A DNA stretch of 64,000 nt, from contig CM075990.1 of assembly GCA_038087875.1 (NCBI GenBank), positions 16,618,001 through 16,682,000 of the forward strand, in the 5' to 3' direction. This DNA is from Malacoraja senta. Its lineage: Eukaryota. Under the pieces are notes generated by a model that worked only from the letters and a program-made list of their open reading frames with translations, was not told where the DNA came from and did no database searches. Both the position numbers and the translations under genes were made by a program. Below, one piece after another: positions 1 through 64,000 of the stretch (positions are counted from its first letter, which is position 1; every line of letters begins with the position of its first letter).

Positions 1-29
1 AATCTTCTTAATTGAAGAGCACCCATAGT

Positions 30-315
30 GTCTTCTCTGGAGCGTCAGAGGTTGAGGCGAGACCCGATAGAAGTATATAAAATTGTACGAGGCATAGATA
101 GAGTAGACATTCAGAACCTTGTATCCAGGCGGAAATGTTAAAGACTAGGGAGTGTTGCATTGATGTCAGAGGGGGAACATTTTTTACACAGAGGTTGGTG
201 GGAGCCTGGAACCAAAGATACCAGAGGAGCGCTCTGCTAGTATCTGCCTGGGACGTTCTGCCTGGGGTAATTGTGCAACAGATAGGATAGTGACATTTTA
301 AAGGCTTGTAGATAC
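30..315 (+). mobile_element. Degenerate CR1-type LINE ORF2 3' fragment; its 3' UTR resumes at ~824-950 after the Rex insertion
   Basis: Resembles the (F)SLE.RRLRGD.IEVYKI..G.DRVD C-terminus seen in other CR1 copies in this window. Confidence 0.65.
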
Positions 316-316
316 A

Positions 317-823
317 GGTGCACAGTAGAGAGCATGCTGACCGGTTGCATCGTGGCTTGGTTCGGCAACTTGAGTGCCCTGGAGAGGAAAAGACTACAAA
401 AAGTAGTAAACACTGCCCAGTCCATCATCGGCTCTGACCTCCCTTCCATCGAGGGGATCTACCACAGTCGCTGCCTCAAAAAGGCTGGCAGTATCATCAA
501 GGACCCACACCATCCTGGCCACACACTCATCTCCCCACTACCTTCAGGTGGAAGGTACAGGAGCCTGAAGACTGCAACGACCAGGTTCAGGAACAGCTAC
601 TTCCCCACAGCCATCAGGCTATTAAACCTGGCTCGGACATAACACTGAACTTTATTAGCCAATACTGTTATTTGCACTTTATCAGTATATTGACCATTGT
701 GTATATATTTATAGAATGCCTTGTAGTAAATGCCTACTATGTTCTGTTGTGCTCAAGCAAAGCAAGAATTTCATTGTCCTACCAGGGACACATGACAATA
801 AACTCACTTGACTTGACTTGACT
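317..823 (+). mobile_element. Rex1/Babar-type LINE 3' end (ORF C-terminus, 3' UTR, (ACTTG)n tail)
   Basis: ORF 334-642 LTGCIVAWFGN..ERKRLQKVV..HPGH.L...LPSG.RYRS...TTRFRNSYFPTAIRLLN; AATAAA followed by a pentamer tail. Confidence 0.85.
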
Positions 824-1803
824 TGATAGGTCCATGGATATGCCAAAAATGGAGGGATATGGATCACGTGCAGGCAGAGTGGATTGACTTGGCATCATGT
901 TCAGCCCAGACATCGTGGGTAAAAGGACTTGTTCATGTGCTGCACTGTTGTACGTTCAACTTTTACTTGGTTTCAACTTGTACAGAAGGTTGTGGTTTGT
1001 GCTTATTTGAGCTTGAGCCACATATCCAGGTGCGGCAATCTGTCTGAATGGAAAATGAGAGACAAGTCCTACCGTAAATGCGTTATGCATTTTAGTCATT
1101 GCATCACTGACGAATGCCCATCGTATGTTTACAGAGGACCGACTGACATTATATAACAAGTAACTTTAATGTCCTTAGCTGATTGAGTTGTTAGATTGCT
1201 TTGGTGGACATTACTAATGGCATTGCCTCCACTCAATGGCATTGAGTATTAATATCCTCCAAACATTACATTACATTTCGCTCAGATGTATGAACAAAAC
1301 GAGCAATATTAATATTTAATAGCAGTTAATATCTTTTAACTGATGTAAATAATTATAGTGACATTAATATAATATATTGGATCCATATATACCCATTGCT
1401 GCTTGAATTTAATAAAAGTAATATATCACAGATTTGCTCATCTGTGTGTCATCAATTAGACTTTAACTAATCATTTTCTTAGGATAATTAAACATTTCAG
1501 TCCATAAATGTTGATTATCCAATACGTGCCTAAATATTTTTAAAGCAACTTAATTATCTGACTGCAATATTAACTGAAGACACAAGGAATGAGGCAAAAT
1601 ACTAAATATTTACAGTAAACACACTTTTAATATGTTGTATGTAAAATGGTGGATGTGGTCAGCAGGATAGGTCACACCCATAGAGAGAAGTAGACTTAAT
1701 GTTTCTGGTCAGCACCTCTTCAGCAGAACCGAAGAATTTACTGATCTGGACTCTATATTCTTAAAAGGACACCGAGGTAGTGAGACAGACACAAATGCTG
1801 TAG

Positions 1804-1945
1804 TCTTCTTCTTCTTGCGTATGGCGTGCACAGGCTAAAGTTGTGGAACAACTTGTTCTATTTGACCTTATTTGCTTGTGCACACCAGGTTGATTGCATT
1901 CGTTGAAACAGGGCGGACCACGTGAAGGTTACAATCTCCCACCCC
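1804..1945 (-). mobile_element. ~142-bp SINE-like element with 5' HDV-like ribozyme and (GAA)n tail, copy 1
   Basis: 10-bp TSD aatgctgtag (1794-1803, 1946-1955); second copy at 36492-36632. Confidence 0.85.
1892..1945 (-). ncRNA. Putative minimal HDV/CPEB3-like self-cleaving ribozyme
   Basis: GGGGUGG-GA-GAUUGUA-ACC-UUCACGU-GGU-CCGCCCU-GU-UUCAA-CGAA-UGCAAUC: P1 with G1.U wobble, P2, P3, L3 and J4/2 CGAA. Confidence 0.75.
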
Positions 1946-3109
1946 AATGCTGTAGCAACTCAGCGGGACAGGCAGCATCTCTGGAGAGAAGGAATGGGTG
2001 ACGTTTCGGGTCGAGACCCTTCTTCAGTCTGAAGATGGGTCTCGACCCAGAAACGCACCCATTCCTTCATCCCGAGATGCTGCTTGTCCCGCTGAGTTAC
2101 TCCAGCATTTTGTGTCTATCTTCGGTGTAAACCAGCATCTGCAGTTCCTATCTTCGAGAAAATGCAGATATTGGAATTGTGTGCAAAATACAAAGTGCTG
2201 GAGGGTCAGGCAGCATCTGTGGAGGGAATGGACATTTCAGGACAGGATCCTTCAGTAGACTCAAAAATTAATCAGCATTAACGTGCTGCCTGACCTGCTG
2301 AGTGGTTCTGGCATTTTGTCTCAAAATTCCAGCAGATGCGGAGTTTTGCTGCAGTCAGCATGATGGCTTGGGTAATGGTTTTGGTTTGTGAGTCTTTACA
2401 CTGCCCAGCAAATAGCGAGACATTCCTCAGATCTCATCTCAGTTTCCCTTCTGCCAATTTGTCCAGGTTGGGAATCATCTCCTTTTGAAGCAGTCCTCCA
2501 CAATTTTGATCCTGGGTTCAGAGTTACAGGAGTGATGGTATTGTCTGTCTATGTTCTGGTCCTGAATACAATTACCCACAGTTTTCCCCAACCTTTCTCC
2601 CTTGATAGTGCAAAATTCAACCCGTGACAATTTGATTGCACTGTCTCCATCCACTCTGTCCACTGAAAGACCATGAACCAGTCAATAAAGAAAAGCTTGA
2701 TGTTTGACATTAGTGCAACTAAAATGTTTGTTAATATAAACAATGGTTTATATATTGTCACATGTACCTAGGTGAAATGAGATTCTGTTTTTACATAGAG
2801 ATCAGTGAGATTATTGGCATACATAAGTACAATTATCGATATGGTCAGTTTTACAGATTTTCAGTTGTTGTGCGTATTTCAATTTTTTATTTTTTATTGT
2901 TGAAGGAATGCAACATTAGTGACTCGTTGGGCATTTACCCCATAAGGATTGTATCGTGTGACCAGTGGCTCCATGTACATATTGCAAAAATGTTTAGTGA
3001 GAAGTTTCCAGAAAGGGTACCCCTCTATAGAAAATTTGTTTGCGTTTGAGGCAGCAGAAGTCTGCAGCAGGGTGATGCCATCCGGTTTGATATCCGTTGG
3101 TGCCAGCAC

Positions 3110-3297
3110 TTCTCTGGAGAGAAGGAATGGGTGATGTTTTGGGTCGAGACCCATCTTCGGACTGTCTGAAGAAGGGTGTCGACCCGAAATGTCACCCATT
3201 CCTTCTCTCCAGAGATGCTGCCTGTCACGCTGAGTTATTCCAGCTTTTTGTGTCTATCTTTGGTTTAAACCACCATCTGCAGTTCCATCCCACACAT
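3110..3297. mobile_element. Fold-back Penelope-like terminal repeat pair
   Basis: Inverted arms around a ctgaagaaggg..gacccgaaa core. Confidence 0.65.
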
Positions 3298-3424
3298 ATC
3301 ACCACGTAAATTCTTCCACATAGCTTAATTTTTCAACAATCCTCTCCAATCTAAGGGAGTGAAAGGGATATACTGCCCTGAACATTGAAATAAGGCAGGA
3401 GTGAATTAAATTGAATTAGTGGAA

Positions 3425-3765
3425 CAGGGGCATAGAGAGGGCAGACTGATAGGGTGGACCTTTTTCCCAGGATGAAAATATCAAATACTAGAGGGTGCAG
3501 CTTTCCGATTAGAGGGGCAAATTTAACGGAGATGCTCGGGACAAGTTTTTTTTGTACAGAGGGTGTTAGACCTGGAACATGATGGTGGAGGCAGATACGG
3601 TAGTGGCGTTTAGAAAACTTTTGCAAAGGCGTATTGGATATGTTGGAGGATATCGATTATGTGCAGGCAGGTAAGAGTTGGTCATGGCATCATGTTCACT
3701 ACAAACATGTGGACCAAAGAGCCTGTTCATGTCCCGCACTGTTCTATGGTCTATGTTCTTGGATT
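3425..3765 (+). mobile_element. Old degenerate CR1 LINE 3' end
   Basis: Similar to other CR1 3' ends in the window; ttctatg-type tail. Confidence 0.6.
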
Positions 3766-5586
3766 TGATTCTGAAAGTCAAGAGCTCTATATATGCAAAT
3801 AACTTTCAGGGTTCAATGATTCAATGATAATTTATTGTATCATGTTAATCCATGATACAGGGTAGGTTGTGTAACCTAGCCTTCAAAACATATGCATCTT
3901 GTCGAAGGTTCCCAGCAGAAACGTCGCCTCTCTATGTTCCCCAGACCTGCTGGCTGACCCACTGAGTTATTTGTGTCTCACTATGTCATAATATAAAGAT
4001 TGCATATTTTATGCACTTTTGTTTTCCGAAGCCATTCGATTCCTGGAGGCTGGAGGCAGGAATCAAACTTAACTTCCAAAGCTTGTACAAATATAGAGAA
4101 GCGTTTGAATCGAATTGAACAACCTGCACATCAAATTTAGATGATTGGATTTGATTTGTGAGTTAACCTTTCTTGTTCTTCAATCAAGTGAGTGGTTGAA
4201 CTTCAAAGTGTGATGAGAGATGAGAACAACGTCACACAAAGTGCCACAGGCACTGAATGCAAAACCTGAGAGGCCTCTAAAAGACAGGCGCCCCGTGCTG
4301 GAGTGACTCACTCACCCAGACCTGCAATGGACCTCACCTCTACCTTATTCTCCGCTCGATCCACACCTTGAATCAACACAACGGGAGTTCTCTGAGTTGT
4401 CTTTACTTGTCTGTAATTGCAATGCTTCAAGCCGCAGCCTTGGTTTAATGATAGGTTGCTCTTGTCTGAGTTACAAGTCTGTGTGTTCAAGTCTCACCTC
4501 ACAGACATAATCTAGGCTGGCGTTCTCATGAAACTCTGACGAAGGGCTGCACCATCTGAATTGCCATCTTTCACATGTTCCAACCTGAAATGTCACCCAT
4601 CCTTTTCCGCCAGAGTTGCTGCCTGACCCGCTGAGTTACTCCAGCATTTTGTGTCTATCTGTATGAGAACAATTATCCTTGCATCTGAAGAAGGGTCTCG
4701 ACCGGAAACGTCCCCCTTTTTATCCAGAGATGCTGCCTGACCCGCTGAGTTAGTCCAGCACTTTCTGTCTCTCATCATGTTTGACTGAGTGAGTGTCTTT
4801 GCTGCAGTTGATGGGAGTGGGTGAATTGGGTTTGATGAAGGTTGGTGAGTGCCAGAGATGGTGGCGAAGACAGGTATCATAGTGTCATCTAAGAGGGATT
4901 TCGATGGGCACATGGATAAGCATGGAATGGAGGCAAATGGATCATGTGCAAATACATGAGATTAATTTATCTTGCTATCATGTTCGTCACAGACATTGTG
5001 GGCAGAAGGGCCTGTTCCTGAGCTGTACTGTTCTAGGGCCTAAAGTACGGATAATTTGGCAATAGCTCAGTCCAAAACTGGGGTCAAGGAAAGAGCGTTC
5101 ATGTCGCGGCCCAGTTTCCACCAATCCTTCCACCACCAAGCACAAGAAACGCAAGACAGACACCATTGTATGCAGATGCCGAGAAGTGTGATCAGCTCTT
5201 GCTGAACAACTTCTAATCTTCTGTGTGGACTTGATAAGAAGAAGTCCTAAACTGTTGAAGAAATGAGAAGTTTCCTTATCTGTGGCTTTTTAAATTAAAG
5301 TTCTGAACCTTTAGAGACTCCAGTTACTCTGGGATCAGTGTTTGAAAGAATTGCTTCTGGTCAGAATGTATTTGAGATCGTATTCTCCATATTGTTCATT
5401 GTGGACTCTGATCCAGGAGATAGGATAAGAACATCTATCTCCCTGATGTTAAAGGCATAGTGTTGATGTCTGTCGGCAGTTTAGTTATAAAGTCTGTTGG
5501 AGAAGTATGATGTCAGGAGAGGAACTGTGTGTGAATATCCATCCATGAATCTCAGGGTGAGGCATGTAAGCCAGTGTAGCTCAGAG

Positions 5587-8142
5587 ATAGAAACATAGAA
5601 ATTAGGTGCAGGAGTAGGCCATTCGGCCCTTCGAGCCTGCACCGCCATTCAATATGATCATGGCTGATCATCCAACTCAGTATCCCGTACCTGCCTTCTC
5701 TCCATACCTCCTGATACCTTTAGCCACAAGGGCCACATCTAACTCCCTCTTAAATATAGCCAATGAACTGGCCTCAACTACCTTCTGTGGCAGAGAATTC
5801 CAGAAATTCACCACTCTCTGTGTGAAAAATGTTTTTCTTATCTCGGTCCTAAAAGACTTCCCCCTTATCCTTAAGCTGTGACCCCTTGTCCTGGACTTCC
5901 CCAACATCGGGAGCAATCTTCCTGCATCTAGCCTGTCCAACCCCTTAAGAATTTTGTAAGTTTCTATAAGAACCCCTCTCAATCCTAAATTCTAGAGAGT
6001 ATAAACCAAGTCTATCCAGTCTTTCTTCATAAGACAGTCCTGACATCCCAGGAATCAGTCTGGTGAACCTTCTCTGCACTCCCTCTATGGCAATAATGTC
6101 CTTCCTCAGATTTGGAGACCAAAACTGTACGCAATACTCCAGGTGTGGTCTCACCAAGACCCTGTACAACTGCAGTAGAACCTCCCTGCTCCTATACTCA
6201 AATCCTTTTGCTATGAAAGCTAACATACCATTCGCTTTCTTCACTGCCTGCTGCACCTGCATGCCTACTTTCAATGACTGGTGTACCATGACACCCAGGT
6301 CTCGCTGCATCTCCCCTTTTCCTAGTCGGCCACCATTTAGATAATAGTCTGCTTTCCTGTTTTTGCCACCAAAATGGATAACCTCACATTTATCCACATT
6401 ATACTGCATCTGCCAAACATTTGCCCACTCACCCAGCCTATCCAAATCACCTTGCAGTCTCCTAGCATCCTCCTCACAGCTAACACTGCCCCCCAGCTTC
6501 GTGTCATCCGCAAACTTGGAGATATTGCCTTCAATTCCCTCATCCAGATCATTAATATATATTGTAAATAGCTGGGGTCCCAGCACTGAGCCTTGCGGTA
6601 CCCCACTAGTCACTGCCTGCCATTGTGAAAAGGACCCGTTTATTCCTACTCTTTGCTTCCTGTTTGCCAGCCAGTTCTCTATCCACATCAATACTGAACC
6701 CCAAATGCCATGTGCTTTAAGTTTGTATACTAATCTCTTATGTGGGACCTTGTCGAAAGCCTTCTGGAAGTCCAGTTACACCACATCCACTGGTTCTCCC
6801 CTATCCACGCTACTAGTTACATCCTCGAAAAATTCTATCAGATTCGTCAGACATGATTTACCTTTCGTAAATCCATGCTGACTTTGTCCAATGATTTCAT
6901 CACTTTCCAAATGTGCTGCTATCCCATCTTTAATAACTGACTCTAGCAGTTTCCCCACTACCGATGTTAGACTAACTGGTCTGTAATTCCCCGTTTTCTC
7001 TCTCCCTCCCTTCTTGAAAAGTGGGGTTACGTTTGCTACCCGCCAATCCTCAGGAACTACTCCAGAATCTAAAGAGTTTTGAAAGATTATTACTAATGCA
7101 TCCACTATTTCTGGAGCTACTTCCTTAAGTACTCTGGGATGCAGCCTATCTGGCCCTGGGGATTTATCGGCCTTTAATCCATTCAATGTACCCAACACCA
7201 CTTCCCCACTAACCTGGATTTCACTCAATTCCTCCAACTCCTTTGACCCGCGGTCCCCTGCTATTTCCGGCAGATTATTTATGTCTTCCTTAGTGAAGAC
7301 GGAACCAAAGTAGTTATTCAATTGGTCCGCCATATCCTTGTTGCCCATGATCAACTCACCTGTTTCTGACTGCAAGGGACCTACATTTGTTTTAACTAAT
7401 CTCTTTCTTTTCACATATCTATAAAAACTTTTGCAGTCAGTTTTTATGTTCTCTGCCAGTTTTCTTTCATAATCTATTTTTCCTTTCCTAATTAAGCCGT
7501 TTGTCCTCCTATGCTGGTCTCTGAATTTCTCCCAGTCCTCCGGTATGCTGCTTTTTCTGGCTAATTTGTGTGCATCATCCTTCGCTTTGATACCATCCCT
7601 GATTTCCCTTGTTATCCACGGATGCACTACCTTCCCTGATTTATTCTTTTGCCAAACTGGGATGAACAATTTTTGTAGTTCATCCATGCAGTCTTTAAAT
7701 GTCTTCCATTGCATATCCACCGTCAATCCTTTTAGAATTAATTGCCAGTCAATCTTGGCCAATTCACGTCTCATACCCTCAAAGTTACCTTTCTTTACGT
7801 TCAGAACCATTGTTTCTGAATTAACAATGTCACTCTCCATCCTAATGAAGAACTCAATCATATTATGGTCACTCTTGCCCAAGGGGGCACGTACAACAAG
7901 ACTGCTAACTAACCCTTCCTCATTACTCAATACCCAGTCTAAAATAGCCTGCTCTCTCGTTGGTTCCTCTACATGTTGATTTAGATAACTATCCCGCATA
8001 CATTCCAAGAAATCCTCTTCCTCAGCACCCCTGCCAATTTGATTCACCCAATCTATATGTAGATTGAAGTCACCCATTATAACTGTTTTGCCTTTGTCGC
8101 ACGCATTTCTAATTTCCTGTTTGATGCCATCCCCAACTTCAC
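5587..8142 (-). mobile_element. 5'-truncated HER1-type CR1 LINE: partial APE endonuclease plus RT, broken by a stop/frameshifts
   Basis: ORFs 6776-8161 (GDFN, LDWVL, SDH, KSPGPD, NYRPVSLTS, QHGF), 5945-6691 (GVPQGSVLGP, FADD) and 5677-5982; (TTTCTATG)-type tail. Confidence 0.95.
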
Positions 8143-8693
8143 TAGTTGGATATGGTATCAAACAGATGGGAGCATGGATGTGTAGGAAGGAACTGCAGAT
8201 ACTGGTTTAAACTAAAGTTAGACATAAAATGCTGGAGTAACTCGGGATAGGCAGCTTCTCTCGATAGAAAGATTGGGTGACATTTCGGGACGAGACCCTT
8301 CTTCAGACGCAAGGATAACTGTTCTCATACAGACAGAAAATAGACAATAGGTGCAGGAGAAGGCCCTTCAAGCCATTCAATGTGATCATGGCTGATCATC
8401 CACAATCAGCACCCTGTTCCTGCCTTCTCCCCATATGCTGGCTGCCTTTTTGAGGCAGCGAGTCCTGTCAATCCCTTCAATGGTGGGGAGGTCGGTACCC
8501 CTGATGGACCGGGCAGTGTCCACCACGCTTTGCAAGTAGTTGCTTCCGCATTTTCTTATCCTTTTGGTTTGCTTGCAGCCGTTGATTAATATTGATGTCC
8601 AGGGTATACCAAGCCATTCCTGGAGTCCTGGCTGCCTTTTGGAGTTCCCGCTGCAAGAAGTCTGATACCTGAACTACACTGGCTGTGGGCAGT

Positions 8694-8726
8694 TGCAGTG
8701 CGAGGGGGAGACCAGCAGGTGGAGCC
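8694..8726 (+). promoter_or_regulatory. Candidate CTCF site with upstream TGCAG module
   Basis: gaCCAGCAGGTGGAGc core in non-repeat DNA; TGCAG ends 13 nt before the CC. Confidence 0.4.
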
Positions 8727-8829
8727 TCTGCTTCTGATGTTAGTTGAAGTCTCTCCCAGGCAGAGGAGATTAGCAGAGCAGAGGCGCAGTCATTATGGGT
8801 CAGAGGACCTGTATCTGTGCTGTACAGTG

Positions 8830-9160
8830 CCAGAGAGTCATGCAATCATACAGCAAGAAAACACGCATTTTGGCTCAACTTGTCCAAGCCATCCAAGATG
8901 CCCCATCATCCCACATGCCAGAGTTTGCCCCATATCTCTCTCAACCTTTCCTACCTGTTCAAGTGTCTTTCAACTGTTGTTCTAGTACCTGCCTCAACTA
9001 CCTCCTCTGGCAGCTTGTTCCATACACCCACCACCCTCTGCGTGAAAAAAAATGCCCCTCGGGTTGCTATCAAATCGTTCTCTCTAACCTTAAACCTATG
9101 CCCTCTGGTTCTGGTTTCCCTTACCAGGAGAAAAAGACTGTGCATTCACCCTATCTACAT
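8830..9160 (-). mobile_element. CR1 3' fragment
   Basis: TRTRGHRFKV..FFTQRVVGVWNKLPEEVVEA. Confidence 0.8.
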
Positions 9161-9196
9161 CTCAAAGCCGAAGTCAATTGTATTTGTCACATGCGA

Positions 9197-9705
9197 TTGT
9201 GATTGAGGCAGTGCAGTGTAGGTTTACGAGATTGATCCCGGGGATGGCGGGACTGTCATATGAGGAAAGATTGAAAAGACTAGACTTGTATTCACTGGAG
9301 TTTAGAAGGATGAGGGGGGATCTTATAGAAACATATAAAATTATAAAAGGACTGGACAAGCTAAATGCAAGAAAAATGTTCCCAATGTTGGGTGAGTCCA
9401 GAACCAGGGGCCACAGTCTTAGAATAAAGGGGAGGCCATTTAAGACTGAGGGGAGAAAAAGCTTTTTCACCCCGAGAGTTGTGAATTTGTGGAATTTCCT
9501 GTCACAGAGGGCAGTGGAGGCCAAATCACTGGATGGATTTAAGAGAGAGTTAGATAGAGCTCTAGGAGCTAGTGGAATCAAGGGATATGGGGAGAAGGCA
9601 GGCAAGGGATATTGATTGGAGACGATCAGCCATGATCGCAATGAATGGCGGTGCTGGCTTGAAGGGCCGAATGGCCTCCTCCTGCACCTATTTTCTATGT
9701 TTCTG
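9197..9705 (+). mobile_element. CR1/HER1-type LINE 3' end
   Basis: ORF 9178-9615 IEAVQ.RFTRLIPGM..YSLEFRRMRGDLIETYKI; 3' UTR and tttctatg tail. Confidence 0.9.
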
Positions 9706-10091
9706 TGCACATCACATGCAGTGAAATCCCTTTGTGATTTTAACCACCTCTATAAGACTCTGTATTTGACTAATTGCCTCTTGAAGCCCATTGTGGACCT
9801 CACCTTTACCACATCTGCAGGCAGTGTGTTCCATATTCTAACCACAGGACTAACGTAATGTCACTTTGCTGTGGGATTTTTCTACTTTCTAAATGGCTGC
9901 TGCATTTATCTTTAAAAGTCAGGAAATTTGATGTAAGGCACTATATCGTAGAGTCATTGAGGCCATTTAGTTCATTATAAAGAAATCTCATTATTCCTTT
10001 TTTCCAATACTTAGTCCTGGAGTTCTGAAAATTATCTTCTCCCAATTATCTATCCAATTTGGATTTGTTCCCACTATTGTTTAATTAACTG

Positions 10092-10405
10092 CGGCGCAGT
10101 GGCGCAGCTGGTAGAGCGGTTCCTCACCGCGCCAGAGTACCAGGTTCGATCCTGACCTCGGGTGCTGTCTGTGTGGAGTTTGCCTGTGAATTCTCCCTGT
10201 GGCCGCAAGGGTTTCCTCCAGGTGCTACGGTTTCCTCCCATATCCCAAAGGCGAGTGGGTTTGCAGGTTAATTGGTCCTCTGCAACTTGCTCCTAGTGTG
10301 TAAGGAGCGGATGAGGAACAAAGAACCAGCATGAAAGGGTGATCGATGGTCAGCATCAAGGATTCAGTGGGATGAAGGGCCTGTTTCCATGCTGTATAAC
10401 TAAAC
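10092..10405 (+). mobile_element. HE1/V-SINE-type tRNA-derived SINE
   Basis: A box tggcgcagctgg, B box ggttcgatcc, V-domain-like core, CR1-like tail. Confidence 0.8.
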
Positions 10406-12566
10406 TGCCTCTGTATACCATCTTGAAGATCTCCTCCCATCCGTAGGTTTTCCATCTATTTTGTCTCGTTCACTCTCGTGCTTTGTTCTCTTCACCTCCT
10501 CTCTCTGTAACTGAAACACTCTTGTCTTCTCACTGTTCCTTACAGTTGTGATGAAGAGCCGTTGACCTAAAATGTTGCCTCTCCAATGATGCTGCTCGAC
10601 CTGCTGAGTGCTTAGAGCATTCTGTTTGATATCTTTTGAATGCTTTGATTATCCATTTCCAATGGCCTAATGAGCAATACATTCCTGACCATCTCAGCTC
10701 TCTGTCTATAAAGAGTTGGGGGATTATGCTAAAGCAAATTCTTTTGTTTTTACCTAAGACTAAAATGGATTTTAAAGTAATCCATGAACTTCCGGGCACC
10801 ACTTGGGCAGGGGTAGTGGGAGCACCACAGATCTCACACACTCGACCACCACACACGATGCTCCAGTTTGTTTAGTGAATCACGGTACAAAACCATTGAC
10901 GTGTAGCTGAGCTTGTCCAAGTGGGCAGACAGCGGAGGGCTGAAGTTGACCTTACTTCCTTGAAAATTCACTTCAAGATTCAAGAGAGTTTATTGTCATG
11001 TGTCCCAGATAGGACAATGAAATTCTTGCTTTGCTTCAGCACAACAGAACATAGAAGGCATAAATAAATACAGAACAGATCAGTGTGACCATTGTATAAA
11101 TATATACGCACATGAATAAATAAACTGATAAAGTGCAAATAAACTGATAATGGGCTTTTAATGTTCAGAGTTTTGAACATGACTTTATGACCATTGGGTG
11201 CTTGAACCACAATCCACAACTCTAACCTCAGCAACTCTAAACACCAATGCATCGTGTCTCTGTTGATCAACACACTTTGTTTTTGGACTCGTGTGATTAT
11301 CAAGTTTTATGGTTACTAATTGATTGCATGTTTGGTTGTTATATGTGAGCTGAGTGTATTGCGTTTGCGGGTTTGTTAAACTGCTGCAAGTAGGAATTGT
11401 TCCGTTATTGGTCACTCATGACAGTTGAAGACTCTTGACTCTGTTGGCACTTGAACCCAGCTCGATGGCTCCCGGCCAGTCCTGACAAATATCACACCCG
11501 TCAAGGAGTTGTGTAAACTGTCAGTGACCCATCCAATATGACCCCTCTGAACATCAAGCTCTCCTTGTCCCATTTGACCAATGGTTTCATGGAACCGTTG
11601 TGGAGAATATACCAGGCATTGCTGCAGTGGCCCTCCATTCCTAAGGAATGTTATCTGGGAATTGGACCGTCTGCCAGCCATCCACACGTACGGATGGTGG
11701 ACCTCTGAAGATGTCCGCACTCTGATATCTCCCACACTGGGCTCGTCTGAAGAATGGTCTCGACCAGAAACGTCACCCATTCCTTCTCACCAGAGATGCT
11801 GCCTGTCCAGCTGAGTTACTCCAGCATTTTGTGTCTAACTTCGTTTTTTAGCCAGCATCTGCAGTTCCTTCCTGCACATAAGGTGCACAGCAGACGGGTT
11901 TGTTTTCAACATTGACCTTGTGAATGCTGTTGACTCTCAAGTAAACAGCAAAATTGTCAGAAAAAGGGAACAGTGGTATTTATAATAGTGGTAGGTTGGT
12001 TATTTTTGAAATAATTCCAATATATTGCTTGCATCAGCTGTCTGCGATGTGTTTAGTTTGGAGATCTAGCGTGTTCTCATTGCATTTTTGGACGGAGTCT
12101 GTTCCTCAGCTCCAAACATCGCAGTTATCTCTTGCGACTAAGAATCCATATCTGATGCTGCTGGTGTAACAAGCAAGAGAGAATGGTGTTGTTCAATTTT
12201 CAAAAACAATCTGGGATTTATTTTCACTGATTTTCCATTGTAAGGGAGGGGAAGACTTGATTACAGCAAGAAAACCATGCACATCAGCAGCAAAGTGGAT
12301 CTATACAACAAAATCCATAAAGTTATAACAGAAATAGGAGCTGGGTGGTACTGCAGTCATTACTTCCAGCCGAAACCAGTGTCGTTTTAATGAGACCTTC
12401 CTCCAGCAACTTGTCTTCAGTTTTTGTTCTTTGCACCAATAAACACAAGATGTCAGCTTTTCAAAAGATCTGTAATCAATATCCTTCCACTGCACCATAT
12501 AGAAAAGCTGACTGCATCAAATTCCAATCACTGTGGAGTCAGTCATCCCAACTGCGCATTGATCCC

Positions 12567-13105
12567 TGTGTGCTTTTGCGCAGAGCGTGCGTGTGTGTTC
12601 ATGTGTGTGTATGTGCATGTGTGTGTATGCCCGTGTGTGTATGTGTATGTGTGTGCGTATGTGTGTGTGGTGTGTTTGTATATATGTGTGTGTGTGTGCG
12701 AGAGCGTATGTGTGTGCGTGTGCATGTGTGTGTGTGTGTGCATGTGTGTGTGTGTGCATGTGTGTGTGTGCATGTGTGTGTGTGCATGTGTGTGTGTGCA
12801 TGTGTGTGTGTGCGTGAGCGTGTGTGCATGTGTGTGTGTGTGTATGTGTGCGTGTGCATGTGTGTGTGTATATGTGTGCATGTGTGTGTGTGTATGTTTG
12901 TGCACGTGTGTGCATGCGTGTATGTGTGGTGTGTTTGTATATATGTGTGTGTGTGTGTATGTTTGTGTGCATGTGTGTGTGGTGTGTTTGTATATATGTG
13001 TGTGTGTGTGTGCGCGGGCGTGTGTGCATGTGTGTGTGTGCGCGTGTGTGTGTTTGTGTGGTGTTTGTGTATGTGTGTGCGTGCGAATGTGTGTGTGGTG
13101 TGTGT
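12567..13105. repeat. Degenerate (TG)n microsatellite
   Basis: Seen directly. Confidence 0.95.
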
Positions 13106-15115
13106 ACAGTTTAGTTTATTGTCACGTGTACCAAGGTACAGTGAAAAGCTTTTATTGAGTGCTATCCTGTCAGTGGAAAGATTATATATGATTATAATCA
13201 AGCCATTTACAGGTATACTCAAAATGCTGGAGTAACTCAGCTGGTTAGGGAGCATCCCTGGAGAGAAGGGATGAGCGAGGTTTCGGGTCAAGACGCTTCT
13301 TCAGACGAAGAAGGGTCTCGACCCGAAACGTCCCCATTCCTTCTCTCCAGAGATGCTGCCTCACCAGCTGAGTTACTCCAGCATTTTGTGTCTCCCTTCG
13401 ATTTAAACCAGCATCTGCAGTTCTTTCTTACACAAGCCATTTAAAGTGTATCGATACATGATAAGCGAATAACTTTAATGCAAGGTAAAGTCCGATCAAA
13501 GATAGACCTCTCTGTGATTGATCTTTGTGTTTGTGGTGTGCGTGTGTCAGTGTGTGTGTCTGATCAGTTTAGTTTAGTTTATTGTCACGTGTACCGAGGT
13601 ACAGTGAAAAGCTTTTGTTGCGTGCTATCAGGTCAGTGGAAAGACAATACATGATTAAACCCCTGTCTCACGGTGCGAGCTGACCCACGAGGTACCCAGA
13701 GCTTAAAACAAATTTAACTCGTGGTAATCACGTACGATTAACGTAGCGGGAACGTCGGAACTCGTGGACGCAACTTAGCGACTCTTGGCACTAACAGCAG
13801 GTACCCGTGAAACTTGTTAACTCTTGGAAAAATTCAAACATGTTTAAACTTTTCCACGAATAAAATGTATTCTTGAGGTTAAAATTTGAAACATTTAAAC
13901 ACGTAAGAACGCAGTGGCCCGTGCGATTACCTTAGTGACTCGTGAGTCTACCGTGGGCACTCTTTAACTCAGCAGGCAGGCAGCATCTCTGGAGAGAAGG
14001 AATGGGTGATGGGATGACATTTCCAAATTTGGGGGGGAGTGGGTGGTTGGAGGAGGGAGGGGGGGGGTGGAGGAGAGAGGGTGGAGAGTGGAGGGAGAGG
14101 AGGGGGAGACAGATGGGGGTGTCTTCATTCACTAGCGGCTGGTGCCGGTCACTGAAACAGGCAGGTGAGATTTCACATCCACCTTGTGTGTGTGTGTCTC
14201 TCTCTCCCTCCCTGCCTCTCACACAGGCTGAGAGACTCTGCCTCTGTGAGTGTACGTCTCTTTCTCCCCCTCTCCCACACACAGTAAGACCGAGGTAAGT
14301 CCATCTGTGTAAGTCCATCTGTGTCTCCCACATACACAGTAAAACTCTGCTTTTGTATATACGTCTCCCCCCATTTCTCTCTTCCCCCCCCCACCTCTCT
14401 CTTTCTCCCCCACACACAATAAGACCAATGTATTCTGCTTAGTCTCTCTTCCCTCCCACACACACAGATAGACTGAGGTCCTGTGCGCTCTTTCTCTCTC
14501 CCCCACAGTCACGCCGAAGTACACCACACTGCCTCTGTGCCTCTCTCTCTCTGTCTCTCTCCCCCTCTCTCCTTCATACACAGTCAGAGGTCCACACTGC
14601 CTCTGTGCCTCTCTCTCTGTGTCTCTCTTCCCCTCTCTCCTTCATACACAGTCAGAGGTCCACACTGTCTCTGTGTCTCTCTCTCCCCTACACACACACA
14701 CAGACTGAGGTACACACTGCCCGTTGTGTGTGTGTGTCTGCCTCTGTCTCTCTCTCCCACACACACAGTTAAAGGTACTCCACGCTGCCTGTGTGTGTGT
14801 GTGTGTGTCTCTCTCTCTCTGTCCCACCCCCCACACCCACACACAGTCAGTCAGTCAGAGGAACTCCACACTGTGTGTGTGTGTGTGTGTGTGTGTGCGC
14901 CTCTGTCTCTCCCTTTCACAGTCAGAGTGAGGAACTCCCCCCGCAGTCTCTCCGCGGCCTCTCCCCGGGCAGGGTGCATCTGCCTCCCTCAGGCTGCCCA
15001 GGCAGTCAAACACGACTCCGGTGGCGGGCTCCATGCACAGCTCCTGCCGGCCGGCTGGGAGCGGCGACGGAGGACAGGGGGAAGTTGGCCACCAGCGGGG
15101 CAGTCTCGGCTCTCC

Positions 15116-16317
15116 ATGCAGTCCGAGTCTCGCTGGATCCTCGTAATCCTCTGCCTCTGTCAAATCAAGTCAAGTCACATTTATTTATATAGCACATTTA
15201 AAAAACAACTCTCGTTGGCCAAAGTGCTTTACATTTGTTATAAGAATAGCATAAACAAAACAAACTACATACATATATACATGTAGCCCTCACTCAGAGG
15301 ACGTCAGGAAAGGCTTGGGAGTATAGATAAGTCTTTAGTCTTGACTTAAAAGAGTCGATGGAGGGAGCAGTTCTGATGGGAAAGGGGATGCTGTTCCACA
15401 GTCATGGGGCTGCAACCGCAAAGGCCCGGTCGCCCCTGAGCTTATGCCTAGACCGTGGGATATTCAGCAACCCCAAGTCGGCCGATCTGAGGGGCCTGGA
15501 GGTGGAGTGGTGGGTGAGAAGACTTTTTATGTAGGTGGGGGCAAGCCCATTGAGGGCTTTGTAGACATGGAGGAGGATCTTGAAGTTTATACGGAACCGC
15601 ACAGGGAGCCAGTGGAGAGAGGCCAGGATTGGGGTGATGTGGTCCCTTTTTCGGGTGCCCGTCAGGAGTCTCGCTACGGCGTTTTGGACCAGTTGCAGGC
15701 GGGACAGGGAAGATTGGCTGATGCCAGTGTAAAGGGATTGCAGTAATCTAGGCGGGAGGAGATGAATGTGTGGATGATCTTTTCCAGGTCATCAAACTGG
15801 AGGAATTGTTTTATTTTAGCTATCGTCCGAAGCTGAAAGAAGCTAGCTTTTACCACGGCATTGACTTGTTTGTCAAATTTCAGTGCTGAGTCAAATATCA
15901 CGCCAAGGTTTTTGACATGAGGTTTGAGTAGTGGGGTAAGGCTTCCAAGGCTGCCTGCTATCATTTTGATTGAGTCCGAGGGGCCGAGAAGGATGACCTC
16001 AGACTTACTCTCGTTTAGTTGGAGGAAGTTCTGGGCCATCCAACACTTTATATCCTCGAGGCAGCGGGTAAGGTTAAACAGATTTGATTGGTTTTTGGGC
16101 TTCAGGGGGAGATAGAGTTGTGTATCGTCTGCGTAGCAATGGAAGGAAATGCCGTGCCTTTCAATGACTTGGCCTAAGGGGAGCATATACAGGGAGAAGA
16201 GAATGGGGCCAAGGATGGAACCTTGTGGAACCCCACAGCACAGATTAGCTGGGGAGGAGAATGAGTTGCCTATGTTAGTCGAGAAACTCCTACCTTTGAG
16301 GTAGGAGATGGGTGAGT
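15116..16317 (+). pseudogene. Possible captured signal-peptide first exon (MQSESRWILVILCLCQEM-G|GTGAGT) split by an L2 insertion
   Basis: Removing the L2 gives 55 coding nt ending at a GTGAGT donor (16312); GC-rich leader upstream. Confidence 0.4.
15161..16309 (-). mobile_element. 5'-truncated L2 LINE (RT C-terminal half and 3' tail)
   Basis: SYL.GR..GVPQGSILGPILFSLYM..YADDTQLY..SRLDYCN; LPVRFRI.FK-like and GDRAFAVAAP motifs; AATAAA plus (GACTT/GATTT) tail. Confidence 0.92.
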
Positions 16318-17786
16318 TTAACCTGACCCCCCAACCTCCCTCCACCTCAACTCACGCCTGGGCACCAAAGCAGCTCAGGAGGCGAACCCTGAGCTCCGTC
16401 TCCCAACAATCTGATGTGCGCATCCGTCCACATTCAAATATTTAATCTCCAGTCTCCCCGCAGTGTGTAGACCTGGCAGTAAATTCAATTAAAATATAGC
16501 AAACCTCCGCCTGCTGGTCTTCTAACTACGTGATGTGTGTTTCAAACAAATCATCAGTATAACTGCCCTGGCACTGGACGGTGCGCATTTTCCCTTTGTA
16601 GGTCACATAAATAGATGCGGCTGCGCTGAATTCTATCTTTAACTCAAAGCCGCAGGATGGAGATGTTGCTTATTAAAACAGACCTTCATTGAAGGTTGGC
16701 TCAAGAGTAACTCGGGAAAGGAACTTGTTAACTCGGGAGACGAACTTGGAACATCGCAGAAATGACAGTTAACGGCAAACTTGAGTCATACCCGTGGGAA
16801 CTCGGTTAAACCCTTGATCATACACTTGGAATCTCGTGCACAACCACGAGTCTTTCGCTCGGGGTACCTCGTGGGTCAACTCGCACCGTGAGACAGGGCT
16901 ATTACAATCGAGCCATTCACAGTGTATAGATACACGATAAGGGAATAACGTTTAGTGCAAGGTAAAGCCAGCAAAGTCCGATCAAAGATAGTCCTCTCTG
17001 TGTGTGTGCGTACGTGCACAAACGCTGTTATGCAATTACATTAATAATTGTGCACAAACTTTCAGGAGAAGATTGAAGCCAAGAATGGAAAAAAATACTT
17101 ACTAACAAAATCTGCCATTTATTTTTGCACTGCGCTTTATTTAAATAAAAGGTGATGACTATATATGTCTTCCTTTGTATCAGCTCATACATTGAAATGT
17201 CAAATGGCTTATTCAGTGTCTACCATTGAGGGACAATAGACTTACTTCACTGCAGGGCAATATTTAAATAACATCAATTATAATAATACTCTAAATCTTA
17301 AATTGCTTATATCACTGTACTCTATCACTGTGGTTTCAGTAATTGCTTAATTTTATCTTTGCGCTAATTATGAGGCATGATCAGAGTCTTGGAAGTTTAT
17401 AATGACTATTGTCTTTTATGGGTATGTTGTACATAGCGAGGAGGTGACAATACAGAGGATCCGGATTAAATAATGACTTTTCTTGTTGGTCACTTGATTA
17501 CAGACATTGAGAATACAGCTGATCTTAATCTGTGAAGGAATTAGTAAATTGCCAGTAAATTCTGTGAGTAAGCCGTGGGACCAATTTAGCGATTGTTCAG
17601 CTTCATGCAGTAGGTTTTGTAAAACACAGCGTCTCAGATAATCAGCTTGTTCTCCATTCCTGTGCTGTTTCATGGGCAGAGTGTGAGCAATGGCGCAGGG
17701 GCTGCCACTAGGGGACTGTAGGGCTCCATAACAAACACTGACAAACAAAAGACAATTCCCCTCATGCTGTCCAATGTTGTCGTGGA

Positions 17787-22302
<4,516 letters not shown>

Positions 22303-22761
22303 CTGAATTTCCAAATTGAAGAGCAATATACAATCAAAGAATGAAATACAATTGTCTTTAATTTCTGTTGAATAGTGACTTTAAATGTGTGCTTGGGAAA
22401 TCAGAGCTTTTTCATTGTGAGTGATTTCTGCACAAACAAATGGCATTAACTGATTCAATTTATGTTAAGTAAAATGCGCCATATGCTGCTTTAGCAGACT
22501 TTGACATGTAAGTAAAAATTGATCTCTGCCTAATGAATAATGCAAGGCCATTTTCCTCTTAATGCATAATGTTCTGTGGTCTGCCAGTGTATTCGTGTTT
22601 ATTAAGAAATCACCGCAATGCTTTTAAAGAAATGTGGTCTAATGACAAGGAATAATATGCTGTTTGCAAATGAATCCGAGCAATCTTCTCATTTGAAATC
22701 AGGTTTAAATTTGAATTTCACAGTTCAAAATGCCATCCGATTAGATGCCAACACAAGGTGA

Positions 22762-23403
22762 TAAGGTCATAAGTGATAGGACTAGCCATTCGGCCCATTA
22801 AGTCTACTCCGCCATTCAATCATGGCTGATCTATCTCTCCCACCTAACCCCATTCTTCTGCCTTCTCCACAAAACCTCTGACACATAGAAACATGGAAAA
22901 ATAGGTGCAGAAGTAGACCATTCGGCCCTTCGAACCAGCACCGCCATTCAATATCATCATGGCTGATCATCTAAAATCAGTAGCCTGTTCCTACGTTTTC
23001 CTCACTATCCCTTGATTCCTTTCGCTCTAACATGTTCCCAATGTTGGGCGAGTCCAGAACCAGGGGCCACAGTCTTAGAATAAAGGGAAGGCCATTTGTG
23101 ACTGAGGTGAGAAAAAAACGTTTTCACCCAGAGAGTTGTGAATTTGTGGAATTCCCTGCCACAGGGGGCAGTGGAGGCCAAGTCACTGGATGGATTTAAG
23201 AGAGAGTTAGATAGAGCTCTAGGGGCTAGTAGAATCAAGGGATATGGGGAGAAGGCAGGCACGGGTTATTGATTGGGGACGATCAGCCATGATCACAATG
23301 AATGGCGGTGCTAGCTCGAAGGGCCGAATGGCCTCCTCCTGCACCTATTTTCTATGTTTCTATGTTTCTATATTAAATCTAACTCTCTCTTGAAAACATC
23401 CAG
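22762..23403. mobile_element. Nested CR1 3' ends (plus-strand copy 23030-23370 inside a minus-strand copy)
   Basis: Shared CR1 3' UTR sequence in both orientations. Confidence 0.85.
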
Positions 23404-23541
23404 TATTACCTGTACTAATCAAGAACATGTACACTACACAAAGTCAAAGTCAATTTTATTCGTCACGTGCACCCGAAGGTGCAGTGAAATGAATTTGCCA
23501 GCAGCGATACACTTAGAAAAAGAAAACACATACACAATAGA

Positions 23542-23715
23542 TTTTTTTTAATTTTTTTTAAATTTTTATTTATTAGAAGTACATTACATTACAACCACAT
23601 ACATTAGTACTCGTCATTTATATCTTCTTATAATTAATGTACTCCATTTATTTTTTACACTAGAAAAGGAAAAGGTTGAAAGAAAGAAGAAAGTGAAGGA
23701 AAAAGTGAAAGTGAA
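23542..23715 (-). mobile_element. Short poly(A)-tailed retroposed 3' end (L1/Tx1-like) inserted in a Rex-like tail
   Basis: Poly(T) run; reverse cttctaataaa signal; TSD acaataga (23534-41, 23716-23). Confidence 0.55.
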
Positions 23716-24029
23716 ACAATAGAATTTAACACAAACACCCACCACAGCGTTCTTCACTGTGGTGGAAGGCAACAACGTTCAGTCAGTCTTCCTCCTTTTG
23801 TTCATCCGTAGTCGGGGCCATAAATACTTGCTTAACAAATAGAGAATATCTTCAGATTTTGTGTTTGCCACGGTGTGAAGGAAACTCGGACCCCAGAAGA
23901 CCAAAACTCACCAGTTGTCCTGCTAATAAGGTAGTCCTTACTGACTATCTGCCTTCTGGGCTTCATACAGTTATGCAGCCACTGTAGATCCCACAATCAA
24001 TGTGATTTCATTGTAAGTGGCATCATAGG

Positions 24030-25130
24030 TGGAGAAGGTGGCTTTTGGCACATTGGCCTTCACGGGTCAGAGTAACGAGTTCAGAAGTTCAGAGGTCATG
24101 TTACAGCTTTGTAAGACGGTGGTGAGGCCATATTTAGAGTATTTTGTTCAGTTTTGGTCACCATGTTGTAGGAATGATGTCGCCAAGCTGCAAAGGGTGC
24201 GGTGAAGATTTGCGAGGATGTTGCCTGGACTTGAGGGCCTGGGCTACAGGGAGAGGTTGGGCAAGCTAGGGACACTATAGAGGTGTACAAAATCATGAGA
24301 GGAATAGATCGGGTAGACGCACTGAGTCTCTGGCCCAGAGTAGGGGAATCAAGAACCAGAGGACATAAGTTTAAAGAATTCAAGAATTCAATTCAAGAAT
24401 TCAAGAATTCAATTCAAGAGAGTTTATTGTCATGTATCCCAGATAGGACAATGAAATTCTTGCTTTGCTTCAGCACAACAGAATATAGTAGGCATGAATA
24501 CAGAACAGATCAGATCAGTGTGTCCATATACCAATGAATATATATATACACACACAAATAAACAGATAATGTGCAATGGGCTATTTAATGATCAGAGTTT
24601 TGTTTGAGTTGAGTTTAATAGCCTGATGGTTGTGGGGAAGCAGCTATTCCTGAACCTGGATGTTGCTCCTGTACCTTCTACCTGAAGGCAGCGGGGAGAT
24701 GAGTGAGTGGCCAGGATGGTGTGGATCCTTGATGATGCTGCCAGCCTTTTTGAGGCAGCGCCTGCGATAAATCCCCTCGATGGTAGGGAGGTCAGAGCCG
24801 ATGATGGACTGGGCAGTGTTTACAACTTTTTGCAGTCTTTTCCGCTCCTGGGCGCTCAAGTTGCCGAACCAAGCCACGATGCAACCGGTCAGCATGCTCT
24901 CTACTGTGCACCTGTAGAAGTTCGAGACAGTCCTCCTTGACAAACCAACTCTCCGTAATCTTCTCAGGAAGTAGAGGCGCTGATGTGCTTCCTTAATAAT
25001 TGCATCCGTGTTCTCGGACCAGGAGGGGCAGCTTTTTTACACAAAGGGTGGTGGGTGTATGGAACGAGCTGCGAGTACTACCGCAACATTTAGACAGGTA
25101 CTTGGATAGAGTAGGTTTAGAGACATATGG
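24030..25130 (+). mobile_element. CR1 fragment interrupted by a Rex1 copy
   Basis: LVRP.LEY.VQFWSP-like and YKIMRGIDRVD...TRGH segments; resumes at ~25023 with FFTQRVVGVWNEL. Confidence 0.8.
24375..25022 (-). mobile_element. Rex1/Babar LINE 3' end
   Basis: ORF 24644-24943 nearly identical to 334-642; (TTGAA/TTCTTGAA) tail. Confidence 0.88.
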
Positions 25131-25439
25131 ATCTGGAGAAGGTCTGAACAAGGGAGCCAACTCGAAACGTCACCCATTCCTTCTCTCCAGAGATGCTGCC
25201 TATCCCGCTGAGTTACTCCAGCATTTTATGTTTAGCTAAAGTTTGTTGGTTTAGATAATAACCAAGATTGTCTGCTTCAGCCAAATCCTGCTATGTTCTG
25301 GTTTTCTTGCTCCAACGGTGCAGAATGACTCTTGGCTGCTGTCTGTAACTTTGGTGAATTTGTACTCCAAGGGCTAAAGCACTGCGCGATTCATGTATGA
25401 TGTAGAGTAGGCACCAGACAGGAGCATCTTCACTGTGAC

Positions 25440-25890
25440 GGGCGCTGACTGTACGGAGTTTGCATGTTCTCCCTGTGACCACCTGGGTTTTCTCCAGGTG
25501 CTCTGGTTTCCTCCCACATTCCAAAGACGTGCAGGTTCGTAGATTAATTGGCTTCTGTGAATTGTCCTTGGTGTGTAGGATAGAACTTGTGTACGGTTGA
25601 TTGTTGGTCAGCGCTGACCGAGTGGGCCAAAGGTACACAAAAATGCTGGAGAAACTCAGCGGGTGCAGCAGCATCTATGGAGCGAAGGAAATGGGCAACG
25701 TTTCGGGCCAAAACCCTTCTTCAGACTAATAGGGGGTGGGGGGAGGCGGGGAGAAGAAAGGAAAAAGGAGGAGGAGGAGCCCGAGGGCTGAGGGAGCGGT
25801 AGGAAGGGGAGGAGACAGCAAGGGTTAACGGAATTGTGAGTGGGCCAAAGGACCTGTTTCCACGCTGTATCTCTAAACTAAGCTAAGCTA
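25440..25890 (+). mobile_element. HE1-type SINE interrupted by a Penelope-like 3' end (~25634-25837)
   Basis: TSD gagtgggccaaagg on both sides of the insert. Confidence 0.75.
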
Positions 25891-26007
25891 ACCAGTCTGA
25901 AGAAGGGACTCGAAGGTCACTCATTCCTTCTCTCCAGAGATGCTGCCTGTCTCGCTGAGTTACTCCAACTGTTTGTGTCTAAGAAGCTAAGCTAATATAA
26001 TGTGTGT

Positions 26008-26215
26008 ATATGTTTAAGAAGGAACTGCAGATGCTGGTAGACAAAAATGCTGGAGAAACTCAGCGGGTGAGACAGCATCTATGGAGCGAAGGAATAGGTG
26101 ACGTTTCGGGTCGAGACCCTTCTTCAGACTTTGTGTATATGATTTGTCCCCTGTTTTTTTCACCCCCCAGAGTTTCAGTGAAGGCGAGAGTCTATGTTGG
26201 ACAATTGAGTCGTAC
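26008..26215 (-). mobile_element. Hammerhead-containing Penelope-derived short element with an ~85-bp leader
   Basis: Reverse complement of 37543-37757. Confidence 0.7.
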
Positions 26216-27169
26216 ATCTCTTTCAGTCAGCAACAAATGATTTCTCCTTAAAGGCCTGATAATGCAGGACCATCGTCCTGGACAAATCACTTCTAAAAAC
26301 ATGCATCAGCAAGCGGGAAAAAGCCATAAAGCTTCACCTGCACAGTAAATGCTAAGAATCACATTCCTAACAGCATTAAATCTAGCAGAGTGATTATAGT
26401 CAGTGGCAGTTGGGAAGAATCATTATGGAACCTCCAGCACACTGAGACTCCTAATCAGCCAGCTTATTTAGTGGCAAATAACACAATCTAACCCTGTTAT
26501 TTCTGCAGCATTATGTCGGGAATAGCGCATACCATATATATACACTACCTACTGCTGTGAAATCAATTGCAGCCAGACCTCAGGTGGAAGCGGTGAGAGT
26601 AATGTCTATTGGGGGGGGGGGGGGGTGGGGAGTGTGAAGGACTGACTATTCTGTCACCTTGACCCTGCATGAGATTTGTGATGTTGGTGTCTCCGGTCAT
26701 GTTCGGACACAAGTGGAGACAATGCCCTGATTAAAACTATGCCAGACTTGGTCAGAAAAGAAGCCAAGAGTTGAGATTCCTTGCAGGTTGCTCCGTAAGT
26801 TTAGGATGGTGAATGAATTGCTTCAGTAATGACAGGCCTCTCATTTACTCCCGCCTAACCATTATTCCGTATCGATTTTCCGATGAAATATCAGTTCCGT
26901 AAGTGGCTGGGTTGCGGCTCACACCCACAGAATAACCACAGCTGTCTCTTCTAAATGGGACTTCTTCTTATTAAAAAAATATTTGCTTGATGCGCTGTCA
27001 AAATATTTCTGGTCTCTAAGCCCAGCAGTGCTCCTTTTTAAATGTGTTTTTAATGAAGTTTGTCATCTCACTTTTGGTGCACTCCATAGCAGCAGCCAGC
27101 TGGGGATATAGACCCAGCCTTCCTGCAGAACCAAACACGGAAGGGATATCTGATGCTCTCCAGCATTTG

Positions 27170-27475
27170 GAGTTTACTTTAGAGATACAGCGCGGAAACA
27201 GGCTCTTCGGCCCACGAGTCCGCGCCGAACTGCGATCCCCGTACACTCACACTATCCTACACACAATGGGGACAATTTACAATTTTACCGAAGGCAATTG
27301 ACCTACAAACCTCTATGTTGTTTTTGGAATGTGGGAGGAAACCGGAGCACCCGGAGAAAACCCACGCAGGTCACGGGGAGAACGTACAAACTCCGTACAG
27401 ACAGCACCCGTAGTCAGGATCGAACCCGGGGGTCTCTGGCTCTGTAAGGCAGTAACTCCACAGCTGCGACACGGG
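27170..27475 (-). mobile_element. HE1-type SINE
   Basis: Reverse complement of the HE1-type copies at 43981 and 63742. Confidence 0.85.
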
Positions 27476-27876
27476 GGGTGGGGTGGGGGGGCTAGGGAGG
27501 TGGTAGGGACAAGGCCACAGAGCAGACAGAGGAAGAGGTGGGTGGTAACTGTGTTTTGTCAGCCCATGGCTCAGGCCATGAATCAAGCAGGCTGCATGGA
27601 TGCTTGGTGTTCAAACGTGATTCACTGAATCCCAGAGAAGGCATGATGAGCTGTTCCTGGTCATAATCGCCAACCAGAATTTAAATTTAAAACATTTTTC
27701 TCCCTTCTGCTCTCTGCCTTGAAGCTGTTGACTTCTCGCTGGGATTTATTCCAGCAGATTCTTTACTTTGCTCGTGGCCATAATTCATTGGGGGGCCATG
27801 ACAGTAAATGTTGCCAGATTCTGTGACTGCAATGCAATTATTCCTGTCGAGTCTGATGCAGTCCTTGCTTGGCAAT

Positions 27877-28405
<529 letters not shown>

Positions 28406-29156
28406 ATTTTGCATTCTTTGTTTTGCAAACAGTTCAGTAAAGTTAGACAATGAATAAGCCCAATCCTAAATAAGTACAGAAGAGCAGCCTGAGGCCTACC
28501 CTGGTGGAGCAGTGACTTGGGCAACGCCAAGGGCAACAATGTCTTGGGCTGAAGATCTGTTGTTTTCACATCTTGCACTCCCTTTCTAACCATCCATATC
28601 TACAGTTTCCCTCTCCCCTGACTCACAGTCTAAAGAAGGGTCTCGACCCGAAACGTCACCCATTCCTTCTCTCCAGAGATGCTGCCTGTCCTGCTGAGTT
28701 ACTCCAGCATTTTATGTCTATCTTTGGACTTAAGGTAGTGGCTGACTCCCCCCCCTCCCCCCTGTCCTCTCCCCCCCCCCCCCCTCCGCAAACAGGCAGA
28801 GTTAGGAGGAAGAGCAAATGAGCAAACAAATATCTGGCAGAAGCTACAAGGAGAGGATTTTAATCTCCCTAATATTAGCTGAGATACAATTAATGCAAAA
28901 GGTGTAGAGGGCATGGAAATTCCGAAATTGTATTCCGTGTACATTTTTTTTAGTCACCATGTAGTGAGAATGAAGCCGGATCAGCAGGGGAAAGGATTTG
29001 CGGTCGTGGATAAGTTAGACTTAACGTAATTATGGAAAAGGAATAGAGGCATTGGCCAGCTGTGTTAGAATGTGAAGTGATTTGATTTAGCAAAAGTGGA
29101 TGGGAAACGACCACTTAAAGATAGATCAGTCTCAGAGCGATGTAAGGAATTTAACA

Positions 29157-29337
29157 GACTCACATTTTTCTATTTTTCATTATCTAACTTTTTTCTTTTT
29201 CTTCTTTATTTCAAAAAAAAATTTAAATAAGAAGCTGTACATAAAAGGTATTATGAAAATATGATTGTATACAATTGTACTTACTTCTAATAAAATAAAA
29301 CAATTTAAAAAAGAAAAAAAGAAAAAAAAAAAAAAGA
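29157..29337 (+). mobile_element. Short poly(A)-tailed retroposed 3' end (L1/Tx1-like)
   Basis: cttctaataaaataaaa followed by an A-rich tail; TSD aatttaaca (29148-56, 29338-46). Confidence 0.55.
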
Positions 29338-29682
29338 AATTTAACAAAGAGGTCAGAGCAAACTAATGTGTAGGAAGGAACTGCAGATGCTGGTTTACAC
29401 CGAAGATAGACACACAATGCAGGAGTCACTCAGCGGGCCTGGCAGCATCTCTGGAGAGAAGGATTGGATGACGTTTCGGGTCGAGACCCTTCTTCAGAGC
29501 AAATGTTTCCACAAAGACAAAGTTGGACCTCAAGTACAAAATGTAGACCACTTGCTGGGAAGCTCAAATACCAAGGAGCATACACTTGAAGCAATTGTTA
29601 GAAGGATTAGAAGTGTGGTGAGGAAACATAATGTCACGCAAAGTGCGCTAGAGGTTTGGAACTCATTACCTGCATAGTTCAG

Positions 29683-29970
29683 GTTAGTTTATTGTCACGG
29701 GATGTATAGTGAAAGGCTTTTGTTGTGTGCCAATAATGTTTTGTGCTAGGTAAAGCCAGTAAAGTCCGATCCAAGATAGTCCAAGGGTCACCGATGAGGT
29801 AGACAGTAGTTCGGCACTGCTCTCTGGTTGTGGAAAGATGTTTCAGTTGCCTGGTAACGGCTGGGTAGAAACTGTCCCTGAATCTGGAGGTGTGCGTTTT
29901 CATACTTCTATACCTCTTGCCTGATGGGATTGGGGAGAAGAGGAAGTGGCCAGGGTGCGACTTGTCATGG
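29683..29970 (-). mobile_element. Rex1/Babar-type 3' end, second subfamily
   Basis: SHPGHFLFSPIPSGKRYRSMKTHTSRFRDSFYPA. Confidence 0.8.
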
Positions 29971-31245
29971 ACTTCTTCTGGGCCAGCAAGCAAAGAGTTC
30001 GACTGAGTTATCATCTTAGCCTTTGAGCTAAGAGAACTACTTTAAGAGAGTTATTCGGCAAAGGCCCTTCATCCTAACTTGTCCATGACAACCAAGATGC
30101 CAATTTGAGCTTGTACTATTTGCCTGTGTTTGGCCTGTATCCATCTTGACTTTTTCTATCCACGCACATCAATAGAAATTAAAACAGAATGTGCAGGAGA
30201 CTCTCAGCAGGTAAGCAAGCTATTGCCCTTCCACAGATGCTGCCTGACTGACCTTCTGAGTGCTTCCAGCATTTTCTGTTTTTTATTTCAGATTTCATGT
30301 TCATAAGTTATAGGAGCAGAATTAGGCCATGTGGCCCATCAAGTCGACTCTGCCATTCAATCCTGGCTGATCTATCTTTCCCTCCTAACCCCTATTCTCA
30401 GGGGTCAGGGGTTATGGGGAGAGGGCAGGAGAATGGGGTTGAGAGGGAAAGATAGATCAGCCATGATTGAATGGCGGAGTAGACTTGGCGGATAGGTCGA
30501 ATGACCTATTTCTGCTCCAATTACTTATGAACTTATGAACTCCTGCCTTCTCCCCATAACCCCTGACACCCTTACCTATCAGCATCTGCAGTTTTGATTT
30601 TGAGGATCTATTTCAATATTAATGGTGCAGTTCGAGGTGTGATTGCATCAGTTGCAGTCTGTACAATGGTTCTGCTTTGGTCCCTGTAAATGTTCTATTT
30701 TCTGTGTGAAACAACACACTAACCGATCCAAATTAATCAAAATTAGCCATTAATTTTCCCAATGAAGTACTAATCAGTGCAATGTATCAGGCGCAGCTCA
30801 GGGTAACCTGAGTGCTGAAAAGGTAGCAGGATACATTTTCCTGCCTGTTTTCAGAGCAAAATATGTAATTAACCCCCTGAGCAATAACAGCGGTGAGGAA
30901 TTATTGCCTGCATTTGTGCTCAGGAAGTAATGGAATCAGCAAGTGACCTTCTTTACTGTTTCACCAACAGAAACACACCTTCATTCCAACCCGAGAGAAA
31001 CTCAGGCACCACGCCAGTATGTGTCAACCTTTTCTGATTATGAAATAATAGAATTTTGAAACAAAATAATAAAATTAAATGAGTTTGTACCATTGCTTCA
31101 CCCACATGAGCAGAGACGAGAGCGAAAGCAAATTGTGTGGCTGTATTAGCAAACAACTGGATCCAGGGTTCAAATTTGATTTCAGAATCATTATTTGCTC
31201 TGGTCTTAATGGATGCTGTGATTGTGAGTTTGATGGTCTGCCGTT

Positions 31246-32043
31246 TCTGGAGGAGGTGCAAGTGAACCTCTGCCTCACCTGAAAAGATTGTCGGGGTCCT
31301 TGGACGGAGTCGAGGGGGGAGGTAAAGGGACAGGTGTTGCATCTCCTGCGGTTGCAGGGGAAGGTACCTGGGGAGGCGGTGGTTTGGGTGGGAAGGGACG
31401 AGTTGACCAGGGAGTTGCGGAGGGAACGGTCTCTGCGGAAAGCAGAAAGGGGTGGAGATGCGAAGATGTGGCCAGTAGTGGGATCCCATTGGAGGTGGCA
31501 AAAGTGTTGTGAATGGGGGGAGGGGAAGCAAGAGCGGAGTTGCTGATGGAGATGACGACTGCATCGGTGCTACCTCCTGCACCCATGCAGAACTCACTGA
31601 CTTCATCAACTTCACCACTAATTTCCATCCTGCACTCAAATTCACTTGAAACATCTCCGACATCTCCCTACCATTTCTGGATCTCACCGCCTCCATCACA
31701 GGAGACAGACTATTGACCGACATCTACTACAAACCTACTGGCTCCCATAGCTATCTAGACTACACTTCTTCCCACCTTGCTTCCTGTAAAGACTCTATCC
31801 CCTACTCCCAATTCCTCCGTCTACGCCGCATCTGAGCCCAAGATGAGTTGTTCCATACTAGATCATCGGAGATGTCCTCATTCTCTCGGAAACGGGGGTT
31901 CCCCTCTTCCATTATGGACGAGGCTCTCACTAGGGTCTCCGCGATATCCCGCAGTTCTGCTCTTGCTCCCCCTCCCCCTATTCGCAACAAGGACAGTGTC
32001 CCCCTTGTCCTCACCTTCCACCCCATCAGCCGTCGCATACAAT
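31246..32043. mobile_element. Penelope-like element fragment: RT on plus strand (~31550-32043) with inverted downstream segment (31246-31540)
   Basis: Plus strand: DDCIG, LPFLD, YYKPT, SIPYSQFLRLRRI, RGFP; minus strand: PGTFPCNRRRCNTCP linker. Confidence 0.85.
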
Positions 32044-34059
32044 CCTCTATACACTGTGAATGGCTCGATTGTAATCATGTATTGTCTTTCCACTGACTGG
32101 TTAGCACGCAACAAAAGCTTGTCACTGTACCTCGGTGCACGTGACAATAAACTAAACTGAAGCTGTTCCTGAGTCTGGTGGTGTGTCCTTTCAAATATAT
32201 ACAAAACAAAAATCGTTCAACAAACGTATACATTTTTAGTGTCTGTACATTCAATGGTGTGATCCTCATTATTGTTCGCACCTGTCTTTACACAAAACAC
32301 TCTTGCCTCTGGTGTTAAAGGGGAGGAGGCTGACAATGCAGCCATTCCATCTGCAGTTGTGAAGCCATGATATCGCGTGGCCGGGCTCCTTGATCAGCAT
32401 CCACAGTCTCCGCGCGACGAACAAGGCTCTGCTCCAGGGTTAAACTCAGCTGAAGAAACAGGTCAGTTTGTAAAAGAAAAGGAAAACAAGCGAGCCATAT
32501 CCACAACAGCGACGCGTTCAAAGCCCCCTATTATTTGGCTCTCAGTCAGTAAGACAAGCCACAGGGTGTTGATTAAATATTCTGCATTGTAATTTATGCA
32601 AAAACAAAATCCCAACAGGCATCAACGACTTGGCAAAATCTGTCGTGAAATAATTGTCCCCCCTATCAGGATAACAGCAGTCTGCGAGGTGTCTGTCAAT
32701 AAAATATTGGACAACAGCATCGTGTTCAATTACACCTTTCAAGCTAATGTGTTTTCTTCACTAGATAAGGCTGGTACGCAGTGCTTACTGACTGACACCA
32801 GAACACAACCTCCACTCATTTAGTGCTTCACAGTACAGACTCCGTGCTCTGGGGGCTTTCTAGATGTTATTATTCACAGCGAGTTAGGCAAGAGATTTTA
32901 ATGAGGACCAGTCTCATTTGAAAATCTGCGTTTTGGTTATTGATTATAGGACGGCAGCAAGCCCAGGCGAAACCAGGCGTCTCTGCACAAACCTGGATTT
33001 GCTGGACGCATTTTTTTTTTTAACGTTGATCAGTTTTTGCAAGCACAACCCATGTATAATATGTTACACTTGTCCACAATTAACCACTCTTCAGAGAAAG
33101 GAAAACAGCCCATTATTCAGTTAGCCACAGTTAACCTCAGTGAAGGCTCCATCATTGTTGTTTATCTTGTGTCATGAGTGGAGTTGAGATAATGATGAGC
33201 TGCGATGCCACTGAATAATGCTTTGGCTATTGGGCTGAACGACTGACTCCCTGGTCTTATCACTCGGCCCAGTTTCTGTTTGTAACTCTCGGAGATGCAA
33301 GAGACTGCAGCTGCAGGAATCTTGGGCAAAATACAAAGTGCTGGAGGAACTCAATGGGTCAGGCAGCACCTGTGGAGGGAAATGGACAGGCGCTATTCTA
33401 GTTTGAAGTTTAGAGATACAGCATGGAAACAGAGCCTTCGGCCCACTGAGTCCATGCAGACCATCGATCACTCCTTCTCATGAGTTCTATGTTATCCCAC
33501 TTTCTCATCCACTCCCTACACATGGGGCAATTTACAGAGGTCAATTAGGTAGAAGATTGGACTTTTTTGCCTTCCATCACAGTGAGGAATGTGGGGATTC
33601 CGCTGTGGTGGATGTTTATGTTGACTTTTATGTAGTGGTGTGTCTTGTTGCTTTTTTTTCATATGGCTGTATGGTAATTTGCATATCACTGTGCCTTTAT
33701 TGGTACACGTGACAATAAAAGACCTTTGAAACCTACAAACCCGCACGTCTTTGGGGTGTGGGAGGAAACCGGAGCAATGAGGTAGGTTGGTCGATTGTAA
33801 CTACACCCTAGTTTATGGGAGAACTGTTCAGGTCTCATAACAGAAGAGAGAAGCTGTTCCAGAGTTCCTCATTGTCGAAATAACGTTTTTTCTGATAATA
33901 TAGAGGTTACAGAACATAACTGCCAAATGGAAACAAATCTCATTGCGGACATTGGACTTTTTCTGCGGAACTGTAACTCTACATTGCTGAAAACCTATGT
34001 TCTTCACTCTTTTTCTATTTTTCTCTTCACTCTATCCCCTCTACTAATATACGGCTAGG

Positions 34060-34508
34060 CTGAGGAAAGATTGAAAAGACTAGGCCTGTATTCACTGGAG
34101 TTTAGAAGGATGAGGGGATATCTTATAGAAACATATAAAATTATAAAAGAACTGGACAAGCTAGACGCAGGAAAAATGTTCCCAATGTTGGGCGAGTCCA
34201 GAACCAGGGGCCACAGTCTTAGAATAAAGGGGAGATCATTTAAGACTGAGGTGAGAAAAAACTTTTTCACCCAGAGAGTTGTGAATTTATGGAATTCCCT
34301 GCCACAGAGGGCAGTGGAGGCCAAATCACTGGATGGATTTAAGAGAGAGTTAGATAGAGCTCTAGGGGCTAGTGGAGTCAAGGGATATGGGGAGAAGGCA
34401 GGCACGGGTTATTGATAGGGGACGATCAGCCATGATCACACTGAATGGCGGTGCTGGCTCGATGGGCCGAATGGCCTCCTCCTGCACCTATTTTCTATGT
34501 TTCTATGT
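34060..34508 (+). mobile_element. CR1/HER1-type 3' end
   Basis: ORF 34071-34415 and tail. Confidence 0.9.
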
Positions 34509-35582
34509 TGTACTCATGTTTAGTATAACCTGATATTACACAATAACACACAAATAAAAGCTTTTCCCTGTATTTTGTTGGATATGATAGTAATAGCCAA
34601 TACCAATGCCAATATTGCATTGTTCTTCATGGCAGCTATGTGTACAAAATTCCGATTGAGTAGATGAGATTATTGACTAGCACCAGAACAGTGTAGAATG
34701 AATGTTAAAAGATCTTATTTAATGATTACGGACCTTCGGGATCAATTTTGTAACAACAAAATAATCAGCATTGAGTGTCAAGAAATGATCATCTTTATTT
34801 GTTTTACTGTGCCTTCTGGCAAATCTAGCACAAGAACCACTTGAGGAATGGTTGATGGAGCAGAGAATGCTTGGTTGGCATTGTCGGGCTAATGGGATGC
34901 TAACTCGAATTCACAGCACACTTCACAAGTCCATGAAAGACTCTGGCCAGCTCCGCCTTTATTATAAATCTCCTGAGGTTGGCAGCCGTTTAACTGAAAT
35001 AAACACCAGGTCCACCATCAGTCTGAAGAAGGTTCCCGACCCGAAAAGTCACCCATTCCTTCTCTCCACAGATGCTGCTTGTCCCGCTGAGTTACTCCAG
35101 CGTTATGTGTCTATCTTCATTCTAAAAAAGGTTCCTATTAAATCTTTCCCCTCTCACCTTAAGCACATGTTACTTTTGCTCTCTTCCCTCATCAGTCGAT
35201 GCCTGGCCCTGCCATTTCCAAAGTGCATGGCAGGCAGCATCTGTGGAGGCAACGGACAGGCTACACTTCTGCAGATGATTGTCGTAGGAGGGTGAGGGGG
35301 GGGGTGAGGGGGAGATGGAAGAGATGGAAGAGAGGTGGGGGCTGGAAAAAGATTGGCAATTAGCTTAGAGATGCAGCACGGAAACAGGCCCTTCGGCCCA
35401 CCGAGTCCGCACCGACCAGCGATCCCCGCACATTAACACTACCTGACACACACCAGGGAAAAATTAACATTTATAACCAAGCCAATTAACCTACAAACCT
35501 GTACGTCTTAAATATCAGAATAGAATAATAATAATAATAATAGAAATAATAATAATAGAATATTATTATTCTATCATAGATA

Positions 35583-35922
35583 GAGTGGATGTGGAAAGGA
35601 TGTTTCCACTGGTGGGAGAGTCCAGGACCAGAGGTCGTAGCCTCAGAATTAAAGGGCGTTCTTTTAGAAAGGAGTTGAGGAGGAACTTCTTTAGTCAGAG
35701 GGTGGTTAATCTGTGGAACTCATTGCCACAGACGGCTGTGGAGGCCAAGTCAGTGGACATTTTTAAGGCAGAGATAGCCAAATTCTTGATTAGGACGGGT
35801 GTCAGGGGTTACGGGGAGAAGGCAGGAAAATGAGATTAGGAGGCAGAGATCAGCCATGATTGAATGGCGGAGTGGAGTCGATGGGCATCATGGCTTAATT
35901 CTACTCCTATAACTTGTGAACT
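35583..35922 (+). mobile_element. CR1 3' end
   Basis: ORF 35585-35833. Confidence 0.85.
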
Positions 35923-36057
35923 TGTCTGTGGAGTTTGGGTGTGGGAGGAAACCAAAGATCTCAGACAAAAACCCACGCAGGTCATGGGGAGAACGTACAA
36001 ACTCCATACAGACAAACACCCACAGTGAGGATCGGACCCAGATCTCTGGCGCTGTAA

Positions 36058-36278
36058 AGGGCCTGTCCCACTTGCCGATTTTTTTCGGCGACTGCTGGCA
36101 TCATAACAGGGTCGCCAAAAGATTTTGAGCATTTCAAAATCCGGCGGCGACAAAAAAAAATGTTGCGACACTTGAAAAAACCCCATCGCGCGTCAATACG
36201 TCACATCTCGCCTCAAATTTTTCGGTGTCCTGATATGTCAGTCAATGATGCCAGCAATCGCCAAGTGGGACAGGCCCT
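36058..36278. mobile_element. Harbinger-type MITE inserted in an HE1-type SINE
   Basis: Perfect 17-bp TIR AGGGCCTGTCCCACTTG; TAA TSD at 36055-57 and 36279-81. Confidence 0.9.
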
Positions 36279-36491
36279 TAAGGCAGTAGCTCTACTGCTG
36301 CCACCCTTTAGTTTTTCTAAACACAAAATGCAGAGAGCAAAGAGAACAAATTGGTGGGTAGATAAATTGATGTGCAGACAAAGGCTAGAGATGGAGGCAA
36401 AAGGGTGACAAAAAGAAATAAAAAATGAGGCTTTGGGGTGTCAGATAAGGAGAGAAGAGGATTGAAAGGCAAAGCCAGAGGAAAGGATGAC

Positions 36492-36632
36492 TTCTTCTTC
36501 TTGCGTATGGCGTGCACAGCCTAAAGTTGTAGGACAACTTGTTCTATTTGATCTTAATTGATTGTGCACGCCAGGGTGATTGCATTCGTCGAAACAGGGA
36601 GGACCACGTGAAGGTTGCAATCTCCCCACCTC
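36492..36632 (-). mobile_element. HDV-like-ribozyme SINE, copy 2 (ribozyme 36578-36632, two P1 mismatches)
   Basis: Homologous to 1804-1945; TSD g(a/g)aaggatgac (36481-91, 36633-43). Confidence 0.85.
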
Positions 36633-37459
36633 GGAAGGATGACAGTGGCGATGGGTGGTGGGGGAGCACAATAGGGTGGGGGGGGGGGGCACGGGAAAGA
36701 AAGGTTGAACAAAAGGAGTGTGTAATCTAAAATTGGAGAATTAAACGTTTGTACCACTGCTACTCAAGCTACTCTGTGTAGGATAGAACTGGTTTAAAAT
36801 GAAGATAGACATGCTGGAGTATCTCAGCGGGTCAGGCAGCATTCTCTCAAGAGATGCTGCCTGTCCCGCTGAGTTACTCCAGAATTTTGTGTCTATCTTC
36901 TGCATAATCTACCCTGGCGGAATAGGAAGGCAGACAAAAATGCTGGAGAAACTCAGCGGTTGAGGGAGCATCTATGGAGCGAAGGAATGGGCGACGTTTC
37001 GGGTCGAGACCCTTCTTCAGACTGATCTGGTTTCCAGCTTTTTTGTCTACCTTCGGGTTTTCCAGCATCTGCAGTTCTTTCTTAAACACTGATGGGATAT
37101 GCAGTGCTGTTAACACCGGGAGATCATTGGTCCGGAAAAAGAGGAAGGGAATGTCACACAATTCTGCAAGATAGTGGATCCTAGTTCTGCTACATCTGAT
37201 AATAACAGCCATTTTTACTTAAGTACATGTTTATACACATAATTTACATCTAAATAGCAGATTAACCACTGCATTCATTGCTTTGTAAGTGCTAATCTAG
37301 TAAACACAGATCCACATTAGTCAGTTTTAGTGCATCATTTTTTATACTCAATCGGACCCATCATCACTCAGTCAAAGTAACAAATAAGTGGTAGACACGG
37401 TACCACAGCCACGTTTGCTTTCTCGGGCCAGACCCGGTAACAAATGAGTATTTTGTGAA

Positions 37460-37757
37460 GGTAGACAAAAATGCTGGAGAAACTCAGCGGGTGAGGCAGC
37501 ATCTATGGAGCGAAGGAAATAGGCAACGTTTCGGCCCGATAAGTAAGACTCAATAGTGCAACATAGACTCTCGTGTTCACTGAACCTCTGGGAGTGAAAA
37601 AAACAGGGGACAAATCATATACACAAAGTCTGAGGAAGGGTCTCGACCCGAAACGTCACCTATTCCTTCGCTCCATAGATGCTGCCTCACCCGCTGAGTT
37701 TCTCCAGCATTTTTGTCTGCCTTCGATTTTCCAGCATCTGCAGTTCCTTCTTAAACA
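37460..37757 (+). mobile_element. Penelope-derived unit: inverted partial terminal repeat, leader, hammerhead core, tail
   Basis: 13-bp TSD agtattttgtgaa (37447-59, 37758-70); core ctgaggaagggtctcgacccgaaacgtc. Confidence 0.8.
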
Positions 37758-38444
37758 AGTATTTTGTGAAATTGTTTCTACATTATATTACACCTTCTTC
37801 TTAGTTAGTCCCTAGGAAATGAGGAAGTCTTGCCCGGGGAATGCGGAAGCTATCAGATCAGAGCCATGTTCTTCAGAGCTGCTGCCTGACCCGCTGAGTT
37901 ACTCCAGTAGACCATTATGTGCAGGAAGGAAATGCAGATGCTGGTTTTAACTGAAGATAGACACAAAATGCTGGAGTAACTCAGCGGGACAGGCAGCATC
38001 TCTGGGTCTCGACCCGAAATGTCACCCATTCCTTCTCTCCAGAGATGCTGCGTGTCCCGCTGAGTTACTCCAGCTTTTTGTGTCTATCTTAGAGTTACTC
38101 CAACACTATGGGTTCTACCAAAGGTAGACACACAATGCTGGAGTAACTCAGTGGGACAGGCAGCATCTCTGGATAGAGGGAATGGGTGGCGTTTCTGGGT
38201 CAAGACCCTTCTTCAGACTTCAGCATTTGCAGTTCCTTCCTACACTTTGGGTTCTACACTTGAACGACACTTGGGAACATGGCATCTTGGAAGCTACAGT
38301 GGAAGATGTAGACGAAAGAAGGGTCCCGACCCAAAACAGCCTGTGTCCTTTCCCTCCACAGATGCTGCCTGACCTGCTGAGTTCCTCCAGCATTTTGTGT
38401 GCTTTGTGAAAAAAGGTGACAGCATTTGCCAGGTTAAAAATTAG

Positions 38445-38860
38445 TGGGGTGGCACGGTGGGGCAGCGGTAGAACTATTGCCTCACAGTGCCAGAGACCCG
38501 GGTTCGATCCTGACTATGGGTGCTGTCTGTACGGAGTTTGTATGTTCTCCCCGTGGGCTTTCACCGAGATCTTTGGTTTCCTCCTGCATTATATAGGCGT
38601 ACAGGTTTGTAGGTTAATTGGCTTGGTATTAATGTAAGTTGTCCCTAGTGTTTGTCGGATATGTATAAGTGTGCGGGGATCACTGGTCGGTGGAGACGGG
38701 TTATGGGGAGAAGGCAGGAGAATGAGGTTAGGAGGGAGAGATAGATCAGCCATGATTGAATGGTGGAGTAGACTTGATGAATTCTGCTCCTATTACTTAT
38801 GGCCCTACAACACACGGTGGGCCGAAGGGCCTGTTTCTGTGCTGTATCTCTAAAGTAAAT
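38445..38860 (+). mobile_element. HE1-type SINE with a nested CR1 3' UTR fragment
   Basis: A/B boxes and V-domain-like core. Confidence 0.8.
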
Positions 38861-38964
38861 TAATCTAACAAGGGGGATGGGGGCTGTCAAATGAGACATG
38901 ACAGAGGCAGTGGAAGAGTGCATGAGTGGTCCAAGGCTCAGCCACATCAGGAACAGTACCGTGC

Positions 38965-39272
38965 TTCCAGAACCAGGGGCCACAGTTTAAGAACAAGGAG
39001 TAAGCCATTTAGAACGGAGATGAGGAAACACTTTTTCTCACAGAGAGTGGTGAGTCTGTGGAATTTTCTCTGCCTCGGCGGGCGTTGGAGGCACGTTCTC
39101 TGGATGCTTTCAAGAGAGAGCTAGATAGGGCTCTTAAAAATAGCAGAGTCAGGGGATATGGGGAGAAGGCAGGAACGGGGTACTGATTGGGGATGATCAG
39201 CCATGATCACATTGAATGGCGGTGCTGGCTCGAAGGGCCGAATGGCCTACTCCTGCAGCTATTGTCTATTGT
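38965..39272 (+). mobile_element. CR1 3' end
   Basis: SRTRGHSLR..FRTEMRK.FFSQRVVSLWN; ctattgt tail. Confidence 0.85.
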
Positions 39273-39275
39273 CTT

Positions 39276-39720
39276 CCAAGATGGTGCCCAACCCAGGTGA
39301 CTATTTGCATGCTAGCCCCAGAAACAGATCTGCAATCACATATTATAATCGCTCCACACTCTTAAATCTCTACTCCTACAGCAACAATTCTTACTTTTTA
39401 CCTTGTACTAAACGTTATTCCCTTATCAAGCATCTCCACACTGTAAATGGCTCGAGTGCCATTATGTATTTAAGGCAGAGATAGATAGATTCTTGATTAG
39501 TACGGGTGTCAGAGGTTATAGGGAGAAGGCATATGGGGAGAATGGTGGTAGGAGTGAGAGATTGATCAGCCATGATTGAATGGCAGGGTAGACTTGACGT
39601 GTCGAATGGCCTAATTCTATTCCTATCACTTATGACCTTATGTCTTTCCGCTGACTGGTTAGCACACAACAAAAGTTTTTCCCTGTACCTCGGTAAATGT
39701 GACAATAAACTGAACTGAAA
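39276..39720 (+). mobile_element. Bipartite short element (CAAGATGG head plus Rex-type tail) interrupted by a CR1 fragment
   Basis: Homologous to 51604-51890. Confidence 0.65.
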
Positions 39721-40166
39721 CGGAAAAACGCTGGATATTCCATGGGCAGTTTAGTTTTATTCCACAGTGACACAAGCGACTGCAGATGCTAGAATCTTGA
39801 GTATTAAACAAGTTGCTGGAGGAACTCAATGGGTCATGCAGCATCTGTGGAGGGAAATCTGTGGATGGAGAATGTTTTGGGTCGGGACACTTTCTTCAGA
39901 CTCAAGATATTTTTCTCCACAGATGCTGCTTGACCCGTTGAGTTCCTGCAGCAGTTTTTCTTTTGTTTACTAATTTTATCCCACGTTGTACTACGACGGA
40001 GTGAATTAATTGCTGGCATTTATCATAACTTGGGAAGTGGCCTGTCCGTGCTGCAAGCAAATTACGTGCTTAATTACGATGGCAAATTGCATTTGTGTGA
40101 GGGCAGGCGGCGTGGAATTGTCATGCCGCACGTCACTGGGGATGTGTGGTCCCAGGCAGTGAGAAG

Positions 40167-40595
40167 CAAAGATACTAGAGGAACATTTGAAATCTATTAT
40201 CTCTATCTTGCCTCTCACACACAGAACCACACACATACCGTTCCCCCACAATACTGATTAAACCAAAGATAATAATGCATATGGTCCAGAGACCTTTCAT
40301 TGCGCATTGCCGCTTATTTTATACGCAGTTTCCCTTTAAATACTTTTTTTTTAAAGAAGCACCTTATTTATTATAAACAAAGATCATAATGGTTTATCAT
40401 AGAAGGCTAAAATAGACCAAGATCAACTGCAAAATCCAATGGACAGACGTGGATTAAACTGCGAGAGGCATAACAGGGATCGGGGTCTTATTCCTAAAAT
40501 GGCGGATGTGACGTTCCGTTACGTTCCGATCCGTACTACACGTCAGTCCATTGGATTTTGTAGGAGTGGTCTATCTTGCTCCTCTAGTATCTTTG
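40167..40595. mobile_element. Non-autonomous DNA transposon with 8-bp TSD (hAT or P superfamily)
   Basis: Perfect 15-bp TIR CAAAGATACTAGAGG; TSD gtgagaag (40159-66, 40596-603). Confidence 0.9.
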
Positions 40596-40611
40596 GTGAG
40601 AAGTACCCAGT

Positions 40612-41140
40612 GTTCCTGAGGAAGGACATTATAGCCATAGAGGGAGTGCAGAGAAGGTTCACCAGACTGATTCCTGGGATGTCAGGACTTTCATATGAAG
40701 AAAGACTGGATAGACTTGGCTTATACTCGTTAGAATTTAGGAGATTGAGAGGGGATCTTATAGAAACGTACAAAATTCTTGTGGGGTTGGACAGGCTAGA
40801 TGCAGGAAGATTGTTCCCGATGTTGGGGAAGTCCAGGACAAGGGGTCACAGCTTAAGGATAAGGGGGAAATCCTTTAAGACCGAGATGAGGAAAAACATT
40901 TTCACACAGAGAGTGGTGAATCTCTGGAACTCTCTGCCACAGAGGGTAGTTGAGGCCAGTTCATTGGCTATATTTAAGAGGGAGTTAGATGTGGCCCTTG
41001 TGGCTAAGGGGATCAGGGGGTATGGAGAGAAGGCAGGTACGGGATACTGAGTTGGATGATCAGCCATGATCATATTGAATGGCGGTGCAGGCTCGAAGGG
41101 CCGAATGGCCTACTCCTGCACCTATTTTCTATGTATCTAT
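40612..41140 (+). mobile_element. HER1-type CR1 3' end
   Basis: Near-identical to the 3' part of 5587-8142. Confidence 0.92.
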
Positions 41141-41147
41141 GAACCTG

Positions 41148-41405
41148 AACGTCCAGGTTCAGGAACAGCTTCTCCCCAACAGCCATCAGGCTATTAAACA
41201 CAACAAAGAATAAGCTCCGAGCTCTGAACTGCAAAAGACGATATTATTACTGCACGGTATTTGTTATTTATTGAACGATTTCTTTTTTTTCTCTTCCCCC
41301 GCTATGTACTATGTTTACATATTCACATATTCTCTTGTGCTGCAGCAAGTAAGAATTTCATTGTCCCATCCAGGACATATGACAATAAAATACTCTTGAC
41401 TCTTA
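41148..41405 (+). mobile_element. Rex1/Babar 3' end
   Basis: ccaggttcaggaacagct...gccatcaggctattaaac matches 582-628; gactctt tail. Confidence 0.8.
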
Positions 41406-42242
41406 TGGCGGGCCAGCAAAATGATATGGAATGTAGAGGAAGCCATTCTGGTCTTGGACAGCAGAGTTACCCTACCTTTTCATACCTTAACCTGCCATAT
41501 CTCCAGAGTTTAATTTCATGTTTCCCGTATTTTGTGTGTTATGACTGTTAGCAGATTAATTTCTCTCCTGGGATAAATAAAGTTCTATCGTATCGTATCG
41601 TAGTTCCTCTCCCCTGACTCTCATTCTGAAGAAAGGTCTCGAACTGAAACGTCACCCATTCCTTCTCTGCAGAGATGCTGCCTGTCCCGCTGAGTTACTC
41701 CAGCATTCTGAGTCTATTCTCAGTAGTGTAATTCCCCCTTAGATCCCCCTTAGAGTGATATGGGCCATGTAGAGGCAGATGATATCTGTTTGATTGCATC
41801 ATAAAAGAGAGAGACAAAATGCTGGTGTAACTCAGCGGGACAGGCATCATCTCTGGAGAGAAGGAATGGATGATGTTACCTTATCTCCAGAGATGCTACC
41901 TATCCCGTTGAGTTACTCCAGCATTTTGTGTTTATCTTCGGTGTTAACCAGTATCTGCAGTTCCTTCCGACACATTAACTTTGCATCATGTTTGACACAA
42001 ACACTGTGGCCCAAAGGTGCCATTCTTGTGCTGCACTGTGCTATGTTGTACTTCTGTTCCATGTTCTCATTCCAAAGATGGACAAGGTTTGTAGGTTAAT
42101 TGGCTTGGTGTAAATGTAAATTGTCCCTGGTGTCTGTAGGATAGTGTTAGTGTGCGGGGATTGCTGCTCAGCACGGACTTGGTGGGCCGAAGGGACTTCC
42201 ATGCTGTATCTCTATCTCTCTAAACTACACTAAATGTTGTGT

Positions 42243-55158: not shown

Positions 55159-56006
55159 ACTGTTTAGTTTAGCTTGGTTTAGAGATACAGCACGGAAACA
55201 GGCTCTTTGGCCCACGGAGTCCACGCCAACCAATTCTCTGCCTCAGAGGGCGGTGGAGGCAGGTTCTCTTGATGCTTTCAAGAGAGAGCTAGATAGGGCT
55301 CTTAAAAATAGCGGAATCAGGGGATATGGGGAGAAGGCAGGAACGGGGTACTGATTGGGGATGATCAGCCATGATCACATTGAATGGCGGTGCTGGCTCG
55401 AAGGGCCAAATGGCCTACTCCTGCCCTTTGGTCTATTGTCTATTGACCAACACTAGTTCTACCCTGCCACACAAGGGACAATTTTACAATTTTACCAGAG
55501 CCAATTAACTTACAAACCTATACGTCTTTGGAGGAAACCTGAGCACCCGGTGAAAACCCACGCGGGTCACGGGGAGAACGTACAAACTCTGTACAGACAA
55601 CACCCGTAGTCAGGATCGAACCTGGGTCTCTGGCGCTGTGAGGCAGCAACTCTACCGCTGCTCCACAGTGTAAGTGACATCAATTCCCTGAGCCATTGGC
55701 TCAGCTTTAAGATGTCGCTGTGCTTCCTGTCAGACCATGCATCTCCACTGGTGTTCACAGAGCATATTCTCTGTTTAATGGACAATTCACGGTGGCCAAT
55801 GAAACAACCAACCTGCACGTCGTTATGGTGTGGACAAATCTGGAGCACACGGGTGGAATCATAGTCGGCATGGGCGAGTTGGGCCGAAAGGCCTGTTCTG
55901 TACTGTGTGACTCTGTAGCTCTCTGGGTGGTGTGCATTGCAGCTTGGAGCACTATTGGTGAATAAAATGCCTGATGAAGGGTCCCGACACAGCTGATACA
56001 GATATG

Positions 56007-56880
56007 ATAGAAACATAGAAACATAGAAAATAGGTGCCATTCGGCCTTTCGAGCCTGCACCGCCATTCAATAGATCATGGCTGATCATCCAACTCAGTAT
56101 CCTGTACCTGCCTTCTCTCCATACCCCTTGATCCCTTTAGCCACAAGGGTCACATCTAACTCCCTCTTAAATATAGCCAATGAACTGGCCTCAACTACCT
56201 TCTGTGGCAGAGAATTCCACAGATTCACCACTCTCTGTGTGAAAAATGATTTTCTCATCTCGGTCCGAAAAGACTTCCCCCTTATCCTTAAACTGTGACC
56301 CCTTGTTCTGGACTTCCCCAACATCGGGAACAATCTTCCTGCATCTAGCCTGTCCAACCCCTTAAGAATTTTGTACGTTTCTATAAGATCCCCCCTCAAT
56401 CTTCTAAATTCTAGCGAGTACAAGCCGAGTCTATCCAGTCTTTCTTCATATGAAAGTCCTGCCATCCCAGGAATCAGTCTGGTGAACCTTCTCTGTACTC
56501 CCTCTATGGAAAGAATGTCTTTCCTCAGATTAGGAGACCAAAACTGTACGCAATACTCCAGGTGTGGCCTCACCAAGACCCTGTACAACTGCAGTAGAAC
56601 CTCCCTGCTCTTATACTCAAATCCTTTTGCTATGAATGCTAACATACCATTCGCTTTCTTCACTGCCTGCTGCACCTGCATGCCTACTTTCAATGACTGG
56701 TGTACCATGACACCCAGGTCTCGTTGCATCTCCCCTTTTCCTAATCGGCCACCATTCAGATAATAGTCTACTTTCCTGTTTTTGCCACCAAAGTGGATAA
56801 CCTCACATTTATCCACATTATACTACATCTGCCATGCATTTGCCCACTCACCCAGCCTATCCAAGTCACCTTGCAGCCTC
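56007..56880 (-). mobile_element. HER1-type CR1 3' end with an uninterrupted ORF2 C-terminus
   Basis: ORF 56094-56816; (TTTCTATG)n tail. Confidence 0.95.
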
Positions 56881-59696
56881 CATGATGCAGTTCCAGTAGT
56901 TGCTGGAAGAACATGCAAACTCCACACAGACAGCGCCTGGCGGTCAGGACTGATCCTGGGTCAGTGGAACAGTGAGGCAGCAGCTCGAGCAGCTTTGCTT
57001 GTTAATTGCTAATCGCCGCTAACTATTGAATCAAATTCTATAAAATAAATGGAAAAGTTACACACAATTACTGAAGCAATTCAAGATTTCCTTGTGTTAA
57101 GTGCTGCAATTAATTAAAAAATCTCATTGATTTGCATTCCTGATCATCCAAGTAATGAGAGGGACCAGCAGTGTTTATGCACAGGTACTTATGCAGATAC
57201 AGCATTGCAAATTATACTTGTAATGTTGACACTAAATGATGCAGAAGTGAAGCTCTTTAATTATTAAGGAAACATATAAAAGGCTGTGAGTAAATGTAAT
57301 ATTCTGCCGCAAATAAGAAGTTAGTTAACAAATTCACAAGTTAAAGGAGCAGAATGAGGTCATTTGGCCCATCTAGTCTACTCCGCCATTCAATCATGGC
57401 TGATCTCTGCATCCCAATCCCATTTTCCTGCCTTCTCCGACTTGTGAAATGGCAACAGACCAGATTTTGTGATTAGTGGCCAAGTTTACACATTTTACCG
57501 GTAATCGTTAGTGACATGGAAGGTAGACACAAAATGCTGGAGTAACTCAGCGGGACAGACAGCATCTCTGGAGAGAAGGAATGGGTGACATTTCGGGCCG
57601 AGACCCTTCCATATCTCGTTTCCCTCTCCCCTGAATCTCAGTCTGAAGAAGGGCCACGACCCGAAACGTCACTCACTCCTTCTCTCCAGAGATGCTGCCT
57701 GTCCCGCTGAGTTACTCCAGCTTTTTGTGTCGACCATTAGTGACACGCCTGGCCTCCACACAGATCAGAGAATCCCTGCACACTGAATCTGACACTTCCC
57801 TAAATATATCAGATTTAGGGAGATTTCAGAAATCCGACCAATTACATTGAAGAATGTGGACGGACAACAAACTGGGAAGGGAAAACCACTGGAGACCACT
57901 GAAGGAACTGCAGATGCTGGAATCTTGAGCAAAGTACAAAGCGCTGGAGTAACTCAAGGGGTCAGGCAGCATCTGTGGAGGGGAATGGTTAGATGACAAT
58001 AAACTAAACTCAATTAAACTCAATAAGCTCCGCTCTGCTCCCTGGTCCATTCCTGAGTTTGCTGGTTTCAGCCGCCTGGGTGTTTGGAGACTTCAAATTT
58101 TAAACAATTCTCCATTCATCATTTAAAAGCAAAATGCACCAATGATTGCCACCCACTGGCTTTACGAGCGCATTACAGATTAAACCACAGGTTCAGATAA
58201 ATAAAAAGTGAATGTCCATGTAGGTTCAAACTGTCATTAGAAACATTAGTCCTTGGGACAACTTGCATCATATAGATGGCAAGTCAGCCCATTAAATAAT
58301 GTACTTTGGTATTTAACATGAGTACTAATGTAATCTATTCATACATAATGCAAGGCTGTGTAATTCCCCTTTCATTTCTGTTTGGATAAGAGGATTCCAT
58401 TGCTTTCTGTTTAAATAAATTATAAAAGATCCATCAAATATACTTTATGGTGAAAGAACAAACTGTTGTTGTGCCAAAAGCAAAGGACAGGAGTTCCGTC
58501 AGTATGTTTGCAAACTATTTCATATCAGCAGTGCCAACAGCCATTGTAAACATGATGGCTTTGGAAATGAATTCAATTATTTTCCACGCACTAAATGGTT
58601 GATATATTCTGCCCTAAAATTGATAGACTGGCGATATTTCCCTTTAAAAATATCTTTTGCTGTTCTACGTCGATGCACGTGACAATCAACTTCAACTAAA
58701 CTAAACTAAAATGTGTTGATAACTTGTAAGGGGAAGTAACCAGTCCAATATCTTTCATTCATTTGTTCTATATCTCTCTACATCGCCGTCTATATCTCTT
58801 GTTTCCCTTTCCCCTGACTCTCAGTCCGAAGAAGGGTCTCGCCCCAAAAAGGTAACCCATTCCTTCTCTTCAAAAATGCTGTCTGACCCGCTGAGTTACT
58901 GCAGCTTTTTGTGTCTATCTTTAGTTTAAACCAGCATCTGTAGTTTAATTTGGCATCATGTCTGACGTGGACATTGTTGGCCAAACAACCTTTTCTTGTG
59001 CTGTACTTTTCTACAAAGCACAGGAATGATGCCAAGTAAAACCTCGGTTGGCATGGACATGTTGGGCTGAAGGATATGTTGGGCTGAAGGACATGTTGGG
59101 CTGAAGGACCTGTCTCTGTGTTATATCACTATCTGACTCTAATGACATAGAAAATAGAAAATAGGTGCAGGAGGAGGCTATTCGGTCCTTCGAGCCATTG
59201 TGATCATGGCTGATCGTCCCCAATCAATAACCCGAGAATTACATAACATCCAAGGGAATTACAAAGTTGTCCATAATGTTGTTTTATAACGTCAGGATTT
59301 TCCTGACGTTATAAAAATAATAGTCCCATAATTCAATTTCTTTGCTTTGATATTCTCCTTTGGTGGGCATGGATCTCAGTAAAATAAATAGCAGAATGTT
59401 TCAAAATGCTGGTGTGAATTAGAAGATCCTTACTCTGGAGGCTGAGGCTTAAGACTGGGGTTATTGGTCAGATTTGGCCCTGGTTTAAGTAACGGGTGGA
59501 TGAAAACATCTGGAGTTGCATCTTCCCAAGCCTGTCCTGGCCGTACATGGATTATGGCTGATTTGAACTTTGGGCTCAGCTCCTAATCCAAGCATCTTTC
59601 TGGTAAACCTCTTCCACACCCGCTCCAAAACCACCACATCCTTCCTGCAATGGGCTGACTGACCATAACTCCATTCAGAACTCCAAATGTTGAATG

Positions 59697-59879
59697 ATTA
59701 AGAAGGAACTTCAGATGCTGGAAAATCGAAGGTAGACGAAAATGCTGGAGAAACTCAGTGGGTGAGGCAGCATCTATGGAGCGAAGGAATAGGTGACGTT
59801 TCGGGCCGAAAGGTTGCCTATTTCCTTCGCTCCATAGATGCTGCCTCACCCGCTGAGTTTCTCCAGCATTTTTGTCTAC
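59697..59879. mobile_element. Fold-back Penelope-like terminal repeat unit
   Basis: Inverted arms centred on tttcgggccgaaa; 16-bp TSD ctccaaa(t/a)gttgaatg. Confidence 0.8.
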
Positions 59880-60957
59880 CTCCAAAAGTTGAATGTTGGA
59901 GGCAGTGAAGGGAAGGAACAACTTTCTCCTCCTTCCGTTCCTTGTGTCCCATTATGTTATCATGTCTGGTCTAGTTTTAATTGGGATGAATTGTGGACCT
60001 CTCTGATTCACTGATTTGTTGACCCTGTTTCGGCAATGTGCGATCACACTCTCAGATTGGGGTGATTCCGTTGACTCTTTTCATTCCTTGAATCAGCGAG
60101 GCACTTCTTTGAAACACTTTGAACAAAATGTGTACAGTTCCAATAAATACCAGACTCCGTTATCTGTACCAGAGGAATATCCTGGAGCGATGAATCCCTG
60201 CAGGAAGTAATTACAGGCATTTACATTAGTTACAATATTAATTTAGTCAAATTTAGCAACTAATAATCATAATTAACACTAGACTCTTTATAGATTCCAG
60301 TTCTACAAGCAAACAATAAATAATTTATCAGATCACATTATAAATATGCTCCATGATTAATTTCTAATCCTAGTTAGTTTTAATGATGAAAACATAGAGT
60401 CAGAATACGATTATGATTATTATCTTTCTACCACACCCTTCAAAACATCCGACGATCTATCACATTTTTGAACCTTGCAGAGCATGAGAATGGAAGGATT
60501 AAGCTGCACAGCCCTTCACTTCTGTCTGCCATTTAATAAGGTCATAATTGATCCTGCTTCCTATTCAATATTCCATTGTATCCTGATATCTGCGATATCC
60601 CATGGGCAAAATGTGTTCATCGTACCCTGCGAAATGTTCGATTTCTGGGCATCCGGGCCCTCTGAGGTGGAAAAGTGCAAAGATTTTCATCTTTGGGCCA
60701 GATGCAAGCAAACGGCATTAGCATTGTACACCAACTTGGTCGGCATGAATTGGGCGGACCCAAAGGCTTGTTTCCCTGCTGTACATCTCTATGTAAAGAC
60801 CTTTCTGCTCATCTCCATCCTAAATCCTTTATCCTGAGGTAAAAACATAAATTGCTGCAATTTCACAGCGGTTCAGGCAGCATCTGTGGAGAAAGAAATA
60901 TTTAAAGTTAATATTTCAGATCAATAGTCCCAAATCATAGCTGGAAAAATGGTACTT

Positions 60958-61277
60958 TCCAGAACCAGGGGCCACACAGTCTTAGAATAAAGGGGAAGCC
61001 ATTTAAGACTGAGGTGAGAAAAAACTTTTTCACCCAGAGAGTTGTGAATTTGTGGAATTTCCTGCCACTGAGGGCAGTGGAGGCCAAATCACTGGATGGA
61101 TTGAAGAGAGAGTTAGATAGAGCTCTAGGGGCTGGTGGAATCAAGGGATATGGGGAGAAGGCAGGCACGGGTTATTGATTGGGGACGATCAGCTATGATC
61201 ACAATGAATGGTGGTGCTGGCTCGAAGGGCCGAATGGCCTCCTCCTGCACCTATTTGCTATGTTTCTATGTTTCTAT
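60958..61277 (+). mobile_element. CR1/HER1-type 3' end
   Basis: Near-identical to 34198-34508. Confidence 0.9.
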
Positions 61278-62189
61278 GAAAACAGGCGGGTGTGGCATTG
61301 CAGGGAGGAAGTGAGGTGGAGATGACAGAGGCAATAAATGTGACAGGTTCACCAGGTACTGAGTGCTGATGGAAGTGTCCAGTTACTAGGATCAGAACAG
61401 TTCCTATTTGTGCCATTAATTCACTTCCTTTGCTATGCGTGTACATTCTGATAAAGAGCCACTATTTTTGTGTTGTATTTACCATTTTTCCTCCACTTGT
61501 TCCGGCAGGAGGTTTCCTTGTATGTTGGTGTTCCCTGTCCCTTCCTGCTAGACTGATTATTACCATCATTTCACCACCCTGCACCGTTCCATCAGAACCT
61601 TCCACTCTCTACCCCCCAAAGCCAGCTCACCATTTGATCTGATTTGCAAGGATATATACTAGCCCCAACTTGATTCAAGTTAAATCCATCCCAATGAAAT
61701 GGCTCCCTCTTTCCCAAGCATCAGTCATTCATGAATTAAAATTCATGTCTCCAGCATTTGTCTTTAAGCCATGAACGCAACCCCCTCATCTCGTTGACCC
61801 CATTCCAATTTAAATCCTGCTGGGTACACAAAAATGCTGGAGAAACTCAGCGGGTGCAGCAGCATCTATGGAGCGAAGGAAATAGGCAACGTTTCGGGCC
61901 GAAACCCTTCTTCAGACTGCTGGGGATGATCTAGAGAGATTATCGCCTCTCTGGTCCTGCTTTTCATCCCTTCAAAATAACCTTTTTTACACCTATCTAT
62001 ATAACAAAACAAACCCAACAGACAAAGAAGGGTCTCGACCCGAAACGTCACCTATTCCTTCGCTCCATAGATGCTGCCTCGCCCGCTGAGTTTCTCCAGC
62101 ATTTTTGTCTACCAACAGAGAGTAACACAACATTGAGTAACACAACATTGAGTAACACAACAAGCTGGAGTAACTCAGTGGGACAGCGT

Positions 62190-62217
62190 CTGAAGAAGGG
62201 TCTCGACCCGAAACGTC
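62190..62217 (+). ncRNA. Minimal hammerhead ribozyme core (representative copy)
   Basis: CUGAAGA-A-GGGUC(UC)GACCC-GAAA-C-GUC. Confidence 0.6.
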
Positions 62218-63741
62218 ACCCATTCCTTCTCTCCAAGTTGCTGCCTATCCCGCTGAGTTACTCCAGCTTTTTGTGTCTATCTTCAAGTTCATTGAGTGGC
62301 CTGTTTAACCCACTCTGTTGGAAATCAAGCATTGCTTTGTTTTAGCTGAGGGGCTAACCCAGGGATGCTCTGTATTAGCTTGGCTGATCTTCTTGTTTTA
62401 CCCATTTGCTGATCAGAGCTCTCACTGTAAACAGTGCTCTCTGGAACGCTGAGAGCCCCACCGTGATTTTTTAGTTCCAGGATACGGAACTGTTTCGAAT
62501 GAGGAGTTCAAATGGTTGAGTGCTTGACTCACTGCCAAATGAATCACGGGCTTAAGCCCACCAGGCTAGCTGTCACTTGGGCTTGCCTTCCGCACTTCAC
62601 TGAGTCCTGAAAGTCATTTGGTTCTCACAAGAAAGCACCACCAAGAGACTTCATCTTACCCGTGCTCTAAAGTGGCCTGTGGCCAACTGAACTTTTCCTG
62701 CTGTTGTAAAGAGGTTCCTGACCTCTAAGTGCTTGCACTAAAGTTTGATGTCTTTTCTTACTTGGCGAAAGTTTAGTTGCTCAAACACTTTCGGCACCAA
62801 AAGTTATTTGTGAGCGTTTTGTACGTCCTGGTCCCAGATATATTGTGTAGGAAGGAACTGCAGATGCTGGTTTACACCGAAGATCATTTTTCCGACATCC
62901 TTTATCTCCAGAGATGCTGCCTGACCCACTGAATTACTGCAGCATCTCCCCTCTAAATCCATCCTATTCATGTACCTGTCTAAATGTTCCTTAAACATTG
63001 TGACAGTAAAAACAATGGTGATAACTAATGTTGTCTCAAATGGATTTTGTGTGAATCAGACTCAAAAAGCTGGGGTAACTCAGCGGGACAGACAGCATCT
63101 CTGGAGAGAAGGAATGGATGATGTTTCGGGTCGAGACCCTTCTTCAGACCTTCTTCAGATATACTGTATGTGTTTGTGTCTGCACCATTTTAGGAGAATC
63201 GGCACCAATAATGGGGGATTATCGATGACAACAGCTGCTGATAACAAACCTGTTGCATCCAAACAAATTCAGCTGCTGTTTGAGGGAAAGGAAAATAAGT
63301 GAAATGGATGGATTGAAAGTAACCACAGTAACTATCTCTCAGATGACAGAGAGAGCTCTTTATTGGCTTTCTTTTGAACATTTGACAGGCTTGAAGCCTC
63401 TGATGCACACTTAACATGGTCCAGCTTAATACTGGGTGGGAACCACGCACAAGACAGGACAGTTGTACGCCAATTTCTGTCCATCAGCATTAATGCGTTG
63501 AAAACCCCACAGGAGTTCTGGCCTCTGTGCCTGAACTATCCCTGTGTGCACGTCTAAGCCACAAGCTTCCATCCTGTGCATGTCACTTCCAAACACCGGC
63601 CCTGTAATCCGATTTGAACCGAAGAGCTACGGGAAATAAAGTTATCTTCTTCTCACTGCCGTGCATGCTGAGATTTACACTGGCATTAACAACCAGGGGA
63701 GAAGTCTGCCCCTTGCTGCCCCTACTCCAGAAATAAAACGT

Positions 63742-64000
63742 GGGCAGCACGGTGGCGCAGCGGTAGAGTTGCTGCCTCACAGCGCCTGAGACCCGGGTTC
63801 AATCCTGACTACTGGTGCTGTCTGTACGGAGTTTGTACGTTTTCTCCGTGACCGCGTGGGTTTTCTCCGGGATCTCTGGTTTCCTCCTACACTCCAAAGA
63901 CGTACAAGATTGTAGGTTAATTGGCTTGGTTTAATTGCAAATTGTCCCTGGTGCGTGGAGTATAGTGCAGTGATCGCTGGTCGGTGTGGACTCGGCAGGC
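63742..64000 (+). mobile_element. HE1-type SINE cut off by the window end
   Basis: gggcagcacggtggcgcagcgg head; B box ggttcaatcc. Confidence 0.88.

What the first reader, a model, noticed from the sequence alone, without database searches (positions are those of the whole stretch)
1804..1945. Tiny retroposon whose 5' end is a minimal HDV/CPEB3-like ribozyme
Seen: two ~142-bp minus-strand copies (1804-1945, 36492-36632), each with its own TSD and a (GAA)n tail, and no tRNA A/B boxes. The first 54 nt give the consensus GGGGUGG GA GAUUGCA ACC UUCACGU GGU CCGCCCU GU UUCGA CGAA UGCAAUC. This folds as P1 (7 bp, G1.U wobble), P2 (7 bp), P3 (ACC/GGU), L3 UUCACGU, a vestigial P4 and J4/2 CGAA. Known: this is the HDV-like double pseudoknot; L3, the GU after P1 and CGAA match the CPEB3 ribozyme as I recall it, and R2, RTE and L1Tc retrotransposons use such 5' ribozymes. 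In both copies the TSD boundary falls on G1, the predicted cleavage site. Inference: a promoterless, ribozyme-headed SINE that cuts itself out of host transcripts and borrows a LINE RT. I cannot verify whether the family is already described.
Basis: partly seen in the sequence, partly recalled or inferred. Interest (0 to 1): 0.92.

Follow-up and report, generated by a model that had tools for sequence, protein, structure and literature searches.

The report
Ribozyme-headed mini retroposon, CPEB3-type core
A 142-base jumping element present in thousands of copies begins with a stripped-down version of the self-cutting RNA known from the mammalian CPEB3 gene, and a complete jumping gene in the same genome carries the full version, which hints at where that mammalian ribozyme came from.

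Summary
Both window copies are real, each with its own target-site duplication (TSD) and a (GAA)n tail. The 32-nt core has 7,738 matches in the 1.94-Gb genome.

In 28 of 30 copies chosen by their 3' half alone, the TSD abuts G1. The first 54 nt fit the HDV-like double pseudoknot. Related ribozymes in the same genome differ in P1, P2 and P3 yet stay paired: 93% of cells pair, against 37-46% in slid controls. L3, the GU after P1 and J4/2 stay fixed.

A covariance model built without this family finds both window copies (31-33 bits; next hit 12.7). Rfam's CPEB3 model does not hit this family. It does hit relatives at 44-64 bits (cut-off 35). Among them is a young 3.15-kb LINE encoding endonuclease and reverse transcriptase, with a (GAA)n tail, which is the likely partner.

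No tRNA-like head or A/B boxes were found.

Cleavage itself is untested, and poly(A) RNA reads show no pile of starts at G1.

Ribozyme-headed non-autonomous elements are already known (R2 SIDEs, NARTc). What is new here is a P4-less core in an animal SINE, and CPEB3-type ribozymes on retrotransposons. I found neither in print.

The parts
1804..1945 (-). mini-A retroposon, copy 1 (142 nt): ribozyme, hairpin body and (GAA)n tail
   Evidence: It matches genomic copies at 94-96% identity, and all matches start at query position 1.
1892..1945 (-). 54-nt P4-less HDV-like (CPEB3-type) ribozyme. P1 1939-1945 / 1910-1916; J1/2 1937-1938; P2 1930-1936 / 1892-1898; P3 1927-1929 / 1917-1919; L3 1920-1926; J1/4 GU 1908-1909; P4 remnant 1903-1907; J4/2 CGAA 1899-1902, whose first C (1902) is the predicted catalytic C. 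The predicted cut is 5' of G at 1945.
   Evidence: Descriptor, covariation, model R1 at 30.6 bits and E 2e-5, MFE fold.
1822..1887 (-). Body: a long hairpin of about 11 bp (GGYGUGCACAA / CUGUGCACGCC) with an apical stem-loop AAGUUGU-YCY-ACAACUU. It is the likely 3' recognition structure.
   Evidence: MFE fold of locus L007, a copy with the majority letters throughout the ribozyme. This is a prediction only.
1804..1821 (-). Single-stranded tail ..ACGCAAG(AAG)n
   Evidence: It resembles the LINE tails ..GACACGAAAAG(AAG)n and ..GACACGAATCATCATCA.
1946..1955 (-). Upstream TSD copy ctacagcatt, which abuts G1
1794..1803 (-). Downstream TSD copy ctacagcatt
36491..36632 (-). mini-A retroposon, copy 2. 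The ribozyme is 36578-36632. It is decayed: G2>A, an extra G in the P1 5' strand, and G32>U, which breaks the U5.G32 pair. TSD copies lie at 36633-36642 and 36480-36490.
   Evidence: 33.1 bits, E 5e-6
5080..5244 (+). A copy of a second P4-less family (mini-B). The ribozyme reaches 5131, with J4/2 CCAA and tail GATAAG(AAG)n. TSD tcc[a/t]aaact lies at 5071-5079 and 5245-5253.
   Evidence: (51.3 bits). The family has 73 genome matches and scores 43.7 bits on Rfam CPEB3.

Best explanation
The 142-nt repeat is a non-autonomous, LINE-dependent retroposon, called mini-A here. Its first 54 nt are a minimal, P4-less HDV-like ribozyme of the CPEB3 type.

Proposed mechanism:
1. Copies have no recognisable promoter of their own, so they are transcribed as part of whatever host or neighbouring transcript runs through them.
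2. The ribozyme folds into P1/P1.1/P2/P3 and cuts 5' of G1, using the first C of J4/2 (CGAA) as the catalytic base. This makes an RNA that starts exactly at the first base of the element.
3. The 3' hairpin plus the ..ACGCAAG(AAG)n tail is used by the reverse transcriptase of an RTE-like LINE of the same genome. That LINE, LINEa, is 3.15 kb, has one ORF encoding an AP endonuclease and a reverse transcriptase, carries a full CPEB3-type ribozyme at its own 5' end, and ends in ..GACACGAAAAG(AAG)n. The copying is target-primed reverse transcription.
4. The result is full-length copies with 8-14-bp TSDs that abut G1.

Shown here: the anatomy, the copy number, the sharp 5' ends, the conserved fold with compensatory changes, kinship with CPEB3-model ribozymes, and the existence and youth of the LINE.

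Inferred: catalysis, read-through transcription, and the identity of the partner LINE.
For: (1) Family size and ends. There are 7,738 core matches. All 40 scored full-length hits start at query position 1. Of 30 loci picked by the 3' half only, 26 align from position 1-2 and 2 more have the GGGGTGG head right after the TSD with an internal deletion. One is 5'-truncated at about position 12 and one is rearranged. The set includes the window copy itself and one duplicated pair.

(2) Fold. The descriptor hits only this element in about 155 kb searched on both strands. The MFE fold equals P1+P3.

(3) Covariation. The alignment holds 17 ribozymes from 6 families. 93.3% of cells pair, against 37.4-46.2% when the 3' partners are slid by 1-3 columns. 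18 of 26 pairs change on both sides (P2 6 of 7, P1 3 of 7, P3 2 of 3). In 0 of 500 shuffles is the percentage paired or the covariation score reached. Invariant columns include U20 U21 C22 C24 U26 of L3, C35 U36 G37 U38, and A46 A47 of J4/2. G25 and C44, the first base of J4/2, are kept in at least 90% of the rows.

(4) Leave-family-out model. R1 was built without mini-A, with P2+P3+P4 as its structure. Run on the window with filters off, it scores mini-A copies at 33.1 and 30.6 bits (E 5e-6 and 2e-5). The next non-family hit scores 12.7 bits (E 0.53).

(5) Kinship with CPEB3. Rfam RF00622 searched in the genome gives 39 of 60 listed matches over the 35-bit cut-off, the best at 64.2 bits. By family the scores are LINEa 61.3, LINEb 51.4, LINEc 48.2 and mini-B 43.7.

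(6) Partner LINE. The ribozyme is followed by an ORF of 934 aa with Exo_endo_phos and RVT_1 domains. The element has a (GAA)n tail and its own TSD. It has 214 3' ends, at least 100 of them exact, against 14 ribozyme heads.

(7) The ribozyme-LINE link recurs elsewhere. An element whose protein is 51% identical, held on three metagenome contigs, has a 55.6-bit CPEB3 hit at its 5' end. A TSD flanks the whole element, and its tail is GACACGAA + (ATC)n.

(8) No pol III head was found.

(9) Literature. Minimal HDV-like ribozymes lack P4 (PMC10879173, introduction passage). RTE and baggins elements carry HDV-like ribozymes and lack their own promoters (PMC6765202, passage).
Against: Cleavage was not assayed.

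Rfam's CPEB3 model and every other Rfam ribozyme model give no hit on mini-A at E<=10.

In raw poly(A) RNA-seq reads (run X24, about 6% of the run read) the element is covered in both orientations, at depth about 40-200 per bin. The tool lists no place where many molecules begin or end, so there is no pile of starts at 1945. Poly(A) selection and the 7,700 near-identical copies make this a weak test.

P4 is reduced to 5 nt. How fast such a core cuts is unknown.

The body of mini-A shows no similarity to LINEa beyond the last 13 nt or so, so the partner is assigned on the tail alone.

The six families are related and the structure was read from these sequences, so the covariation counts overstate the number of independent events.
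Confidence: 0.78

Rival explanations
1. Relic ribozyme. The head descends from a LINE ribozyme but no longer cuts, because P4 is lost. On this view the sharp 5' end comes from a transcription start in a few master copies, or simply from complete reverse transcription of a short RNA.
For: There is no pile of read starts at G1. Rfam gives no hit on mini-A. Short SINEs are usually full-length whatever defines their 5' end.
Against: Relative to every relative, mini-A has changed P1 (3 pairs), all 7 pairs but one of P2, and 2 pairs of P3, and it still pairs perfectly, while L3, GU and CGAA are untouched. That pattern is expected only if the lineage leading to the master copy was selected for the fold. 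A second P4-less family keeps the same core. P4-less HDV-like ribozymes are a described natural class (PMC10879173). No promoter motifs were found.
Confidence: 0.12
2. Dual promoter and ribozyme. The first 54 bp would also act at the DNA level as an internal promoter, as Pr77 does in L1Tc/NARTc. Copies would then be transcribed from G1 and the ribozyme would only trim read-through RNA.
For: There is a precedent in trypanosomatid L1Tc/NARTc (PMC3383444, abstract). The element's success, 7,738 copies against 214 LINE 3' ends, would be easier to explain with a promoter of its own.
Against: No evidence of promoter activity. No pol III boxes were found. RNA coverage is similar in both orientations, as expected for passive transcription. 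This reading does not exclude the main one.
Confidence: 0.1
3. An ordinary pol III SINE (tRNA, 5S or 7SL head) whose head only looks like a pseudoknot by chance.
For: None beyond the SINE-like size and copy number.
Against: ARAGORN finds no tRNA. Rfam gives no tRNA, 5S or 7SL hit at E<=10. The best A/B-box matches have 3-4 mismatches, the same as shuffles. The fold is recovered by a model built from other families and by covariation.
Confidence: 0.02

Closest known systems
R2 SIDEs and R2/R1 hybrid SIDEs of Drosophila (Eickbush & Eickbush 2012, PMC3414825; abstract read)
   Same: They are non-autonomous retroposons made of a 5' HDV-like ribozyme, which generates the exact 5' end from a co-transcript, plus a LINE 3' end used for target-primed reverse transcription.
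   Different: SIDEs insert site-specifically into rDNA, are rare, and are plain internal deletions of R2/R1 with a large R2-type ribozyme. Mini-A is dispersed, has about 7,700 copies, has a 54-nt P4-less CPEB3-type core, and has a body unrelated to the LINE apart from the tail.
HDV-like ribozymes at the 5' ends of RTE and baggins LINEs (Ruminski et al. 2011, not held; taken from the review PMC6765202, passage)
   Same: The ribozyme sits at the very 5' end of a promoterless LINE encoding endonuclease and reverse transcriptase, which is transcribed as part of other transcripts. LINEa here has that layout.
   Different: As far as I recall, the published cases are mostly from invertebrates and are not of the CPEB3 sequence type. 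The RTE placement of LINEa rests on its architecture and not on a tree.
Mammalian CPEB3 ribozyme (Rfam RF00622)
   Same: The helix order and lengths up to J1/4 are the same. L3 UUCACGU, CCCUGU and J4/2 CGAA are identical to the Rfam consensus. Relatives in this genome score 44-64 bits.
   Different: The CPEB3 ribozyme is a single intronic copy with a P4 helix and is reported only from mammals (PMC8233481, passage). Mini-A lacks P4, differs in the sequences of P1 (distal part), P2 and P3, fails the Rfam model, and is a mobile repeat.
Minimal HDV-like ribozymes (drz-Mtgn) and phage theta ribozymes (PMC10879173, passage)
   Same: They have the double-pseudoknot core without the P4 domain and are about 50-60 nt long.
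   Different: They come from metagenomes and phages, where they sit next to tRNAs, and their eukaryotic occurrence is stated to be unknown. Mini-A is a repeat of an animal genome and descends from a P4-bearing retrotransposon ribozyme.
NARTc / L1Tc Pr77 of trypanosomes, and ribozyme-bearing elements of Schistosoma (hammerhead SINEs; twister variants in non-LTR retrotransposons) (PMC3383444 and PMC8501958 abstracts; PMC6765202 passage)
   Same: These are elements whose 5' end is a self-cleaving ribozyme shared with, or parasitising, a LINE; NARTc and the hammerhead SINEs are non-autonomous.
   Different: The hosts differ. In Schistosoma the ribozyme class differs too (hammerhead, twister). Pr77 is also a promoter, which is not shown here.

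Membership tests
HDV-like (delta-like) self-cleaving ribozymes | Nested double pseudoknot in the strand order P1, P2, P3, L3, P3', P1', J1/4, (P4), J4/2, P2' | tested here: met
   Descriptor; covariation with 93.3% of cells paired and 18 of 26 pairs changed on both sides; model R1 hit.
HDV-like (delta-like) self-cleaving ribozymes | G at +1 in a G.U wobble at the base of P1, with the cleavage site directly 5' of it | tested here: met
   G1.U36 is present in 12 of 16 distinct rows; the 4 exceptions are mini-B rows. The genomic 5' end and the TSD abut G1.
HDV-like (delta-like) self-cleaving ribozymes | Catalytic C at the start of J4/2, a C in L3 pairing with a G in J1/4 (P1.1), and the U/G pair of L3 | tested here: met
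   The C22-G37 pair is invariant in 16 of 16 rows. U20 is invariant, and G25 and C44 are kept in at least 90% of rows. That these residues have those roles is recalled from HDV/CPEB3 structural work and was not tested here.
HDV-like (delta-like) self-cleaving ribozymes | Self-cleavage yielding a 5'-OH and a 2',3'-cyclic phosphate | not testable with these tools
   Poly(A) RNA reads show no pile of starts at G1, which is not decisive.
Rfam RF00622 CPEB3_ribozyme | Score at or above the 35-bit gathering cut-off | tested here: not met
   Mini-A gives no hit at E<=10. Relatives pass: LINEa 61-64, LINEb 51, LINEc 48 and mini-B 44 bits.
Rfam RF00622 CPEB3_ribozyme | Single copy in an intron of the CPEB3 gene | tested here: not met
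   The core has 7,738 dispersed copies.
Pol III SINE (tRNA, 5S or 7SL head) | A head derived from a pol III gene, with internal A/B boxes | tested here: not met
LINE-dependent non-autonomous retroposon | Dispersed copies with variable TSDs, a 3' tail like that of a LINE in the same genome, and no coding capacity | tested here: met
   TSDs of 8-14 bp. (GAA)n tails on mini-A and LINEa. Tail motif ACG.AAG(AAG)n.
SIDE-type element (internal deletion of its own LINE) | Both the 5' ribozyme and the 3' region are co-linear with the parent LINE | tested here: inconclusive
   There is no similarity to LINEa beyond the ribozyme architecture and about 13 nt of tail. No P4-bearing parent with the mini-A helices turned up among 31 pattern matches. 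A lost or unsampled parent is not excluded.
RTE clade of non-LTR retrotransposons (for the partner LINEa) | About 3.2 kb, a single ORF with an AP endonuclease followed by a reverse transcriptase, very short UTRs, and a simple-repeat tail | tested here: met
   Homologues lie on contigs of 3.0-3.4 kb. The list of clade features is recalled.
RTE clade of non-LTR retrotransposons (for the partner LINEa) | Placement of the reverse transcriptase within the RTE clade on a tree with reference elements | not tested
   No named reference RTE sequences were available. The names of the hits are generic.

The most novel reading that the evidence does not exclude
The CPEB3 ribozyme is not a mammalian invention. 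On this reading it is one domesticated copy of a ribozyme lineage that heads RTE-like LINEs and their tiny parasites. This genome would hold that lineage alive. It has a young LINE with the full ribozyme. It has older elements of about 100 nt that are little more than the ribozyme. It has two P4-less derivatives, one of which reached about 7,700 copies. That would also make mini-A the first minimal (P4-less) HDV-like ribozyme with a known eukaryotic host and a known job.
Probability: 0.5. Interest if true: 0.9.

Novelty: new variant of a known kind. Interest (0 to 1): 0.8.

Why it matters
(1) It gives a natural animal context and a clear function, defining the 5' end of a retroposon, for a P4-less HDV-like ribozyme. 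The 2024 theta-ribozyme paper says the origin and role of that class outside phages remain to be determined.

(2) It shows that about 54 nt of ribozyme, a hairpin and a trinucleotide tail are enough for a retroposon to reach thousands of copies, which is a very small self-processing mobile unit.

(3) The CPEB3 ribozyme is reported as 'not found outside of mammals', which leaves it without an outgroup (PMC8233481). Here, CPEB3-model hits of 44-64 bits sit on retrotransposons, and a 55.6-bit hit heads a related LINE on three metagenome contigs. This makes the origin of that memory-linked ribozyme directly testable.

(4) Sense-oriented copies in introns would cut host pre-mRNAs, so the family may shape gene expression and insertion bias.

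Tried and rejected
I used genome searches and cut-out stretches instead.
- Rfam scans of both copies at E<=10: no ribozyme hit. This is explained by the narrow mammalian model together with the loss of P4 and the changed helices. It is recorded as a failed membership test.
- First version of my descriptor: it allowed unlimited G.U pairs and was swamped by (GT)n arrays, giving 4,314 raw hits. I replaced it with a stricter version.
- Sequencing runs: no RNA holder listed.
- Reads laid on 1700-2060: RNA reads of run X24 cover the element, but no starts or ends are listed. The loose ends at 1946 belong to the neighbouring, far more abundant repeat. Contigs of three other runs (organisms A, B and D) hold the family. 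Only D also covers the unique flank.
- Search for a P4-bearing parent with the mini-A helices: 31 pattern matches that differ at the first P4 position (11 A, 18 G, 2 C). The trailing N of the pattern were ignored and the sequence beyond these matches was not examined, so none is shown to be a parent; I take them to be point mutants.
- Local alignment of the mini-A body to the LINEa 5' and 3' ends: only the (GAA)n tail aligns. Mini-B shares 16 of 18 nt of tail, a score no better than the best shuffle.
- Stretches downstream of LINEb, LINEc and LINEd ribozymes: no ORF and no (GAA)n tail. Copies share only the ribozyme plus about 30 nt.
- Metagenome relatives: 3 contigs have the ribozyme, and they look like one element assembled three times. 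4 other loci with 5' sequence (L099-L102) show no hit with Rfam, R1 or the descriptor.
- Earlier scan notes: nothing on this genome or this element.
- Taxon: not determined. A CR1-like ORF of the window has nearest Atlas clusters that are 'commonest Chordata'. My impression that the neighbouring repeats look like those of cartilaginous fishes is recall only.
- Ruminski et al. 2011 is not held.
- Dfam and Repbase could not be searched, so the family may already have a name there.

Full report
**1. Observation**

- Copy 1 spans 1804-1945. It is flanked by the 10-bp duplication ctacagcatt, which abuts the first G on one side and follows the (GAA)n tail on the other.
- Copy 2 spans 36491-36632, with the duplication tcatccttcc / tcatcctttcc. 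It is more decayed.

The 22-nt core occurs twice in the window and never in 100 shuffles.

The window belongs to a 1.94-Gb eukaryotic assembly. I did not determine the taxon. The only hint is that a CR1-like ORF in the window has nearest Atlas clusters that are mostly chordate.

**2. A large family with sharp 5' ends**

A search with the whole element returned 40 scored hits at 94-100% identity, all starting at query position 1. An exhaustive pattern count of the 32-nt core gives 3,875 + 3,863 = 7,738 matches at <=2 mismatches, and 0 for the reversed control.

Picking full-length hits would bias any statement about 5' ends, so I also searched with the 3' half alone and examined those 30 loci:
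- 26 align from position 1 or 2.
- 2 more (L085, L090) carry the GGGGTGG head directly after their TSD but have internal deletions.
- 1 (L086) is truncated near position 12.
- 1 (L087) is rearranged.

The 30 include the window copy, one locus also present in the first set, and one duplicated pair (L077/L078). In the many cases where both TSD copies can be read, the upstream copy ends exactly at G1.

**3. The fold**

The majority sequence reads GGGGUGG GR GAUUGCA ACC UUCACGU GGU CCGCCCU GU UUCRA CGAA UGCAAUC. It forms:
- P1: 7 bp, with G1.U36 and U5.G32 wobbles.
- P2: 7 Watson-Crick pairs.
- P3: 3 bp.

A strict descriptor of the HDV-like topology matched nothing but this element in the 64-kb window plus 91 kb of unrelated flanks, on both strands. 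Copy 1 and 23 of 29 other loci pass. The 6 failures each carry a single helix substitution. Copy 2 fails. An earlier, looser version was useless because (GT)n arrays satisfy it.

ViennaRNA's MFE fold of the 54 nt is exactly P1+P3 (-12.4 kcal/mol), with both P2 strands free. In the whole element the ribozyme and a separate 3' hairpin fold independently, and the tail stays single-stranded.

**4. Relatives in the same genome, and covariation**

Rfam finds nothing on the two copies even at E<=10. Searching the genome with the CPEB3 model (RF00622) gave 60 listed matches, 39 of them over the 35-bit cut-off and the best at 64.2 bits. None of 14 control genomes reached the cut-off.

Reading these loci shows several families:

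| Family | What it is |
|---|---|
| LINEa | Full ribozyme with an 8-bp P4, followed by a LINE ORF |
| LINEb, LINEc, LINEd | Full ribozymes whose copies share only about 30 nt downstream |
| mini-B | Second P4-less family of about 165 nt with a (GAA)n tail; 73 genome matches, one in the window at 5080-5244 |

All of them keep L3 UUCACGU (with rare variants), CCCUGU, and CGAA or CCAA.

I aligned 17 ribozymes. Six 5'-truncated copies (L036, L039, L041, L042, L046, L048), one rearranged copy (L047) and two copies with a deletion in the P1 3' strand (L049, L053) were left out. The proposed structure, pseudoknots included, fares as follows:
- 93.3% of cells pair, against 37.4-46.2% when the 3' partners are slid by 1-3 columns.
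- 18 of 26 pairs change on both sides: P2 6 of 7, P1 3 of 7, P3 2 of 3, P4 7 of 8.
- No shuffle in 500 reaches the observed percentage paired or covariation score.

Mini-A differs from every other family in P1 positions 5-7, in six of the seven P2 pairs and in P3 (ACC/GGU instead of GCG/CGC), yet it pairs throughout. The caveat is that the families are related and the structure was read from these sequences, so the cells are not independent events.

**5. Formal test of kinship**

I built a covariance model (R1) from the 13 non-mini-A sequences, with P2+P3+P4 as its structure. I ran it over the whole window with filters off:

| Hit | Bits | E-value |
|---|---|---|
| mini-B copy, 5079-5131 | 51.3 | 1.9e-10 |
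| mini-A copy 2 | 33.1 | 5e-6 |
| mini-A copy 1 | 30.6 | 2e-5 |
| next best | 12.7 | 0.53 |

The Rfam alignments print the CPEB3 consensus (..GGGGGCCAcaGCAGAAGCGUUCACGUCGCGGCCCCUGUCAG..CUGCGAAUUCUGCU). On that model LINEa scores 61.3 bits, LINEb 51.4, LINEc 48.2 and mini-B 43.7, while mini-A (L007) gives no hit. Mini-A is therefore a structural and evolutionary relative of the CPEB3-type ribozymes, but not a member of RF00622 by Rfam's own criterion.

**6. The partner LINE**

In locus L054 the LINEa ribozyme is followed by a 934-aa ORF with Exo_endo_phos and RVT_1 domains. Then comes a 3' UTR of about 230 nt ending ..GACACGAAAAGAAGAAGAAGAG. A 12-bp TSD brackets about 3.15 kb.

The family is young and mostly 5'-truncated: 214 3' ends at <=3 mismatches, at least 100 of them exact, against 14 ribozyme heads.

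Its protein has 46-63% identical relatives on 3.0-3.4-kb contigs and in aphids, moths, sea urchins, amphioxus, fishes and a lizard. This architecture is the one I recall for the RTE clade. I did not build a tree.

Tails compared:
- mini-A ends ..AUACGCAAG(AAG)n.
- mini-B ends ..GACUCGAUAAG(AAG)n, which shares 16 of 18 nt with LINEa, a score no better than the best shuffle.

Beyond the tail, the mini-A body shows no similarity to LINEa. The LINE is thus the best candidate partner, but the link rests on the tail.

**7. The ribozyme-LINE link elsewhere**

A scan of metagenome contigs with the LINEa protein gave 15 loci.

Three contigs (L096-L098) appear to be one element assembled three times, with a protein 51% identical to LINEa. 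Each has:
- A 55.6-bit CPEB3 hit (60 bits with R1) about 150 nt before the ORF match.
- The P1, P2 and P3 sequences of the Rfam consensus.
- A 10-bp TSD that brackets the element from the G run of the ribozyme to a tail ..GAGACACGAATCATCATCA.

The motif GACACGAA followed by a trinucleotide repeat is thus shared with LINEa. Four other loci with 5' sequence (L099-L102) show no ribozyme by Rfam, R1 or my descriptor.

**8. What is not a promoter, and what the RNA shows**

- ARAGORN finds no tRNA.
- The best A-box and B-box matches have 3-4 mismatches, as in shuffles.
- No RNA holder was listed for the stretch.
- Raw poly(A) RNA reads of run X24 (about 6% of the run read) cover the element in both orientations at depth about 40-200 per bin. 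The tool lists no place where many molecules begin or end.

This does not support cleavage. It is also a poor test: the library is poly(A)-selected, there are thousands of near-identical copies, and a far more abundant repeat abuts G1 in this copy.

Contigs of runs from three other coded organisms (A, B and D) hold the family. Only D also covers the unique flank.

**9. Mechanism**

The best reading is a promoterless, ribozyme-headed, LINE-dependent retroposon. Read-through transcripts are cut 5' of G1 by the minimal ribozyme. The 3' hairpin and the trinucleotide tail recruit the LINE's reverse transcriptase. Target-primed reverse transcription then yields full-length copies with TSDs that abut G1.

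- Shown: anatomy, copy number, sharp ends, conserved fold, kinship, and the LINE.
- Inferred: catalysis, mode of transcription, and partner.

P4-less HDV-like ribozymes are a described natural class (PMC10879173, passage). I recall that they are active, but I did not see that stated.

**10. Comparison with what is known**

Ribozyme-headed non-autonomous retroposons are known:
- R2 SIDEs (PMC3414825, abstract).
- NARTc (PMC3383444, abstract).

Three things seem new: the P4-less core in an animal repeat, its scale, and the CPEB3 sequence type on retrotransposons. [quoted passage not shown]

My searches for such a report found none, and the passages I read mention none. The library lacks most subscription journals, and Dfam and Repbase could not be queried.

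**11. Verdict**

I classify it as a new variant of a known kind.

The boldest reading the data allow is that the mammalian CPEB3 ribozyme is a domesticated member of this retrotransposon ribozyme lineage.

Noticed in passing
window 5080-5244 (+): A copy of a second P4-less ribozyme-headed retroposon (mini-B), with J4/2 CCAA, tail GATAAG(AAG)n and TSD tcc[a/t]aaact. The family has only 73 genome matches but passes Rfam CPEB3 at 43.7 bits.
   Followed up: partly
loci L043, L045, L049-L053; window 5079: In mini-B the P1 register puts the canonical position 1 on the base before the GGGG run. That base is T in 6 of the 7 loci and in the window copy, and it belongs to the TSD in the 3 cases that can be read. 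The element's first G therefore pairs with C, not with the usual U. Either P1 is 6 bp here or the cut site is shifted.
   Followed up: partly
L036, L037, L039, L044, L047 (LINEb); L038, L041, L046, L048 (LINEc); L055-L062: These are full CPEB3-type ribozymes (48-51 bits on Rfam). Their copies share only the ribozyme plus about 30 nt (ACCACACCACACACTG.. or ACCACGCTACACTAACTAACCAACTGTA), and no ORF follows. They may be old retroposons of about 100 nt that are little more than a ribozyme.
   Followed up: partly
window 1946-2037 and locus L004: Copy 1 sits inside another, far more abundant repeat. An independent mini-A copy (L004) is inserted at the same position of that repeat. The base before G1 is T in 13 of 26 copies and G in 1 of 26. 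This hints at a target-site preference.
   Followed up: no
locus L002 / L068: The (GAA)n tail is expanded to more than 25 units in one copy. The family may seed GAA microsatellites.
   Followed up: no
L033:1668-1798: A perfect palindrome of about 130 nt is inserted in a LINEa copy. It hits several plant miRNA-precursor models below their cut-offs on both strands. It looks like a MITE-type insertion and not like a miRNA.
   Followed up: no
window 12500-13250, 17400-22400, 27800-28450, 48000-48400: Very long, impure (GT)n/(CA)n arrays, one of them about 5 kb.
   Followed up: no
window 5945-8206 (-): Two adjoining open frames (276 aa and 476 aa) of a CR1/L2-like LINE encoding endonuclease and reverse transcriptase. 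It is unrelated to LINEa. Its nearest Atlas clusters are mostly chordate.
   Followed up: partly
window about 52870-53100: A run of N, either masked or a gap.
   Followed up: no

Follow-up and report, generated by a model that had tools for sequence, protein, structure and literature searches.

The question raised by this locus is whether a Harbinger-like transposon copy of 3244 bp (13658-16901; about 2.1 kb without the LINE that it contains) carries a captured piece of a host gene, as a preliminary description of the DNA proposed, or whether its interior belongs to the transposon family itself. The element lies in a 64-kb stretch of DNA that was analysed as a whole and is called here the window. 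We favour the second answer, at roughly four chances in five: the element would be a single member of a non-autonomous PIF/Harbinger-type family that is abundant in the genome, and its non-coding interior would be family sequence.

The element is genuine and correctly bounded. As had been described, TIRs and a TTA duplication enclose it: the inverted arms (13661-13709 and 16850-16898) extend over 49 nt at 90% complementarity, with mismatches at positions 1 and 3 of the outermost bases, and the TTA is exact on both sides, the empty paralogous site having one TTA. The flanks also rejoin into one repeat, since, joined by a single TTA, they align without gaps to an intact host-repeat copy that lies on the minus strand at about 32046-32161. 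The element was inserted at a TTA inside this older short repeat, and the TTA was duplicated. Six matches to the left half of the host repeat, itself included, are present in the window. A joint that skips 3247 bases (the element and one TSD) occurred in all four public sequencing runs compared; these joints are most likely paralogous copies of the host repeat rather than the orthologous site. The contigs of organisms B and D stop at 16981 and 16946, respectively, within the host repeat. The features of the locus are collected in Table 1.

Table 1. Coordinates of the element, its parts, the interrupted host repeat and the related MITEs, given as positions in the window.
Feature	Position	Strand	Evidence
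Interrupted host repeat, left half; abundant short interspersed repeat ending in the left TSD	13568..13657	+	93% identical to the intact copy 32072-32161
Left TSD, TTA	13655..13657		Sequence; intact paralogue with a single TTA
Whole non-autonomous PIF/Harbinger-type element	13658..16901		TIRs, TSD, joint skipping 3247 bases in all four runs
Left TIR	13658..13709	+	49 nt, 90% complementary to the right arm
Left subterminal region, in common with the MITEs at 46469 and 45741; many ACTCG/CTCGT motifs	13662..13860	+	73.7% in 198 aligned columns (46469) and 77.3% in 163 (45741)
Fragment (46 nt) of a short repeat that is very abundant	13965..14010	+	56 matches in the window; loose ends of other copies diverge on both sides
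G-rich tract	14020..14130		62% GC, no CpG; array of 20-nt period at 14035-14108
Degenerate CT/CA-rich minisatellite, about 750 bp, units 41-80 nt apart	14180..14934		38-nt core repeated 12 times; 68-nt unit repeated 2.4 times at 95%
GC-rich segment, 231 bp (the proposed cargo); high-copy repeat	14930..15160		68% GC, CpG o/e 0.63
5'-truncated LINE, RT end in two overlapping frames	15160..16307, +/- few bases	-	RVT_1 E 2.3e-15; ORFs 15674-16351 and 15402-15788
Non-coding interior, about 390 bp (proposed as unique sequence); high-copy repeat	16308..16700		Stops in 6 of 6 frames; depth
Right subterminal region with right TIR (16850-16901)	16700..16901		ACTCG density; about 18,000x flank depth in organism A
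Right TSD, TTA	16902..16904		Sequence
Interrupted host repeat, right half	16905..17002	+	30/30 identical to 32046-32075; alignments
Related MITE, 329 bp, inverted; right-side TSD unmatched	45741..46069		85.7% to the MITE at 46469
Related MITE, 302 bp, TTA on either side	46469..46770		Sequence comparison

Sequence comparison relates the ends of the element to short MITEs of the window. The left end, whose first 200 bp or so had been called homologous to the MITE at 46469, aligned with it at a score of 170.5 against a maximum of 39 among shuffled sequences, and on the right side the two have only the TIR in common. Short relatives with similar termini were found at 36058, 45741 and 46469, two of them with matching TWA duplications (TAA/TAA at 36058 and TTA/TTA at 46469) and the one at 45741 with no match. 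The ACTCG motif reaches 24.8 per kb in 16700-16901 versus 0.9 in the window as a whole. The left end of the element is joined to other flanks in the contigs of all three contig runs (X1, X3 and X5); together with the MITEs of the window, these contigs present the same ends in different flanks, as in a dispersed family. The 25-mer of the TIR had no exact match in metagenome contigs. The TIRs, the 3-bp TWA duplication and the related MITEs support the attribution to Harbinger made in the preliminary description, and the family may already be catalogued in repeat databases.

The interior holds the G-rich tract and the CT/CA-rich repeats that had been reported, at the positions given in Table 1. 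The 46-nt piece of a short repeat at 13965-14010, which we take to be SINE-like, had been overlooked. The reverse transcriptase domain, together with the 5' truncation and a short-repeat 3' tail at about 15160-15178, identifies a LINE insert, although it has no clear TSD, and depth declines toward its 5' end. A LINE had been rightly recognized; its naming as L2 rather than another LINE clade relies on sequence motifs, and on that ground we take the insert to be probably of L2 type. The segment that had been described as rich in CpG is indeed rich in GC, but its CpG content is unremarkable: its observed/expected ratio is lower than that of the element's own ends (1.09-1.38) and of the MITEs (1.3-1.4), and 36 of the 276 window tiles of 231 nt reach both GC>=0.5 and o/e>=0.6, with many such tiles falling in one CA/CG-type simple repeat.

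One arrangement in the interior deserves attention in relation to a possible capture. On the plus strand, CAG sites near 14922 and 14946 resemble acceptors and the GTGAGT at 16312 resembles a donor; when the LINE is removed the GC-rich segment falls between these acceptor-like and donor-like sites, a pattern noticed post hoc. This layout would suit an old capture followed by amplification, in which an ancestral Harbinger MITE took up a genuine host exon, splice sites included, or a 5' region (the GC-rich segment at 14930-15160 with its flanking minisatellite), the chimera multiplied to several thousand copies within a single fish lineage and the parental locus survives free of TIRs. The confinement of the likeness with short MITEs to the element ends agrees with such a history, whereas the exon-like layout fits a Myb-like gene of the element itself equally well. 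In addition, multicopy Pack-TIRs account for four cases (1.4%) in the part of a 100-genome survey drawn on here (PMC8277862). We consider this history, the exon capture included, unlikely.

The copy number of the interior carries most weight in this question. Four of 22 public sequencing runs were compared with the element at 80% likeness. The share of sampled words was 0.77 and 0.70 in the two runs of organism A and 0.35-0.48 in the DNA-sized runs of organisms B-E; the depth comparison covered organisms A, B and D, the runs of C and E having shares of 0.17-0.47. Depth was referred to the single-copy flank 17045-17740, where it was 24-28 in X1, 47-63 in X3 and 36-47 in X5; over 16966-17740 the X1 flank contig differs from the window by one gap and no other letter. 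The values that follow are orders of magnitude only, as summed contig depth is not copy number, overlap among contigs can inflate it, some repeats are skipped and some differences uncounted. As a rough calibration, the host repeat, with six copies in 64 kb, gives 216,178x, which would imply a genome of 2.3 Gb, a plausible size.

In organism A the GC-rich segment reached 6,440x flank depth at 15015-15159 and 2,839x at 14870-15014 (a bin lying partly inside a skipped repeat), and the stretch that had been called unique reached 5,932x at 16320-16464 and 5,316x at 16465-16609. The minisatellite stretch 14290-14724 stood at 1,300-2,400x, and depth climbed toward the element ends (11,598x, 18,256x and 32,134x, the last at 13710-13854). 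The bin 14725-14869 was empty in all runs because the repeat there was skipped in the read comparison. Point depth may fall in places below the bin means, as at 16512 (2,924x in A, 78x in B and 12x in D). A lower bound free of overlap can also be given: the depth of 153,248 at 15009 is distributed over 32 contigs, and therefore a single contig must have a mean depth of no less than 196x the flank. Organism A thus contains hundreds of copies at the least, and probably thousands, of both candidate cargo segments. At the scale of the calibration 0.17 further copies of the interior are expected in the window, where none was seen. The uniqueness claimed for 16310-16700 accordingly stands within the 64-kb window, which holds no second copy, but not genome-wide, where read depth makes it a high-copy repeat; sequence unique in a window of this size may be a repeat with thousands of copies.

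The same segments were followed in organisms B and D. Over the GC-rich segment depth was far lower than in A, at 16x and 20x (14870-15014) and 35x and 25x (15015-15159) in B and D, respectively, a rarity that favours an old capture. At 15046, however, ten variant contigs were found in B (36x in total) and seven in D (14x in total), and therefore the segment is multi-copy rather than single-copy in both relatives, which speaks against that history. The bins at 16320-16464 and 16465-16609 reached 704x and 1,016x in B and 400x and 203x in D. A diverged X1 contig, 92% identical over 14937-15079 and at about 5x flank depth, also counts in favour of an old capture. The base at 15009 is A in the window, as in most of the depth of B and D, and G in all X1 depth; therefore the copy studied does not simply reproduce the amplified consensus, a point against the family reading. 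No RNA run was listed as carrying the element; an RNA run from organism D, of which about 6% was read, had near-zero depth over the GC-rich segment and is uninformative for organism A.

These depths bear on two other readings. According to the preliminary description, the interior is a one-off Pack-type transduplication of the 5' region of a single-copy host gene, for which its GC-richness and the want of a second copy in the 64-kb window could be adduced. Because the candidate segments are repeated hundreds- to thousands-fold, this cargo reading is unsupported: at least about 200 copies, probably thousands, in A and multiple copies in each of two relatives contradict a one-off capture, the CpG content is unremarkable, and neither a coding homologue nor a parental copy in the window came to light. 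We regard it as very improbable. Alternatively, the copy could be a composite with Harbinger ends, into which at least one unrelated repeat, either satellite-like or from another transposon, landed or was copied. The depth in B and D is indeed uneven between parts of the interior (3,825x and 1,099x at 14145-14289; 24x and 32x at 14435-14579), and the LINE and the short-repeat fragment are already foreign. Nevertheless, interior depth in organism A stays within one order (1,300-6,400x) to the left and right of the LINE, with a smooth rise toward either end of the element, and an inverted-repeat search of the element revealed no inner TIR or TSD pair that would delimit a nested element, so that a composite origin also seems improbable to us. 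Against the family reading, no contig among the runs compared linked a copy of the interior to a TIR, and the 15 joints listed (908 more went unlisted) include none that spans the LINE from about 15159 to 16308.

The searches for coding content complete the picture. As previously stated, no transposase was detected inside: a six-frame Pfam search of all parts outside the LINE revealed no transposase, Myb or MADF domain and no match exceeding a curated cut-off, in conditions under which a control transposase (L009) was recognized as DDE_Tnp_4 (E 2.2e-30), and a transposase profile gave no significant match. This profile was built from 54 Harbinger-type ORFs out of 116 metagenome loci, gathered by what we take to be the Harbinger motif inside an ORF of 150 aa or more, one of them being confirmed as DDE_Tnp_4, and its members may be distant from the transposases of the family studied. 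By these two means the interior could not be aligned with any autonomous Harbinger at a significant level, so that its derivation from one is a supposition, and the element encodes no detectable transposase or Myb/MADF protein. A candidate transposase remnant near 16565-16600 on the plus strand, resembling the Harbinger motif, was rejected, as the 54-ORF profile was silent there (hmmsearch and tblastn) and a frameshift-aware alignment gave 19.9 bits, above 60 of 60 shuffles but below two of 45 control segments of the window. In viral contigs the transposase motif was found 0 and 0 times.

As for a host origin, no protein homologue of the GC-rich segment was obtained with four of its six frames in large protein collections, weak evidence against an old capture; UTR or promoter DNA would escape such searches. 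A host or Myb exon at 14930-15160 had no match among 463, 335 and 356 candidates and none among 1.84 billion representatives, and no usable Atlas match was available for the segment. None of the six interior pieces outside the CA arrays has a parental copy within the window. The sub-threshold Pfam matches to DUF6525 (E 0.0015), LRV_FeS (E 2), AmpE, Fam20C and Papilloma_E5 were judged to be chance, and so were those to CoV_NSP2_N (E 2.8e-4; a translated simple repeat), to the aldolase AgaY (E 0.0012; a frame full of stops) and three Rfam matches far under the gathering score.

We therefore return to the reading of the element as a member of an abundant non-autonomous family, whose interior, the LINE excepted, recurs hundreds- to thousands-fold in organism A and has multiple copies in two relatives. 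Its other copies would sit between the same TIRs in a unit of about 2.1 kb, which most simply would consist of the non-coding remains of a longer ancestral element with accreted simple repeats and the short-repeat fragment, and an L2-type LINE would have nested in this family interior. An autonomous partner elsewhere may supply the transposase and a Myb-like protein, which would mobilise it in trans through binding to the motif-rich subterminal arms. The family probably predates the split of organisms A, B and D, with a burst in the lineage of A. The repeats of the window resemble what would be expected in a skate or ray genome. Among the publications listed for Harbingers in skates or cartilaginous fish none dealt with this family.

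The TSD of MULEs is longer than 3 bp. A likeness to rice Pack-MULEs had been proposed in that both are TIR elements with a GC-rich interior (PMC8277862, as far as the sections used here go); unlike them, the element studied contains no identified gene fragment, belongs to another superfamily and has a 3-bp TWA duplication. Pack-TIRs of animals are closer. In the sections of the survey used, they are defined by an unambiguous TE-free parental copy, nearly all are single-copy, with four multicopy cases (PMC8277862), and 21 rows are PIF-Harbinger Pack-TIRs from two clawed frogs and the American alligator (PMC8277862, Supplementary Data 1); capture by vertebrate Harbingers is therefore already known. 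Like them, the element has TIR ends enclosing 100-5,000 bp of interior sequence to which the short family member shows no match; unlike them, its interior is high-copy and so is not low-copy, non-TE host sequence. As found, it adds one lineage-amplified non-autonomous Harbinger-type family, which matters little. If its interior derived from a host gene, the case would be important, since captured exons are documented to have been amplified en masse by plant Pack-MULEs, whereas in the vertebrate survey (PMC8277862, as far as its sections used here go) such amplification was rare and low-copy; such a Pack-TIR family would stand orders of magnitude above the multicopy vertebrate cases surveyed and would spread a ready-made exon through introns.

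Among PIF/Harbinger elements the comparison is straightforward. TIRs of 25-50 bp and 3-bp TSDs are given for the superfamily in the part of the source used (PMC9179366), and the arms of 49 nt at 90% fall within that range. Autonomous or solo-ORF members code for a transposase and/or a Myb/MADF protein, and no such coding region was detected in the element studied. In Harbinger-1M_cIno, from what the portion of that source drawn on describes, the target is TWA and the family ranges from 180 to 2,752 bp through internal deletion (bioRxiv 10.64898/2026.05.26.728016), and the TTA on both sides of our element conforms to this target. In sea kraits, Harbinger-Snek has non-coding and single-ORF variants in a vertebrate burst (PMC8437027, in the portion used). 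Unlike these two, the element studied has no recognisable transposase or MADF remnant, and its interior includes a minisatellite and a nested LINE; like them, it combines TIRs, a TWA duplication, the absence of an intact coding region, short MITE relatives and a lineage-biased expansion.

The centre of the minisatellite (14497-14593), a degenerate CT/CA-rich array inside the non-autonomous PIF/Harbinger-type element at 13658-16901, was found in a shorter variant in organism B, one of the relatives compared with the window. Since this variant was recovered as one contig at a depth of 1,243, about 23 times that of B's flank, it suggests a small young subfamily in that organism. The flank at 17045-17740 is single-copy and about 95% conserved in organism B and in a further relative, organism D, and it received zero reads in the one RNA run of organism D, of which about 6% was read.

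Short MITEs with related ends also occur in the window (table). As for the copy at 36058-36278, its terminal type is the same as that of the element, and its interior is unrelated to the element's left arm (the left subterminal region). The two members of the MITE pair are 85.7% alike, both with a CpG o/e of 1.3-1.4, and the right side of the 45741-46069 copy showed no matching TSD.

Repeats and other features of the window
Feature	Position	Description
MITE	36058-36278	221 bp; AGGGCCTGTCCCAC termini; TAA duplication
MITE pair	45741-46069, 46469-46770	opposite orientations; 400 bp between them
Inverted-repeat unit	13211-13397	short; arms 63 nt, 89%
CA-type array	17788-22303	degenerate; 4.5 kb; extreme strand skew
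Additional arrays	12587-13105, 27884-28400	
Tandem array	42243-42890	66 nt x 9.9
Tandem array	44763-44965	52 nt x 3.9, 98%
LINE remnant	5945-8206 (-)	endonuclease and RT domains
LINE 3' fragments	near 9094, 40403, 56094	
Assembly gap	52904-53103	200 bases of N

The inverted-repeat unit is an insertion within another copy of the host repeat, the abundant short interspersed repeat interrupted by the element, and a short stretch is duplicated around it, near 13199 and 13433. The 66-nt tandem array is made of the separate SINE-like abundant short repeat. The domains of the LINE remnant, which we take to be CR1-like, are spread over two frames.
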